A stretch of 64,000 bases of DNA from positions 194-64,193 of the forward strand of contig CAZDCZ010000003.1 of assembly GCA_964504155.1 (NCBI GenBank). The letters run 5' to 3'. Of this stretch, positions 1 through 64,000 are shown piece after piece. The notes beneath the pieces were generated by a model, which was not told the DNA's origin, did not search any database, and was given only the letters and a program-made list of their open reading frames with translations. Positions within the stretch are counted from its first letter, which is position 1, and the number at the start of each line of letters is the position of its first letter. The translations under genes and the position numbers were made by a program. The stretch comes from an uncultured Bacteroidales bacterium. GTDB lineage: Bacteria > Bacteroidota > Bacteroidia > Bacteroidales > UBA12077.

Positions 1-272
1 AATGAAATATTCAAGGTTTGGTGTATAAATACTAATTAATCTTTATTGTCAAGCAGAATGCAAAAGAATTAAGTACTTTATGTTAGAAAGATTAAAATAT
101 CTTACAAAACTGATAAAATAAGAATTTCATAAACAATAAAAGAATTTATAAAAGAAAGCCAGTAGATAGGACTGACAGTATTCGAAAATTACGAACAAAT
201 AACAAAATCGATTAAAAACACAACTTTTAAAAACATAAAATTATAAATTATGAAACAAATAAATCTATTTTT

Positions 273-1622
273 TTGTTGGTACTTGCATCCTTAAGTACAC
301 AATTTGTAAAAGCTCAGGAGACTCAATTAAAAATATCGGGAAAGTTACTAACCGACCAACGTGTTTTGCTTGAATCTCCAAATGATTGGGCTTGGAACGA
401 AAATCGTTTAACACTGAATTTTGAAAAAAAAATAACCGATAACTCTAAATTTTATAGCAAAGTATGGTTAAGAAATATAGGACTTCCAAACATTAATTCA
501 TCAGCCGATTTATATAATAAAAATATAGTCGACCCTTATAATCTTGAAGTAAGAGAAGCTTATGTTCAGTTATTTGGATTTTTAAACGAAAATCTTGATG
601 TAAAAATAGGACGTCAAAGAATTACTTGGGGTACAGCCGATAAATTAAATCCAACCGATAACTTAAATCCGTACGATATGGAAGATGTTTTGGATTTTGG
701 CCGTCATAGAGGTTCTGATGCTGTTAGTTTTGATTACTATTTTAATTCAGAATTTTCTTTGCAAGGAGCTTATATTCCATTTTTTCAACCTGCAAATATG
801 CCGATAGGAATTTTTGCTAACGCTCTAACACCAGCAATGGAATTGCCTCAAGGAATGATTTTAAGAGGTTTTAATAACCAAATAGAAATGCCAAAATATA
901 ATTTAAGCGAAAGTTCAACAGCAGGTTTAAAATTTAAAGGTTTTGCTGCCGGGTTTGATTTTTCGTTAAGCTATGTATGGGGCAGAGACGGAATGCCTAT
1001 AGGAATATACAATACCTTTACTCCTGTTGATGCATCAGGCGGAATAAACATAAATTCTGACTTGTCATTTTACAGAACACATATTTTCGGAGCCGATTTG
1101 GCAGGGAGTATCGGAGGTGTTGGCGTATGGGCAGAAGCAGCAGCTTTTTTACCAGAAAACAAAGTTATAATGACAAACGATTTGTCGGCCATGTATGCTT
1201 TGCCAATAGGTTCTGTAACACAAGATTCTGTAATGTTAAAGAAAGAAGCTTATGTAAAGTTTGTTTTAGGAGCTGATTACAACTTTGCCAATGGAACTTA
1301 TCTTAATGTACAATATTTGCACGGTTTTATAAATGAAAGAGGAACCGATAATTTAAACGATTATTTCTTTGTTCAATTAGAGCGAAAATTTATTGACGAC
1401 AAACTAAAAATAGCACCATTAACAGGTGGGTTTATCGTCTCAGACTGGAGTGATGTTGAAAATAATTATGCCTTAGTTTATGTTCCTGAAATATCGTATA
1501 TGGCAACCGATAATATCGAAATACTATTGTCAGCAGCTATATTTGATGGGAAAGGCGATAATATCTTTTCAGGATTAAAAGATTATAATCTGATGATGTT
1601 TAAATTAAAATATAGCTTTTAA
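273..1622 (+). CDS. Secreted outer-membrane beta-barrel protein (porin-like, DUF1302/alginate-export-like). The true start is probably the ATG at 250, separated by a 1-nt homopolymer frameshift.
   Basis: 449-codon ORF with a signal-peptide-like N-terminus ending VKA|QE. It has a beta-barrel style C-terminus (KLKYSF) and the motif GRQRITWGTADKLNPTDNLNP. The ATG at 250 reads MKQINLFF and then leaves the frame in the T7 run at 268-274. Confidence 0.6.
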   Translation: MLVLASLSTQFVKAQETQLKISGKLLTDQRVLLESPNDWAWNENRLTLNFEKKITDNSKFYSKVWLRNIGLPNINSSADLYNKNIVDPYNLEVREAYVQLFGFLNENLDVKIGRQRITWGTADKLNPTDNLNPYDMEDVLDFGRHRGSDAVSFDYYFNSEFSLQGAYIPFFQPANMPIGIFANALTPAMELPQGMILRGFNNQIEMPKYNLSESSTAGLKFKGFAAGFDFSLSYVWGRDGMPIGIYNTFTPVDASGGININSDLSFYRTHIFGADLAGSIGGVGVWAEAAAFLPENKVIMTNDLSAMYALPIGSVTQDSVMLKKEAYVKFVLGADYNFANGTYLNVQYLHGFINERGTDNLNDYFFVQLERKFIDDKLKIAPLTGGFIVSDWSDVENNYALVYVPEISYMATDNIEILLSAAIFDGKGDNIFSGLKDYNLMMFKLKYSF

Positions 1623-1700
1623 AAATAAATAATGGAAGAAGAAAGTATCTTGTTAAATTGCTTTTATTATGATATTTTCTTCAAAAAACATATTGTACAA

Positions 1701-1732
1701 AAAACCGTTCAAGAAACTTGAACGGTTTTTTT
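1701..1732 (+). terminator. Rho-independent terminator-like hairpin between the porin-like gene and tRNA-His
   Basis: Stem ccgttcaag (1705-1713) pairs with cttgaacgg (1717-1725) around a 3-nt loop. It is flanked by an A-run upstream and a T-run downstream, so it could act in both directions. Confidence 0.6.
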
Positions 1733-1735
1733 AAA

Positions 1736-1812
1736 GGGGTGAGAGATGGGATTCGAACCCACGACACCTGGTACCACAAACCAGTACTCTAACCAACTGA
1801 GCTACACTCACC
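1736..1812 (-). tRNA. tRNA-His (anticodon GTG)
   Basis: The reverse complement folds by hand into a cloverleaf. The D arm is GCTC/AGTTGGTTA/GAGT. The anticodon stem is CTGGT/ACCAG with loop TTGTGGT, giving anticodon GTG. The T arm is GTGGG-TTCGAAT-CCCAT. An encoded extra 5' G(-1) sits opposite C73, the hallmark of bacterial tRNA-His. There is one T-T mismatch in the acceptor stem, and the 3' CC is encoded but not a full CCA. Confidence 0.9.
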
Positions 1813-2014
1813 ATTTGTAATTAGGCTGCAAAGGTAAATAAGATTTTTTTATTTCAAAATAAAAAATGATATTTTTTAATCTTATTTTCCAGAGTAATTA
1901 ATACATGTTTTTAAAATTAATCATTATTACAAGCTAAGTGTGTTGATTTCTGAATTGTAAATTAAGAATATTGTTTATTTTATTAAAATACGATGATTTG
2001 AATTGAAAATCTGT

Positions 2015-2022
2015 TACTTTTG
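2015..2022 (+). promoter_or_regulatory. Candidate Bacteroidetes sigma-A -7 box (TAnnTTTG)
   Basis: TACTTTTG lies 43 nt upstream of the ATG at 2065, with a TTTG at 1997-2000. The motif is short and expected often by chance in AT-rich DNA. Confidence 0.35.
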
Positions 2023-2064
2023 CAATAAAATTTCACAAATTGCAATAACAATTTTTTAATATTA

Positions 2065-3408
2065 ATGTTAATTCGAAAAAAAAAAGCAAATAATACAATA
2101 GGTTTGCAAGTGTTTAACACCTTGCGCTTCGCTACTTTTCTTGTAATATCTATAGTTTTTACAAAAATTGGATTAACAAAAGAAGAAATTGGTTTATTCG
2201 AAGTTTCTGTTTTTATTGCTAGTGCTGCTAGTTCCTTTTGGGTAACAGGATTAATTCAATCATTTATTCCATTATATAATAATAGTTCTACTTTTGGGAA
2301 TAATTCTAACAATATTGATAAAAAATCACCCGAAATTTTTAATGCATATATCTTATTGCTCACTTTCAGTATTATAATTTTTATTATTGGTTTATCTGTT
2401 CAGAATAATTTTTCGGTTTTCGGACATAAAGGAAAAGTGCCATTGTTAAATGTAACCTTATGGTATTTCTTGTTAAGTAGTCCTGCTTGCTTGGTAGAAT
2501 ATATTTATATGTTAAGAAATCGTTCAAGTAATACAATTTTGTATGCTTATTTAACATATTCCTTACAACTTGTATTGGTTATTGTTCCCGCTTGGGCTGG
2601 TTATGGTGTTGTGTGGTCTTTGCGTGGATTAGTTTTAGTAGCAATTATCCGAAATATTTGGCTTTTTACCCTGTTGTATAATTACGCCGAATTTAAGATA
2701 TCTACTAAGTTTATTAAAGAACATCTAAAATTAGCAATACCTTTAATAATAAGTGTTTTTGTTAGCGGATCGGCACAATATATCGATGGAATTGTTGTGT
2801 CAACACATTATTCTGCCGATGGGTTTGCTATATTTCGTTATGGAGCTAAAGAACTGCCTTTTGTTGTTACGCTTGCTGCCGGATTAAGTAGTACTATGCT
2901 TGCAGAATTTTCTGTTAAAAATAAAATAAACGCCACTTTAAAAGAAATAAAAAAACGTTCGCTTAGAATAATGCATATCATGTACCCTATTTCTATCATT
3001 CTTTTATTTTTTGCTAAGCCTGTATTTATTAATATGTTTTCTGTTGAGTTTACACGAAGTGCCGACGTTTTTGTTATATATCTTTTAGCAATTTTTGGTC
3101 GTTTGCTTTTTCCACATACAATTCTTATAGGTCTAAAAAAAACAAAAATTATTCTAATTGTATCAATTATTGAATTTGTTGTCAACCTAGGTTTAAGTCT
3201 TTGGCTTGTAGAGATATACGGAGTTGTTGGAGTAGCTTTGGCTACAGTTATTGTTTATGTATTTTCAAAAGCATTATTAATAGCATATAATTATTTTGCA
3301 TTAAAAATAAAACCACAAGAATATATCCCTATTGGTTGGTATCTAATGTATAGCTCTGTTTTATTAATACTATTCGTTTTACTTGATCATGGAGTTATTC
3401 ATGTGTAA
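2065..3408 (+). CDS. Polysaccharide/oligosaccharide flippase family protein (MOP superfamily, Wzx/MurJ-like)
   Basis: 447 aa and hydrophobic throughout, with roughly 12-14 predicted TM helices. Size and architecture are typical of Wzx-type polysaccharide biosynthesis proteins. No motif-level confirmation was possible. Confidence 0.55.
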   Translation: MLIRKKKANNTIGLQVFNTLRFATFLVISIVFTKIGLTKEEIGLFEVSVFIASAASSFWVTGLIQSFIPLYNNSSTFGNNSNNIDKKSPEIFNAYILLLTFSIIIFIIGLSVQNNFSVFGHKGKVPLLNVTLWYFLLSSPACLVEYIYMLRNRSSNTILYAYLTYSLQLVLVIVPAWAGYGVVWSLRGLVLVAIIRNIWLFTLLYNYAEFKISTKFIKEHLKLAIPLIISVFVSGSAQYIDGIVVSTHYSADGFAIFRYGAKELPFVVTLAAGLSSTMLAEFSVKNKINATLKEIKKRSLRIMHIMYPISIILLFFAKPVFINMFSVEFTRSADVFVIYLLAIFGRLLFPHTILIGLKKTKIILIVSIIEFVVNLGLSLWLVEIYGVVGVALATVIVYVFSKALLIAYNYFALKIKPQEYIPIGWYLMYSSVLLILFVLLDHGVIHV

Positions 3409-3566
3409 TTTTTACGACAATATTTTCGATTTTAAATAGCGGTATATAATTTGATAAATACTTATGTCTTGAAAGAAATTTTCTGCGAATTAATTTTTAT
3501 AATCAGAAATGTTTAGTAAAGAACAAAAAATATTAAATATAAATTATCAATATTATTTTTTTTATT

Positions 3567-4334
3567 ATGAATATAGGAAGATCATCAAATCCTGCATTAA
3601 GCAGTAAGGTTTTTAACGAAAAAACTTATTCTTTGAGCGAAACAGGAACAATGACACTTGAAGGAACAATTAACAAAGCTCTGATAATGCTTGTGCTTGT
3701 TATACTTGGGGCATTTTATACATGGAAAATATTCTATAATGCCGATACCACAGCAATAGGAGCGTCTTTGGTTGGTAAATGGATTGCAATAGGAGGAATT
3801 GGAGGATTTGTAATGTCGTTAATTACAATATTAAAAAAAGAATGGGCGTATTTCTCTGCTCCATTATATGCCTTGCTCGAAGGTCTATTTTTAGGTGGAA
3901 TATCTGCTTTTTTTGAGAGCCAATATCCCGGTATTGTAATGCAAGCAGTTGCTTTAACTTTTGGTACTTTATTCGTATTGCTATTTGGATATAAAACCGG
4001 AGTAATTAAAGTTACACAAAAGTTTAAAGCCGGAGTAGTTGCCGCTACTGGAGCTGTTGCTTTAGTGTATTTTATATCGTTCATATTTTCTATGTTTGGC
4101 AGCCACTCTTTAATTATTAATAGCAATGGAATTATGGGAATAGGTATTAGCTTGGTGGTGGTTGTAATTGCTGCTTTAAATCTTGTTCTCGACTTCGATT
4201 TTATTGCAAAAGGCTCAGAAAATGGATTGCCTAAATATATGGAATGGTATTCTGCATTTGGCTTAATTCTTACTTTAGTATGGCTGTATATAGAATTTTT
4301 ACGATTGTTAGCTAAACTATCAAGTAGAAATTAG
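3567..4334 (+). CDS. Bax inhibitor-1-like (BaxI_1 / YccA-like) integral membrane protein
   Basis: 255 aa. The N-terminus RSSNPALSSKVF matches the SNPxx start characteristic of the Bax-inhibitor-1-like family. It is followed by about 6-7 TM helices. Confidence 0.65.
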   Translation: MNIGRSSNPALSSKVFNEKTYSLSETGTMTLEGTINKALIMLVLVILGAFYTWKIFYNADTTAIGASLVGKWIAIGGIGGFVMSLITILKKEWAYFSAPLYALLEGLFLGGISAFFESQYPGIVMQAVALTFGTLFVLLFGYKTGVIKVTQKFKAGVVAATGAVALVYFISFIFSMFGSHSLIINSNGIMGIGISLVVVVIAALNLVLDFDFIAKGSENGLPKYMEWYSAFGLILTLVWLYIEFLRLLAKLSSRN

Positions 4335-4442
4335 TATGATAAAAAATAAAATTGATAGTTTATTGTAAAATATCTTTTTTATAATTACTTTTTAGTTTAA
4401 GAATGTTTATTTTATAAGAATTGGTAATTAAATAAATTTTGT

Positions 4443-5915
4443 ATGAGTAAACTAGAAACATATTTCGATAAATTCAGAAAAAATATTGTAGGAATAGATT
4501 CAACATATATATCTCCTTTTGGAGAAATAAAAATTTTATATGCCGATTGGATTGCTAGTGGAAGATTATATAAGCCTATAGAAGATAAAATTGTGAAAGA
4601 ATTCGGACCGTTTGTCGCTAATACGCACACCGAAACTAGCGAAACAGGAACAAGAATGACTCATAGTTATCATCATGCACAAGAAATAATAAAAAATCAT
4701 GTAAATGCCGGACCAAATGATGTACTTATTCAGGCAGGATTTGGAATGACTTCAGTAATAAATAAGCTACAAAGAATTCTTGGTTTTAAATCGTGCGGAG
4801 TGCTAAATAATAAAATTTGTTTGCAAAAAATGGATCGTCCTGTTGTTTTTATTACTCATATGGAACATCATTCAAATCAAACATCTTGGTACGAGACTAT
4901 TGCCGAAGTTGTTATCTTAGAGCCCGATAACGACATGAGAGTTAACCCTGATGAATTAAGAAAACAACTAGAAAAATATAAAGATAGAAAAATTAAAATT
5001 GGTTCTTTTACCGCAGCATCTAATGTTACCGGAATTAAACCTCCTTATTATGAATTAGCAAAAATTATGCACGAAAATAATGGTTTGTGTTTTATCGATT
5101 TTGCTGCCGCAGCTCCTTATATTAATATCGATATGCATCCCAAAGACCCAATGATGAAGTTAGACGCGATATTATTTTCGCCTCATAAATTTTTGGGTGG
5201 CCCCGGAACTGCAGGAATTATGGTTTTCGATTCAGAATTGTATAATAACGATGTGCCGGATAATCCAGGTGGAGGAACTGTTGATTGGACAAATCGTTGG
5301 GGAGAACATAAATATATCGACGATATTGAAGCTCGTGAAGATGGAGGAACTCCCGGTTTCTTACAAGCTATAAGAACAGCTCTTGCTATTGAATTGAAAG
5401 AACAAATGGGAACAAAACAAATGTCTGAAAGAGAAAAAGAAATTATTCCTCGGGCTATATCGGGATTGAAAAAAATCGAAGGAATAAAAATTCTTGCCGA
5501 GAATATTCCTGAAAGAATAGGATCAATCTCTTTTTATCACAAGAAAATACATTTTAACTTTATTGTAAAATCATTAAGCGATAGATTTGGAATACAAGTT
5601 AGAGGAGGTTGTGCTTGCGCCGGAACATACGGACATTATATGTTACATGTTAGTAAAGAAGATTCTGATAATATTACTAGCCTTATTAATAGTGGCGATT
5701 TGTCGAAAAAACCCGGATGGATTAGGTGGTCGATTCATCCTACAACAAAAGATCAAGAAATAGATTATTTTGTTAATTCTGTTAGCGAAATAGTAAACAA
5801 CTATGATGAATGGATAAAAGATTATAATTATAATAAAACAAATAACGAATTCTTTCATAAAAAATTCGATTCTAAAAAATATTTCGATGTAAAAAACAGT
5901 TTTGTTCTTGATTAA
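4443..5915 (+). CDS. Aminotransferase class V-fold PLP-dependent enzyme (cysteine desulfurase/selenocysteine lyase-like)
   Basis: 490 aa. It has a fold-type I pattern with a PLP-lysine context (FSPHKFLGGPGTAGIMVF) and a late conserved RGGCACAG segment. Confidence 0.7.
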   Translation: MSKLETYFDKFRKNIVGIDSTYISPFGEIKILYADWIASGRLYKPIEDKIVKEFGPFVANTHTETSETGTRMTHSYHHAQEIIKNHVNAGPNDVLIQAGFGMTSVINKLQRILGFKSCGVLNNKICLQKMDRPVVFITHMEHHSNQTSWYETIAEVVILEPDNDMRVNPDELRKQLEKYKDRKIKIGSFTAASNVTGIKPPYYELAKIMHENNGLCFIDFAAAAPYINIDMHPKDPMMKLDAILFSPHKFLGGPGTAGIMVFDSELYNNDVPDNPGGGTVDWTNRWGEHKYIDDIEAREDGGTPGFLQAIRTALAIELKEQMGTKQMSEREKEIIPRAISGLKKIEGIKILAENIPERIGSISFYHKKIHFNFIVKSLSDRFGIQVRGGCACAGTYGHYMLHVSKEDSDNITSLINSGDLSKKPGWIRWSIHPTTKDQEIDYFVNSVSEIVNNYDEWIKDYNYNKTNNEFFHKKFDSKKYFDVKNSFVLD

Positions 5916-5979
5916 ACGATTTTTTCGATTAAAAACAAAAAATACTGATATATAATTTTGTATTTACTAGAACAATATG

Positions 5980-5987
5980 TAATTTTG
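5980..5987 (+). promoter_or_regulatory. Candidate -7 box (TAATTTTG) for rpmE
   Basis: TAATTTTG lies 60 nt upstream of the ATG at 6047. A second identical box sits at 5953-5960. Confidence 0.35.
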
Positions 5988-6046
5988 CAAACTATTAATT
6001 AATTGTCAAAATATTAAAGTATAGCATAATATAAAGGAGATATAAC

Positions 6047-6313
6047 ATGAAAAAGGAAATACATCCAGAAAATTATCGATTTGTTGTTTTTAAAGATATG
6101 TCAAACGAAGTGTCGTTTATTACTAAATCAACAGCATCGTCAAATGAAACTATTAAAATGGATGACGGTAACGAATATCCATTAATTAAGGTTGAGATTT
6201 CAAATACTTCTCATCCTTTCTATACAGGAAAGATGAAACTTGTTGATACTGCCGGACGTGTAGATAAATATATGAATAAATACAAGAAACACATTAATAA
6301 TAAAAGTAAATAA
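6047..6313 (+). CDS. rpmE: 50S ribosomal protein L31, type B (no CxxC zinc motif)
   Basis: 88 aa. [17 protein letters not shown]...HPFYTG is the L31 signature, and the zinc-binding cysteines are absent. Confidence 0.93.
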
Positions 6314-6336
6314 TTTTTGATAAATAATTTATTTGG

Positions 6337-6363
6337 AGCTCCGATGATTCGGAGCTTTTTTTA
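6337..6363 (+). terminator. Rho-independent terminator after rpmE
   Basis: An 8-bp stem agctccga/tcggagct with loop tgat, followed by a run of 7 T. Confidence 0.75.
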
Positions 6364-6398
6364 TGTAAATTTGTCATGACAATTGTAAATTTATTATT

Positions 6399-7589
6399 AT
6401 GAATTATATTCTTTTCGACGACGATACTTGGGGCAATCTTTTACCATTAACTTTTACTCGACCTGTTGCTAAAATTAGATTCGGAATTTTAACCATATCT
6501 GAGAAATGGGAGAAATATTTGAATAAGAAAGTTTCGTTTTTGACAAAAGATTATTTGTCAAAAAAATTTCCTATAGAAATTAGTAATGATAATTTTTTTA
6601 TTAATAGTTCTGTAATTCCTAATACTGAACTTGTTGAAGAAATTAATCAGTTGAAAATAAATGAGTCACTTGTTCGTAACAATGTTCTATTAGCAAAACG
6701 ATTAGGGAAAAATATTACTGATTTTAATTATAAGAATTTTGATAATAATAATTCAAAAAAATACACAAAAGAAATATTTAAAATTAGTTTTCCTTGGGAT
6801 ATTTTTCAAAATAACGATAAAGCTATAGAGTTAGATTTTAAGATAATAACAAAAAAAAGAAAATCTCAAGCTATAAGTCAATCGAATAATATTATTTTTA
6901 AAGAAAATATTTTTATAGAAGAAGGCGCAAAAGTTGAATTTGCTACTATAAATGCAACTGATGGACCTGTATATATTGGTAACGATGCCGAGATAATGGA
7001 AGGATGCGTTGTGCGAGGCCCTTTAGCAATGTGCGAGCATTCTGTTTTAAAAATGTCGGCAAAAATATATGGAGCAACTACAATAGGTCCATATTCGAAA
7101 GTTGGAGGAGAAGTTAATAATGTTGTTATTATTGGATATTCAAGTAAAGCTCACGATGGATTTCTTGGGAATGCAGTAATTGGTGAATGGTGTAATCTTG
7201 GTGCAGATACAAATAACTCGAATCTGAAAAATAATTACGCCGAAGTGAAATTATGGAGCTATCCTGAAAATCGATTTGTAAAGACAGGTTTGCAATTCTG
7301 TGGACTTATTGTAGGCGATCATTCAAAATGCGGAATTAATACTATGTTTAATACAGGAACAGTAGTGGGTGTAAATTCAAATATTTTTGGAGAAGGATTC
7401 CCAAGAAATTTTATTCCATCGTTTTCATGGGGTGGAACAAGTGGGTTTAGCGAGTATTCTATTGGTAAAGCAATTGAAGTTGCTAGCAAAGTTATGAGCA
7501 GAAGAAATAAAAAATTTGATATTGTAGAACAAGAAATATTAGAAAAAGTGTTTGAAATAACTACAAAATACCGAAATTTCCATAAATAA
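6399..7589 (+). CDS. GlmU-family / putative sugar-phosphate nucleotidyltransferase with left-handed beta-helix C-terminal domain
   Basis: 396 aa. The C-terminal half shows hexapeptide-repeat periodicity (IGNDAEIMEGCVV..., IGEWCNLGADTNNSN, VGDHSKCGINT). Size and layout match the roughly 390-aa GlmU family proteins of Bacteroidetes. Confidence 0.65.
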   Translation: MNYILFDDDTWGNLLPLTFTRPVAKIRFGILTISEKWEKYLNKKVSFLTKDYLSKKFPIEISNDNFFINSSVIPNTELVEEINQLKINESLVRNNVLLAKRLGKNITDFNYKNFDNNNSKKYTKEIFKISFPWDIFQNNDKAIELDFKIITKKRKSQAISQSNNIIFKENIFIEEGAKVEFATINATDGPVYIGNDAEIMEGCVVRGPLAMCEHSVLKMSAKIYGATTIGPYSKVGGEVNNVVIIGYSSKAHDGFLGNAVIGEWCNLGADTNNSNLKNNYAEVKLWSYPENRFVKTGLQFCGLIVGDHSKCGINTMFNTGTVVGVNSNIFGEGFPRNFIPSFSWGGTSGFSEYSIGKAIEVASKVMSRRNKKFDIVEQEILEKVFEITTKYRNFHK

Positions 7590-7656
7590 CATATTTAATA
7601 AGTAAAGATTATTGTCTCTCGAGAATAGATAATGTTCTAAATATTTGTTTTAATAT

Positions 7657-7671
7657 TGGCACAGCGATTGC
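7657..7671 (+). promoter_or_regulatory. Sigma-54 (RpoN) -24/-12 promoter element upstream of lon
   Basis: TGGCAC-agcga-TTGCT matches the consensus TGGCAC-N5-TTGCW exactly. It is intergenic, in the correct orientation, and its -12 element lies 77 nt upstream of the lon ATG. Confidence 0.5.
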
Positions 7672-7747
7672 TTATATGAATTTGCAGTTCTTAGAGAATT
7701 GCTAGCTGACATATTGTCGTAATTAGTATAATATTTTTTAATATATA

Positions 7748-10210
7748 ATGGGTATAAAAAGAAAGAATAAAGGAATTTTTGCAGATATTTATCTTAGTAG
7801 TGATAATGAAAATAGTGGAGAGTTTATTCCGTTAATTGCAGATGAAAACGACGAAAATTTAAATTCGGATGATGTCCCAAAAGAATTACCTATTTTACCA
7901 TTAAGAAATACTGTTCTTTTCCCCGGCGTTATTTTACCAATAACAGTTGGTAGAGATAAGTCCATTCGTTTAATAAACGAGACTTATAAGAATGGTAAAA
8001 TAATTGGAGCTATTGCTCAAAAAGATGTTGAAAATGATGACCCTGAAATAGGCGATTTATATAATGTGGGTACTGTAGCTCAAATAATCAAAGTGCTTGA
8101 AATGCCCGATGGTAGTACGTCTGTTATTATTCAAGGGAAACGACGATTTGCATTAGACGATATGGTACAAGTAGAACCTTATCATAAAGCTAATATTACT
8201 TTAATAAAAGATACTGAAATAAACGACAAAAATAAAGAATTCGACGCAATTGTTGGTTCGCTAAAAGATTTATCATTAAAAATAATAAAGCTATCTACTA
8301 ATATACCAACAGAAACATCTTTTGCCGTTAGAAATATTGAAAATGCTAAATTTCTTGTAAATTTTATTAGTTCAAATAGCGATATAAAAATTGAAGATAA
8401 ACAGAAATTACTCGAAATAAATAATCTTAAGGATAGAGCTATTCGTTTACTTGAGCATTTATCTAAAGAGATACAAATGCTAGAACTTAAAAACGATATA
8501 CAGTCGCGAGTAAAAGTAGATATCGACAAGCAGCAAAGAGAATATTTGCTTCATCAACAAATGCGTACTATTCAAGACGAACTTGGAAGTAATCCGATAG
8601 ATATTGAAATCGAAGAATTCAAGAAAAAAGCTAAAGATAAAAAGTGGAATAAAGAAATAGCTGAAATTTTCGATAAAGAACTTGGTAAGTTGCAAAGATT
8701 AAATCCTGCTGCCGGAGAGTATTCTGTTCAACTTAATTATTTGCAAACATTAATAGATTTGCCTTGGAACGAATTTACTAAAGATAATTTCGATTTAAAA
8801 CGTGCTCAGAAAATACTCGATGAAGATCATTTTGGATTAGAGAAAGTTAAGGAAAGAATTCTTGAATATCTTGCAGTTTTAAAACTTAAAGGCGATTTAA
8901 AATCTCCTATATTGTGTTTATATGGACCTCCGGGTGTAGGAAAAACTTCGCTTGGAAAATCTATTGCTCATGCTCTCGACAGAAAATATATAAGAATGTC
9001 GTTAGGAGGTTTACACGACGAAGCAGAAATTCGTGGACACAGAAAAACCTATATCGGAGCTATGCCGGGTAGAGTAATTCAAAATCTAAAAAAAACAAAA
9101 TCATCAAATCCGGTGTTTATTTTAGACGAGATAGATAAGGTAGGAAACGATTCTCATGGAGACCCTGCTTCTGCTTTACTTGAAGTGCTTGACCCTGAGC
9201 AAAATAATTCTTTTCACGATAATTATCTCGACTTGGAATACGATTTATCAAATATTATGTTTATTGCAACTGCAAATACAATAAGTACAATTAATCCTGC
9301 TTTACGCGATAGAATGGAGATGATTAATATTAGTGGTTATATTGTTGAAGAAAAAATAGAAATTGCTAAAAAACATTTAGTCCCAAAACAATTAAAAGCT
9401 CATGGATTAAAAAAGACCCAACTTAATTTTACTAAAACAGCCTTAGAATATATTATTGAGAATTATACTCGCGAATCGGGTGTTAGAACATTAGACAAAA
9501 CAATTGCTAAAGTAATTAGAAATATTGCTAAGAAAATTGCTTTCGAAGAAAAATTTAACAAATCGCTAAATACGAACGATATTCGCGAAATATTAGGTTT
9601 CCCAACTGTTTTTAAAGAAATATACGAAGGGAATAAATTTGCAGGGGTTGTTACAGGTCTTGCATGGACTGCTGTTGGTGGAGAAATATTATTTGTCGAG
9701 AGTAGTTTAAGTAAAGGAAAAGGGAGATTAACATTAACCGGAAACTTAGGCGATGTGATGAAAGAATCTGCAACTTTAGCTCTTGAATTTATTAAATCGA
9801 AAGCTAATGCTTTGGAAATACCTCAAAAAATTTTCGATAATTACAATATTCATGTTCACGTTCCAGAAGGAGCCATCCCAAAAGATGGACCATCGGCAGG
9901 TGTTACAATGGTTACATCTTTGGTGTCTGCAATAACTCAGCGTAAAATAAAGAAAAACCTTGCAATGACAGGCGAAATAACTTTGCGTGGGAAAGTATTA
10001 CCTGTTGGAGGAATAAAAGAAAAAATACTAGCAGCTAAACGTGCCGATATTAAAGAAATAGTGTTGTCGTCGGAAAATAAAAATGATATAGAAAAAATTA
10101 AAGATATATACCTTAAGGGATTAAAATTCCATTTTGTTGTTGATATAATGGATGTTCTTGATGTTGCTCTTTTATCACAAAAAGTTGATAAACCAATGAA
10201 ATTTATATAA
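7748..10210 (+). CDS. lon: ATP-dependent Lon protease (endopeptidase La)
   Basis: 820 aa. Features are the Lon N-domain (LPILPLRNTVLFPGV), Walker A GPPGVGKTS, Walker B FILDEIDK and the catalytic Ser context KDGPSAGV. Confidence 0.97.
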   Translation: MGIKRKNKGIFADIYLSSDNENSGEFIPLIADENDENLNSDDVPKELPILPLRNTVLFPGVILPITVGRDKSIRLINETYKNGKIIGAIAQKDVENDDPEIGDLYNVGTVAQIIKVLEMPDGSTSVIIQGKRRFALDDMVQVEPYHKANITLIKDTEINDKNKEFDAIVGSLKDLSLKIIKLSTNIPTETSFAVRNIENAKFLVNFISSNSDIKIEDKQKLLEINNLKDRAIRLLEHLSKEIQMLELKNDIQSRVKVDIDKQQREYLLHQQMRTIQDELGSNPIDIEIEEFKKKAKDKKWNKEIAEIFDKELGKLQRLNPAAGEYSVQLNYLQTLIDLPWNEFTKDNFDLKRAQKILDEDHFGLEKVKERILEYLAVLKLKGDLKSPILCLYGPPGVGKTSLGKSIAHALDRKYIRMSLGGLHDEAEIRGHRKTYIGAMPGRVIQNLKKTKSSNPVFILDEIDKVGNDSHGDPASALLEVLDPEQNNSFHDNYLDLEYDLSNIMFIATANTISTINPALRDRMEMINISGYIVEEKIEIAKKHLVPKQLKAHGLKKTQLNFTKTALEYIIENYTRESGVRTLDKTIAKVIRNIAKKIAFEEKFNKSLNTNDIREILGFPTVFKEIYEGNKFAGVVTGLAWTAVGGEILFVESSLSKGKGRLTLTGNLGDVMKESATLALEFIKSKANALEIPQKIFDNYNIHVHVPEGAIPKDGPSAGVTMVTSLVSAITQRKIKKNLAMTGEITLRGKVLPVGGIKEKILAAKRADIKEIVLSSENKNDIEKIKDIYLKGLKFHFVVDIMDVLDVALLSQKVDKPMKFI

Positions 10211-10232
10211 ATCATTATAAAATAGAATGCTA

Positions 10233-10266
10233 AGGCTGTAGAAATATTATTCTGCAGCTTTTTTTG
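10233..10266 (+). terminator. Rho-independent terminator after lon
   Basis: Stem gctgtaga/tctgcagc (one G-T wobble) with an 8-nt loop, followed by T7. Confidence 0.7.
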
Positions 10267-10345
10267 TGTTTGCTATTTCCAAAAAGATTAAGAATAAATG
10301 TGTAATTTGTTTGTATATTTATAGCATTAATAAAAAAAATCATTT

Positions 10346-13300
10346 ATGCAGAAAGCAAAAAAATTTGGTGCATTTGCCGGAGTATTTACTCCTTCTATTT
10401 TAACCATTCTTGGTGTTATTATGTATATGCGATTGGGCTGGGTAGTTGGAGAAGCAGGCTTAATCGGAGCAATATTAATTATAATTGTTGCTCATGTAAT
10501 ATCTATTTCTACCGGACTTAGTATTTCGTCTATTGCTACCGATAAAAAAATAAAAACAGGTGGTATATATTATATGCTGTCACGAAGCTTAGGTCTGCCA
10601 ATGGGTGGTGCAATAGGACTTTCTTTAGTTGTTGGAACAGCTTTAAGTATTTCGTTATATATAGTTGGTTTTTCAGAAAGCTTTCTTGCAGTAGAATCAA
10701 TTCGTAATTTTTTTGGTTTAGGAATTACTATTAACGATTTTAGAATTCTTGGTTCAATAGTATTAATTGTACTAGTTGCTATAGCGTTTATTAGCACATC
10801 ATTAGCAATAAGAATACAATATGTAGTATTAGCTGCTATTGCCTTGTCTCTTATTTCTATTTTTGTTGGTTTTTTTGTTAATCAAGCTTATGTTCCCGAA
10901 AATATTGTATTGTTACCTGTACGAGATGGATTGCCATTAGAATATGTATTTTCTATTTATTTTCCTGCTGTTACAGGTTTTACTGCCGGAGTGGCAATGT
11001 CGGGAGACCTTAAGAATCCTAAAAAAGATATTCCAAAAGGAACTTTATTGGCTGTTATTACAGGTTTTGTTGTTTATGTTTTGCTTTCAGTAGGCTTTGC
11101 TTTTTTTGTAAATCGCGATTTATTAATTAACGATAGTAATTTCTTAATGCAAGTAGCTTGGTTTCCTCCACTTGTAATAGCAGGAATATGGGGAGCAACA
11201 TTATCGTCTGCATTAGGCGGAATACTGGGAGCCCCAAGAATATTACAAGCAATAGCGAAAGATAAAATTGTTCCTAAAATATTATCAATAGGATATGGTA
11301 AAAATAATGAACCAAGAAATGCATTAATACTAATATTTTTAATTGCCGAAGGAGGAATATTAATTGGCGATTTAAATATAATAGCCGGAGTTGTTTCTAT
11401 GTTTTTTCTTGCATCGTATGGGTTTATAAATATTTCGTATTCCTTAGAAAGTTGGGCAAGTGTCGATTTTCGACCAAGTTTTAGAATTCCCAGGTATATC
11501 GGAATAATTGGTTTTGTTGCCTCATTTATTGTAATGTTTAAGATCGATATGGTGTCGATGATATTTGCATTTATTCTTATAGGAGCAATATATTTATTCC
11601 TGCGACATAAAAATTTTAGAAATGAATATGGTGATGTTTGGAAAAGTGTATGGTCTTCAATTATTCGAAAAGCATTAAAAAAACTTGAGTCAGGTGATAT
11701 TGAAAAACGAAATTGGCGCCCCAATATTATTTTGTTTAGTGGGGGTGCGAATTCAAGACCTCATTTAATTCGTTTAGGAAAAGCTTTGCTTGGGAATCAG
11801 GGAATATTGTCGAATTTCGATCTTATAGAAAAAAAATCGGCCAAAACATTGTTTCCCAAAAGTAAACAAATGCAAACAAAACTTGACAATTCCGAAGATG
11901 GAATATTCACACGTGTACAAGATTGTAGAGATATTTACGAAGGAATAGAAACAATATCATCTACTTACGGTTTTGCAGGTGTCGAACCTAATACTGTTTT
12001 AATGGGTTGGGGACGGCAAAGTAAAGACCCTAAACGTTTTGCACAAATGGTTGAGACTTTAAGTCAACTCGATCAGAGTATTCTTATGGTCGATTATGAT
12101 GAAGAAGTTGGTTTTGGTAAGAAAAAACTAATAGATATATGGTGGCGTGGAGCCGGGAATAATGGCAATTTTGCATTAACATTAGTTCGATTTCTTATAA
12201 TGGATGATGATTGGACTAATGCAAAAGTAAGATTGTTAGTTGTTAATCCCGAAAACGAAGATAGAGACCTGTTATTAGAGAGAACAAAAAAAATACTGAA
12301 CGACTTTAGAATTGATGTAGAAATAGTAATAATTAATAATAAAATTGAACAAAAATCATTTTACGATATTATCAGAAGAGAATCTCTAAATTCAGATTTA
12401 ATATTACTCGGATTACCAAATATTGAAAAAGGTAATGCTATAAAACTGGTTGAACAAACCAACGAATTAACAAATAATATCGGGACAGTAGTTCTTATTA
12501 AAGCATCATCGTATTTTAGCGACTTATATATTGTCGATAAAAATAAATATATTTCATCTAGAATATCACAAAAAGAATTAGATACAGAAATTTCTGTAAA
12601 AAATGTTTCATGGGAATTGAACTTTCCGAAAAATACTGTTGTATCTGAACAGTTACATTTCTTACACGACACATTAATAGCGTCGGCAGATAATTATTAC
12701 GAGAATTATGCTTACAAAGTAGCCGAAGAGAATAGTAAATTAATAGAATCAATAAAAAAACTTGTTGCTAATAATTTTGTTAATATAAAGCACGAGTTGA
12801 AAGGGAATAATAGAAATCAAAAACAAGTAATTTTTAAATACCAAACAAATATCCTTACCCGTACGAGAAAGATTATTTCTGAATTTAATAACGAAAACCT
12901 AAAATTTCAACACAATAATTTAAATCGAGGCTTATATGTATATATTGATGTATTAACAGATTTGCTTCAAAATATTCCTAATAAACTTAAAATAAAATAT
13001 TATAAAGACGATTTGTTAGTTGCTAATAACGATAGCCTTAATTTAAAATGGTATAAGCAAATTAGCAAACTAAAGATTTTCTTAGTATATGGGAAAGATA
13101 GTGTTAATTACAACATAAAATATAAAGATTTAATTTCCCAGTATATTCCTATAAAAATATATGCATTATTAGAAAAAATATTCAATAAATTAGGAGAATA
13201 CCATCTTAAATTTTCTATTGACCTTCAGAGTGCAATGAAGCATTTATCCTTAAACTTTTGGGAAATAGAAAAAAGCGCAGAAATTAATAAACTAAAACTT

Positions 13301-15526
13301 GAAACTCTTGACGAAATTGAGACAAAGATTATTAATGAACTTGATATAATAAAGAAAGCTCATTTTAAATCACATCGATCTTTGTATCAGCTATTTACTA
13401 ACGATACATCTGAAGTAATTAGAAAGATAAATAGTAAGTTTGATATATTATTGATAAATAGAGATATTAAAGTATTGTCGAAACGTACAGAAAAACGATA
13501 TAGAGCAAAGATTCTTAATATCCCAAATCAATGGTTTAGCAATCAGAAACTAATTTATAATAATAACTATATTGGAATAATGCTATTGTCATTCGAATAT
13601 AGAGTTAGGAAAATTTTTGACGAAGTAATTTCCGAAATAGAAAATATTTATGATGAATTATTGATAAATAAACTTAATGAATTTATTCTTTTCTTAAATA
13701 AATATCAGAAAGAAATAAAAAGTAATACTAAACCCGAGTTTAGTATTAATCCTGATGAATTTATTGACGAACAAAATATTTTTCAGATAAAAGAAAAATT
13801 TGAATCATCAATTAGAAAATTGAAATATGCAGTGCGTAAATTTCCTGAGAAGATTACTGTAATTTCCGATAATTCATATAATAATTATTTAATAGAACAG
13901 TTTGAAGGTGTTGATGTTTTAAATGTATCTGCTTCTCGATTGTTAGATTATATTTTACAAAACGATTTAATTGAGCCAATACAAAAATTAATAAATTCCA
14001 TTCCTGAAGATCTGAAAGCAATTCAATCTAGTAGTAGAGATATTATTAGGCATATAGATTTTAATATCCGACAAAAAGGTGTTTACGAGCATTCTGAACT
14101 TGATACTTATTTTTCTGAAATGACAGAGTTATTTGGTGAACAAAAACAAAAAACCGAAAATTTATTAAGCTTAGCCAAGAAACAAAAAACTGAAATAATT
14201 CAAAGTATAAGCAGCCAGTTAAATACAATATTTAATCAGTTATCGCATAGTTCGTTTACTAAAAGTGGTGTAAATATTAAACAATATATTAAAGAACAAA
14301 CATCATTAAAGAGAAAGTCTATTTCATTACGTACTAAGTCGAGTATAATAAACGGCTTTAAAAAACAAATAGAACAATTCTGGTATCGTCAGAGTATAGG
14401 TGTTTTAGTCTCTAAATCTGTTTCAAAAAACACATCAGGCGACACTAGAGTAAATAAAATTCTTAACTTAGTTGAACATATAAGTTTCGATAAAGCAATA
14501 ATAAATAAATTGCCATTTTATTATAAACAATTATTTCTTCGTAAACAGTATTATTATAATGAATTTTGGTTCGGAAGAGAAAAAGGACTTAAAGATGCAG
14601 AAATTGCTATTGAAAGATATAATTCAGGGTTTAAAGGAGGATTGCTGATTCTTGGAGAATCTGGAAGTGGGAAAACATTCTTTTCTCATTATATTAGTTC
14701 AAAATATTTTAATTCTCAAAATACTTATATTGTAAATCCTCCATTCTCAGGATCTATTAGTCCCAAGACATTTAAAGCTAATATTGAGAAAGCCGTGGAT
14801 GTATATGGTACTTATGACGAAATATTTGAAAAAATTCCGAAAAAGAGTGTAATAATTATCGACGATTTAGAATTGTGGTGGGAGAAGAATCTTAATGGAT
14901 ACGAAGTTGTTAAAATAATCTTAGAATTAATTAGAAATTATAGCAGTAAATGTTTTTTCATTGCTAACTTAAATACTTATACATACGAGTTTATTAAGAA
15001 AATAATAAAAATAGAAAATTCATTTCTGAATATTATTGAATGTGATTATTTTGATGCAAAGACAATTAAGAATATTGTATTGTTCCGACATAATTCGGGA
15101 AATTTAAATCTTTTAAATAGTAAGGGTGAGAAAATCAGACCAATTGGGGAAGCACGATTTTTCTCTAATATTTTTAACCTTTCGCAGGGAAATATTAATA
15201 CAGCACTTCATTTATGGCTAAGCAGTATTACAGAAATAAAAAACGATACAATAAAAATTAGAAACATTAAACACGTTGATAGTACAGTGTTATTAAATTT
15301 GCCTGCCGATTGGTATATTGTTTTAGTGCAATTGTTTTTGCATAAAAGACTTAATAGAAAAAGTTTGTCCGGGGTGTTAATGAAATCGGATATAGAGACG
15401 GACGTTCTTACCGATGCATTACTTAGAACAGGATTAATAATAGAAGAAAAAGTTAATACTTTTATAATTAATCCGCAGTTGTATATATATATTAGAAAAG
15501 CATTGATCGAGAAAAATATGATTTAA
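10346..15526 (+). CDS. Giant fusion protein: SLC12/cation-chloride cotransporter-like APC permease with CCC C-terminal domain, then about 650 aa of helical linker, then a C-terminal P-loop (AAA-like) ATPase with a possible winged-helix end
   Basis: 1,726 codons with no stop in very AT-rich DNA. The N-terminus (FGAFAGVFTPSILTILGVIMYMRLGWVVGEAG) resembles the SLC12 TM1 signature, followed by about 12 TM helices. RNWRPNIILFSGG at aa 455-467 opens the CCC cytoplasmic domain, which runs to about aa 725. Walker A GESGSGKT is at aa 1437-1444 (nt 14654-14677). Walker B IIIDDLE has its DD at aa 1506-1507. Confidence 0.8.
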   Translation: MQKAKKFGAFAGVFTPSILTILGVIMYMRLGWVVGEAGLIGAILIIIVAHVISISTGLSISSIATDKKIKTGGIYYMLSRSLGLPMGGAIGLSLVVGTALSISLYIVGFSESFLAVESIRNFFGLGITINDFRILGSIVLIVLVAIAFISTSLAIRIQYVVLAAIALSLISIFVGFFVNQAYVPENIVLLPVRDGLPLEYVFSIYFPAVTGFTAGVAMSGDLKNPKKDIPKGTLLAVITGFVVYVLLSVGFAFFVNRDLLINDSNFLMQVAWFPPLVIAGIWGATLSSALGGILGAPRILQAIAKDKIVPKILSIGYGKNNEPRNALILIFLIAEGGILIGDLNIIAGVVSMFFLASYGFINISYSLESWASVDFRPSFRIPRYIGIIGFVASFIVMFKIDMVSMIFAFILIGAIYLFLRHKNFRNEYGDVWKSVWSSIIRKALKKLESGDIEKRNWRPNIILFSGGANSRPHLIRLGKALLGNQGILSNFDLIEKKSAKTLFPKSKQMQTKLDNSEDGIFTRVQDCRDIYEGIETISSTYGFAGVEPNTVLMGWGRQSKDPKRFAQMVETLSQLDQSILMVDYDEEVGFGKKKLIDIWWRGAGNNGNFALTLVRFLIMDDDWTNAKVRLLVVNPENEDRDLLLERTKKILNDFRIDVEIVIINNKIEQKSFYDIIRRESLNSDLILLGLPNIEKGNAIKLVEQTNELTNNIGTVVLIKASSYFSDLYIVDKNKYISSRISQKELDTEISVKNVSWELNFPKNTVVSEQLHFLHDTLIASADNYYENYAYKVAEENSKLIESIKKLVANNFVNIKHELKGNNRNQKQVIFKYQTNILTRTRKIISEFNNENLKFQHNNLNRGLYVYIDVLTDLLQNIPNKLKIKYYKDDLLVANNDSLNLKWYKQISKLKIFLVYGKDSVNYNIKYKDLISQYIPIKIYALLEKIFNKLGEYHLKFSIDLQSAMKHLSLNFWEIEKSAEINKLKLETLDEIETKIINELDIIKKAHFKSHRSLYQLFTNDTSEVIRKINSKFDILLINRDIKVLSKRTEKRYRAKILNIPNQWFSNQKLIYNNNYIGIMLLSFEYRVRKIFDEVISEIENIYDELLINKLNEFILFLNKYQKEIKSNTKPEFSINPDEFIDEQNIFQIKEKFESSIRKLKYAVRKFPEKITVISDNSYNNYLIEQFEGVDVLNVSASRLLDYILQNDLIEPIQKLINSIPEDLKAIQSSSRDIIRHIDFNIRQKGVYEHSELDTYFSEMTELFGEQKQKTENLLSLAKKQKTEIIQSISSQLNTIFNQLSHSSFTKSGVNIKQYIKEQTSLKRKSISLRTKSSIINGFKKQIEQFWYRQSIGVLVSKSVSKNTSGDTRVNKILNLVEHISFDKAIINKLPFYYKQLFLRKQYYYNEFWFGREKGLKDAEIAIERYNSGFKGGLLILGESGSGKTFFSHYISSKYFNSQNTYIVNPPFSGSISPKTFKANIEKAVDVYGTYDEIFEKIPKKSVIIIDDLELWWEKNLNGYEVVKIILELIRNYSSKCFFIANLNTYTYEFIKKIIKIENSFLNIIECDYFDAKTIKNIVLFRHNSGNLNLLNSKGEKIRPIGEARFFSNIFNLSQGNINTALHLWLSSITEIKNDTIKIRNIKHVDSTVLLNLPADWYIVLVQLFLHKRLNRKSLSGVLMKSDIETDVLTDALLRTGLIIEEKVNTFIINPQLYIYIRKALIEKNMI

Positions 15527-15536
15527 TAAAAAGCTT

Positions 15537-16280
15537 ATGGATAATATTTTTGAATTTTCGGTTACATCGAATTATTTATTTCGATTTTTTATTATAATAG
15601 CCTTTTTATTCCTATTTTTTAGGATAATATCTTATGTGTTGCCATTAGTTTTTAAAAATCAGCGATATTATAAATTATTTAAAAAATATGTCCATGGAAT
15701 CGAAATTTTTGTTTGGATAATATTTCTATCAAAAGCATATTATAAATTATCTATCTCGAATCAAGTTTTTTCTATTGTTAGTCTTATAATAATAATAATT
15801 TTAGTTTTATATTTTTCGTGGTATGCCTTAAAAGATTATGTTGCGGGAGTAATTTTTAAAACATGCGGAAATGTTTATATTAACGATAATGTTCGCATAT
15901 ATAAATATACAGGAAAAATTGTAAAATTTGCTTATAGAACATTAAGTATAGAAACTACTAAAGGCGAAATAGTATATATTCCATATAGTAAAATTACAAG
16001 CAATTCGGTAGTAAAAATGAATCTAGCCGAAGCTATTAAAAGTTACTCTTTTAAATTAAAAATAAAAAAAACTAACAGTTTAGTAGATACTATAGAAAAT
16101 ATAAAAAAATCAATCATTAATTTGCCATGGTCGTCGGTTAAAAAAAAACCCGGAGTATATCCTATCGAAGAAACTAATACAAATATTATTTTTGATATTA
16201 CAGTTTATGCAATCGAAGATGACTATTTTTATAATATAGAGAATTATATAAAAGAAAAATTTGCCAATATAGAAGAATAG
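15537..16280 (+). CDS. Small MscS-family mechanosensitive ion channel-like protein
   Basis: 247 aa with three N-terminal TM helices. These are followed by the MscS beta-domain pattern LKDYVAGVIFKTCGNVYINDNVRIYKYTGKIVKFAYRTLSIETTKGEIVYIPYSKI. The start is 10 nt after the stop of the giant ORF. Confidence 0.65.
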   Translation: MDNIFEFSVTSNYLFRFFIIIAFLFLFFRIISYVLPLVFKNQRYYKLFKKYVHGIEIFVWIIFLSKAYYKLSISNQVFSIVSLIIIIILVLYFSWYALKDYVAGVIFKTCGNVYINDNVRIYKYTGKIVKFAYRTLSIETTKGEIVYIPYSKITSNSVVKMNLAEAIKSYSFKLKIKKTNSLVDTIENIKKSIINLPWSSVKKKPGVYPIEETNTNIIFDITVYAIEDDYFYNIENYIKEKFANIEE

Positions 16281-16341
16281 AAATTCTTGAAAATATCATT
16301 TCATAATACCTTATATCCGCAAATAAATCATTTAAAAAAAC

Positions 16342-16381
16342 ATCAATCATCTGTGTAAGAAATGCTTACACAGTGATTGAT
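16342..16381 (+). other. Long imperfect hairpin downstream of the MscS-like gene; possible terminator or outer end of the IS remnant
   Basis: Arms 16342-16359 and 16365-16381 (atcaatcatctgtgtaag / cttacacagtgattgat) pair with one bulged base and a 5-nt loop. There is no trailing T-run. Confidence 0.4.
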
Positions 16382-16447
16382 ATATGAATATTTTCACTTA
16401 TTTTAGTGATACCAAACAACAAAAATAGTTGTGAAATATTTACGAAC

Positions 16448-17139
16448 ATGAAAGTACAAAATTTCAAGACATCAGTAAAACCTTTTTCGGGAAATTCGAT
16501 AGTAAATTATCATTCTAACAAATCCAATACGAGTCAATTAACTGATAATGAGCTAGGTGTAAAAAATGAAGTGTGCTAGGTATCAATATAGTGAGATATT
16601 TAAAAATTGACAAATGTTTATCTTAGCGGTGGTGATGCAATAAAAGATATTACACTTACTTTAGAGAGTATCTCGAAAGTATTCCAAATAACAATATTCC
16701 TAGTGCTGATACTGTTTTGAGAGTATTTAAAGAGCTTACAACCCAAAATAGTTCTTATGTTTCAGATAGTGTATATCGTATAATTTTAACATAAACAATA
16801 AGTTTAATTTATTAAATATCAAATCGTTAAAACTGACTAATCAATTAAAATGTGGTAGTAGTTATAATTTTGATTACGACAATCAAATAAATGCAAATAA
16901 TAAGTGGGATGCAAAAACCTCATATAAAAAAAAACCAGAAAAACTATTTTTAATAAAAATGACGATTTACCTTTGCGAAAATTTGATGATAACACTCTTT
17001 TGTTTGATAAAAAAGTATCTAAAAGAAAAATTAGTAACTTTATAAGTAGTATTATTCTACAGTTTTAAATAAGAAATAAAGTAAAAATACATTTAGACTT
17101 CTAGGTTTTTAGTATTTTTATATGGTTGCGGAATTAAGG
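16448..17139 (+). mobile_element. Decayed IS1380-family-like transposase remnant (multiple frameshifts and stops, internal deletion)
   Basis: Broken frames read LSGGDAIKDITLTLE, then YLESIPNNNIPSADTVLRVFKELTTQNSSY, then YNFNINNKFNLLNIKSLKLTNQLKCGSSYNFDYDNQINANNKWDAKTSYKKKP. This is the N-terminal third of an IS1380-type DDE transposase as I recall it. It then jumps to a 154-bp tail shared with the remnant at 57743-58596. Confidence 0.6.
16986..17139 (+). repeat. 154-bp IS tail, copy A (inverted partner at 57743-57896)
   Basis: Hand alignment to the reverse complement of 57743-57896 gives 148/154 identical positions with no gaps. Confidence 0.9.
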
Positions 17140-17175
17140 CTAAACAATATAAATATTTCAATAAAAAACATAAAT

Positions 17176-17603
17176 ATGAGTAATTAATTTACAAACAAAA
17201 CAGTTACGATATTATTGAAAAATGTTTTGAAGTCCACAACAATCTTGGTCACTGATTTCTAGAAATTGTGTATAAAAAAGATGCTCTTGAATATGAATTT
17301 AGACAGGAAGAAATCCCTTTTAAAAGAGAATATATTGTAAACTATAATAAAAAAAAATTACCACATAAATTTTATGCCGATTTTGTAGTTTATGATAAAA
17401 TTATACTTGAAATAAAAGCTACATCGGGCATAGTAGATAAATTTATTGCTCAATCATTAAATTACCTGAAAGTTTCGGATAATAAATTAGCTTTAATTGT
17501 AAATTTTGGACAACTGCACTTAAACTATAAAAGAATTGTATTTGAAAATAAACTAAAAGAATATAAAAATCACAATTCGAGTATTCGCGGTGCAAATTTT
17601 TAA
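17176..17603 (+). pseudogene. GxxExxY family protein (PD-(D/E)XK nuclease-like) inactivated by a frameshift and an in-frame TGA
   Basis: The ATG at 17176 reads MSN and then a stop. The adjacent frame continues LIYKQNSYDIIEKCFEVHNNLGH*FLEIVYKKDALEYEF... The TGA at 17253-17255 replaces the Gly of the family-defining G-x-x-E-x-x-Y motif (here *FLEIVY). The remaining 111-aa ORF (17268-17603) carries the rest of the domain. Confidence 0.7.
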
Positions 17604-17615
17604 AATAATTAAAAT

Positions 17616-19055
17616 ATGAGATTAGAAAAAGATTTTATTGGAGAAAAACAGATTCCTAAAGATGCACTTTACGGAATTCATTCTGTTAGGGCTCGTGAGA
17701 ATTTTCCCGACACCAGCCCTTTTCATAAAGAATGGTATAGAGCAGTAGGTATTACAAAGCTTGCTTGCTTTTTGACATATAAAAATTTTAAATCGGCAAT
17801 AGAGAAAAAATATCCCGACACAAAACTACCAATAAGTCTTTTCTCTGATGAGATAATAAAATCCTTAATACTATCGGCAGAAGAAATTTCTCAAGGTAAA
17901 CATTTTAATAATTTCATAGTACCTGCAATACAAGGAGGTGCAGGCACAAGCATTAATATGAATATTAATGAGATATTAGCTAACCAATCCTTAAGAAATA
18001 TTAATAAAACTATAGGCGAATATAATATTATCGACCCTATTGAACATGCTAACATTTATCAATCGACAAACGATGTAATACCAACATCGTTAAAAGTAGC
18101 AACAATACAATTATTAGAAAATCTCGAAGAAGAGATAAATAAATTACGTTTATCTATTGAGAAGCTTGAAAGCGAAAGCAGAAACAAATTACGAATTGCA
18201 TATACTCAAATGCAAGAAGCTGTTCCCTCATCGTATGCAATGCTATTTAGCTCATATAACGAAGCTCTATCGCGCGACTGGTGGAGAGTCTCGAAATGTT
18301 TCGAACGAATAAAAATCGTTAATTTAGGCGGAAGTGCAATAGGAACAGGGATTTCTGTTCCACGATATTTTATAATGGAAGTAGTTACTACTTTACAACG
18401 ACTTACAAATTTACCTATTACTCGCAGCGAAAATATGTCGGATACAACAAGCAACACCGATAGTTTTGTTGAAGTACACGCTATTTTAAAAGCGCATGCC
18501 GTAAATCTCGAAAAAATGGTTTCCGACATTCGTTTGCTCTCTTCCGATATCACAGGAAACAAAGAAATCTCAATTCCACAAAAACAAGTAGGAAGCTCAA
18601 TAATGCCGGGAAAAGTAAATCCTGTAATCCCCGAGTTTGTTATCAGCGCAGCACATAAGATATACAGTAACGACATGTTAATTTCGTCGCTAAGTGCTCA
18701 GGGATGTCTCGACTTAAATGCCTATTTACCGGTTATAGGAAATGCTTTATTAGAAAGTATTAAATTACTTATTGCAGCAGATAAAACATTACGAGAAAAT
18801 TTATTTAGTAATATTATTATCGATAATAAAAAAGCTGAAAAACGACTATTTTATAGTCATGCAATAACTACAGCTTTAAGTCCGTTTATTGGCTATAACA
18901 AAGCTTCGGAACTTGCAAAAGAAATGAAAAAATCGAATACAAATATCTTTGAAGCTAACACTAAACTAAAAATTATCGATTCAAATAAATTAAAGAATAT
19001 TCTTGCTCCTCAAAATCTTTTAAAAATGGGATTTACAATCGACGAGATAATATAA
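17616..19055 (+). CDS. Class II fumarase/aspartase family lyase, aspartate ammonia-lyase-like
   Basis: 479 aa. The N-terminus MRLEKDFIGEKQIPKDALYGIHSVRARENF matches the family. Other matches are QGGAGTSINMNINEILAN, QSTNDVIPT and the signature GSSIMPGKVNP. Confidence 0.8.
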   Translation: MRLEKDFIGEKQIPKDALYGIHSVRARENFPDTSPFHKEWYRAVGITKLACFLTYKNFKSAIEKKYPDTKLPISLFSDEIIKSLILSAEEISQGKHFNNFIVPAIQGGAGTSINMNINEILANQSLRNINKTIGEYNIIDPIEHANIYQSTNDVIPTSLKVATIQLLENLEEEINKLRLSIEKLESESRNKLRIAYTQMQEAVPSSYAMLFSSYNEALSRDWWRVSKCFERIKIVNLGGSAIGTGISVPRYFIMEVVTTLQRLTNLPITRSENMSDTTSNTDSFVEVHAILKAHAVNLEKMVSDIRLLSSDITGNKEISIPQKQVGSSIMPGKVNPVIPEFVISAAHKIYSNDMLISSLSAQGCLDLNAYLPVIGNALLESIKLLIAADKTLRENLFSNIIIDNKKAEKRLFYSHAITTALSPFIGYNKASELAKEMKKSNTNIFEANTKLKIIDSNKLKNILAPQNLLKMGFTIDEII

Positions 19056-19092
19056 ACATCATAGAATTATTACAATTAATACGATTATTACA

Positions 19093-20667
19093 ATGAGAGA
19101 AAATTTTAAACTAACTATAAGCATTATAAAACACAAATTTAAAAACCCTTATTTACAAAATAGTATATTTTTATTCATTCTTGTAGGTTTGTTTTTTTTT
19201 CTTGGTTTAAATAAACTTTTCTTTGTAGGGCCGTATGGGATTCATTTCATGCGACAAACAGACAGCTTGTCTTTTGCTTCTAATTACTTTAACAATGGTT
19301 TTGCTTTTTTAAAACCTCAACTTTACAACTTAAAAAATATTAATGGAATGGCAGTTTGTGAATTTCCATTAACATATTATATCACAGCAATTTTCTATAC
19401 TATAATAGGTAAACATTTTTTTATTCAAAGACTAATACACCTATTTATTATTTACTTTGGAATATTTAGTATTTATAAATTAAGCAATTTTATTTTAAAA
19501 GATTTCACCTATTCTCTTTTAATAAGCCTTGTTGTTTTTACCTCGACTGTTTTTAACTACTATTCTTTTAACTATTTACCAGATATTCCGGCACTGGGAT
19601 TTGTTCTTATCGGATGGTTTTATTCATACAAATATCAAAATAACAATAAAACTATTACTTTAATACTTTCTTTCGTCTTTTTTACTTTGGCGAGTTTAAT
19701 AAAGGTTACATATCTAATAAATCCAATTGCAATAATAATTTTAGCAATAATTTCATTAATATTTAATAAGAAAAAAACGCTAATGTCAAACAGACTTAGG
19801 GTTTTATTATATGGATTGTTTTCTATATTAATAGTCTTGTCTTGGAATATTTTCGTTTTATATTATAATGATTTATATAGCTCCACTTCTTTTAACACAA
19901 AGCCTTTGCCTATTTGGATTTTACATCAAGATAAAATAAAAATTATATGGGATCATATTAGCAATTATTGGTATAACAGTTACTTCTCGAAAGAAGCATT
20001 TTATTTAATTTATGCGTTTATTATATTGCAAATTCTTTTTATAAAAAAATCGAACAAAAACATTTCTCTACAAATACTAATATTATTTTTCGGGAACTTA
20101 ACTTATTTCATACTTTTCTATAAACAATTTCAAGACCACGATTATTATTTTCTGGCATTTTTCCCTCTAGTTTTATTAATTCTAATAAATGGAATTAAAA
20201 CTTTACAAAACACTATTAATAATAATGTTATTCATTCAATAATTAAACTAATAATATTTGTAATAATCATTGTAGGCATAAATCATTCTAGAAATAAATT
20301 AAACAACAGACTAATCTTCAAAAAGGATATTTATTCACAAACAGGTTTACTAATAAACGAGAATATAAAAAACATTCAAAATCTAAACATCAGTCCTTTG
20401 GCAAAATTCATTGTTGCTCCGGATTTATGTCAAAATGGTGGTTTATTTTATTTAAACAAATCGGGATGGAATATAGAAAAGACAGAACAAATAACTTTGA
20501 AAAAAATAAAGGAATACAAAAATAAAGGAGCCGAATATTTATTACTGGCAAGCACAGAAAACTCGATCCTACAAATTGGGAAAAAATCAGGTAAGTTAAT
20601 TTTTAAAAATAATGAAATAAGTATATATAAACTAAATAAAGACATTAACTTAAATGAAATTAATTAA
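19093..20667 (+). CDS. Large polytopic membrane protein, GT-C fold glycosyltransferase-like (ArnT/PMT family 39/83-like)
   Basis: 524 aa with about 11-13 TM helices followed by a soluble C-terminal domain of about 120 aa. The first loop carries acidic and aromatic residues (HFMRQTDSLSF). The gene sits beside polyprenyl-phosphate GT2 genes. Confidence 0.5.
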   Translation: MRENFKLTISIIKHKFKNPYLQNSIFLFILVGLFFFLGLNKLFFVGPYGIHFMRQTDSLSFASNYFNNGFAFLKPQLYNLKNINGMAVCEFPLTYYITAIFYTIIGKHFFIQRLIHLFIIYFGIFSIYKLSNFILKDFTYSLLISLVVFTSTVFNYYSFNYLPDIPALGFVLIGWFYSYKYQNNNKTITLILSFVFFTLASLIKVTYLINPIAIIILAIISLIFNKKKTLMSNRLRVLLYGLFSILIVLSWNIFVLYYNDLYSSTSFNTKPLPIWILHQDKIKIIWDHISNYWYNSYFSKEAFYLIYAFIILQILFIKKSNKNISLQILILFFGNLTYFILFYKQFQDHDYYFLAFFPLVLLILINGIKTLQNTINNNVIHSIIKLIIFVIIIVGINHSRNKLNNRLIFKKDIYSQTGLLINENIKNIQNLNISPLAKFIVAPDLCQNGGLFYLNKSGWNIEKTEQITLKKIKEYKNKGAEYLLLASTENSILQIGKKSGKLIFKNNEISIYKLNKDINLNEIN

Positions 20668-20708
20668 TTCTAAATTTTGAGTATAAAAACAATAATAATT
20701 GAATAATA

Positions 20709-21650
20709 ATGAGAAACAATTTTAAATTAAGTCTTGTAATTCCTTGTTATAACGAAGAAGATAATATTAGTTTTCTATATGAAAATATTATCACATATAT
20801 AAAAGAATACTCATACGAAATTCTTTTTATTAACGATGGAAGTACCGACAAGACTTTAAGCGAAATTAAAACTCTTTCAGAAAAATATCAGAACATAAAA
20901 TACATTTCATTATCGCGAAATTTTGGTCATCAGAATGCATTAAAAGCCGGATACGACAATTCATCAGGAGATTGTGTTATTAGTCTGGATGCCGATTCGC
21001 AACATCCCGCATATCTGATAAAAGATATGATTGCTAAATGGCAAGATGGCTATGATGTTGTATATACTATTAGAAACGACAATAATGCTAGATTTATCAA
21101 GAAATACTCATCAAAATTATTTTACAAACTAATAAATAAACTTAGCAACACAGAGATTCATCAGGGAGCTGCAGATTTTCGTTTATTAGACAAAACAGTG
21201 ATTAATGAAATACGTAAACTCAACGAGAATTATCTTTTCATACGTGGACTTATCTCGTGGGTAGGGTTCAAACAAATTGCAATACACTACACTCCCGAAG
21301 AACGACATACAGGAAAAACGAAATATTCGACAAAGAAAATGCTAAATTTAGCATCATCGGGGATAACATCCTTTAGCACAACTCCTTTAAAGTTTTCTAT
21401 TTATTTAGGTTTCTTTATTGCAATTTTTGCTTTTTTATACGCCCTTTATGCTATTTATATTGCTAGTTTTACAAGCAAAGCATTACCAGGTTGGACATCG
21501 ACTATTGTTAGTATTCTGTTTATTGGCGGGATACAATTATTTATGATTGGAATATTAGGAGAATATCTCGGGAAATTATTTATTGAAAATAAAAGAAGAC
21601 CAAACTATATAATTCAAGAAAACAACTTAGATATTAATAAACATGACTAA
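20709..21650 (+). CDS. GT2 polyprenyl-phosphate glycosyltransferase (GtrB/ArnC/DPM1-like) with two C-terminal TM helices
   Basis: 313 aa. It has LSLVIPCYNEEDNI, the DxD context SLDADSQH and a C-terminal pair of TM helices, which is the GtrB/ArnC architecture. Confidence 0.8.
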   Translation: MRNNFKLSLVIPCYNEEDNISFLYENIITYIKEYSYEILFINDGSTDKTLSEIKTLSEKYQNIKYISLSRNFGHQNALKAGYDNSSGDCVISLDADSQHPAYLIKDMIAKWQDGYDVVYTIRNDNNARFIKKYSSKLFYKLINKLSNTEIHQGAADFRLLDKTVINEIRKLNENYLFIRGLISWVGFKQIAIHYTPEERHTGKTKYSTKKMLNLASSGITSFSTTPLKFSIYLGFFIAIFAFLYALYAIYIASFTSKALPGWTSTIVSILFIGGIQLFMIGILGEYLGKLFIENKRRPNYIIQENNLDINKHD

Positions 21651-23373
21651 TTTCTTTAGAAAAAATCTATCTATAATATCAATCTGGATAGTATTAATAG
21701 GAATAGTATTTTTAAACTTCAGTCATCATAATTGGCAAAGAGAAAATGGTGTAATTCAATGGGATATAAAATCGTATTATGCCTATTTGCCCGCAACATT
21801 TATTTACAAAGATTTATCCTTAGATTTCAGAGAAGAAAATTTCGGAAAATTCGGTAATCTTATTTGGCCTGTTAAAACTCCTACCGGAAAACAAGCTATA
21901 ATAACATCAATGGGAATGTCGGTTTTATATTCTCCGTTTTTCTTTATAGCACATACAATATGCAAATTTACTCAATACGAAGCAGATGGATATACATTAC
22001 CTTATAAATTTGCCTTAGTCTTTAGTGCTTTGTTTTATTTAGCATTAGGCTTATTCTTTCTGCGGAAGATATTATTACGATATTTCTCTGATTTTACATC
22101 GGCTATAACAATTCTGAGTATTGTTGCGGGAACTAATTTACTGTATTACTCGTCGTACGAAGCAGCCATGCCGCATGTTTACAACTTCTCGTTAATTACT
22201 GTATTCGTATATATGGTAATTAAATGGCACGAAAACACAAGTGCAAAAAGAACAATCGGCTTGGGATTATTAGGTGGTTTAATTACTCTTATTCGTCCAA
22301 CAAATATTCTTGTATTATTAATATTATTGTTGTGGGACATAAAATCGTTTTCGGAATTTAAAGAACGAATATTCTTTTTCCTTAGAAAATACAAACTTGT
22401 TATATTAATGATTATATCATTTGTTCTTGTTTGGGTTCCCCAATTTTTATACTGGAAATATATTGCAGGTAAATTTCTATATTTCTCGTATGGTGATGTT
22501 GGAGGTAAATTCTTTTTTAATAATCCACAGATTTTCAATATCCTTATTAGCTATAAAAAAGGTTGGTTGGTTTATACCCCTTTAATGATATTAGCAATAG
22601 CCGGGATTTTTATATCTTTTAAAAAATTTAAAACTTTCGCAGTTCCAAGTTTAATTTTTCTATTATTAAATATTTACATATTGTCGTCGTGGTGGTGTTG
22701 GTGGTTTGGTGGGAGCTTTGGACTAAGATCTTTTATCGATTCGTATGGAATTATGGCAATACCATTAGCTGTTACAATCGATTTCTTTTATAAGAAAAAA
22801 TACTTAAAGTTTATTGGAATTCCTTTAGTTGGAATTCTAGTTTTATTTAATATTTTTCAAACACAACAATATACTCATCAGGCAATTCACTATTGGTGGA
22901 TGAATAAAGATGCATATTGGGAAACATTTTTAAAATTAAGACCTACCGATAAATATTGGGATTTAATTACAATACCCGACTACGAAAAAGCCCGAAAAGG
23001 AATTTATGTAGCAATTAAGCCCGAGAATAAAAAGAGAAAACCTAAAATCGCTGCAAGTAAAAAAGAGATTTCGCAATTAATAAAACGCGACATATATTCC
23101 GATTCATTAAAAATGCTATCATTAAAAAACATTGCACAAGAAAATAAATTAGTACTCGATTCTGTCATTAATAAAGAAATATTGAAATCGTTCTCAAATG
23201 ATAATTTAGAATTATATAAAAAAGAAATTATTATTTCTAAATTAGAGATATCAATTCGTGAAAATCCCGATATGATGAAATCAATGATTCGGAAAGCAAA
23301 AAAGAAAAAAATAAGTGTCGATTCTATGATTACTCTAGATGCAAATTGGCTTTATAAAAAAAACAAATACTAA
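21643..23373 (+). CDS. Large polytopic membrane protein, GT-C-like glycosyltransferase candidate
   Basis: 576 aa. The start ATG overlaps the preceding stop (ATGACTAA, 8-nt overlap), suggesting translational coupling. It has about 11 TM helices and a hydrophilic C-terminal region of about 170 aa. The early loop reads GVIQWDIKSYYAYLP. Confidence 0.5.
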   Translation: MTNFFRKNLSIISIWIVLIGIVFLNFSHHNWQRENGVIQWDIKSYYAYLPATFIYKDLSLDFREENFGKFGNLIWPVKTPTGKQAIITSMGMSVLYSPFFFIAHTICKFTQYEADGYTLPYKFALVFSALFYLALGLFFLRKILLRYFSDFTSAITILSIVAGTNLLYYSSYEAAMPHVYNFSLITVFVYMVIKWHENTSAKRTIGLGLLGGLITLIRPTNILVLLILLLWDIKSFSEFKERIFFFLRKYKLVILMIISFVLVWVPQFLYWKYIAGKFLYFSYGDVGGKFFFNNPQIFNILISYKKGWLVYTPLMILAIAGIFISFKKFKTFAVPSLIFLLLNIYILSSWWCWWFGGSFGLRSFIDSYGIMAIPLAVTIDFFYKKKYLKFIGIPLVGILVLFNIFQTQQYTHQAIHYWWMNKDAYWETFLKLRPTDKYWDLITIPDYEKARKGIYVAIKPENKKRKPKIAASKKEISQLIKRDIYSDSLKMLSLKNIAQENKLVLDSVINKEILKSFSNDNLELYKKEIIISKLEISIRENPDMMKSMIRKAKKKKISVDSMITLDANWLYKKNKY

Positions 23374-23377
23374 TAAA

Positions 23378-24466
23378 ATGCTTAATAGTAAGACCATAGC
23401 TGTTGTTGTACCTGCTTATAACGAAGAAACTCAAATTGGAATGGTTATAGAAACCATGCCCGATTTTGTAGATCGTATAATTATTGTTAACGATTGTTCA
23501 ACAGATAGCACAGCTGATATTGTTAGAAAATACCAAGGGAAAATTTTCCGGACTTTACCTGATAATAAAAGAGATGAATCGGAAAATAATATTTATTCTA
23601 GAGCCGAAGAAATTATTCGCAAACAAAACAAAATAGAACTATCGTATTTTGCTAAATCAGAAGTTCTTCATGAAAATATTAACGACAAGATTATATTAAT
23701 TAATCTCTTAAAGAATTCAGGTGTAGGTAGTACAATAGCTAGAGGTTACAAATGGGCAAAAGACAATAATATTTTCTGCACAGCTGTAATGGCTGGCGAC
23801 GGACAAATGGACCCGCATGAGTTAGAACTAATCTGTAATCCTATAATAAACGAAAATATCGATTATGTAAAAGGCAACAGGCTAACTCACAAAAGCGCCA
23901 AAATACTAATACCAAAAACAAGATTTAGAGGCAATTCCATACTTTCTATATTAACAAAAATTGCATCGGGATATTGGCATGTATCCGACAGTCAGACAGG
24001 ATACACAGCAATTTCGAACGCAGCTCTTAACTCTATCGATTTATATAAGATATACCATAGTTACGGAGTTCCAAACGACATTCTTGTAAAACTAAATATT
24101 GCTTTTTGCACAATAAAAGAAGTTAATATTAAACCTGTATATGATATTGGTGAGAATTCGAAAATGAAAATTCGAAAATTAATTCCAAGAATATCGTGGT
24201 TGTTATTAAAATTGTTTTTTAAACGACTTTGGGTTAAGTATTTATATAAAAGCTTCCACCCATTATTTATATTATATAACATTGCAATACTCATGCTACT
24301 AATTGCAATACCATATGGGATAAAAATATTAATAATTATTTTAAAAGGAGCAGACGCAAATCCTTTAACGGTTCTTGCTTTTACATTTCTTTTTATTAGT
24401 GGATTTCAATCTTTACTTTTTGCTATGTGGATGGACATGCAAGATAATGAAAGATTATATAAATAG
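23378..24466 (+). CDS. GT2 family glycosyltransferase with C-terminal TM helices (dolichyl/undecaprenyl-phosphate sugar synthase-like)
   Basis: The start is set at the in-frame ATG at 23378 (MLNSKTIAVVVPAYNEE) rather than the track start at 23339, which overlaps the upstream gene. It has IIVNDCSTD and a DGQMD (DxD-like) motif, plus C-terminal TM segments. Confidence 0.75.
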   Translation: MLNSKTIAVVVPAYNEETQIGMVIETMPDFVDRIIIVNDCSTDSTADIVRKYQGKIFRTLPDNKRDESENNIYSRAEEIIRKQNKIELSYFAKSEVLHENINDKIILINLLKNSGVGSTIARGYKWAKDNNIFCTAVMAGDGQMDPHELELICNPIINENIDYVKGNRLTHKSAKILIPKTRFRGNSILSILTKIASGYWHVSDSQTGYTAISNAALNSIDLYKIYHSYGVPNDILVKLNIAFCTIKEVNIKPVYDIGENSKMKIRKLIPRISWLLLKLFFKRLWVKYLYKSFHPLFILYNIAILMLLIAIPYGIKILIIILKGADANPLTVLAFTFLFISGFQSLLFAMWMDMQDNERLYK

Positions 24467-25354
24467 CTTTTTATTAAATTTTAGAACTAATGCCAATATA
24501 AAACTAAATATCTCGCCAGATATAAACCACAAACGCGAGACCACAGAAATAGTAACAGCAGTTTCTACATTAATTCCTGTTGATGTTAAAAACAAGACCA
24601 TTATTCCTTCGCGCACACCTATTCCTCCGGGCATAACAATTGCAAGAACACCATAACATACGCTTATTGGAAATGCAAAAGCCGAAATAAAAGCTACATC
24701 AGGCATTACTGATTTCACAAAGAAATAAAAAGCAAAAATCCATATTGCCCAATATATTAATATAAACCCACTTACTTTTAACGACTTATTAAACTCTAAT
24801 AAGGGAATATTAATTTTCTTTTTGAAAACTCTTTCGAAAACATTAACAACAAATTCGTGAAATATATTTGAAAATAACAAAGCCACTAAGCCTATTATCG
24901 ACACAAAAACAAGTATAGAATAATACGAGAATTTATCAAATATCAACACTGCAGGAAAACTAATCAATAAACCTAATAATATATATATTAATTGCTCTTT
25001 TAAAGATAATGCCGAAACAAATTTAAAAGAAAAACTCTTAGACGAAACCTTATACGCTCTACCCAAAATAACCCAAATTTTTCCGGGAATATATTTTGCA
25101 AAAACAGAAATCCCATGAGAATACACCGCAAATAAAGGTTTTACATTAATATTATATACTCTTAAAATATTCCACCAACTTAACATACTAACAAAAAAAC
25201 CAAGCCACAATAAAACAATAGACAATATAAGATATGTGTAATTAAATTTTATTTTACTAAAACTTAAATAATCGAATCGGAACAAATACACTACCAAAAA
25301 TACAATAGAAACATATATCAAAATTTTGTATATAGTCTTAAACATAGTTTTCAT
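24455..25354 (-). CDS. Flippase-like domain protein (lysylphosphatidylglycerol synthase TM region / UPF0104 family)
   Basis: 299 aa with about 8 TM helices and the conserved PGGIGVREG motif of the LPG_synthase_TM/UPF0104 family. Its 3' end overlaps the convergent GT2 gene by 12 nt. Confidence 0.7.
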   Translation of the reverse strand: MKTMFKTIYKILIYVSIVFLVVYLFRFDYLSFSKIKFNYTYLILSIVLLWLGFFVSMLSWWNILRVYNINVKPLFAVYSHGISVFAKYIPGKIWVILGRAYKVSSKSFSFKFVSALSLKEQLIYILLGLLISFPAVLIFDKFSYYSILVFVSIIGLVALLFSNIFHEFVVNVFERVFKKKINIPLLEFNKSLKVSGFILIYWAIWIFAFYFFVKSVMPDVAFISAFAFPISVCYGVLAIVMPGGIGVREGIMVLFLTSTGINVETAVTISVVSRLWFISGEIFSFILALVLKFNKKLFI

Positions 25355-25608
25355 TATTCAGTTTTTACAATGTATATTTATTTTTTACTGCAATTATTCC
25401 AAAAAGCCAATATTACGATTTTTAGCGATTTTTTACCTGTATCAGAAAAAGCAAAATTGCTAAAAATCAAAACTCCCTTTAGAATTATAACAAAACCTGA
25501 TTTTAAAATTTTCGCTTATTACCTCTTTTCAAAGTAAACTTATTACTTTGAAATTAAAATAATCATACATTTATGCTTATTATTAACAAATAATTAATTC
25601 TAACACTA

Positions 25609-27243
25609 ATGATAAAAAACAAATATCTTCATTTACACGATAAAACAATATTCGCGATAAGTATATTACTAAACATAATTTTTATAATCCTTGTTTTTGC
25701 CAATCTAAACGAACATCAAATCTACACATATCTTAATTCCGACACTTTATACCTCCCATCAATATTCAAAGATCTTTTTATCGATAAATCGGGACTATAC
25801 GGTTGGCATCTGAATGGAGCTCCTAACTTTTTCCCCGATATGATATTGTATTTTATCATAAATGCAATATTTAAAAATTTCATACTTTCAATGTTCATCT
25901 TCAGCATAATACAATATTCTGCTATATTACTATTATTTTATAAATTATTTAAAACACTTAATATAAATATAAAACTAATTCACATCTCGGCAGCAAACTT
26001 AATTATGTTATTATTCTTTTTTGTGTCGTTAATAACAAAAGATTTTGTTTTCACATTTTATCTTCTTAGCGTCAGCTACCATCTTGGTGCTTTTGTTATG
26101 ACAGTTTTATGTTTAATTTTTACGTTTAATTACATCAATAAAAATGATAACAAATTTTTATATTATTTGTTATTTTTCGGAACTCTTGCAACAATAAGCG
26201 ACCGACTATTTATTATAATGTACACCTTACCCTTATTAAGTTTAAGTATACTTTTCTTCTTTAAACAATACAAGAAAACTTTTATTAAACTATTTTCAAC
26301 TATACTTTCGTTTACTGCACTTGGACTTATTATCTTTAAAATATTAAAGACCTCATCGTATATTCATATCATTAGTTTATCGTGGAAATTCTTGAATATC
26401 GGCAATATTAAAAATTCTTTCAATATAATGATGGGACAACATCTTAAATACATTTCGCTATTGGATTTAAGAGGTCTTATTGTTATTTTATCGATGATTT
26501 CGTTTCTAATAATCCTGGGAATTCTTGCAAATAACCTATATAAATTATTTAAATCGAAAGAAATTAATAACAGTATTATCATAGAAACTGCATATTTATT
26601 ATTCTCAACATCGTTTTGTTTAATAGTGTTTTTTATGCCTGTAATAAATGGTAATTACGTTAGCTGGGCAATGCTTCGATATAATATTTATGTATTCTAT
26701 TTATGTATTTTCAATTACGCATATATTTTATACTTCTTTTCTGAGAAAAAATATATTATCACGAAAGTACTCCAAACAACAATTATTATTGCCACTATTT
26801 TTTTAGTTTTCATCTCAATACGAATATCCGGAAAAACCGAGATAAAACAAAACTTAACAAAGTTCTTCAACTATTATCCAACGAAAGTAAAAAACATTGA
26901 CGAAGCTGCAGAGAAAAACAATTTAAAATTTGGGGTAGCCAATTATTGGTATGCAAAATATATTACTATGTTCTCGAAACAAGATATTAGATTATATACA
27001 GTACACGATAATCTATGTCCATGGTATCATGTTATGAACGAAAATTGGTATTATAAAAACGAGAAAGGGAAATTTAAAAATCCTGAATTTACTTTTATAA
27101 TTTCTAATAGTATTAATAAAGATATTATTACTAAAAAGTTAGGTATTGCAAAAGACACAATACAATGTGATAACGATATTCAGATATTAAAATACGAAGT
27201 TTTTAAATACGATAAGGCAACAAGACAACCAATTATTAAGTAG
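25609..27243 (+). CDS. Large polytopic membrane protein of unknown function (third GT-C-like candidate)
   Basis: 544 aa with about 12 TM helices and a soluble C-terminal domain of about 130 aa. The first periplasmic-loop-like segment is LNSDTLYLPSIFKDLFIDKSG. Confidence 0.4.
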   Translation: MIKNKYLHLHDKTIFAISILLNIIFIILVFANLNEHQIYTYLNSDTLYLPSIFKDLFIDKSGLYGWHLNGAPNFFPDMILYFIINAIFKNFILSMFIFSIIQYSAILLLFYKLFKTLNINIKLIHISAANLIMLLFFFVSLITKDFVFTFYLLSVSYHLGAFVMTVLCLIFTFNYINKNDNKFLYYLLFFGTLATISDRLFIIMYTLPLLSLSILFFFKQYKKTFIKLFSTILSFTALGLIIFKILKTSSYIHIISLSWKFLNIGNIKNSFNIMMGQHLKYISLLDLRGLIVILSMISFLIILGILANNLYKLFKSKEINNSIIIETAYLLFSTSFCLIVFFMPVINGNYVSWAMLRYNIYVFYLCIFNYAYILYFFSEKKYIITKVLQTTIIIATIFLVFISIRISGKTEIKQNLTKFFNYYPTKVKNIDEAAEKNNLKFGVANYWYAKYITMFSKQDIRLYTVHDNLCPWYHVMNENWYYKNEKGKFKNPEFTFIISNSINKDIITKKLGIAKDTIQCDNDIQILKYEVFKYDKATRQPIIK

Positions 27244-27248
27244 ATTTG
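27241..27248 (+). promoter_or_regulatory. Candidate -7 box (TAGATTTG) for hydF
   Basis: TAnnTTTG match 27 nt upstream of the ATG at 27275. It overlaps the stop codon of the preceding gene. Confidence 0.3.
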
Positions 27249-27274
27249 CAATATAATATTATAAATATTTACAA

Positions 27275-28504
27275 ATGACTAAAGGCAAAGAATCGAAACC
27301 ACATATAGGAATTTACGGACGACGTAATAATGGCAAAAGTACTTTAATAAATAATCTTGCAGGGCAAGATATTGCAATCGTATCGGACTATGCAGGAACA
27401 ACAACCGACCCTGTAAAAAAATCGTTCGAGATTACGGGCTTTGGACCGGTAATACTTATAGATACTGCCGGAATAGACGATAGCGGAGAATTAGGAGAAA
27501 AACGAATCGACACAACCCTAAAAACAATTAAAACAATAGACCTGGCTATTTTAGTTATTACTCACAACACATTTGCCGAATTCGAAAAAAATCTTATTGC
27601 CGAATTTAAAAATTCCGATACTCCATATTTTATTATTCATAACAAATCGGATATTGAAAAATTAGAATTAAACACTAAAACAAAAATATTAGCTTTTGAC
27701 AACTCCGAAATTCTTGAATTCAGCAATCATAAAAATAAAAATATAGATATCATAATAGAGCAGATAAAAAAAACAATTCCCGAATCGGCATTAAAATCTA
27801 CTTCTTTAGTTGGCGATTTAATATCGTATGGCGATATTGTTTTACTCATCACTCCTATTGATATTGAAGCTCCGGCAGGAAGATTAATATTACCCCAAGT
27901 TCAGGCAATACGCGATATTATCGATAACGATGCAATTGCAATAGTTCTTAAAGAGCGTGAAGTAGATGCTTTTCTTCGCAAAACACAAATAAAACCTAAG
28001 TTAGCAATTACCGACAGTCAGATATTTAACAAGGCAGATGCATCTATTCCAAAAGATATTCAACTTACAAGTTTTAGTATTGTATTAGCTCGTTATAAAG
28101 GCGATTTCGAAAATTACTTAAACGGAACACCAAAAATCTCGGAGCTAAAAGATGGCAATACTGTTTTACTTTACGAATCGTGTACACATCACGTATCGTG
28201 CGACGATATTGGAAGAGTCAAAATCCCTCGATGGTTATCGAACTTTACCGGTAAAAAACTCGAATACGAAGTAGTTTCGGGTTTCGATAATCTTAAAAAA
28301 GACATTACAGAATATTCGCTTGTTATACAATGTGGCGGATGTGTAATTACTCGTAAACAATTAATTAACAGACTAAAACCTGCAATAGATGCCGGCGTTC
28401 CTGTAACAAATTACGGTATGGCTATTGCTTACGTTCAGGGAATATACCAAAGAGCCATTGCTCCATTTGTTAAGATAGACAAATCGGAACTAGACTATTT
28501 ATAA
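27275..28504 (+). CDS. hydF: [FeFe]-hydrogenase H-cluster maturation GTPase HydF
   Basis: 409 aa. GTPase motifs are G1 GRRNNGKS, G3 DTAG and G4 NKSD. The C-terminal FeS-cluster cysteines are in the HydF arrangement: ESCTHH, then 46 residues, then QCGGC. Confidence 0.85.
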   Translation: MTKGKESKPHIGIYGRRNNGKSTLINNLAGQDIAIVSDYAGTTTDPVKKSFEITGFGPVILIDTAGIDDSGELGEKRIDTTLKTIKTIDLAILVITHNTFAEFEKNLIAEFKNSDTPYFIIHNKSDIEKLELNTKTKILAFDNSEILEFSNHKNKNIDIIIEQIKKTIPESALKSTSLVGDLISYGDIVLLITPIDIEAPAGRLILPQVQAIRDIIDNDAIAIVLKEREVDAFLRKTQIKPKLAITDSQIFNKADASIPKDIQLTSFSIVLARYKGDFENYLNGTPKISELKDGNTVLLYESCTHHVSCDDIGRVKIPRWLSNFTGKKLEYEVVSGFDNLKKDITEYSLVIQCGGCVITRKQLINRLKPAIDAGVPVTNYGMAIAYVQGIYQRAIAPFVKIDKSELDYL

Positions 28505-28527
28505 TCTCAAGAAACTGTATTTGAAAA

Positions 28528-31005
28528 TTACATTGGATCAACATCGATATTTATCTGAAGACTTTTAAAATTATCGAAAGTTGATATTTTATCTATTTGT
28601 TGCTGTAGTAGTTCTTTTGCTTTTTTTACCGATTTTTCCTTTTCTATCTTAATCATTATTTTTTTAAGATAGTATGTCTGTACTCGTCCAACATACGGAC
28701 TTTCCGGACCAAGAACCCTGTTACCAAAAACCCTACGTAAATTATCGGCTAATTTTTTTGCAGCATCATTAACAACATCTTGTTTCTTATGTTTTAACAT
28801 CAGGTTAATTATCCTATAATATGGTGGATAATGGAAATTCTTTCGTTCAACAAGCTGTTCGTTATACATCTCTTCGTATTTGTTATCTAAAACAAATTGC
28901 AAAATACTATGCTCAGGGTTCGATGTTTGAATAATAACTTTCCCTTGTCGATATTTTCTTCCTGCCCTACCACTAACCTGTGCCATAAGCTGATAACTTC
29001 GTTCAAAAGCTCTAAAATCGGGAAAATTTAACATATTATCGGCATTTAATATTCCAACAGTACTAACATTATCGAAATCTAATCCTTTAGATATCATTTG
29101 GGTACCGATAAGAATATTTGTTTTACCTGTCTCGAAGGCTTCGATAATCTTCTCGTAAGCATTTTTTGTCCTTGTAGAATCAAAATCCATACGTGCCACC
29201 CTTGCCTCCGGGAAAAATTCTTTTACTTCGTTTTCTATTTTCTCGGTTCCAAAACCTTTATACGACAAGGAGATATTTCCACAAGCACTACACTTATGAG
29301 TATTCGATTCGGAATACCCGCAATAATGACAAACTAAAGTGCCTTCGTATTTATGATATGTTAAACTAACATCGCAATTTTTACATTTCGGAATCCACCC
29401 ACACGAATCGCATTCGAGAAAAGGAGAAAAGCCCCTACGATTTTGGAACAATATAACTTGTTCGCCACCATCTAAAGCATTTTGAATATTCTCGAGCAAT
29501 AAAGGAGTAAAAATCGATTTCATTTGTTTCTTCTTTCGCGCTTTGTGAGTATCGGCAAGAAATATTTCAGGTAACTTAATATCTTTATATCGTTTTTTCA
29601 ATTCTACAAAACCATACTTATCGGTTCTGGCATTAAAAAAACTCTCAACCGATGGCGTAGCCGTTCCCAACAGAACTTTTGCATTATGCAAATTAGCTAA
29701 AACAATAGCACTATCGCGTGCATTGTAACGCGGAGCAGGATCGTATTGTTTATATGTATTTTCATGTTCCTCATCGACAATAATTAAACCTAAATTATCG
29801 AAAGGCAAAAATAATGACGAACGAACACCAAGAATAATATCGTATTTATCGTTACCATCTATTCCAAGCAAATTGTTATATATCTCTACTCTTTCGGAAT
29901 TACTGAATTTAGAATGATATACTCCAACCCTATTACCAAACACCGAACGCAAACGACTAATTATCTGTGTTGTAAGAGCTATTTCGGGCAACAAAAATAA
30001 TACTTGTTTACCTTGTTTTATCTGCTCTATCATAAGATGAATATATATCTCGGTTTTACCACTTGAAGTTACTCCGTGTAATAATACCGTGTTTCTTCTC
30101 TTAAACTGTTCTTTTATTTCGGAGAATGCTTTTTCTTGATCAGAAGAAAGAGCTTTTGCAATATTAATTTTACTAGCATTGGTTTTAATTCTACTAATAA
30201 TATTAGCATATTCAACAAGAATATCTTTCTCTAATAACGATTTTAACGATTGACGAGATGCACCTGAAACATTAAGCAAATCTGACTTTTTAATTTCAAT
30301 ACTTTCCTTTTTAATATAATGACCCGACAATTTTATATAATTCATTAAAATTCCTAATTGCTTAGGAGCATTTTTTAAACTATCGAAAACATTGTTTAGT
30401 TGCTTTTCTCCCTGTACATCTTCGTGTAAGGATATATAAGTCTCGGTTTTGGGTTTATAACTCTCTTTTATATTCTCTTCGAGAAAAACTGCCTTTTTAT
30501 CGATTAATTGCTTAATAAGGGGCATTACATTCTTACGCTCAACAACATCTGAAATTTCTTTAATTTTAAGCATTTTACTATTATCAAGAAATTCAACAAC
30601 AAGAGTTTCTTCGGAAGATAAAGATGTAAAATCTTCGAAATTTGGATTAAAAATAACTTTTGTTTCGCTTTCCATTTTTAAACCCGAAGGCAAAGCGGCC
30701 TTATAAACTTCGCCAATAGAACACATGTAATAATTAGAAACCCATTCCCAAAAAGAAAACTGATAATTGTTAATTACAGAATAATCGTCGAGAAAAGTAA
30801 GAATCTCTTTAGTCTTATATTTTTCGGGTTTATTTGTATGTATTCGATAAATAATTGCAGTATAAATTTTGCGGTTCCCAAACTGAACAATAACTCTTTT
30901 TCCTTTTTTTGCAAATTCTTTATCGCTTTCTGCAATGCTATATGTAAACAATTGTCGTAAAGGCAAAGAAAGTATTACATCGGCAAATAAAGTATTACTA
31001 TTCAT
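28528..31005 (-). CDS. priA: Primosomal replication restart helicase PriA
   Basis: 825 aa. It has Walker A GVTSSGKT, a DEEH box (VDEEHE) and a Cys-rich zinc-binding insert (CDSCGWIPKCKNCDVSLTYHKYEGTLVCHYCG...CSACG). Confidence 0.95.
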   Translation of the reverse strand: MNSNTLFADVILSLPLRQLFTYSIAESDKEFAKKGKRVIVQFGNRKIYTAIIYRIHTNKPEKYKTKEILTFLDDYSVINNYQFSFWEWVSNYYMCSIGEVYKAALPSGLKMESETKVIFNPNFEDFTSLSSEETLVVEFLDNSKMLKIKEISDVVERKNVMPLIKQLIDKKAVFLEENIKESYKPKTETYISLHEDVQGEKQLNNVFDSLKNAPKQLGILMNYIKLSGHYIKKESIEIKKSDLLNVSGASRQSLKSLLEKDILVEYANIISRIKTNASKINIAKALSSDQEKAFSEIKEQFKRRNTVLLHGVTSSGKTEIYIHLMIEQIKQGKQVLFLLPEIALTTQIISRLRSVFGNRVGVYHSKFSNSERVEIYNNLLGIDGNDKYDIILGVRSSLFLPFDNLGLIIVDEEHENTYKQYDPAPRYNARDSAIVLANLHNAKVLLGTATPSVESFFNARTDKYGFVELKKRYKDIKLPEIFLADTHKARKKKQMKSIFTPLLLENIQNALDGGEQVILFQNRRGFSPFLECDSCGWIPKCKNCDVSLTYHKYEGTLVCHYCGYSESNTHKCSACGNISLSYKGFGTEKIENEVKEFFPEARVARMDFDSTRTKNAYEKIIEAFETGKTNILIGTQMISKGLDFDNVSTVGILNADNMLNFPDFRAFERSYQLMAQVSGRAGRKYRQGKVIIQTSNPEHSILQFVLDNKYEEMYNEQLVERKNFHYPPYYRIINLMLKHKKQDVVNDAAKKLADNLRRVFGNRVLGPESPYVGRVQTYYLKKIMIKIEKEKSVKKAKELLQQQIDKISTFDNFKSLQINIDVDPM

Positions 31006-31033
31006 ATTATTAATCGAAATTTCTATTATATAC

Positions 31034-31909
31034 TCAGCTAAAAAAACTAATTTTTTCAGCTACTTCTTCCATTAACCAAAACGGTGTAGATGTAGCACCA
31101 CAAACGCCAACAGATTCTCTGTTTTTAAACCATTCTTTGTTTAATTCGTTCTTATTAGACACAAAATAAGTACTTTCATTTTCGCTTTTACAAATATTAT
31201 ATAGCATTTTCCCATTCGAGCTTTTTACTCCACTAACAAAAACAATAATGTCGTATTTTTTTACAAAGTCGCGTAATTGCTTTTGTCTATTCGACACTGC
31301 ACCACAGATAGTATTTTTTACAGTAAAATCAATATCATTATCACCTTTATTAAGCTTCATTCGATTTTCTATTTCTCGTCGTATTTCTTCGAATCCTTCC
31401 AGGCTTTTTGTTGTTTGAGAAAATAATACAATAGGTTTCGAAAAATCTATTTTATCAAGATCCTCAGTGTCAGAAACAATAATTGCGTCTCCATCGACCT
31501 GACCAACTAAACCGTTAACTTCGGCATGCCCCTTTTTACCGTAAATTATAATTTGTCCTTCTCTGCTATAAATCTCTTGATGATATTTTCTTACACTATT
31601 TTGTAATTTTAATACAACAGGGCAAGAAGCATCAATAAGCTCAATATTATTTTCTTCAGCAATTTTATACGTCTCGGGTGGTTCGCCATGAGCACGAATT
31701 AACACTTTTGTATTTTTTAAATTTTTAAACTTCTCGTGATTTATAGTAATTAAACCTTTCTCTTCCAATCGACTCATTTCTTCATTGTTATGAACAATAT
31801 CGCCTAAACAATATAGATTATCAGTTTTTTCAAGTCCTTTTTCTGCCAAATCTATTGCATTAACAACACCAAAACAAAAACCCGATTTTTCATCAATTTC
31901 AACAATCAT
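31034..31909 (-). CDS. ispH: 4-hydroxy-3-methylbut-2-enyl diphosphate reductase
   Basis: 291 aa. The N-terminus SGFCFGVVNAI, ASCPVV and the late GATSTP region are typical of IspH/LytB. It is one of only two genes here ending in TGA. Confidence 0.92.
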   Translation of the reverse strand: MIVEIDEKSGFCFGVVNAIDLAEKGLEKTDNLYCLGDIVHNNEEMSRLEEKGLITINHEKFKNLKNTKVLIRAHGEPPETYKIAEENNIELIDASCPVVLKLQNSVRKYHQEIYSREGQIIIYGKKGHAEVNGLVGQVDGDAIIVSDTEDLDKIDFSKPIVLFSQTTKSLEGFEEIRREIENRMKLNKGDNDIDFTVKNTICGAVSNRQKQLRDFVKKYDIIVFVSGVKSSNGKMLYNICKSENESTYFVSNKNELNKEWFKNRESVGVCGATSTPFWLMEEVAEKISFFS

Positions 31910-31930
31910 AACAATTTTTTGATATCTAAA

Positions 31931-32623
31931 TTACTCTAAATACTTATTTATAATGTTCATTATCCATTCGAACTGTTCTTCTCTGCTTAAATTACTATTA
32001 TCTAACTCTATTGAATCGCTAGCTTTTCGTAATGGACTTTCGGTTCTGTTTTCGTCGAGATAATCTCTTTCTCTTACATTCTTGCTAATATCGTCGTAAC
32101 TAACATCCTCGCCTTTCTCAATCAACTCATTATATCGTCGCTTGGCTCTCGACTCTACATCGGCTGTCATAAATATTTTTATATTGGCATTCGGAAAAAC
32201 CACTGTTCCAATATCTCTGCCATCCATAACAATCTCGCTATCGCTTCCCATTTCTTGTTGCAATTTAACCATTCTTGCACGCACAAATGCATATTTACTG
32301 ATTAAACTAACCGTATTCGAAACTTCCATCTTTCGTATTTCATCTTCAACATTCTCGTTATTCAAAAATATATCCTGATGCTTTCGAGCTTCATTGTATT
32401 TAAAATTGATATGAATATTATCTAATATATTTTTCAACTTTACTTCATCAACAATATTATTCTCTACTACCCCATTTCTGATTGCAAACAAAGTTACAGC
32501 TCTATACATAGCTCCACTATCTATATATCTATAACCTAGCGATTTTGCTATTTCTTTTGCTAAAGTACTCTTCCCCGACGACGAATATCCGTCTATTGCA
32601 ATAATTATTTTTTTCTTACTCAT
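31931..32623 (-). CDS. cmk: (d)CMP kinase
   Basis: 230 aa. It has the P-loop IAIDGYSSSGKST, YIDSGAMYRA and VMDGRDIGTVVFP. Confidence 0.95.
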   Translation of the reverse strand: MSKKKIIIAIDGYSSSGKSTLAKEIAKSLGYRYIDSGAMYRAVTLFAIRNGVVENNIVDEVKLKNILDNIHINFKYNEARKHQDIFLNNENVEDEIRKMEVSNTVSLISKYAFVRARMVKLQQEMGSDSEIVMDGRDIGTVVFPNANIKIFMTADVESRAKRRYNELIEKGEDVSYDDISKNVRERDYLDENRTESPLRKASDSIELDNSNLSREEQFEWIMNIINKYLE

Positions 32624-32667
32624 TTATCTATTTTGTATTGAAATAAAATCAAACAACAAATTTACAT

Positions 32668-32710
32668 TTAATAATTTTTACTGAAAATTGAAAAGGAATA
32701 TTTATTATAA
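32668..32710. repeat. 43-bp direct repeat, copy L (partner at 34049-34091)
   Basis: The repeat is ttaataatttttactGaaaattgaaaaggAatatttattaTaa. It is 40/43 identical to the copy at 34049-34091. Together they flank the DUF4143 ATPase gene. Confidence 0.9.
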
Positions 32711-32856
32711 GAATATTCAACTTAACAGCCAGAATCAGCTAGCATGCATCTATAAAACCCAGCATGCACAAATTAGAATCATTTCAAAAGTTTTTGATAT
32801 AAATAAGAATTTAAAGAATATAGTAAACTTTATAAATTTCTATTAGATATGATGAT

Positions 32857-34041
32857 CTATTTAATCCAATTCTCAAAATTATTTCTGTTTATAATTTCAA
32901 ATGATGAATCAGGGTAAGCCTTTTTCCATTGACTTGGTATTTTTACTTTCGTTTCTTTCCATTTAAATTCATATCCGAATAAGCTTCCATCACGTTCTTC
33001 AACCCAATCAATTTCTTGTTGTTCATAAGTTCTCCAAAAATAATTATTAGATGAAATTCGATTATATTCTTGATATTTTATTCTTTCACTAATCATATAA
33101 TTTTCCCATAATTGTCCAATGTCATTTCGTGCTTCTATAGAATTAAAATTTGCTATAACGGCATTTCTTATTCCATTATCTAGGAAATACCATCTTGAGT
33201 TTTTTGTTATTTCTTTTCTAAGATTCCTACTAAAGCCCTCTACTTTATGAAGTATATAAATTTTACTCAACAAATCTAAATACTTTTCAACTGTATTTTT
33301 GCTAATCGATAATTGTTTACCCAATTCTTGCAAGGACACTTCTCCTCCAATCTGAAAAGCAATTAAACGTAAAAGGTTGAATATTTTTTGCGAATTTTTT
33401 ATATTTTCATAAACAAGAATGTCTTTTAATAAATATGAGCTTATCATTTCATTTAAATAGTCAATTTTATCATCTCTATTTGGTAAATGGAGTAATTCGG
33501 GATAATTACCAAAAATAAGTCTTTCTCTTACTTTATCAATTTTAGAAACAGTATTTTCAACTTGATTATATTCCCTTTCTGATAATGCAAATAAGTTAAA
33601 CGAATATTTTCTTCCTGTTAATGGTTCGCCGGCTTCTTTATATATATCAAATGATGATGAACCTGAAATAATAATTTTTAATCCCTTTATTTCATCAATC
33701 ATAAGTTTCAATTTTAATCCAATTTCAGGTATTTTTTGTGCTTCATCAATATATAATAGTTTATATGTCCCTATTAGCTGTTTATAATTCTCTACAGTTC
33801 TTACTGCAAGCTTATCATGTACATTAATATCTTCCCCATTCAAAGCAATAAAAGGCTCATTCAATATTTTTAAGATTTGCTTTACAAGAACTGTTTTCCC
33901 AACCCTTCTTGCTCCAAAAACTATTACAACTTTATTTGCTTTAATCTTATTTAATACAATTTCCGACAAGTCTCTGACTAAATATCTCATAATAGCGTCA
34001 TTGTTTTGACGCAATTTAGCATTATTGTATTTCAATTCCAA
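32857..34041 (-). CDS. AAA-family ATPase with DUF4143 C-terminal domain
   Basis: 394 aa. It has Walker A GARRVGKT, Walker B LLYIDEAQ and a C-terminal WYFLDNGIRN...FWRTYEQQEIDWV pattern typical of AAA_14/DUF4143 proteins. The real start may be the internal ATG at 33990 (MRYLVRD). Confidence 0.8.
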   Translation of the reverse strand: MELKYNNAKLRQNNDAIMRYLVRDLSEIVLNKIKANKVVIVFGARRVGKTVLVKQILKILNEPFIALNGEDINVHDKLAVRTVENYKQLIGTYKLLYIDEAQKIPEIGLKLKLMIDEIKGLKIIISGSSSFDIYKEAGEPLTGRKYSFNLFALSEREYNQVENTVSKIDKVRERLIFGNYPELLHLPNRDDKIDYLNEMISSYLLKDILVYENIKNSQKIFNLLRLIAFQIGGEVSLQELGKQLSISKNTVEKYLDLLSKIYILHKVEGFSRNLRKEITKNSRWYFLDNGIRNAVIANFNSIEARNDIGQLWENYMISERIKYQEYNRISSNNYFWRTYEQQEIDWVEERDGSLFGYEFKWKETKVKIPSQWKKAYPDSSFEIINRNNFENWIK

Positions 34042-34048
34042 ACTTCCA

Positions 34049-34091
34049 TTAATAATTTTTACTAAAAATTGAAAAGGGATATTTATTACAA
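34049..34091. repeat. 43-bp direct repeat, copy R
   Basis: See 32668-32710. It lies 8 nt upstream of the ATPase ORF start and 5 nt after the PorQ-like stop codon. Confidence 0.9.
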
Positions 34092-34095
34092 AAAA

Positions 34096-35151
34096 TTATC
34101 TTTTATAAAACCTTCCTAAATTTGTTGATATTGAAAAATAATCTGTTGCTCCGGCAAGATGATAAGAAGAGCGTCCGTAACTTAAATAAAAGTCGGATAT
34201 TTTAATCCCAAAACCAAAAGAAAAACCTACAGTTGATGTTTTCGATTCTATAAGCATTTCTTTTCGTCGTCGGTAATTATATCCGGCTCGAATATATAAA
34301 TTTTCGACAGGTGTAAACTCTATTCCCAAAATTACATGTCGCATAAGCATATCTGAATATTTATCGATATTCGATTGCTTTGTTTGCTCTTCCATAAAAG
34401 GATCTAGTTCCGATTCTTTGTCGTTTGGATTTTCGTATGTAAGATCCGGAGTTTCAAGATGATCGAGAACAACAGAAAAGCGAAAAGGTGCATGTAGCAA
34501 TTTTTTCGATATTCCCATCTGAACATTAAATGGCAACGCTTCTCTTGTTGATGCATATGTTTTAAACTGCATCCCAAAATTTTTAATTACTAATGCAGCC
34601 GTAAAATTTTTCATTTTATTAATATATAATAAACCACCATCGGCAGCAAATCCAAATGATGTATACCTTTCTAAATTCGACAAAATTGGCTTCGCATTCA
34701 CTCCAAAAAATAAAACACTATCGATAATCGACCGGGAATATACTATATTAAAAGCATATTCAGCTGCATGAAAATTTCCGGTAACTTGACCTTTTTCGTT
34801 TGCAGCAATAAATTTACCATAATTAATATACTGCAAACCTCCGGCAAACATTCCCTTACTGTTAATTTTACGAGCATACGATATATAACCATAATTAATA
34901 TCGGTAAAATAATTAACATAATTAATTGCCATACTGTTATTCATCGACTCATTCAATAAGGCAGGATTATTATATATCAAACTTATATCGTTATCGTTAA
35001 TGGCATTTACAGAACTTCCTAAAGCTGCAACTCTAGCACTAGTAGTTAGTTCTAAAAAATTATATGTTGATGTACCACCAATTTGAGCAAAGATATTTAA
35101 GCCCATAAACTGCAGCAATGTTATTAATATATATCTGGCGAATATTTTCAT
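34096..35151 (-). CDS. PorV/PorQ-family T9SS outer-membrane beta-barrel protein (PorQ-like)
   Basis: 351 aa. The signal peptide ends IFA|QIGG. The N-terminal motif is YNFLELTTSARVAALGSSVNAINDNDISLIYNNPALL, and the beta-barrel C-terminus reads GRFYKR. Confidence 0.7.
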   Translation of the reverse strand: MKIFARYILITLLQFMGLNIFAQIGGTSTYNFLELTTSARVAALGSSVNAINDNDISLIYNNPALLNESMNNSMAINYVNYFTDINYGYISYARKINSKGMFAGGLQYINYGKFIAANEKGQVTGNFHAAEYAFNIVYSRSIIDSVLFFGVNAKPILSNLERYTSFGFAADGGLLYINKMKNFTAALVIKNFGMQFKTYASTREALPFNVQMGISKKLLHAPFRFSVVLDHLETPDLTYENPNDKESELDPFMEEQTKQSNIDKYSDMLMRHVILGIEFTPVENLYIRAGYNYRRRKEMLIESKTSTVGFSFGFGIKISDFYLSYGRSSYHLAGATDYFSISTNLGRFYKR

Positions 35152-35299
35152 TTCTTATTTTTATAATTTACTAAAATACAACCATATTTTATAATCTATC
35201 GATTTTTACTATAATTTCTAAAACAAATTTTAAATCATAAATACTTAACGAATAGATATAAATATTAGTATTAAAACATAATTATTAGCTTCTATATTT

Positions 35300-35307
35300 T
35301 ATCTTTG
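35300..35307 (+). promoter_or_regulatory. Candidate -7 box (TATCTTTG) for the lipid kinase gene
   Basis: TAnnTTTG match in the divergent intergenic region, 140 nt upstream of the ATG at 35448. Confidence 0.3.
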
Positions 35308-35447
35308 CAATTTGAAATACATCTTTACAAAAAAAATCATTTAAGAAGATAAAAAAGTCAATGACTGAAATAAATACTGAAACACGCATGAGTATAATTA
35401 AAATATGTGTGAAATAATTTCTAAGCATAGACAAGATATTCAAACAG

Positions 35448-36392
35448 ATGAAAGATAAAGAATACATAATAATTATAAATCCTATTTCGGGAAGAAAAAA
35501 CAACAGTAATATTTCTAAAATAATACATACTTATTTTAGTTCTATAAATATTCCACATAAAATAATATATACTAAATTCAAAGACGAAGCCCCAAGTATA
35601 GTAAAAGAATATCTCGACAAAGGACATACTACATTTATTGCTGTTGGAGGAGACGGAACGGTAAACGAAATTGCCAAAACTCTTGTAAACACAAAAGCAA
35701 GATTAGGAATTATTCCGAAAGGTTCGGGAAATGGGCTAGCTCGACATTTAGGAATTCCATTAAGACTTAATGCTGCTTTAGATAATATTAAAAAATCACA
35801 TACCGAATCTATCGATTATGGAACTTTGAACGAAAATTGTTTTTTCTGTACTTCGGGTATTGGTTTCGATGCTCATATAGGAAATGTATTCTCAAAAGCA
35901 TCGAAACGAGGTCCCTTTACTTATTTTAAAGCTACAATAAAAGAATGTTTCAAATATAAAGCACAAGATTACAAATTATCTTTCGACGGAAAAACTATCT
36001 CGAAAAAAGCATTTCTTATAACTTTTGCCAATGCATCGCAATATGGGAATAATGCTGTAATTGCACCTAAAGCAAAAATTAACGATGGAGTATTAGATGT
36101 TGTAATTATTAAACCATTTGATTTATTATATGCCCCAATTATTGGTTTACAATTATTTAGTCACACTATTGACAAAAGTAAATTTATTGAAACTTTTACT
36201 TGCAAAGAAATAAGTATTGAACGAGAAAAACCTGATGTTATTCACTTCGATGGCGAACCTCTACAAGAAGACAAGATACTTAACATAAAAATTACCCATA
36301 ATGCCCTTAATGTTATTACTCCTATTAAAAAAACACGCTATACATCAACAAATTTAAACAATAACCAAAAATTATACTGCCTTAAGACTTAG
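35448..36392 (+). CDS. Diacylglycerol/lipid kinase family protein (YegS/DagK-like)
   Basis: 314 aa. It has IIINPISG and the AVGGDGTVNE catalytic motif. Confidence 0.85.
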   Translation: MKDKEYIIIINPISGRKNNSNISKIIHTYFSSINIPHKIIYTKFKDEAPSIVKEYLDKGHTTFIAVGGDGTVNEIAKTLVNTKARLGIIPKGSGNGLARHLGIPLRLNAALDNIKKSHTESIDYGTLNENCFFCTSGIGFDAHIGNVFSKASKRGPFTYFKATIKECFKYKAQDYKLSFDGKTISKKAFLITFANASQYGNNAVIAPKAKINDGVLDVVIIKPFDLLYAPIIGLQLFSHTIDKSKFIETFTCKEISIEREKPDVIHFDGEPLQEDKILNIKITHNALNVITPIKKTRYTSTNLNNNQKLYCLKT

Positions 36393-36440
36393 ATTTTAAC
36401 ATCTAATTCTATTTTTATTTTGCTTATATAAAATTAACTC

Positions 36441-36491
36441 AAAAGAAGCTGTACAAAAAAGTGAAGTTTTAATTTTTGTACAGCTTCTTTT
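36441..36491. terminator. Bidirectional terminator hairpin between convergent genes
   Basis: A perfect 19-bp stem (aaaagaagctgtacaaaaa / tttttgtacagcttctttt) with a 13-nt loop. A and T runs on both sides allow function in either direction. It abuts the stop codon of the minus-strand gene at 36492. Confidence 0.8.
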
Positions 36492-38039
36492 TTATATCTT
36501 CTTTTTTATTTTTATCTTTTGTCCGGGCTTAATTTTTTTTGCATTAGGGAGTTTATTCAATCGCAAAATATCATAATCGCTAACACCCGGATATTTTTTT
36601 GCTATTTCCCAAACAGTATCTCCGCTTTTTACTTTGTAATAAACATAATCGGAATTACTACTATTAGTTTCAACAGATACTGTAGAACTAAGAACAGACT
36701 TGCCTATACTTCTTTGTTTCTTTTCAAACGACATTGAATTTATCTTCCTGTAATAACTTGCCTTGCTTTTAGGAACATAAACAACTAATTTTTGTCCACT
36801 ACGTATTCTACTTCCGCGAATACGATTCCAATATTTTAAATCGGATAAACCAACATTAAACCATTCTGAGATAAATCCTAAATTATCGCCAGGTTTAATA
36901 GTATAATAAACTTTTGCTTTCCCAGAAGGGGGTTGATATACATAATGCGATTTCTTAGGACTCTTAATAGTATTATCTTTATTAAAATATATAGACTTTT
37001 TATAGGCAAAAATAGAATCTTGCAATTCGATAAAATTACCTGAATACGCCAGAGGCAAGATTAATACTTGTCTCGAAGCTTTAGCAGGAATTATATTTAA
37101 TTTATATTGAGGATTTAAATCGCTCAATTGTTTTAACGGAATATTTAAAACTTCCGACACTTGTTTTAAATGTAAATTATCATTAATTATAATTGTATCG
37201 GTAGCCAAAGTTATCTTAGGTCTTTGATAATGTAAATTATGCTCTTTATAATAACTCATAGCATAAGAAGCTGCAATATATGCAGGCACATATCCCCTAG
37301 TTTCTCTAGGTAAGTAATAATAAATATCCCAAAAATTACGATTCCCTCCGGCTCTTCTTATAGCTTTACTAACATTTCGTGGCCCACAATTATATGCAGC
37401 AATAGCTAAAGTCCAGTCATCAAATATATCGTACAAATCGCTTAAAAATCGTGCTGCAGCATCGGTCGATTTTATAGGATCTCGACGTTCATCAACATAC
37501 GAGTTAATTGTAAGATTATACATACGTGCTGTACCATACATAAATTGCCATAAACCTGTAGCTCCTACACGAGAGACAGCTCTTGGGTTAAGTGCCGATT
37601 CTATCACAGCCATATATTTTAATTCGGTAGGCAAACCATATTTCTCGAAAGTCTTTTCAAATATCGGAAAGTAATAATCAGACATACCAAGCATATATTG
37701 CACATTAGCACGTCGTTTTTTTACATATACATAAATATAGTTTTTTACTATTTTATTATAGGTAAGATCTATTACCGATGGAATTTTACTTAATCGTTCA
37801 ATATATACAGAATCCGGAACATCACAAATTTCCGGATCAACAACTATCGAATCGGGATATTGTGATTTTATGGCATTTTTTATATACCATAAATCAATAA
37901 GACTATCTAAATTATCAACATAATTATTTTCTAAAACAGCACAATCTAAGCTATCTTTCTCGTTAAATGAACCATATGCAGTATCTATCGATAATAGATA
38001 TAATAATACAATTACAAATAAGGTATATTTTATTTTCAT
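36492..38039 (-). CDS. Membrane-bound lytic murein transglycosylase D-like (SLT domain plus LysM repeats)
   Basis: 515 aa with a signal peptide. The SLT catalytic region is AVIESALNPRAVSRVGATGLWQFM. There are three LysM-like repeats, including YTIKPGDNLGFISEWF and YKVKSGDTVWEIAKKY. Confidence 0.85.
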   Translation of the reverse strand: MKIKYTLFVIVLLYLLSIDTAYGSFNEKDSLDCAVLENNYVDNLDSLIDLWYIKNAIKSQYPDSIVVDPEICDVPDSVYIERLSKIPSVIDLTYNKIVKNYIYVYVKKRRANVQYMLGMSDYYFPIFEKTFEKYGLPTELKYMAVIESALNPRAVSRVGATGLWQFMYGTARMYNLTINSYVDERRDPIKSTDAAARFLSDLYDIFDDWTLAIAAYNCGPRNVSKAIRRAGGNRNFWDIYYYLPRETRGYVPAYIAASYAMSYYKEHNLHYQRPKITLATDTIIINDNLHLKQVSEVLNIPLKQLSDLNPQYKLNIIPAKASRQVLILPLAYSGNFIELQDSIFAYKKSIYFNKDNTIKSPKKSHYVYQPPSGKAKVYYTIKPGDNLGFISEWFNVGLSDLKYWNRIRGSRIRSGQKLVVYVPKSKASYYRKINSMSFEKKQRSIGKSVLSSTVSVETNSSNSDYVYYKVKSGDTVWEIAKKYPGVSDYDILRLNKLPNAKKIKPGQKIKIKKKI

Positions 38040-38156
38040 TTTATAATCAATTTTAATGTAACAAATAACAAATTAAACACTGCTTTTTAAACAGCATTAT
38101 TAACAACGATTATTAAAATTTGATTTGTTAGTGCAAATATGAAGCGAATATAAGAA

Positions 38157-38732
38157 TTAGAATTTAAAACTACACCTAATTCCTATTGCATTTTGATTAG
38201 AATAATTATTTATCATAGATGGTTCGAGGCGAAAAGACAAATCATCGGAAACATTATAGTCAAATAAATGAGCATCAACTGTAGCATCGATAACATTAAG
38301 AATATAAATAGCAGATAGCCCTATTATATTATAATCGCGATTACGTCTATAGTTATCCTTAATACTCTTTACTATTTTGGATGAATAATACACTTCGTAA
38401 TGATCTATAATTCCGTTCTCCATATCGTAATAAGCATTTTTATACTTATTATATTCGGCATTATTATGATTAAAATAATAAATAAATGTGCCGGCAGCTC
38501 CATAAATTATAGGTATTTTCCAATACTTTTTATTGTAAGCTTGCCCTAAGCCCGGAATAACAGCAGAATACATAGTAGCTTTATGTGGAGAATGCTTTTT
38601 TAACAGTTTATTTACATTCTCTACATCAAAAGCTTTTTCTTTTTTTGTTTCTTGAGCATTTAAAACTATTACAGAAACAAAAAAGATAACTATAACAAAA
38701 AAAAATCTTTTTAGAAAAAAATTATACAGCAA
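38157..38732 (-). CDS. DUF5683 domain-containing protein
   Basis: 191 aa. The signal peptide ends LNA|QE. The AVIPGLGQAYNKKYWKIPIIYG motif and the position immediately downstream of parB are typical for Bacteroidetes DUF5683. The start codon is uncertain (TTG). Confidence 0.7.
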   Translation of the reverse strand: MLYNFFLKRFFFVIVIFFVSVIVLNAQETKKEKAFDVENVNKLLKKHSPHKATMYSAVIPGLGQAYNKKYWKIPIIYGAAGTFIYYFNHNNAEYNKYKNAYYDMENGIIDHYEVYYSSKIVKSIKDNYRRNRDYNIIGLSAIYILNVIDATVDAHLFDYNVSDDLSFRLEPSMINNYSNQNAIGIRCSFKF

Positions 38733-38752
38733 GATTATTACTTTTAAGAATA

Positions 38753-39628
38753 TTATTTTTTGCTCATATCGATAACACTCATTATTCTTTCTAAATCTTC
38801 ATCAGATTTAAATGGAATAACTATTTTCCCTGCTCCTTTACTATTTCTTTTCAAATCGATTTTTGAATCGAAAAAATTACCAAGATGATTTTTTAATTGA
38901 ATATATTCTTCTTCAAGTTTTATTTTTCCATCTTTCTTAGGATTCTCTGAACTTGGGTTATTTATATTTCTAACTAACTCTTCAGATTTTCTTACAGAAA
39001 GACCTCCGTCAATAATCTTATAATATGTTTTTAATTGAGTTTTTGCATTCTCAATATTTACAAGAGCTCTGGCATGCCCCATAGAGATCTGTTTATCGCG
39101 TATTCCAAGCTGAATTTCAGCAGGTAATTTTAATAAACGCAAATAATTCGATACAGTAGATCTTTTCTTTCCAACTCTATCGCTCATGCTTTCTTGAGTA
39201 AGTCTACACTCTTCTATTAATCGTTGATAACTAATAGCTATCTCAATTGCATCAAGGTCTTCGCGTTGAATATTTTCAACCAAAGCCAACTCTAACAATT
39301 CCTGATCTTCGGCAAAACGAACAAATGCCGGCATTCTTTTTAGCCCGGCAATCTGAGAAGCTCGAAACCGGCGTTCCCCGGCAATCAGCTGAAATTTATG
39401 ATTATTAATTTTCCGTACAGTAATTGGTTGTATTATTCCCAATTCCTTTATTGAAGTAGCAAGTTCGTTTAATGCTTCTTCATCGAAATTTTTTCTTGGT
39501 TGAAATGGGTTTACTTCAATTTTGTTAATATCAATCTCGTTAACAGAATCGGCAGTAACTGTCTTCTCTAGCCCTGCATCATCAATTAATGCTCCCAATC
39601 CTTTCCCTAATGCGTTTCTTTTAGCCAT
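38753..39628 (-). CDS. parB: Chromosome partitioning protein ParB/Spo0J
   Basis: 291 aa. It has the ParB box LIAGERRFRA, an HTH segment (SMSDRVGKKRSTVSNYLRLL) and GHARAL. Confidence 0.93.
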   Translation of the reverse strand: MAKRNALGKGLGALIDDAGLEKTVTADSVNEIDINKIEVNPFQPRKNFDEEALNELATSIKELGIIQPITVRKINNHKFQLIAGERRFRASQIAGLKRMPAFVRFAEDQELLELALVENIQREDLDAIEIAISYQRLIEECRLTQESMSDRVGKKRSTVSNYLRLLKLPAEIQLGIRDKQISMGHARALVNIENAKTQLKTYYKIIDGGLSVRKSEELVRNINNPSSENPKKDGKIKLEEEYIQLKNHLGNFFDSKIDLKRNSKGAGKIVIPFKSDEDLERIMSVIDMSKK

Positions 39629-39666
39629 TCTCCTACAAAATAATAAAGTAAATAATATGTGTTAAG

Positions 39667-40467
39667 TTATTCTACAACTTTTTCTTCGTTGCTAATATTG
39701 GTGTTATTGTTTTTTTGTAATATTTCTCGTGCTAGGTTAAGATAATTTACTGCTCCTTTAGAATTTGCATCATAAAGTATTGCAGGTTTTCCATAACTTG
39801 GTGATTCGCTAAGCTTAATATTTCTTTGAATAATTGTATCAAATACCATTGATGCGAAATGTTTTTTAACCTCATCAACAACCTGATTTGCTAGTCTTAA
39901 ACGAGCATCATACATTGTAAGTAAGAAACCTTCGATTTCTAAATTTTTATTTAATCGCGATTGAATAATTTTAATGGTATTTAGTAATTTCCCTAATCCT
40001 TCTAAAGCATAATATTCGCATTGAACAGGTATTAATACAGAGTCGGCTGCAGTAAGAGCGTTTACGGTTATTAATCCAAGCGAAGGAGAACAATCGATTA
40101 ATATATAATCGTAATCGTCTCTAATTTTCTCAATAACTTTTATTAGCATAAATTCTCGGTCGGGCTGATTTAACATTTCTATTTCAGCTCCTACTAAATC
40201 AATATGCGATGGTATTAAATCTAAATTTTCTATTTCGCTGTTTAAGATTATACTTTTAGGATCAACATCATCAATTAAACATTCGTATATACTGGTTTTT
40301 ATTGCTCGAGTATCGAAACCTGTTCCCGATGTGGCATTTGCCTGAGGGTCGGCATCTATAATAAGAACTTTCTTCTCTAATACTGCTAAACTTGCCGCTA
40401 AGTTAATAGCCGAAGTAGTTTTCCCAACTCCTCCTTTTTGATTCGCTAATGCAATTACTTTTGCCAT
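39667..40467 (-). CDS. parA: Chromosome partitioning ATPase ParA/Soj
   Basis: 266 aa. It has the deviant Walker [11 protein letters not shown] and [11 protein letters not shown]. Confidence 0.93.
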
Positions 40468-40535
40468 ATATATCGATTTTTAATTTCTAATATTGAGTGT
40501 TCTAATTTAAGTTAAAAATTTTAAAATAAGAAATC

Positions 40536-40543
40536 CAAAAATA
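40536..40543 (-). promoter_or_regulatory. Candidate -7 box (TATTTTTG on the minus strand) for parA-parB
   Basis: Plus-strand caaaaata is the reverse complement of TATTTTTG. It lies 69 nt upstream of the parA start. Confidence 0.3.
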
Positions 40544-40667
40544 CAATTTTAATGTATTATTATAATTGAAGTAATTAAGAATTGTAAACAATTATCTTTG
40601 TTTTATTAACAACTTATTAACAATGCAGGCTGCATTATTTGATTAATAAGAACTTAGTACTAATTTT

Positions 40668-41678
40668 TTACTCCATATTCTGTTCCTGAAATTTTTTCAA
40701 ACATTCTTCCAATAAATATTTTTTCTCTACAGGAGCAACTCCAATTTTTTCGCATACTAATCCACCGGCAATATTCGATATTGTAGCTATATCTGCGGCT
40801 TTTAACTTAGCGGCTAAACATAAACTTGCAATACTTATCATTGTGTCGCCGGCTCCCGACACATCAGCAATATCGCGAATTTCGGCCGGAACTATTTTGT
40901 AAGAATTGTTAGAACTTACAAATACTCCTAATTCCGACAATGTAACTAATATTATTTCTGTTGACAATTTTTTTTGCAATTTTTTACCAATTTCAAAAAT
41001 ACCATTAAAATCATCTTTCGCTATCTCCGATTTCATTCCTTCAACTAGCTCTTTAAAATTTGGTTTAAAGAGTGTTACATTTTTATAATTATTAAAATTA
41101 CGTTTTTTAGGATCTACTAAAGTTACAATATTTTTTCTATTTGCTATTTTTACAATTTCATCAATTACTTTTGTTGTTATGCATCCTTTGTCGTAATCTT
41201 CAAATATTATGGCATCAATATTTCTCGATAAAATAATTTTTTTAATTCTATCAATCAATATTTTTTCTACTTCGCTATTCAATTCAGTATCAATTTCTTC
41301 ATCAACTCTTATTAGATGTTGATTATCGGAAATAATGCGCGTTTTAACAGTTGTTTTTCTCGATTTATCTTCAACAATTCCTTCTTGCGATAATTTTCGT
41401 TTTTTTAACAAACTATTAAAAGTATGAGCTTTAGCATCGTTACCTATAACCGAACACAAAATAGCATTTGCTCCAAGTGCTTGTACATTAAGAGCAACAT
41501 TAGCTGCTCCTCCAAGTCGATTTTCTTGATGTGTACTAGAAATAATTGGCACCGGAGCTTCCGGAGAAATACGACTAACTTTTCCCCACATATACGAATC
41601 AATCATAACATCGCCAATAATAATAATGTTAAAATTGTTAAACGAATCAAATATTTCTTTTATATTAATCTTACTCAC
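40668..41678 (-). CDS. PfkB-family sugar kinase, D-glycero-beta-D-manno-heptose-7-phosphate kinase-like (RfaE domain I only)
   Basis: 336 aa. The N-terminus IIIIGDVMIDSYMWGKVSRISPEAPVPI and the GGAANVA and DVSGAGDT motifs are characteristic of RfaE/HldA kinase domains. No adenylyltransferase domain is fused. Confidence 0.75.
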   Translation of the reverse strand: MSKINIKEIFDSFNNFNIIIIGDVMIDSYMWGKVSRISPEAPVPIISSTHQENRLGGAANVALNVQALGANAILCSVIGNDAKAHTFNSLLKKRKLSQEGIVEDKSRKTTVKTRIISDNQHLIRVDEEIDTELNSEVEKILIDRIKKIILSRNIDAIIFEDYDKGCITTKVIDEIVKIANRKNIVTLVDPKKRNFNNYKNVTLFKPNFKELVEGMKSEIAKDDFNGIFEIGKKLQKKLSTEIILVTLSELGVFVSSNNSYKIVPAEIRDIADVSGAGDTMISIASLCLAAKLKAADIATISNIAGGLVCEKIGVAPVEKKYLLEECLKKFQEQNME

Positions 41679-41738
41679 AATTATATTTTTTACAAAGATA
41701 AAAAAATGATATTAATCTATTATTAGCAATAATTATAA

Positions 41739-42848
41739 TTATTTTCTTTCAAGCATTACCTCGTATAAAACATCCCACATTTTTCCGGTAAGGAATAGTT
41801 TGTCGGAATTTTTATCGTATGCAATGCCATTTAATACCATATCGGCTTCATTTTTATATTTCTTCGGCACAAGATTACTACAATCGACTTTAGCTATAAC
41901 TTTTCCGTTTTTAGGGTTAATAATAACAATATAATCGGTTTGCCATACATTAGCATAAATATTTCCGTTAATGTATTCAAGTTCGTTTAACATCGTAATT
42001 TCCCTTGAATTATCGCATACTTTTAGTTCCCCAATCTTATAAAAATAATTTGGATCGAGAAAATACAAAGTACTACTCCCATCGCTCATAATTAATTTTT
42101 CTCCATCGAAAGTAATCCCCCATCCCTCGGTAGGATATTGTATTTTGTTTATTAATTCAAAATTTTCTTTGTTGTAAACAAATCCCATTCTCGATCTCCA
42201 TGTTAGTTGTATTATTTTATCATTATAAGCTGTTATTCCTTCTCCAAAAAATTGTCGAGGAATTTTCAAACTTTCTATTAGTTTACCTGTTTCTAACTCC
42301 ACTTTTCTGAGCGATGATGCTCCATATTGTCCTGTTCCTTCGAACAATATTCCATTATCGACAAATAATCCTTGAGTATATGCTTTTGAATCGTGAGGAA
42401 ATTTATTAATTATTTTTGCTCTATAATTTACAGGATGAATATCCGACAATAATTTAATCGACAATTCAGAATTATCAACAATATTATTTTCCTTATAAAC
42501 TGCTAGCTTTATATTGCTATTCCCAACTGTAAAATCGGCAGTATTTAAAACAAATGAGTTATCGAGAAAATTAAATTTTAATTTTCTCTTATTATTTACA
42601 AAAACGATAAGAGAATCGGGTTTTATTGTATCTATCAAATAGTTTACATTAATAACTATATTATCGCCTGTAAAATATTGCCCTTTCTTATTAAGCGATA
42701 TTTTTATAATATCTATTTTTATCGGTTCATCAATTATTTCCGATTTAGTTTCTTTTTGTTTAAAACTACTTTTGTCATTTTTATTTTCGGAACAAGAACT
42801 TACAATAATCAAAATCCCTATAATAAAATTTAGCAATATGATTTTCAC
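41739..42848 (-). CDS. Glutaminyl-peptide cyclotransferase (beta-propeller, plant-type QC) lipoprotein with N-terminal Ig-like domain
   Basis: 369 aa. It has a lipoprotein signal (IIVSSC). The C-terminal roughly 230 aa carry YTQGLFVDNGILFEGTGQYGASSLRKVELETGK and NGIAYD, typical of the glutamine cyclotransferase family. Confidence 0.8.
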   Translation of the reverse strand: MKIILLNFIIGILIIVSSCSENKNDKSSFKQKETKSEIIDEPIKIDIIKISLNKKGQYFTGDNIVINVNYLIDTIKPDSLIVFVNNKRKLKFNFLDNSFVLNTADFTVGNSNIKLAVYKENNIVDNSELSIKLLSDIHPVNYRAKIINKFPHDSKAYTQGLFVDNGILFEGTGQYGASSLRKVELETGKLIESLKIPRQFFGEGITAYNDKIIQLTWRSRMGFVYNKENFELINKIQYPTEGWGITFDGEKLIMSDGSSTLYFLDPNYFYKIGELKVCDNSREITMLNELEYINGNIYANVWQTDYIVIINPKNGKVIAKVDCSNLVPKKYKNEADMVLNGIAYDKNSDKLFLTGKMWDVLYEVMLERK

Positions 42849-42876
42849 AATTATTTGTTTTAATTTAACTTTTGTT

Positions 42877-43320
42877 TTACACTTTATATTTATTGAATAA
42901 CTCTTTTAATCTATTCCAAAACGATTTCTTGCTAGATATTCGTTTTAATTCGTCTTTAATATCAATATTATAAACTTCGGGGTTTAATTCTTGCCATATT
43001 TTACTCCATCCAAGAAAGCCTCCAATATTTTTATCATCAATATAAATATCGGCATTTATTTTTCTACTTACAGTATTATCGTAAATTTCTTCGGGGTAAT
43101 TTTTATTTACTGCATAAAATTTTATTCCATTTTTTTTACAAAATTCTACTGCATCACTAAGTTCTTTGCCAGTTCTGTATGTCCATAGAATTAACAAAGC
43201 CCCTTCGTCTTGCATTGCTTTAAGGGTTTCAAATGCAAACAATTTTGTTTTTCCAATCTTGGGATACTCATGTTCTACAATAGTTCCGTCAAAATCTACA
43301 GCAATCTTAATATTCAACAT
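42877..43320 (-). CDS. Small HAD-superfamily-like hydrolase
   Basis: 147 aa. It has the N-terminal nucleophile motif AVDFDGTIV and a late IYIDDK segment. The function is not assignable. Confidence 0.45.
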   Translation of the reverse strand: MLNIKIAVDFDGTIVEHEYPKIGKTKLFAFETLKAMQDEGALLILWTYRTGKELSDAVEFCKKNGIKFYAVNKNYPEEIYDNTVSRKINADIYIDDKNIGGFLGWSKIWQELNPEVYNIDIKDELKRISSKKSFWNRLKELFNKYKV

Positions 43321-43383
43321 GATTTTTCAATAAGAATTCGAGCAATTACAAAAATAACATAATAATTCATAGGTTTAAATATT

Positions 43384-44457
43384 TTAATTAAATGAATAAC
43401 TAAGCGAAAAGATATTTGAATATATTGCAATGGAATTATCACCAATATCGGTTAAAGCATAATCTATTCTAAAATCTTTATATTTAATTCCTAAACCAAA
43501 ATTTGGTTGCATGGTAAGTTCTTTCGACATATTATAATTCTGCACTTTTTGGAAGTTACATATTCCTAATCGTAAAAATACAAAATCTGCGTAATCAAAT
43601 TCAACACCTATCCTTGGCGTTATACTAAGAAAATCGGTTTGAATTAAAACATTTCTTTTCCCATCGAGAGTAATATCTACATCCAATTCTATTTGCGACG
43701 AAAATTTCTTATATATTTGAAAATTTCTTGAAACTCCGAAAATCACACGAGGGAGCGTTAATTCGAGAGCATCGTCAGGGGCAAAATTAAATACACTATC
43801 TTCAACTTCTATTAATAATTCGTTTTCGTTAAAATTCCACACATTGAAAGTAGATGTAATATCTTTCCCCATGGCAGCAAACATCCAATTATTATAGGAA
43901 TATTGTATTCCTACATCAAGTCCAAACCCCCATGCATTTGCAAATTTTCCAATATTACGATATATTATCTTAACGCTACCTCCATATTTCAATCCTTTAA
44001 TTTTGCTTTTTGATGAGTATGAAAACAGAAAAGCATAATCGGCTGCTGAGAAATACGAAATTCTATCGTAATCGACATTTCCATCTTTATCGATAAGATC
44101 TGTAGTATTTGGAATATCATCTACTCCAAAACGAATAAGAGACACTCCTATTCTACTATTTGTATCAAGAGCCATTGTCGCCCCAAGGTAATCGTATTTA
44201 GCAATTCCTGAAAAATATTCGGCATGCATTAATCCTGCGTCAAATTTTTTATCTATTCCCGACAAACCGGCAGGATTCCAATAACCGGCTGTTACATCGT
44301 TTACATTAGCAATTATTGAATTCCCCATCCCTAAAGAACGTGCTCCAACACCAATTGTAAGAAACTCGTTACTATATTTAGTTGTTTGAGAAAATATATT
44401 TATCGAAATAAAAATAAACAATAAAAATACATTTAATTTTTTAATCATTATTCGCAT
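43384..44457 (-). CDS. PorV/PorQ-family outer-membrane beta-barrel protein (second paralog)
   Basis: 357 aa. The signal peptide ends IFS|QTT. It has the motif FLTIGVGARSLGMGNSIIANVNDVTAGYWNPAGL and a C-terminal aromatic end (SYSFN). Confidence 0.7.
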   Translation of the reverse strand: MRIMIKKLNVFLLFIFISINIFSQTTKYSNEFLTIGVGARSLGMGNSIIANVNDVTAGYWNPAGLSGIDKKFDAGLMHAEYFSGIAKYDYLGATMALDTNSRIGVSLIRFGVDDIPNTTDLIDKDGNVDYDRISYFSAADYAFLFSYSSKSKIKGLKYGGSVKIIYRNIGKFANAWGFGLDVGIQYSYNNWMFAAMGKDITSTFNVWNFNENELLIEVEDSVFNFAPDDALELTLPRVIFGVSRNFQIYKKFSSQIELDVDITLDGKRNVLIQTDFLSITPRIGVEFDYADFVFLRLGICNFQKVQNYNMSKELTMQPNFGLGIKYKDFRIDYALTDIGDNSIAIYSNIFSLSYSFN

Positions 44458-44613
44458 AATTAGAATTGATAAAGATACTTGAATCTAAAATAAAACCCAT
44501 TAAGTATTCTATTTTTTACAAAAAAAACAATCTATAAAAGATATTCCTAATAATGTATTTTAAGACAATCAATAGTTATTTTCAAAATATTTAACAAACT
44601 GTTTTTTTTAACT

Positions 44614-44621
44614 TATTTTTG
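44614..44621 (+). promoter_or_regulatory. Candidate -7 box (TATTTTTG) for pssA
   Basis: TAnnTTTG match 30 nt upstream of the ATG at 44651. Confidence 0.35.
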
Positions 44622-44650
44622 TGAAAAATATTGTTTAAAAATAACATATT

Positions 44651-45400
44651 ATGAAAAAATCGCTGTTACGTTATATTCCAAATTCGCTAACTTCATTAAA
44701 TCTTTTAACAGGATGTATTTCTATTGTTCTTGCTTTCGAAGGACATTTAATAATAGCCTCATATTTAGTATTATTATCATCAATATTCGATTTTTTAGAC
44801 GGAATGACAGCCAGATTGTTAAATATGTATTCTGAATTAGGGAAACAACTCGATTCTATGGCCGACATGATAAGTTTTGGTTTAGTTCCAGCTATTCTTG
44901 TTTTTAATTTTCAGAAAAATAATTATTTAATGAATAACGGTTCTTTTAATTTGTTAGAATTATCATTTTCTGAATTATTACTCATGTTTTCTCCTTTTAT
45001 CATTGCAATATTTTCGGGAATACGACTTGCAGAATTTAATATAGACAAAAGACAAAGCAATTCGTTCATTGGGCTTCCGACTCCTGCTAATGCTATATTT
45101 TTTGCATCATTAATAATTATATCAAATATTTATCCCGAAAGTTTTATTAATACGATTACAAATAATAAATTAATATTACTTGGAGTAATAATATTTTTCT
45201 CATTTATGTTAGTTGCTGAATTTCCTATGTTCTCGTTAAAATTTAAAAATCTTAAATTTTCAGAAAATAAAATTCGCTACTTCTTTATTGGAATATCTGT
45301 AATATTATTAATATCATTGCATACAGTTGCAATACCGATAATTATATTATTTTATATAATTTTATCGGCAATAAATAATTGGTTTATAAAACAAAAGTAA
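44651..45400 (+). CDS. pssA: CDP-diacylglycerol--serine O-phosphatidyltransferase
   Basis: 249 aa. It has the CDP-alcohol phosphatidyltransferase motif DFLDGMTARLLNMYSELGKQLDSMADMISFG and multiple TM helices. Confidence 0.85.
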   Translation: MKKSLLRYIPNSLTSLNLLTGCISIVLAFEGHLIIASYLVLLSSIFDFLDGMTARLLNMYSELGKQLDSMADMISFGLVPAILVFNFQKNNYLMNNGSFNLLELSFSELLLMFSPFIIAIFSGIRLAEFNIDKRQSNSFIGLPTPANAIFFASLIIISNIYPESFINTITNNKLILLGVIIFFSFMLVAEFPMFSLKFKNLKFSENKIRYFFIGISVILLISLHTVAIPIIILFYIILSAINNWFIKQK

Positions 45401-45427
45401 TATTAACAAACAATAATTTTTTACAGC

Positions 45428-45685
45428 ATGAAATTCATAGCCGAAATAAATGTAATGCCATTAAAAGCTTTACTCGACCCACAAGGAAAAGCTGTTACAA
45501 ACAGCATGAAAAATATTGGTTTTTCTAACATCTCGAATGTTAGAATTGGGAAACATATAATTTTAGAGTTAGAAGCTGACACTAAAGAACAAGCAATGGG
45601 AAAAATAAATGATGCTTGTAATAAAATATTGTCTAATCCGATAATGGAAGGATATGATTATACTTTAAAAGAAATAAAAAACTAA
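45428..45685 (+). CDS. purS: Phosphoribosylformylglycinamidine synthase subunit PurS
   Basis: 85 aa. The pattern VMPLKALLDPQGKAVTNSMKNIGF...RIGKHIILELE matches PurS. Confidence 0.85.
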   Translation: MKFIAEINVMPLKALLDPQGKAVTNSMKNIGFSNISNVRIGKHIILELEADTKEQAMGKINDACNKILSNPIMEGYDYTLKEIKN

Positions 45686-45693
45686 AATATTCA

Positions 45694-46788
45694 TCACTTT
45701 TTATTCATTACTTCAGTTTGTCTTTGTATTGATTCTTTATGAATAAGCTGAAGTAATTTTTTTACAAAATCTTCTGATAATCCAAGATTTTTCCCTGAGT
45801 TTATTCGTGTCTCAATAATTTTTTCCCAACGTAGTAATTGTAAAATTGTAATTTCGTTTTTACTTTTATACTCGCCTATTTTTACAACAATGTTCATTCT
45901 TTGCGATAACAATTCTAACATTTGATGGTCGATAGAATCTATTTGCTCTCTTAATGACTCTAGTTTACTAACAAAATTACTATTATGGGATATTGTTTTT
46001 CTAAAAACTAAATTATCTATTAATAAGTTAAATTCCTTAGGTGTTAATTGTTGAGCAGCATCGCTAAGAGCTTCTTTTGGATTACAATGCGATTCAATCA
46101 TCAAACCATTAAAATTTAAGTCTAAAGCTTTTTGAGACACTTCTTGTATAAGTTCTTTTTTACCTGTTATATGACTAGGATCACATAATATCGGAAAATC
46201 GTGAAATTTGCTTTTAAACTCTATAGGTATTTCCCACTTGGGAATATTTCGCATCTGTGTTTTCTCGAAAGGATAAAAGCCTCTATGTACAGCAGCTAAT
46301 TTTCTTATTCCTGCATTATAGAGTCTTTCAATTGCTCCAATCCAAAGATTAATATCTGGATTTATCGGATTTTTAACCAAAATCGGGACATCAATTCCAA
46401 CAAGACTTTTAGCTAATTCTTGCATAGAAAATGGATTTGATGTTGTTCTAGCACCAATCCAAAATACATCGATATCGTATTTCAATGCTATTTCAACATG
46501 TTTGGGAGTAGCGACTTCAACTGCAACAAGTAAATTTGTTTCTTTCTTAACCTTTTTCAACCATATAAGGCCATCTTCACCAACACCTTCGAATGTTCCG
46601 GGGCGTGTTCTAGGTTTCCATACTCCGGCTCTAAAAATATTTACTTTTTTTGTTTTCTCAAGTTCAATAGCTGTTTTTAGAATCTGTTTTTCAGATTCGG
46701 CACTACATGGACCGGCAATTATTATTGGACCTTCTGTTAGATTATCGAACCACTTATTAATTGGTATAATATCTTTAAATATTTTCAT
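45694..46788 (-). CDS. Bifunctional 3-deoxy-7-phosphoheptulonate (DAHP) synthase / chorismate mutase type II
   Basis: 364 aa. It has an N-terminal type I-beta DAHPS/KDO8PS-like barrel (IIAGPCSAES, FRAGVWKPRT, CDPSH). The C-terminal chorismate mutase helix is IDSIDHQMLELLSQRMNIVVKIGEYK. It ends in tandem TGA TGA. Confidence 0.85.
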   Translation of the reverse strand: MKIFKDIIPINKWFDNLTEGPIIIAGPCSAESEKQILKTAIELEKTKKVNIFRAGVWKPRTRPGTFEGVGEDGLIWLKKVKKETNLLVAVEVATPKHVEIALKYDIDVFWIGARTTSNPFSMQELAKSLVGIDVPILVKNPINPDINLWIGAIERLYNAGIRKLAAVHRGFYPFEKTQMRNIPKWEIPIEFKSKFHDFPILCDPSHITGKKELIQEVSQKALDLNFNGLMIESHCNPKEALSDAAQQLTPKEFNLLIDNLVFRKTISHNSNFVSKLESLREQIDSIDHQMLELLSQRMNIVVKIGEYKSKNEITILQLLRWEKIIETRINSGKNLGLSEDFVKKLLQLIHKESIQRQTEVMNKK

Positions 46789-46875
46789 TCTATAAAAATA
46801 TATTTTTTACCGGTAAAGATAACTAAAGCTCAATTTTTAGGAAAGAAATATTTCAATAAGAAATGCTTACTGCTA

Positions 46876-47505
46876 TTATCTACACAAAAATACTGTACCT
46901 CTTCTTGGTTTAATTGAATTATCGAGAGCTTTAATAATATAAAAATATGTCCCCTGACTTAGCTCGTTACCTGAACTATTTCTACCATCCCAAGTTACAA
47001 TAGGGGCTTTTTGAGAAAACACTAATATTCCGGAACGACTAAAAACAGAAATACTATATTCAATTATTCCTGATGCTTTGATGATAAACAAATCGTTCTT
47101 ACCATCACCATTCGGAGTAAAAACATTTGGGATTTCTAATACATCTTGAAATAATCCTTTTCTTTCTTTTGAGAAAATATTTCCCGAAGAAATTTCTTCT
47201 ACCTTAAATTTTACAGAATATTCGCCTAAATTATCAAAGTTATATCTAATAGTCGGCAGAGTATCATTTATTTCAACTTCGCTTATTTTACCTTCATCAA
47301 AAATCCACGAAAAAAAATAATCACTCGTATCTGCTACTTCAAATAAAATTGTATCGGAATTCGAAAAGTAATTTCCTTCACAAAAAATAGTTTGAGAAGG
47401 AATTTTTTTTGCATTTATCCCAAACCCAACACTATCAATCTGAGCGTGAGCGAATTGAGAAAAATAAAAAATTGAAATAATAATAAATAATATAAATTTC
47501 TTCAT
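46876..47505 (-). CDS. Small secreted protein with T9SS type-B (gliding-motility-associated, CHU_C) C-terminal sorting domain
   Basis: 209 aa. The signal peptide ends AHA|QID. The C-terminal pattern is NVFTPNGDGKNDLF...WDGRNSSGNELSQGTYFYII. Confidence 0.8.
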   Translation of the reverse strand: MKKFILFIIISIFYFSQFAHAQIDSVGFGINAKKIPSQTIFCEGNYFSNSDTILFEVADTSDYFFSWIFDEGKISEVEINDTLPTIRYNFDNLGEYSVKFKVEEISSGNIFSKERKGLFQDVLEIPNVFTPNGDGKNDLFIIKASGIIEYSISVFSRSGILVFSQKAPIVTWDGRNSSGNELSQGTYFYIIKALDNSIKPRRGTVFLCR

Positions 47506-47552
47506 TTATTAATTAATTTAAACGTAAATATATAAAATCGATTTTTATATAT

Positions 47553-48656
47553 TTAAATTTTTTCAGTTAATTTTTTAACTATTTTAAAATTATAAAAGAA
47601 TTCTTTAGCAATAATTCTTAAAATTGTATACGCAGGGATTGCTAAAACCATACCTGGTATTCCTGCTAAACTTCCCGCCATCATAATAACCAAGAATATT
47701 TCTAAGGGATGTGCCTTAACACTATTTGAGAAAATAAGCGGCTGAAACAACACATTATCAACAATTTGCACCGACACAAAGACAATTAACATATACATTA
47801 TTAAAGGTAACAATTCTGTATAAAAAGCCATATCAATATTTACAGCAACACCTAGTATTACTCCCATAAACACACCTATTATGGGGCCTATATAGGGAAT
47901 TACATTCATTATACCAACAAATAAACCAATAACTAAAGCATCGGAAAAATCTAATCCTACAATTGTAAGTCCAATTGAAATAAGCACTACAATAGCCAAA
48001 ATCTGAATTATAATTCCTATAAAATATCTTGTTAATAACTTTTTTATAGATGATAATATATGTTTAGTTTTCTCTAAAAATTTATCCGGTATCAAAACTA
48101 ATATTCCATTATAAAATAATGTTTCGTCTTTTAAAAAGAAAAAAGTTATAAACGAAATAGCAAAAAAAGTTATAAAAATATTACCTAATACACCTGCGAA
48201 AGTTCCGAAAAAATTGGACAACTTTGACACATTAACTAAAGAAATGAATTTTTTTGAAATATATTTTTCAAATGACTCATAATTCTTTATATCTAAATTT
48301 ATTTTTTTTGCAAAAACTTCTGCGCTTTGAATTGGTTTTTCGAGATGTGTAACAACAGTTTGAACATCAATTTTTGATAATTCATTTGTCTTATTTACTA
48401 TTAGCGGAATAAATATTCTAAAAAAAATAAGAATAACACTCCACAATAACACCACTGTAATAAAGGCGCTTATAGCTTTTGGAAATTTAATTTTCTTAAT
48501 ATGAATCTTATTTAATAGTTCAACAAGTGGTCGACCAATTATTGATAATACTCCGGAGATTAAAATATAAATAACTACTGATTTGAAATACCACAAGAAA
48601 TAAACAACAAATAATACTCCAATGGCTATAAAAATATATTTTAAATTTTTATTCAT
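47553..48656 (-). CDS. AI-2E family transporter (PerM/UPF0118)
   Basis: 367 aa with about 8 TM helices. The conserved central segment is NVIPYIGPIIG. Confidence 0.75.
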   Translation of the reverse strand: MNKNLKYIFIAIGVLFVVYFLWYFKSVVIYILISGVLSIIGRPLVELLNKIHIKKIKFPKAISAFITVVLLWSVILIFFRIFIPLIVNKTNELSKIDVQTVVTHLEKPIQSAEVFAKKINLDIKNYESFEKYISKKFISLVNVSKLSNFFGTFAGVLGNIFITFFAISFITFFFLKDETLFYNGILVLIPDKFLEKTKHILSSIKKLLTRYFIGIIIQILAIVVLISIGLTIVGLDFSDALVIGLFVGIMNVIPYIGPIIGVFMGVILGVAVNIDMAFYTELLPLIMYMLIVFVSVQIVDNVLFQPLIFSNSVKAHPLEIFLVIMMAGSLAGIPGMVLAIPAYTILRIIAKEFFYNFKIVKKLTEKI

Positions 48657-49005
48657 ATATTTATAATTTATTAACTAATTATATGAATTAGTTAATATTT
48701 ATTGCTATTTAAAACTTTGAAATATACCTATTCTAATCGAATATTTTTAAAAGTACTTATAGACATATATTTTTAAAAAACATAGATATTTGCTAAGCTC
48801 TAACACTTAACATTTTCTGCAATTAATAAAATTTAAATATACAAATTTATTTTCTTTTATTACGAATTATCTATATGAAGAATAATTATGTAGCTAATTA
48901 CAACGAATCAATTAAATAAGTTGTGAATTGTATATAATTGAAAGATTAATCGAAATTAATTTTTGATTCTTTGTCTTAAAACCATGAATAACAGACTAGA
49001 TTTTT

Positions 49006-49665
49006 CTAATTAAAAGTAGCTATTACAGTTTGTGCCCCTTTAACTTCTTGATTAAGATTTACATTAATTTTAACATTTACAGGGACAAATACATCAAGTC
49101 TGGAGCCAAATTTAATAAAACCCATTTCCGATCCTTGTATAATTTTTTTATTCTCTCTCGAGTAATAAACAATTCTACGTGCAACAGCTCCGGCAATTTG
49201 TCTTACAAGTATCGATTGTTTTTCGGGATTTTCAATTACAACTGTAGTTCTCTCATTCTCGGTTGATGATTTGGGAAGTTTTGCAATTAAAAATTTACCT
49301 GAATGATATTTAAAATATTTAATTATTCCGCCAATAGGAAACCAATTTATATGAATATTCCAAATTGACATAAATATAGAAATTTGAATACGTTTATCTT
49401 TATAATATTCATTTTCGTATGTTTCTTCAATAACTACAATACGACCATCTGCAGGAGCATAAATATTATTCTTATCGATTACAACATTCCTGACCGGTCT
49501 TCTGAAAAAGCGAACAATAAATAAAAAAAATATTATCGATACAATAATTACACTTGTTGCGGCAATATCGTTTACTTCAATTAAGAATACTAATAAGCTG
49601 TTTACTGCAAGTAACAATAAAAATAATGTATATATTATTCCTCTTCCTTCTTTATGAATAGTCAT
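49006..49665 (-). CDS. psd: Phosphatidylserine decarboxylase family protein (short form)
   Basis: 219 aa with an N-terminal TM anchor. It has YAPADGRIV and the self-cleavage region IKFGSRLDVFVP. Confidence 0.85.
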   Translation of the reverse strand: MTIHKEGRGIIYTLFLLLLAVNSLLVFLIEVNDIAATSVIIVSIIFFLFIVRFFRRPVRNVVIDKNNIYAPADGRIVVIEETYENEYYKDKRIQISIFMSIWNIHINWFPIGGIIKYFKYHSGKFLIAKLPKSSTENERTTVVIENPEKQSILVRQIAGAVARRIVYYSRENKKIIQGSEMGFIKFGSRLDVFVPVNVKINVNLNQEVKGAQTVIATFN

Positions 49666-49680
49666 GTTTTAAATTTATAA

Positions 49681-50496
49681 TTATGATATTAACTGCAAAT
49701 AAATAAAATATATTGGTAATGACAATAAAACAGCATCAAAACGATCTAAAATTCCACCATGACCAGGCAGAATATTTCCAGCATCTTTGACGTTTTCACT
49801 ACGTTTCAGCATAGATTCTGTTAAATCGCCAAATGTTCCAATTATCGATGCTATTATTGACACAAATATCCATTGTCTAAATTCCAAATCTTTAAAAAAT
49901 AAAGAAATTATATAAGCTGTAAGAAGCGATAATAATACACCTCCCAAAAAGCCTTCCCACGATTTTTTAGGCGAAATGCGTTCAAACAATCTATGTCGTC
50001 CAAAAGAAACTCCAAAAACATACGCAAAAGAATCGTACGACCAAGTAAGAAACAAAAATCCCAATAATAAATGAGAGTTATATATTGTTGACGAATTTAA
50101 AAATACAATATAATTAACAAGAGAAAATGGTACAGCTATATACAATACTGCAATAATTGTATACGCAATATTAATAAACGGCTTTTCTTTTTTTCGATAA
50201 AGCTCTATTATAAAAACACTTACAACTAAAAATATTACAACTAAAAATATTTTAGAACCTATAAGACTTTGAGCATAGAAATAATTTGAGATAAAAACAG
50301 AAACGCCAATAATAATCCCATTTATTCTTTGAACATTAATATTTTTTTGAGAAACTAAATTATAAAACTCGTTCATTCCCAAAACAATAATCCCTAAAAA
50401 CAAAATAAGAAAAAGCCATTTATTTATTGCAATTGCACCAACAACCACAACAACAAAAACAAGCCCTGTTAAACTTCGTTTAATTAAATTGTTCAA
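49681..50496 (-). CDS. cdsA: Phosphatidate cytidylyltransferase (CDP-diglyceride synthase)
   Basis: 271 aa, polytopic. The signature is SPKKSWEGFLGG...PGHGGILDRFD. Confidence 0.9.
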   Translation of the reverse strand: MNNLIKRSLTGLVFVVVVVGAIAINKWLFLILFLGIIVLGMNEFYNLVSQKNINVQRINGIIIGVSVFISNYFYAQSLIGSKIFLVVIFLVVSVFIIELYRKKEKPFINIAYTIIAVLYIAVPFSLVNYIVFLNSSTIYNSHLLLGFLFLTWSYDSFAYVFGVSFGRHRLFERISPKKSWEGFLGGVLLSLLTAYIISLFFKDLEFRQWIFVSIIASIIGTFGDLTESMLKRSENVKDAGNILPGHGGILDRFDAVLLSLPIYFIYLQLIS

Positions 50497-50515
50497 ATTT
50501 TACTATTTATAAATT

Positions 50516-52594
50516 TTACTTATCTTCTTTTTCTGATTCTTCGCTAACATTTTTCTTTATATTTTCTCCAAGATTTACGTTCTCTTTTTCAGATTCATTT
50601 TTATTCTCCATTAATTCTTCAGAAGTTTTTCCTTTTCTCTTTCCGAAGATTTTTTCAAGATTATCAGAAAATATCACTTCTTTTTCGAGCAATATTTCAG
50701 CAAGTTGAGTTAATTTTTCTTTATTCTCTTTTAGTATATTAATTGCTATTTTATAAGCTGCATCAATAATATCATTTACTTCTTTATCGATAAGTTCGGC
50801 AGTTTTTTCGCTATATGGTTTGGTAAACATCATATCGCTTTGCCCTGTAGAGTCGTAGAAACTGATATTTCCTAATTTTTTACTCATTCCAAAATAAGTA
50901 ACCATAGCATATGCCTGTTTAGTTACTTTCTCCAGATCGTTTGCAGCTCCGGTAGATATTTCGTTAAAAATTAATTCTTCGGCAGCCCTACCTCCAAGAG
51001 TAGCACTCATTTCGTCGAGCAATTGTTCTCGAGTGGTAATCTGTCGTTCTTCTGGGAGATACCAAGCAGCACCAAGAGCTTTTCCTCGAGGTATTATTGT
51101 AACTTTAACTAATGGACTGGCATGTTCGAGTAGCCAACTAACTGTTGCATGTCCCGACTCATGAAAAGCTATAGTTTTTCGTTCTTTTTTAGATATAAGC
51201 TTACTTTTTCTTTCAAGTCCACCAATTATACGATCAACAGCATCAAGAAAATCTTGTCTCTCAACAAATTTCTTGTCTTTACGAGCAGCAATCAATGCCG
51301 ATTCGTTACATACATTAGCAATATCTGCTCCAGAAAACCCCGGAGTTTGTTTTGCAAGAAAATCTATATCGAGATGTTTCTCTAATTTTATTGGTTTTAG
51401 GTGAACATCGAATATTTCTTTTCTTTCGTAAAGATCGGGTAATTCGAGATGAATCTGTCTATCGAAACGTCCGGCACGCATTAATGCTTTATCGAGAATA
51501 TCTGCTCTATTAGTAGCAGCCATAATAATTACACCTACGTTATTAGCAAAACCGTCCATTTCGGTTAACAACTGATTTAGTGTATTTTCGCGTTCGTCGT
51601 TTGCTCCCATATTTGCATTTCGTCCTCTAGCTCTTCCTATAGCATCTATCTCGTCGATAAATATAATACATGGGGCTTTTTCTTTTGCCTGTTTAAATAA
51701 ATCGCGAACTCTCGAAGCGCCAACACCAACAAACATCTCAACAAAATCGGAACCCGACATTGAGAAAAATGGCACATTTGCCTCTCCAGCAACTGCTTTA
51801 GCCAATAATGTTTTACCGGTACCCGGAGGGCCAACCAGCAATACTCCTTTGGGAATTTTACCTCCTAAATCGGTATATTTTTTTGGTGTTTTTAAGAAAT
51901 CAACTATCTCACGTACTTCTACTTTTGCTTCTTTTAATCCGGCAACATCTTTAAAATCGGTTTTTATATCTGCTTCTTTATCGAAAAGTTGAGCTTTCGA
52001 TTTTCCAACATTAAAAACGTTTCCTGCACCTCCGCCTCCGGCTCCTTTAGCCATACGACGAAAAACAAAAAGCCAAATTAATACAATTAAAAGAATAGGA
52101 AATACCCATTCCATTATTTTTGAAAAATAATTAACACGATTCTTATAACTAACTTCAATGTATTCGTCTTTCAAATATTTTTCCTGAGCATCGGAAAGTT
52201 TCTTTTCAAAAATTTCAACAGATCCGATAGTAAAAAAATATTGAGGAGCAGAACCAGAAATTCCTAATCCTTTTTTTTGGGCAACATCTTTATATCTAGA
52301 ATTGCTTAGTCGATCTTTCTTAATATAAATTTCAGCCATTTGCCTATTAATAACTTCTATCTTATCGACATCGCCATTTCTAAGCATACTTCTTTCGAAT
52401 TCTTGCCAAGTTATTTCTTTTGGCCCTGTATTTCCAAGGCTAAAAAATTGTAATGCAAGAAAAATAATGGCAATAGCACCATAAACCCAATAAATATTAA
52501 ATTTAGGCTTCTGTTTCTTTCCTTTATTTTTGCTATCCGGCTTACTATTTAAAGTAGGATCCGGTTTTTCATTTTTTAATTTATTATCTGCCAT
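50516..52594 (-). CDS. ftsH: ATP-dependent zinc metalloprotease FtsH
   Basis: 692 aa. It has Walker A GPPGTGKT, Walker [10 protein letters not shown], the SRH region and the zinc motif HESGH. Confidence 0.97.
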
Positions 52595-52622
52595 TTCTAT
52601 ATTTGCTAAATTTTTTATTCTT

Positions 52623-52991
52623 TTATTTATCTTCGACTCTAGTAATTATGGAATCGCCCCACAAATCTTCAAGTTTATAAAAATCTCTATGTTCTTTTTG
52701 AAATATATGTACAATAATATTTGAGTAATCGAGCAAAACCCATGTAGAATTATTCATTCCCTCTTTATGCCAAACTTTTTCGTTCAGATTTTCCCTCACT
52801 TTATCTTGCACTGAATCTGCAATTGCATCAACTTGAGTATTTGAATCTCCATGACAAATAACAAAATATTCACAAACAGAATTGTCAATATGACGCATGT
52901 CTAAATTTACAATATCTTTCCCTTTTTTTTCTAAAATTCCTTCAATAATACTATTTAGCATTTCTTGTAATTCAACTTCTTTTTTGTGCAT
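52623..52991 (-). CDS. rsfS: Ribosome silencing factor RsfS (iojap-like)
   Basis: 122 aa. It has the pattern KKGKDIVNLDMR...DYFVICHGDSNTQVDAIA...GMNNSTWVLLDYSNIIVHIF. Confidence 0.88.
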   Translation of the reverse strand: MHKKEVELQEMLNSIIEGILEKKGKDIVNLDMRHIDNSVCEYFVICHGDSNTQVDAIADSVQDKVRENLNEKVWHKEGMNNSTWVLLDYSNIIVHIFQKEHRDFYKLEDLWGDSIITRVEDK

Positions 52992-53220
52992 TTAAACAAT
53001 TTTTCATTTTATTATTCAACCAATTTACAAAATTAGTCAAATAATTATACTTAATACAATAACTACGACACAATATCAAATTTTATTCCCTTTTCAAGAA
53101 AATTTGTATTTTTCAATATTTGGCATAAATTTATGACATAAATAAGCAAAACATGAGAATTTGTCATAACTATGCAAAATAATTTCATTTTATATTTTAA
53201 TCTACAATAAATAAAACATA

Positions 53221-53955
53221 GTGAATAAAATAATACATTTAGCTTCAATATCGTCGACTAATATTTATGCCAATAAGATATTAAAAGAATCGACACCTGA
53301 AAATGGAACAGTAATTATTGCAGACAATCAAACATCAGGACGAGGACATGATAAGAATAAGTGGGAAAGTCAGGACAAAATGAATTTAACTTTTAGTTTA
53401 ATATATTATCCTGTTTTCTTGCCAATAATTAAGCAATTTTATTTATCGAAATGTATTTCGATTGGCATATTAAATTATTTAAAAGAATACTCTAACAATA
53501 TTAGTATTAAATGGCCTAACGACATATATATAGGTAACAAAAAAATTGCAGGAATATTAATAGAGAATTCAATAAGAGGAAATTCCTTATTGAATTCTAT
53601 TATTGGGATTGGGTTAAATATTAATCAGAAAAAGTTTCTTAGCGATGCTCCTAATCCTATTTCTTTATATCAGCTAAGCAATAAAGAATATAATCTTAAA
53701 ACAGAATTATCGAAACTTATAAACAGTATAAACACATATTATGCTAAGCTTAAAAATAAAGAATATTCAGAAATGGACAATCTTTACTTTAGTAATCTTT
53801 ACAGGATTAATAAATATTTCCGATATAAAGATAAAGACGGTATTTTTGAAGGCAAAATAATAGGTATTTCAGAATTTGGCTATTTACAAATAGAAACTAA
53901 AGAAAAAATTATTAAAGAATATGACTTTAAAGAAATTCAATTTTTAGATATTTAG
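53221..53955 (+). CDS. birA: Biotin--[acetyl-CoA-carboxylase] ligase, group I (no N-terminal HTH)
   Basis: 244 aa with a GTG start. It has STN, the GRGHDKNKW (GRGRxGRxW-like) motif and KWPNDIYIGNKKIAGIL. Confidence 0.85.
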   Translation: MNKIIHLASISSTNIYANKILKESTPENGTVIIADNQTSGRGHDKNKWESQDKMNLTFSLIYYPVFLPIIKQFYLSKCISIGILNYLKEYSNNISIKWPNDIYIGNKKIAGILIENSIRGNSLLNSIIGIGLNINQKKFLSDAPNPISLYQLSNKEYNLKTELSKLINSINTYYAKLKNKEYSEMDNLYFSNLYRINKYFRYKDKDGIFEGKIIGISEFGYLQIETKEKIIKEYDFKEIQFLDI

Positions 53956-53960
53956 CATTA

Positions 53961-54374
53961 TTATATTTGCGAATTAAAATACATTGTTAACTGATCGGCA
54001 ATAGTATCTATTCCTTTCTGTAACTGTTTTTTTATCATCATTTTCATCATTGGATTTAGCTCGGTTTTCAATGTTAATCGCATTTTGGTATCGTTTTCTG
54101 CAACATCAACAAATTGTATCCACAAAATAAAATCGAATGGCACTTTTCCATCGCCACTAATTTTAATAAGCTTTGGAGCTTCTTTCTCGATAATTTTCAT
54201 ACCAACTTTCCCAATATCTTTAACTGTAAAGCTACAAGTATCTTGAGTAGCTTGGATATCGGAAACTTTATCGGGAGGAATTAACTGTTTTAAATTATTA
54301 AAATCACCAATAAATTCATAAACTTTTTCGTTTGATTTATTTATTGAGCATATTTTACTTACTACTTTTGTCAT
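53961..54374 (-). CDS. SRPBCC (START/polyketide-cyclase-like) family protein
   Basis: The start is set at the internal ATG at 54374 (MTKVVSKICSINKSNEKVYEFIGDFNNLKQLIP), which avoids overlap with pyrE. The track ORF begins at 54413. Size and pattern fit the SRPBCC fold. Confidence 0.55.
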   Translation of the reverse strand: MTKVVSKICSINKSNEKVYEFIGDFNNLKQLIPPDKVSDIQATQDTCSFTVKDIGKVGMKIIEKEAPKLIKISGDGKVPFDFILWIQFVDVAENDTKMRLTLKTELNPMMKMMIKKQLQKGIDTIADQLTMYFNSQI

Positions 54375-54400
54375 TTTACTTTCTTTATTATTTTTTAATA

Positions 54401-55024
54401 TTATTTCATCCAATTCTCTGGATCATCTCTCCATTGTGCGAGTGTTTTGAGATTTTCTTTTTTCACATAGCTTGTTTCTAAAGCCATATTAATTAATACA
54501 TTGTAATTACTAAGTGCAAATAACTTAACATTTTCATCATCGAAAGCTTTTTCCGATTTATTAAAACCATAAGTAAATATTGCAGACATACCCTTTATCT
54601 CGGCACCGGCTTCGCGCAAGGTTTTTACGGCACGCAAGCTACTCATTCCGGTAGAGATAAGATCTTCGATAACAACAACTGTTTGTCCTTTTTTAAATAC
54701 TCCTTCGATAATATTTCCCATTCCATGTTGCTTAGCAGAGGCTCTAACATATACAAATGGTAATCCAAGTTCTTCGGCAACTAATACTCCTATTGCTATA
54801 GCTCCGGTTGCAACACCTGCAATTACATCGGGCATGCCATATTTATCTAAAATAAGCTTAACAAATGCATTTTTTATTAATTCTCTTGCCTCGGGGAAAG
54901 ACAATATTTTTCTATTATCGCAATATATTGGAGACTTCCATCCGGAAGCCCAAGTGAAATAATTTGTAGGTTCTAATTTAATTGCATTAATTTGCAATAA
55001 TAATTTTGCTATTTCTTTTTCCAT
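54401..55024 (-). CDS. pyrE: Orotate phosphoribosyltransferase
   Basis: 207 aa. It has the PRPP-binding motif VVVIEDLISTGMSS, and the N-terminus FTWASGWKSPIYCDNR is typical of PyrE. Confidence 0.92.
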   Translation of the reverse strand: MEKEIAKLLLQINAIKLEPTNYFTWASGWKSPIYCDNRKILSFPEARELIKNAFVKLILDKYGMPDVIAGVATGAIAIGVLVAEELGLPFVYVRASAKQHGMGNIIEGVFKKGQTVVVIEDLISTGMSSLRAVKTLREAGAEIKGMSAIFTYGFNKSEKAFDDENVKLFALSNYNVLINMALETSYVKKENLKTLAQWRDDPENWMK

Positions 55025-55086
55025 AAAACATAATAATTAATCATAGTAATTTGCTTTGGCAATTATTTTTTAAGCAGTTTTTACAA

Positions 55087-55701
55087 ATGTATAAAGTTTT
55101 TTATAATCAACGAACAGTTTTTTTATCAGATAACGATAATTATTTTTTTGATAATAAATTTGGAATTTTTTATAGGTATATCGACAATAATAGTTTTAAG
55201 ATGATTCTTGAGATATTTGAAAAGACTAAGGCTATCGATCAATTACATGTTTATAATAAAGATACAAAGAAATTATTTGAGTTATTCTCATCATTCTTTA
55301 CAATAATAGATGCTGCAGGAGGTTTGGTAAAGACTCGTGAAAATAAAATTCTTGTTATAAAAAGACGAGGTATTTGGGATTTACCAAAAGGGAAAATCGA
55401 ACCGGGAGAAAGCACTACCGAAGGAGCTTTGCGAGAAGTTGAAGAGGAATGTGGAATTTCTAATCTCGAAATAAAAAAATTAATTACTATTACTTATCAC
55501 ACCTACACTTTAAACAATAAACGTATATTAAAACGCACCTTTTGGTACGACATGGCACATAATGGCAATGCTGAACTTACTCCACAAACGGAAGAAGAAA
55601 TCACGGAAGCAAAATGGATATCAAAATCGGATATTAAAGACGTTTTAAAAAACACCTTTCCATCGATAGTTGAAGTTTTAGACAAAGGATTGCAACAGTA
55701 A
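55087..55701 (+). CDS. NUDIX hydrolase with N-terminal accessory domain
   Basis: The Nudix box is GKIEPGESTTEGALREVEEECGI. The start is set at the ATG at 55087; the track ORF uses a TTG at 55051. Confidence 0.8.
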   Translation: MYKVFYNQRTVFLSDNDNYFFDNKFGIFYRYIDNNSFKMILEIFEKTKAIDQLHVYNKDTKKLFELFSSFFTIIDAAGGLVKTRENKILVIKRRGIWDLPKGKIEPGESTTEGALREVEEECGISNLEIKKLITITYHTYTLNNKRILKRTFWYDMAHNGNAELTPQTEEEITEAKWISKSDIKDVLKNTFPSIVEVLDKGLQQ

Positions 55702-55711
55702 AAAGTTATTT

Positions 55712-57157
55712 TTACAAATCGCCTCGAACTTTCATTATTTTAAATAAAGTAAACTCAAGATTTTCTGCAGGACTAGGGGCCGGCGATAACAATAACTTCC
55801 CTTCCTTATCGATTAAGAAATATGTTGGGAATGCTCGTATATCGTACTCTTTCAGAATGTGAGGTTTATTACCGTAATAAAGAAATTTCCATGGGTATTT
55901 CTTTTTATCAACGAATCTCTTCATTTGTTCGTAACTATTATCGGCACAAATCATAACAATTTCGAAATCATTAGAATGTCTTTCGTATAATTTTCTTAAC
56001 ATCTCAAACTCTTGAATACATGTATAACTAGATGATGTACAAAAGCCTAGATATACATACTTGCCTTTAAAATTACTTAAAGAAACAAGATTACTGTCGG
56101 TATCGTATAACAGAAACTCTGATGGAGCAAAACCTTTTAATAAACGAGTAACTTTTGTGTAAATATTGTCAGCTATTTTCTTATGTTCTTCGATTGTGGT
56201 TTGGTTTCTTAACGAATCGAGAACTGTTAACATTGCAGATCTGTAGAATTTGTCGTTATAAAACTCATCGTAAAGACATTTCAAAATTACAAACTCTTTT
56301 AATGTGTCGTTTTTTAATATGTTATCGTAACTTAAAGTCGATTTTAGGGCAAAAATACTTTTTTGTCGGTTAATATTTTTATATATTTCTTTCCCATGTT
56401 CGGTTCGTCCGAAATATAAAAAATAATTGTCGTAAACCTGATTAAACAAATCCATATATGCTGTGTTTCTGTATAAAACATTTTTATTCAGATAATACGA
56501 ATTTGAAATACTTTTGGTTTTATGCTGATATGATAAATGTTTAAAAGCTGCGTATTTATATTTTTTATAATTAATAAAATATGGGTTTTTATAGTTGCAA
56601 AATATAGAATCGATTTTACTAATAGCATCTTCTACATTTATTCCCGATGCCTTTGTATATATTTTGTAAGCATTTTGATTAATCATTCTATCATATTCGT
56701 AATTAAAATATGCTAAAATATAATTCAATTCTTTTTCGGATGAATTAGCAATTCCTAAATGATATTTTATTTCTTTAAAATATGGATTAAGCTCTTCGAC
56801 AATGGTTTTATCTTGTTTTTCGGGAAACAACAATTCGTATTCATGTTGTGGTTCGATAAAAACAAATGCTTCGTATACTCCTAAATGTAAAAATATATAT
56901 TGTGTTTCTTTTATATTAATATTAACCGAGAAATCGCCGTTCTCGCTTACTTCGCATTCGGCAAGCGGTTTTTCTGTATTCGTAATAAAATCGGTATATG
57001 TAATAAATTCAAGCTTAGAATTTGCGTAATCGGGAATATTACCAAACAAATGTGTTTTCTGAGAAAATGATGAAAACACAACACTAAAAACAATAAGAAC
57101 AGATATAAGAATACTTTTGCTATTTAACATATAATTTTTATTAATATAATTTTGCAT
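55712..57157 (-). CDS. TlpA-like thioredoxin-fold protein with large N-terminal domain and a non-canonical active site
   Basis: 481 aa. The signal peptide ends SFS|QK. The C-terminal roughly 130 aa have the TlpA/redoxin pattern (FKGKYVYLGF....C...E, AFPTYFLIDKEGK). The CxxC position reads S-Y-T-C. Confidence 0.65.
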   Translation of the reverse strand: MQNYINKNYMLNSKSILISVLIVFSVVFSSFSQKTHLFGNIPDYANSKLEFITYTDFITNTEKPLAECEVSENGDFSVNINIKETQYIFLHLGVYEAFVFIEPQHEYELLFPEKQDKTIVEELNPYFKEIKYHLGIANSSEKELNYILAYFNYEYDRMINQNAYKIYTKASGINVEDAISKIDSIFCNYKNPYFINYKKYKYAAFKHLSYQHKTKSISNSYYLNKNVLYRNTAYMDLFNQVYDNYFLYFGRTEHGKEIYKNINRQKSIFALKSTLSYDNILKNDTLKEFVILKCLYDEFYNDKFYRSAMLTVLDSLRNQTTIEEHKKIADNIYTKVTRLLKGFAPSEFLLYDTDSNLVSLSNFKGKYVYLGFCTSSSYTCIQEFEMLRKLYERHSNDFEIVMICADNSYEQMKRFVDKKKYPWKFLYYGNKPHILKEYDIRAFPTYFLIDKEGKLLLSPAPSPAENLEFTLFKIMKVRGDL

Positions 57158-57192
57158 GTGGCATATTTTATACCAAAGTAATAATTAATATT

Positions 57193-57663
57193 TTATTTGG
57201 GTTGTTTCAAGTTTAAGTTATATGGAATAAACATACTTACATCGCCTCCATGACGAAGCACATCGCGAACAATTGTGGAATTTATAGGTGTATGTTCGGG
57301 CATTGTTAAAAGGAAGACTGTTTCTATTCTATCATACATTGCCTTATTCGATTGAGCTATAGCTCTTTCGTACTCGAAATCGGATGAGGTACGTAAACCT
57401 CGCAATATATATTTTGCATTTACTTTTTTACAATAATCAACAGTTAAGCCTTCATAATAATCAACCTCAATATTTTTGCACCCATCAAAAACTTGTTCTA
57501 TAAAATCTCTCCGTTCTTCGAGAGAAAAAAAACTATCTTTATTTGCATTATATCCAATTGAAATAATGATTTTATCGAACAAAGGCATTGCACGTCTGAC
57601 TATTGATTCATGACCAAGAGTTATAGGGTCGAAACTGCCGGGAAAGATTGCTGTTTTTTTCAT
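57193..57663 (-). CDS. coaD: Pantetheine-phosphate adenylyltransferase
   Basis: 156 aa. It has FPGSFDPITLGH and LRGLR. Confidence 0.95.
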   Translation of the reverse strand: MKKTAIFPGSFDPITLGHESIVRRAMPLFDKIIISIGYNANKDSFFSLEERRDFIEQVFDGCKNIEVDYYEGLTVDYCKKVNAKYILRGLRTSSDFEYERAIAQSNKAMYDRIETVFLLTMPEHTPINSTIVRDVLRHGGDVSMFIPYNLNLKQPK

Positions 57664-57742
57664 TTAAAATGGTTTTAATCTACAAACTTATTATAATTAT
57701 TACTACTTGCCAAATAAACAATTTCTTCTATTTTTGTTATTA

Positions 57743-57896
57743 CCTTAATTTCGCAACCATATAAAAATACTAAAAAACTAGAAGTCTAAATGTATTTTTA
57801 CTTTATTTCTAATTTAAAACTGTAGAATAATACTACTTATAAAGCCACTAATTTTTCTTTTAGATACTTTTTTATCAAATAAAAGAGTGTTATCAT
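57743..57896 (-). repeat. 154-bp IS tail, copy B (inverted partner of 16986-17139)
   Basis: 148/154 identity to copy A in reverse complement. Confidence 0.9.
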
Positions 57897-58596
57897 AAAA
57901 ATTGTACTATTCATAATACTGCTTTATCAAGATATTGATTATAAGACAAATAACACAACAGCATGTATCCATGCTTACTACAAGTAATAGGTCTTAATTC
58001 TTCTAAATTAATCGATAATATGGTTGTTTTGTGAATAATTTCAATATCCATTCCCTCCTCCGATACACCCATCTACCTGCAACTGTAATAAAGCGAAAAA
58101 CAAATCGCTTAATCCTAGTTGTAGGTGTAATATTATCAAACACCTTTGAAACCAGTGTTATAAAATAATTGTAAAAATTTTCAATCATTGCTATGATAAT
58201 CATGAAACTACAATTTTTATTTAAATATGAGAATGGAAGATGCTTCCAACCAAAATCATTATTCATTTCATCAAATATCTTTTCACTTGTGCCACTAACA
58301 TTGTAATATTCTATAACTGCTTTTTCTGTTGATTTATGATTATTAGTTAAAATTGAACGATATATATAATTATCTTTTGTAAATATATCAAGTTGATTAT
58401 CTGTACTTTTTTTGCGTATAATAAGCAAACAATAATTTCTATCGTCATAAAATTGAGTAAATGGAATGGATGCTACTTCATAGTTTTTAAAGTTAATTTC
58501 AACAGTTTCCCTATTTGAAATATCATTAAATTTTTCAAATAAATTTCCACTCTTATTTGCCCGAACATAAAATAACTTACTATGTTTATCGACTAT
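57743..58596 (-). mobile_element. 5'-truncated IS1380-family-like transposase remnant (C-terminal ~200 codons plus 3' tail)
   Basis: The open frame 58003-58596 has no plausible full-length start. It reads ...CLLIIRKKSTDNQLDIF...AVIEYYNVSGTSEKIFDEMNNDFGWKHLPFSYLNKNCSFMIIIAMIENFYNYF...RIKRFVFRFITVAGRWVYRRREWILKL. This is the C-terminal signature of IS1380-type transposases as I recall it. Confidence 0.65.
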
Positions 58597-58718
58597 TTAT
58601 TTACTTTTCAAAATTCTTCAATATTTTTTTTTGATTAAAAATACAGATTGTTAATAAATAACATATAGAATAGAAATTTGTTTTGTATTATAAAGTGCTT
58701 ATAAAAACAATTAAAAAA

Positions 58719-59201
58719 TTAAATTTTATCAAGAGTAATAATTGATATTGGATATTTATTTTTTTCGTCTGCATCAAAATCTTCTTTTTTTATTTCGTGC
58801 CATTCATCAGGATTTATTTTTGGAAAAAAAGTGTCGCCATCGAAAGAATGATGTACTTTAGTTAAATATATTCTATCGGCATAATTTAAGGCTTGTTTGT
58901 ATATTTCTCCTCCTCCGATAATAAATATTTCAGTATCGTTTTTTGCATAATTAATAGCATCTTCAAGAGAATTTACAACTATACAGCCATCTTGTAAATA
59001 ATTTTTGTTTCGAGTAATAATAATATTTGTACGTTTAGGAAGAGGCTTTCCGAAAGATTCGAATGTTTTTCTTCCCGAAATAATGTGGTGTCCGGTAGTG
59101 GTTTCTTTAAAATGTTTCATGTCGCGGGGAATGTGCCATAATAAATCATTATTTTTCCCTATTACATTATTTTGTGCTACAGCAACTATTATTGAAATCA
59201 T
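58719..59201 (-). CDS. folA: Dihydrofolate reductase
   Basis: 160 aa. It has IVAVAQNNVIGKNNDLLWH, GRKTFESF and FIIGGGEIY. Confidence 0.93.
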   Translation of the reverse strand: MISIIVAVAQNNVIGKNNDLLWHIPRDMKHFKETTTGHHIISGRKTFESFGKPLPKRTNIIITRNKNYLQDGCIVVNSLEDAINYAKNDTEIFIIGGGEIYKQALNYADRIYLTKVHHSFDGDTFFPKINPDEWHEIKKEDFDADEKNKYPISIITLDKI

Positions 59202-59230
59202 AAGCTATTTTTTAAAAAAGATATTGAATT

Positions 59231-60025
59231 TTAAATTGAAATTGCTCCTTTAATGTGTGGTAGAGGATTATAATTTTCTAATTTAAAATCGTCAAATACA
59301 AAATCGAAAATATTTTTCTTTGCCGGATTTATAATCATATTGGGTAATTGTTTTGGTTTGCGCGATAGTTGAGTTTTTACCTGTTCTAAATGGTTAAGAT
59401 AAATATGAGCATCTCCTAATGTATGAACAAATTCATATGCTTCAAGGTTTGTTGCTTGAGCAATCATCATTGTTAATAATGCGTATGAGGCAATATTAAA
59501 AGGAACACCTAAAAATATATCGGCACTTCTTTGATATAATTGACAGGAAAGTTTCTCGTTTGCAACATAAAACTGAAATAAGATATGACAAGGAGGAAGC
59601 GCCATATTATCTAAATCGCCTACATTCCAAGCACTAACAATATGACGGCGCGAATCGGGATTATTTTTAATACTCTCTATTAGGTTTGAAATTTGGTCGA
59701 TATGCCCACTGTTGTACGATGGCCACGAACGCCATTGGTATCCATATATGTGTCCTAAATCGCCTTTTTCATCGGCCCATTCGTTCCATATTTTCACCCC
59801 ATTATTATTAAGATATTTAGTATTTGTGTCGCCGTTTAGAAACCATAATAATTCGTGAATAATCGATTTGAGATGTAATTTTTTTGTTGTTAATAAAGGA
59901 AAACCATCTTGTAAATTAAATCGCATTTGATAGCCAAATGCACTAATCGTTCCGGTGCCTGTTCTGTCTCCCTTTTCTGTTCCGTTTTTCTGTACATGAT
60001 TTAATAAATCGAGATATTGTTTCAT
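59231..60025 (-). CDS. thyA: Thymidylate synthase (ThyA type)
   Basis: 264 aa. It has [15 protein letters not shown], the catalytic LPPCH and [20 protein letters not shown]. Confidence 0.97.
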
Positions 60026-60188
60026 GGTAAAGTATTTATTAAGCTAATAATTGCATTAATTTATTTTGCTAAGTTATATTAAAATGTATAAATATTAAGA
60101 ACTAAAATATTCGTTTTTTTTTGAAATGTAATAAAAATTAATTCATAACTTTAAAATTATTTTTTTGTTGAAATTCAAAAACGCTTAT

Positions 60189-61085
60189 ATGAAATTTAAT
60201 AACAAAATTGCAATAGTTATTTTTATTGTTTTGTTTGCCTGTAATAAAAAAGAAAATACTGAGTATGTTACTTCAATTAAAAAATGGCAAACAGAACGGA
60301 TAGAAAATTTAAAAAGCAAAACCGGATGGTTAAATTTAGCAGGTTTGTATTGGTTAGATGAAGGAGAAAATAGTTTTGGCAGCGATTCTTCTAATAAGAT
60401 AATTTTTCCTAGAGAAACTCCGGAAAATATTGGGGTTATTACTTTGCATGATAGTATATTAAAAATAAAAATAAATAAAAGTGTTGATGTATATTGTAAT
60501 AACAAAAAGATTTCGGAAAAAAGAATTAAAAGTGATGCATCGGGAAAAGCAAGTTTGTTTGAGCTGAATTCGTATGCATGGCTAATAATAAAACGAAATG
60601 GGAGATATGCTATACGTTTACGAGATTATAATAATGAATTAATTGGTAAAATAAATACAATTCCAACATATCCAATAAATAAAAAATGGAGAATTAAGGC
60701 GAATTATATTGCATTTGACAAGCCTGAAAATATGTTTGTGCCTAGTATTATTGGTTATACTAGTGTAGTTAAATGCTATGGAGTAATAGAATTTAATATT
60801 AATAATCAAACTTACAGTTTAAAACCAATTATGAATAATGACGGTAGTTTTTTTGTGATTTTTGCCGATAGAACTTCGGCTAATGAGACATATGGTGCTG
60901 GCAGATTTCTTGATGTTGATAAACCTAATGAAGATAATATTACATATATTGATTTTAATAAAGCTTATAATCCTCCATGTGTATTTAATAAATTTGCAAC
61001 TTGTCCGTTGCCTCCAATAGAGAATATTATTCCGGTATGTATTCCGGCTGGTGAGAAAATTGGAGATAATTTTGGGAAACACTAA
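60189..61085 (+). CDS. DUF1684 domain-containing lipoprotein
   Basis: The start is set at the ATG at 60189 (MKFNNKIAIVIFIVLFAC, lipobox Cys). The patterns WLNLAGLYWL and FADRTSANETYGAGRFL...AYNPPCVFNKFATCPLPP are typical of DUF1684. Confidence 0.75.
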   Translation: MKFNNKIAIVIFIVLFACNKKENTEYVTSIKKWQTERIENLKSKTGWLNLAGLYWLDEGENSFGSDSSNKIIFPRETPENIGVITLHDSILKIKINKSVDVYCNNKKISEKRIKSDASGKASLFELNSYAWLIIKRNGRYAIRLRDYNNELIGKINTIPTYPINKKWRIKANYIAFDKPENMFVPSIIGYTSVVKCYGVIEFNINNQTYSLKPIMNNDGSFFVIFADRTSANETYGAGRFLDVDKPNEDNITYIDFNKAYNPPCVFNKFATCPLPPIENIIPVCIPAGEKIGDNFGKH

Positions 61086-61095
61086 TTGTAAATAA

Positions 61096-62055
61096 TTAAA
61101 GTTTACCTAGTTTAAAATAATTTATCGATCCTATTATTGCAGGAACAGCAATATTTATTATCCAAACCATTATCGATGCCATAATTATTCCTAAAGTGTT
61201 TGATGTAAAAATGCCGATAAAAAGAATTGCAATAGAACCTCTTATTCCTAATTCTGACAATGTTGTTGTGGGAATAATTGTCATTGTTAAATATGTTATT
61301 GATATTGTTATAAATGCATTTATGAATGAAATGTGAACATCGAAAAATATTAATAATAAGTAGAATTGATAAATAAAAATGAAATATCGAAGAATACTAA
61401 GAGAAATAATAAGTAGTAATTCTTTTTTTGTTTTTGATTTTAAATAGAATAAAGTATTTTCATATCGATTTAAGAATTTAATTTTTGATATTAATATTTC
61501 AGAAATCTTAAAAGTTAAATATTCGTAAAATCCAATAAATAGAAGAAAGCAAGAAAGTACTATTAAATATATAATATTTATATTCTTATTAACTGCAAGT
61601 TCAGAATATTTGAAAAAGAAATAAGTTAACGAGATTATTCCAAAAATTAGACTTGTAATAAATTGGCTATAACTTCCTAATGCAGTAGCAATGATGCTTT
61701 TCTTTCTATTTTGTTTTTCTAAAACTACAATTCTGCCACCAAGCTCTCCAACTCTATTTGGGGTAAATATTCCGATTGTAACTCCGGCAAATACGCCTTT
61801 AAGAGATTTTACAAATGAGATATTTTGTATTTTTTGCAATAGATATTTCCATTTAATTGCTTCGATTGACCAGTTAATTATCATTAAAAATATTACAAGA
61901 AATAGTAAGAGTGTTTTTGCCGATGACTTATGAAAAATATTTTCGATTATTGAATTTAAATAGTCAAAATTTGAAAGTTTGTGATATATATATCCATACG
62001 TAATGGTAATAATTATAAAACTAAGAATATATTTGTGTGATTTTTTTGATATCAT
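61096..62055 (-). CDS. Flippase-like domain protein (UPF0104 / LPG-synthase TM family), second paralog
   Basis: 319 aa with about 8 TM helices. The motifs PNRVGELGGRIVVL and LSELGIRGSIA match the family pattern also seen in 24455-25354. Confidence 0.6.
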   Translation of the reverse strand: MISKKSHKYILSFIIITITYGYIYHKLSNFDYLNSIIENIFHKSSAKTLLLFLVIFLMIINWSIEAIKWKYLLQKIQNISFVKSLKGVFAGVTIGIFTPNRVGELGGRIVVLEKQNRKKSIIATALGSYSQFITSLIFGIISLTYFFFKYSELAVNKNINIIYLIVLSCFLLFIGFYEYLTFKISEILISKIKFLNRYENTLFYLKSKTKKELLLIISLSILRYFIFIYQFYLLLIFFDVHISFINAFITISITYLTMTIIPTTTLSELGIRGSIAILFIGIFTSNTLGIIMASIMVWIINIAVPAIIGSINYFKLGKL

Positions 62056-62114
62056 TATATTTATATAATTAAGTGATTCGTAGTGATTTTATAAAAATAA
62101 ATATATTTATATTA

Positions 62115-62122
62115 TAATTTTG
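62115..62122 (+). promoter_or_regulatory. Candidate -7 box (TAATTTTG) for rsmA
   Basis: TAnnTTTG match 31 nt upstream of the ATG at 62153. Confidence 0.35.
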
Positions 62123-62152
62123 TTTCTTTATATGAATTTTAAGAAAAATTAA

Positions 62153-62935
62153 ATGGTAAAACCTAAGAAATATCTTGGACAACACTTTTTAACCGATACT
62201 AATATTGCACAGAAAATAGTATTGGGATTAGGAGAAGATGTGAGGTCGAAAGTACTTGAAATTGGACCTGGGACAGGGGTGTTAACACAATATTTGTACG
62301 ATAAGTATAAATCTGATTTTTTTGCCATAGAAATTGACAATGAAGCATTTGAGTATTTGCAGACTCAATATCCGTCTATTGGTAAGAATTTGATAAATGC
62401 CGATTTCTTAAAAATAAATATTAAAGATTATTTTAATACAGAAATGTCGATTATCGGAAATTTTCCTTATAATATATCGTCTCAAATATTTTTTAAAGTG
62501 CTAGAGAATAAAGATATCGTTCAGAATGTTGTGTGCATGATACAAAAAGAAGTTGCCGACAGAATTAGAGCAAATCATGGAAATAAAACATATGGAATTT
62601 TAAGTGTATTTTTGCAAGCATATTACGATATCGATTTTTTATTTAATGTTAAACCCGGAGTATTTAATCCGCCCCCGAAGGTTGATTCGTCGGTAATACG
62701 TTTGAAACGAAACAATAAGAAAAAGCTTGGATGTAACGAAAAATTATTTTTTAATATTGTAAAAACAGGATTTAATCAAAGAAGAAAGACATTACGAAAT
62801 TCATTAAAAAGTATTGTTGCAGATGTTAGTCAAGAAGAAGAGATTTTTAAAAAACGCCCCGAACAATTAAGTGTTGATGAATTTGTTAGATTAACGAATA
62901 TTATTGAATCGAAATTAGAAGATACTAAATGCTAA
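62153..62935 (+). CDS. rsmA: 16S rRNA (adenine1518/1519-N6)-dimethyltransferase RsmA/KsgA
   Basis: 260 aa. It has LGQHFL, the SAM motif LEIGPGTGVLT and GNFPYNISS. Confidence 0.95.
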   Translation: MVKPKKYLGQHFLTDTNIAQKIVLGLGEDVRSKVLEIGPGTGVLTQYLYDKYKSDFFAIEIDNEAFEYLQTQYPSIGKNLINADFLKINIKDYFNTEMSIIGNFPYNISSQIFFKVLENKDIVQNVVCMIQKEVADRIRANHGNKTYGILSVFLQAYYDIDFLFNVKPGVFNPPPKVDSSVIRLKRNNKKKLGCNEKLFFNIVKTGFNQRRKTLRNSLKSIVADVSQEEEIFKKRPEQLSVDEFVRLTNIIESKLEDTKC

Positions 62936-62951
62936 GTAAATAGTTTTTAAT

Positions 62952-64000
62952 ATGCAGTTTGAATTAACTAAAGAATATGTCGATAGACTTCGCGAATTTA
63001 TTGAATTAAATGACGAAGTTGCAGCTTTTGAAATGATAAAAGATTTGCATCCGGCTGATATTGCCGAGATTTACGATGAATTAAATATCGATGAAGCAAA
63101 GTATATACATGTTAAACTCGATAGCGAAAAAGCTGCAGATGTATTAATTGAATTAGAAGAAGACGATAGGCATAGATTTTTAGAAGCCTTACCTAGTAAA
63201 TTAATTGCAAAGCAAATTATCGACAACCTTGATTCCGATGATGCTGCTGATGTTATTGGGGAATTATCAGACGATAAAAAAGATGAGGTTATCTCTTTTA
63301 TAGATGACCTAAAGCAGGCCGGAGATATTGTTGATCTTTTAAATTACGATGAAGATACGGCCGGTGGTTTAATGGCTAAAGAGCTTATTACGGTTAACGA
63401 AAATTGGAATATTAATACCTGCTTAAAAGAAATGCGTAAGCAGGCTTCAGAGATTGATGAAATTTATTATGTATATGTAATTAATAATGATGGAATATTA
63501 GTTGGAACACTTTCGTTAAAGAAGTTATTATTGTCAACATCTTTAGCTAAGGTTAAAAATATTAGTAATAAAGATGTTATTGCTGTAAAAACAGACGAAC
63601 CATCCGAAGAAGTAGCAAATATAATGGACAAATATGATTTGGTTGCTTTGCCTGTTGTCGATTCTATTGGAAGATTGTTAGGTAGAATTACTATCGACGA
63701 TGTTGTAGATGTAATTCGCGAAGAAGCTGAAAAAGATTACCAGATGATATCGGGTATATCCGAAGATGTTGAACCTACAGATAATGCTTGGAGATTAACA
63801 CGCGCGAGAATACCATGGCTGTTTATTGGTTTATTTGGAGGTATTATTGGTGCTTTAGTCTTAGGAAATTACAAAAATGACCTTGGAGTAAATCCTCAAA
63901 TGGCATTTTTCATTCCTTTAATTGCAGCAATGGGAGGAAATGTTGGAGTGCAATCATCGTCAATTGTTGTTCAGGCATTGGCAAATAAAACAATTGGTTT
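62952..64000 (+). CDS. mgtE: Magnesium transporter MgtE (3' end beyond the window)
   Basis: The frame is open from the ATG at 62952 to the window end. It has the MgtE N-domain (LHPADIAEIYDEL), tandem CBS-like segments (VINNDGILVGTLSLKKLL, ALPVVDSIGRLLGRITIDDVVDVI) and the start of the TM domain (MGGNVGVQSSS). Confidence 0.9.
   Translation, partial: MQFELTKEYVDRLREFIELNDEVAAFEMIKDLHPADIAEIYDELNIDEAKYIHVKLDSEKAADVLIELEEDDRHRFLEALPSKLIAKQIIDNLDSDDAADVIGELSDDKKDEVISFIDDLKQAGDIVDLLNYDEDTAGGLMAKELITVNENWNINTCLKEMRKQASEIDEIYYVYVINNDGILVGTLSLKKLLLSTSLAKVKNISNKDVIAVKTDEPSEEVANIMDKYDLVALPVVDSIGRLLGRITIDDVVDVIREEAEKDYQMISGISEDVEPTDNAWRLTRARIPWLFIGLFGGIIGALVLGNYKNDLGVNPQMAFFIPLIAAMGGNVGVQSSSIVVQALANKTIG

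Follow-up and report, generated by a model that had tools for sequence, protein, structure and literature searches.

The window analysed here, a stretch of 64,000 nucleotides, carries on its forward strand a gene with an ATG start and 1726 codons (10346..15526, +, translation of the ORF). The encoded 1726-aa protein contains, in this order, a cation-chloride cotransporter (CCC), a tether, a long-helix domain, an AAA+ module and a winged helix. Because the GC content is about 29%, stops are estimated at about 0.08 per random codon, and at that rate 1726 stop-free codons would occur by chance with a probability of roughly 1e-60. The initial annotation had read a single long coding ORF in stop-rich DNA; this is confirmed with exact coordinates, and a check of the translation found all of its motifs in place. 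The stop of the fused gene is followed, after 10 nt, by an MscS-like small channel gene of 247 aa (15537..16280, +). On the other side, after the upstream Lon protease gene, a terminator-like hairpin with a T-run (10232..10261, +; 12-bp stem, consensus match only) is the putative upstream boundary of the transcription unit. Rfam gave no match over 9900-17700, thus no riboswitch is indicated near the gene. The surrounding genes of the window are housekeeping genes and do not form a defence island.

Fourteen contigs encode the identical 1726-aa protein; they come from independent assemblies (ENA, JGI, NCBI and Logan). Two homologues, one 77% identical and one 27% identical (the latter over the extension that follows the CCC part), keep the same architecture with 1722-1726 aa. 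Metagenome loci were sampled as the 80 loci most similar to the window, a choice that is not free of bias. The ATPase domain was preceded by 4.4 kb or more of sequence in 46 of them, and all 46 encode the CCC, linker and AAA regions in a single frame without stops. Since the contigs, the homologues and the 46 loci agree, the junction between CCC and extension is not an assembly artefact. As had been supposed, the locus holds one gene rather than two. Purifying selection acts on the whole gene: the dN/dS values between the window and its relative L002 were 0.139 for the TM region, 0.078 for the CCC C-domain, 0.138 for the linker and 0.127 for the AAA+ and winged-helix region.

The transmembrane core of the CCC (SLC12 family, APC/LeuT fold) occupies aa 1-440 (10346..11665, +), as judged from the Pfam AA_permease match (PF00324, 3e-50, spanning aa 13-423) and the alignment with hNKCC1. 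Its TM1-like segment, FGAFAGVFTPSILTILGVIMYMRLGWVVGEAG, is found at aa 7-38. The cytoplasmic C-terminal domain (aa ~455-722; 11708..12511, +) begins with RNWRPNIILFSGG and was assigned by TIGR00930 and by phmmer alignments to KCC4/KCC3 structures, which reach aa ~709. TIGR00930, a "K-Cl cotransporter" subfamily model, aligned with aa 2-672 (E = 2.6e-124, 416 bits vs a cutoff of 953). Structures of NKCC1, KCC and NCC were matched in PDB with E values from 1e-86 to 1e-64, and relatives of the window protein also matched PF03522 (SLC12). These alignments, extending into the C-domain, bear out the earlier proposal of a complete bacterial CCC from aa 1 to ~725. Past aa 423 no hydrophobic segment was found in the protein, so the extension has no TM segment, again as proposed.

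Alignment with hNKCC1 revealed an NKCC-type ion-site set consisting of L19/T20/I21/L22, Y105, P207/T210, Y244, A284/S287/S288 and Y358. Each of these residues is kept in 101-104 of 104 family members, and the CCC part as a whole shows 53% identity across the family. In hNKCC1, S613/S614/A610 serve as ligands for Na+, Y383/T499/P496 for K+ and Y686/Y533 for Cl- (bioRxiv 10.1101/2021.11.11.468215); the counterparts in the window protein are S287/S288 (Na+), Y105/T210 (K+) and Y358 (Cl-), each kept in 102-104 of the 104 members. In this alignment all Na+, K+ and Cl- side-chain ligands of human NKCC1 are conserved. Residues 1 to ~722 are therefore best described as a complete SLC12/CCC protein, predicted to transport Na+, K+ and 2Cl-.

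MaCCC of Methanosarcina acetivorans is likewise a prokaryotic CCC having a conserved C-domain, but it stops after this domain and is not known to have a helical or AAA+ extension. For bacterial CCCs we know of only one solved structure, that of a C-domain, and to our knowledge little is known of their regulation. The C-domain structure of MaCCC is from Warmuth et al. 2009, as entered in the reference list of PMC4301019. NKCC1 (SLC12A2) and the KCCs have the same LeuT-fold core of 12 TM helices as the window protein, and also its cytoplasmic C-domain with two lobes (E~1e-86). They also share a link to adenine nucleotides, as a USP-like pocket in the C-domains of KCC1 and NKCC1 accommodates ATP/ADP (PMC8280820). 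The premise in the initial annotation that CCCs are not expected to carry an NTPase is thus dated. Unlike NKCC1, the window protein has no N-terminal phospho-regulatory arm and begins 6 residues before TM1. It further differs from NKCC1 and the KCCs in its C-terminal extension of ~1000 residues with an AAA+ module, which is present in no characterised CCC, and in being encoded by a bacterial gene in an operon with an MscS-like channel.

The fusion seam is a flexible tether (aa ~723-763; 12512..12634, +), for which the first ~30 residues of the AF2 linker model gave pLDDT values of 35-53. The Met starts of stand-alone homologues of the extension align to aa ~750-771. The tether leads into the long-helix domain (aa ~764-1361; 12635..14428, +; AF2 mean pLDDT 83.8, pTM 0.74), which was modelled as ~10 helices of 25-80 residues each with two small beta-hairpin inserts. 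Across the family this domain shows 19% identity, few gaps and a conserved length. Its two halves could be aligned with each other (hhalign probability 51%, E = 1.6e-4), possibly reflecting an internal duplication. Foldseek searches with the domain returned generic long-helix noise, with best E values of 0.17 in PDB (TM~0.1) and 0.18 in BFVD. Profile scans of the linker gave no Pfam or NCBIfam match, and a profile of the extension found nothing significant among PDB sequences. These results agree with the earlier placement of the linker outside known families, and the model predicts long helices arranged in a novel fold without a known family.

The AAA+ module starts with an LPFYYxQLF / FWxGRExE leader and the alpha-beta-alpha base (aa ~1383-1565; 14492..15040, +; assigned by AF2, Foldseek and conservation). 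The base contains Walker A, GESGSGKT (aa 1437-1444; 14654..14677, +), and Walker B, VIIIDDLE (aa 1502-1509; 14849..14872, +), which is followed by the family signature LWWE; both motifs were located in the translation and are supported by family conservation. The AAA+ lid (aa ~1571-1626; 15056..15223, +; AF2 and conservation) and the C-terminal winged helix (aa ~1628-1726; 15227..15523, +; AF2 secondary structure and full-length Foldseek alignment) complete the protein. For residues ~1383-1726, comprising base, lid and winged helix, AF2 gave a pLDDT of 94 and a pTM of 0.90. The model had 560 Foldseek matches in PDB at E<=1e-3, led by RuvB, Orc1/Cdc6, RFC and ORC (E 6e-11 to 1e-8, TM 0.45-0.54), and the Orc1/Cdc6 and RuvB alignments spanned the whole 347 residues. 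The NTPase fold of the C-terminal P-loop ATPase with winged helix, which had been proposed from its motifs, is in this way confirmed at the level of the model.

Sequence profiles gave less clear matches in this region. No PDB chain was matched by the profile of the AAA domain, and the window sequence scored under every Pfam cutoff in the AAA region (AAA_16, 23.4 bits vs a cutoff of 32.6). The family consensus passed the cutoffs of AAA_16 (37.7 vs 32.6 bits) and AAA_22 (32.4 vs 27 bits), and six of the ten members tested matched AAA_16/AAA_22 at E<=0.01. The winged-helix region had weak matches to HTH_Crp_2 and MCM_WH, seen with the family consensus, and to TrmB and RepL, all far below the family cutoffs. 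We take the Walker B motif to resemble the "DDLxW" of AAA_16-type proteins. Based on the model and these motifs, the C-terminus is predicted to be an AAA+ plus winged-helix module of ORC/Cdc6/STAND type with AAA_16-type motifs.

G1442 is invariant in the family (71/71), D1507 and E1509 are each kept in 64/71 members, W1511/W1512 are conserved at 94-98%, and the sensor-1-like residues are largely kept. In the lid, R1581, placed in the first lid helix, is invariant (71/71), as are H1582 and W1624. H1666, within the LHKRL of the winged helix, is near-invariant; this His is, we presume, reminiscent of the MHD His of NOD modules. K1443 of Walker A is Lys in 96/104 fused members and in 62/71 members of a mixed set. 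It is R, N or A in 8/104 fused members (~8%), and M, T, C or L throughout one stand-alone clade; thus ATP turnover cannot be universally essential. The ATP-gated transporter suggested in the initial annotation stays a hypothesis. These substitutions suggest that ATP hydrolysis is dispensable in some lineages, and that in some of them ATP binding is too. Inspected by eye, the helix that follows sensor 1 and precedes strand 5 has no conserved Arg that could be an arginine finger, and the sensor-2 position "GNIGVAL" has Gly where "GDARxAL" of Cdc6 has Arg; both observations argue against a classical ring ATPase.

The module shares with Orc1/Cdc6 and RuvB the three-domain fold and, by eye, the GRExE leader before Walker A and the "PF..eEL..IIL.R" lid motif. 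It differs from them in its attachment to a membrane transporter and in that neither the arginine finger nor the sensor-2 Arg is evident. With AAA_16/STAND NTPases (MalT-like, NOD) it shares the "DDLxxWW" Walker B and the order of NBD, helical lid and winged helix. Unlike STAND NTPases, it forms the very C-terminus and is not followed by sensor repeats: nothing comes after the winged helix, and Pfam and NCBIfam scans found no C-terminal ligand-sensing repeats of the TPR, WD40 or LRR families.

The most informative feature of the locus is the conserved MscS-like gene, which was absent from the initial annotation. Its product matched PF00924 (MS_channel_2nd) over aa 98-159 (2e-9, 37.8 bits vs a cutoff of 20.2), and the alignment keeps "W..L+D.vAG" and "G.I..i..r...l.t..Ge.v.IPyS"; the pore-lining TM3 and the beta-domain core of MscS can be recognised in it. 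The MscS-like gene lies immediately 3' of the fused gene in the window and in the relatives L001 and L002, and the L001 orthologue aligns over its full length with 32% identity. It was found in the same position in 64/75 fused metagenome loci, and a small custom HMM detected no MscS-like match in 8/75. Where the extension stands alone, an MscS-like neighbour was present in seven of eight contexts. The partner channels are short (236-368 aa). MscK and the cyclic-nucleotide-gated bCNG channels are MscS-family channels bearing regulatory add-ons. The downstream gene resembles these types in its MscS TM3 and beta-domain core, whereas the candidate regulator is here a separate AAA+ protein of ~980 residues or a transporter fusion, and not a domain of the channel. 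Na_H_Exchanger genes recur as neighbours, including in several stand-alone contexts, and a Na_H_Exchanger-Usp fusion adjoins one stand-alone family member. One of the stand-alone contexts has a CCC gene of its own just upstream of the extension gene. In one locus the neighbours include trehalose-synthase and sugar-ABC genes.

The fusion had been considered an unfamiliar arrangement, but it is no rarity. About 526 representative clusters match at E<=1e-30, and among the best 150 of ~2,600 homologues most are fused proteins of ~1700 aa. The ~500 clusters (50% identity) carrying the extension come from several phyla and are abundant in metagenomes. A word-index search with the whole extension or with a 39-sequence alignment returned the same 4 proteins, a search with the C-terminal-domain consensus retrieved more proteins, all stand-alone or fragmentary, and a genome-collection scan with overly specific peptide patterns gave one MAG locus. 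GenBank and IMG entries of the family are named "amino acid permease", "ATP-binding protein" or "hypothetical"; with only such generic names, annotation pipelines miss the family. We found no characterised homologue of any family member. In the literature, which we covered incompletely, we found neither a CCC-AAA+ fusion nor an MscS-AAA+ pair described, which is absence of evidence only.

The extension also occurs as a stand-alone protein of ~980 residues paired with an MscS-like gene. To the earlier question of whether relatives are fused or split, the answer is both: the 46 loci are fused, and L014 has split genes, its CCC (742 aa), extension (970 aa) and MscS-like protein (236 aa) being encoded by three overlapping genes. 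Because the genes are split in L014 and stand-alone proteins start exactly at the tether, an interaction of the extension with the CCC is supported by the Rosetta-stone argument. P0010, a stand-alone homologue, is an exception in that no MscS-like or transporter gene adjoins it.

These data led us to propose, at about even confidence, that the extension acts as a regulatory scaffold, dependent on nucleotide, which couples NKCC-type salt uptake to an MscS-type release valve. According to this proposal, the C-domain of an NKCC-type CCC would have been joined through the ~40-residue tether to a pre-existing cytoplasmic protein of ~980 residues, composed of the long-helix domain, an Orc1/Cdc6- or AAA_16-like AAA+ module and the winged helix. 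The conserved core of the system would consist of the small MscS-family channel and this ~980-residue protein, with the cation transporter as a variable third partner. The transporter may be fused (in the window and most relatives) or encoded by a separate gene just upstream; a Na+/H+ exchanger nearby may also take its place or accompany it. The extension would hold the uptake transporter and the MscS-type valve in one complex and would set both activities by the cytoplasmic state, that is ATP/ADP and possibly ionic strength or crowding. We infer the formation of this complex, the direction of regulation, its signal and the use of ATP, be it hydrolysis or binding only. The outcome would be a module for bacterial salt and volume homeostasis.

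A regulatory scaffold has precedents in nucleotide sensing by the CCC C-domain and in USP-regulated osmolyte transporters (PMC8280820); TeaD is discussed in the same paper. In KtrAB/TrkAH (RCK rings), the USP-regulated TeaABC and the Usp-fused NhaP, too, a secondary cation or osmolyte transporter has a nucleotide-binding module in the cytoplasm, either as an attached part or as the product of an accompanying gene. The window module differs from these in having an AAA+ fold instead of a Rossmann/RCK or USP fold, in its much larger size, and in the 600-residue helical domain and the MscS-like partner. On the other side, the function is read from architecture and synteny in a family that has no characterised homologue. 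The loss of the Walker A Lys in some members, P0010 without partners and the eight loci without an MscS-like match also count against a regulatory scaffold.

Alternatively, the extension may be a passive, cytoskeleton-like anchor which only clusters or localises transporter and channel, in membrane patches or at the pole, and does not regulate them; nucleotide binding would then drive only assembly and disassembly. CCCs are dimers and MscS channels are heptamers, making a multivalent scaffold plausible. The elongated helical domain, with its low sequence conservation and kept length, and the tolerance of some lineages to loss of the Walker A Lys would suit such an anchor. We nevertheless consider it unlikely, because the nucleotide-binding motifs are strongly kept in most members and, like the lid and winged-helix invariants R1581, W1624 and H1666, suggest a conformational switch rather than an inert strut. 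Moreover, Foldseek against PDB and BFVD returned nothing resembling a known cytoskeletal or SMC-like fold.

The AAA+/winged-helix proteins closest in fold, Orc1/Cdc6 and RuvB, bind DNA, and together with the weak HTH_Crp_2, TrmB, RepL and MCM_WH matches they raise the idea of a membrane-tethered DNA binder, either a transcription regulator controlled by ion flux or a nucleoid-membrane tether. However, those matches are all far under the cutoffs, the winged-helix domains of STAND/NOD modules touch nucleotide or protein instead of DNA, and the gene is tightly paired with a membrane channel gene and not with regulated target operons, so that we judge this quite improbable.

Still more improbable is a role in anti-phage defence or abortive infection, in which a STAND-like NTPase would sense infection and the CCC and MscS-like proteins would act as depolarising effectors. 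Many defence systems couple STAND NTPases to membrane effectors, and weak matches to nSTAND3, AAA_16 and the N-terminal part of BrxC/BrxD were seen. Searches of PADLOC-DB 2.0 at E<=0.01, in contrast, gave no match for the extension, the MscS-like protein or the stand-alone homologues P0196 and P0193. The almost perfectly kept ion ligands, the family-wide identity of the CCC part, the housekeeping or ion/osmolyte neighbours, the absence of C-terminal sensor repeats and the low dN/dS throughout also disfavour this reading. Finally, that adjacent permease and ATPase genes were merged near codon 725-760 through an error of sequencing or assembly has a negligible chance: the split arrangement is real in at least one relative (L014), but the 14 contigs and 46/46 in-frame loci refute such an error, and the fusion is still present at 27% identity over the extension.

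Returning to the regulatory scaffold, the compact bacterial NKCC-type transporter with its full ion-site set is suited to structural and biophysical work. Animals use WNK-SPAK kinases to regulate CCCs for the homeostasis of chloride and cell volume, and what nucleotide binding by the C-domain contributes is unclear (PMC8280820). Here the built-in regulator is of a wholly different kind, an AAA+ module on a domain without a known fold. Through the conserved genetic link between an uptake transporter and an MscS-type valve, experiments can directly address how uptake and emergency release are coordinated. The family is widespread yet overlooked and unstudied, and it points to an undescribed salt/volume control module. 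We suggest only tentatively, and with more doubt than belief, that the new helical fold carries an Orc/STAND-like switch which acts directly as the gate of an MscS-family channel and also of a fused or co-encoded NKCC-type cotransporter or Na+/H+ exchanger. If true, such direct gating would represent a previously unrecognised bacterial cell-volume and salt machine, a prokaryotic counterpart of the kinase-based CCC regulation of eukaryotes.

The gene at 10346..15526 (+) starts with ATG and runs in a single frame for 1726 codons in DNA of 23-33% GC. Because stops are expected in about 8% of random codons (estimated from base composition), such a frame is not a chance event, and the ORF listing and translation confirmed the one coding frame described in the initial annotation. 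The motifs quoted there were all found at the residues given, and no hydrophobic segment was seen past residue 423, in agreement with a linker without TM segments. The chief concern had been that a stop or an indel around codon 725-735 was overlooked. An identical 1726-residue product is carried by 14 contigs from independent assemblies (sources: ENA ERZ27248162, JGI 3300021493 and 3300021488, NCBI GCA_054000615.1, and two Logan runs). Over the extension (the cytoplasmic part following the transporter), one homologue has 77% identity and another only 27%, yet both share the architecture at 1722-1726 residues, and their alignments are collinear with few indels. Of 80 related loci from metagenomes, 46 had at least 4.4 kb upstream of the ATPase domain, and all 46 encode transporter, linker and AAA in one stop-free frame. 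With 14 identical contigs and 46/46 in-frame loci, the idea that assembly joined two genes was rejected as having practically no chance of being correct. The dN/dS ratios (Nei-Gojobori) between the window and L002, a related locus, are 0.139 for the TM core, 0.078 for the CCC C-domain, 0.138 for the linker and 0.127 for the AAA and winged-helix region. The low linker value indicates that this low-complexity-looking sequence is constrained protein and not junk. The GC content is about 0.32 over the CCC region and drops to 0.23-0.25 over the linker of this ORF (window 12500-14000); since dN/dS is equally low there, the dip fits K/N/I-rich, weakly conserved sequence and not a horizontal insertion.

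The N-terminal part matches Pfam AA_permease (3e-50), and the NCBIfam CCC model TIGR00930 aligns to residues 2-672 (2.6e-124). The TIGR00930 score of 416 bits is under the curated cutoff of 953 bits and thus supports CCC-family homology, not membership of the K-Cl cotransporter subfamily. Structures of NKCC1, KCC1-4 and NCC were matched at 1e-86 to 1e-64 (phmmer, PDB sequences), with alignments spanning the cytoplasmic C-domain up to about residue 709. The first 722 residues make up a complete CCC, probably of NKCC type. Unlike eukaryotic CCCs, the protein starts six residues before TM1, so their N-terminal phospho-regulatory arm is absent. Ion ligands were assigned from the hNKCC1 cryo-EM paper (bioRxiv 10.1101/2021.11.11.468215), and a residue-level alignment to human NKCC1 found all of the side-chain ligands in the window protein. 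For the Na+ site, S613 and S614 (A610 backbone) of hNKCC1 correspond to S287 and S288 (A284); for the K+ site, Y383 and T499 (P496) correspond to Y105 and T210 (P207). Y686 of Cl- site 2 and Y533 of the Cl- site 1 network correspond to Y358 and Y244, respectively. Each ion-site residue is kept in 101-104 of the 104 full-length family members. KCCs are not known to have the paired serines of the Na+ site. From the conserved ligands and the presence of these serines we infer Na+-coupled K+/Cl- uptake.

Residues ~764-1361 were modelled (mean pLDDT 83.8, pTM 0.74, 43-sequence alignment) as about ten helices of 25-80 residues each, into which two small beta-hairpins are inserted; tethers of low confidence border the domain at ~726-763 and ~1354-1373. 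A Foldseek search of PDB and BFVD returned nothing below E=0.17 (TM ~0.1), and the linker had no match in Pfam, NCBIfam or PDB sequences, in line with the earlier remark that it matched no recognised family. Across the family its mean identity is 19% with length kept, and its two halves show weak profile-profile similarity (prob 51%). As modelled, the long-helix domain is a novel fold.

The AlphaFold2 model of residues 1380-1726 (mean pLDDT 94, pTM 0.90, 71-sequence alignment) gave 560 PDB matches at E<=1e-3 in Foldseek. The best were Thermotoga RuvB (6e-11) and Sulfolobus Orc1/Cdc6 (7.5e-11, TM 0.53); RFC small subunits and eukaryotic ORC/Cdc6 subunits were also among the top matches, with the whole model aligned. 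The P-loop ATPase with winged helix proposed at the C-terminus is thereby supported, and the module is modelled as AAA+ base, lid and C-terminal winged helix. By sequence it is an orphan. The window's own C-terminal sequence is under every Pfam cutoff, the AAA-domain family profile matched no PDB chain, but the family consensus scores 37.7 bits with AAA_16 (cutoff 32.6) and 32.4 bits with AAA_22 (cutoff 27), above both thresholds. Conserved leaders LPFYYxQLF and FWxGRExE are found across the family, and the sensor-1 strand is N-rich. In Walker A, G1442 is kept in 71/71 family members and K1443 in 96/104 fused members; in Walker B (DDLELWWE), D1507 and E1509 are each kept in 64/71. R1581-H1582 of the first lid helix and W1624 are invariant, and H1666 of the winged helix is nearly so. 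No conserved arginine finger was seen by eye in the family alignment, and the sensor-2 Arg of Cdc6 GDARxAL is Gly in GNIGVAL. Eight fused members have R, N or A in place of the Walker A Lys, and a divergent clade of stand-alone proteins has M, T, C or L. We read the module as a putative nucleotide-binding switch, not a ring motor, and ATP hydrolysis appears dispensable in some lineages. A whole clade of stand-alone proteins, P0236-P0239 (for example, L096 5001-7931), has Met for the Walker A lysine (SGMTSL), retains equivalents of R1581, W1624 and G1442, and has a larger MscS partner (368 aa); it is probably a pseudo-ATPase branch.

When 1.84 billion representatives were searched with the extension profile, 2,587 proteins matched at E<=1e-3, of which 526 reached E<=1e-30. 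Among the best 150 of the 2,587, most have 1,690-1,735 residues, with the extension at ~740-1720. Contrary to the initial framing, the fusion is not a one-off chimera but the form in which a large, unannotated family most often occurs. Its members carry generic source names ("amino acid transporter", "amino acid permease", "ATP-binding protein", "hypothetical"), and every named member derives from a MAG, with Bacteroidota, Gemmatimonadota and Myxococcota represented, plus one Hyphomicrobiales bin. A literature search found no published description of the CCC-extension architecture. Querying with the C-terminal consensus brought up, in addition, many proteins of 926-996 residues on long contigs, whose initiator Met aligns to window ORF residues ~750-771, the disordered tether. 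Queried with an alignment, this word-indexed search missed sequences of that same alignment; with the C-terminal consensus its matches were all stand-alone or fragmentary proteins, with zero fused members of ~1700 aa, so the fused/stand-alone ratio among them is not a frequency. L014, a related locus, is split into three genes with overlapping starts and stops: CCC (742 aa), extension (970 aa) and MscS-like (236 aa). With the fused window gene it makes a classical fused/split pair, which argues that the extension would physically work with the CCC C-domain. The L014 operon adjoins a second, full-size MscS channel (555 aa) on the opposite strand, and also an encapsulin (Linocin_M18) and EncFtn pair; these neighbours are at L014 coordinates 1902-3569 and 672-1833.

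Ten nt past the stop of the fused ORF lies a 247-codon gene (15537..16280) whose product scores 37.8 bits with PF00924, the MscS beta-domain (cutoff 20.2), and carries a TM3 motif resembling that of MscS. An MscS-like gene likewise comes after the fused gene in L001 (32% identity, full length) and L002. Of the 75 metagenome loci that extend far enough downstream, it is directly 3' of the fused gene in 64 and within 2.8 kb in three more. In L094 (Ga0316201_10001168), a second CCC TM-domain match, which may be a duplicated transporter within the operon, begins 71 nt after the fused gene in the same orientation, and the MscS-like gene is placed behind this match, ~2.3 kb downstream. For stand-alone extensions, an MscS-family gene is directly 3' in seven of the eight contexts examined (P0196, P0193, P0201, P0238, P0240, P0224 and P0210), P0010 being the exception; a divergent candidate follows P0233. 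The transporter partner varies: a fused CCC in the window and most relatives, a separate CCC in L014, and Na_H_Exchanger genes adjoining or near stand-alone pairs (L010-L012, L015, L099) or, in divergent orientation, upstream of four fused genes (L045, L084, L085, L094). One pair is flanked by trehalose synthase and amylase and by a sugar ABC transporter. Because the MscS-like pairing is constant and the transporter variable, the core of the system is the extension and the MscS-like channel, recruited to monovalent-ion transporters.

Other neighbours lie outside this pair. The canonical Lon protease gene upstream (window 7748-10261; LON_substr_bdg, AAA, Lon_C) is followed by a terminator-like hairpin (10232-10261), and its adjacency is absent from L001 and L002, so Lon is not part of the module. 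Between the MscS-like and PD-(D/E)XK genes, the ~1 kb at 16281-17267 contains no ORF of at least 60 aa and has no Rfam match at E<=1; in other assemblies only 43- and 58-aa genes were called there. A PD-(D/E)XK_3 nuclease-superfamily ORF (17268-17603, GTG start, 111 aa; PF13366, 8e-19) is directly upstream of a fumarase/aspartase-family lyase gene. A PDDEXK_3 gene also lies near a stand-alone family member in L096, probably by coincidence.

Beside the observed domain identities, ion-site and ATPase-motif conservation, fused/split/stand-alone distribution and synteny, we propose, at about even chances, that the extension is a nucleotide-dependent regulatory scaffold which would serve ion and volume homeostasis by coupling a transporter for salt uptake to a release valve of the MscS type. 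Complex formation, a signal, and ATP hydrolysis or its lack would all be parts of this scheme. The C-domains of KCC1 and NKCC1 bind ATP/ADP in a USP-like pocket resembling osmoregulatory TeaD (PMC8280820), which, together with a Na_H_Exchanger-Usp fusion beside one family member, provides a precedent for the scaffold principle. That the extension is a scaffold for passive clustering is unlikely, yet the best placed of the rivals. A membrane-tethered, DNA-binding regulator is suggested by the Orc1/Cdc6-like winged helix, but no HTH match was above threshold and we consider it improbable. A defence or abortive-infection system is more improbable still, given no PADLOC match, housekeeping neighbours (Lon protease and the fumarase-family lyase) and low dN/dS throughout.

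The defining feature of the family is a two-gene core, a long-helix/AAA+ protein and an MscS-like channel, attached to cation transporters. It combines a CCC transporter, an AAA+ switch and an MscS channel, all of known kinds, with a novel-fold domain, and may, as a tentative suggestion, represent a new class of bacterial volume-control machine.
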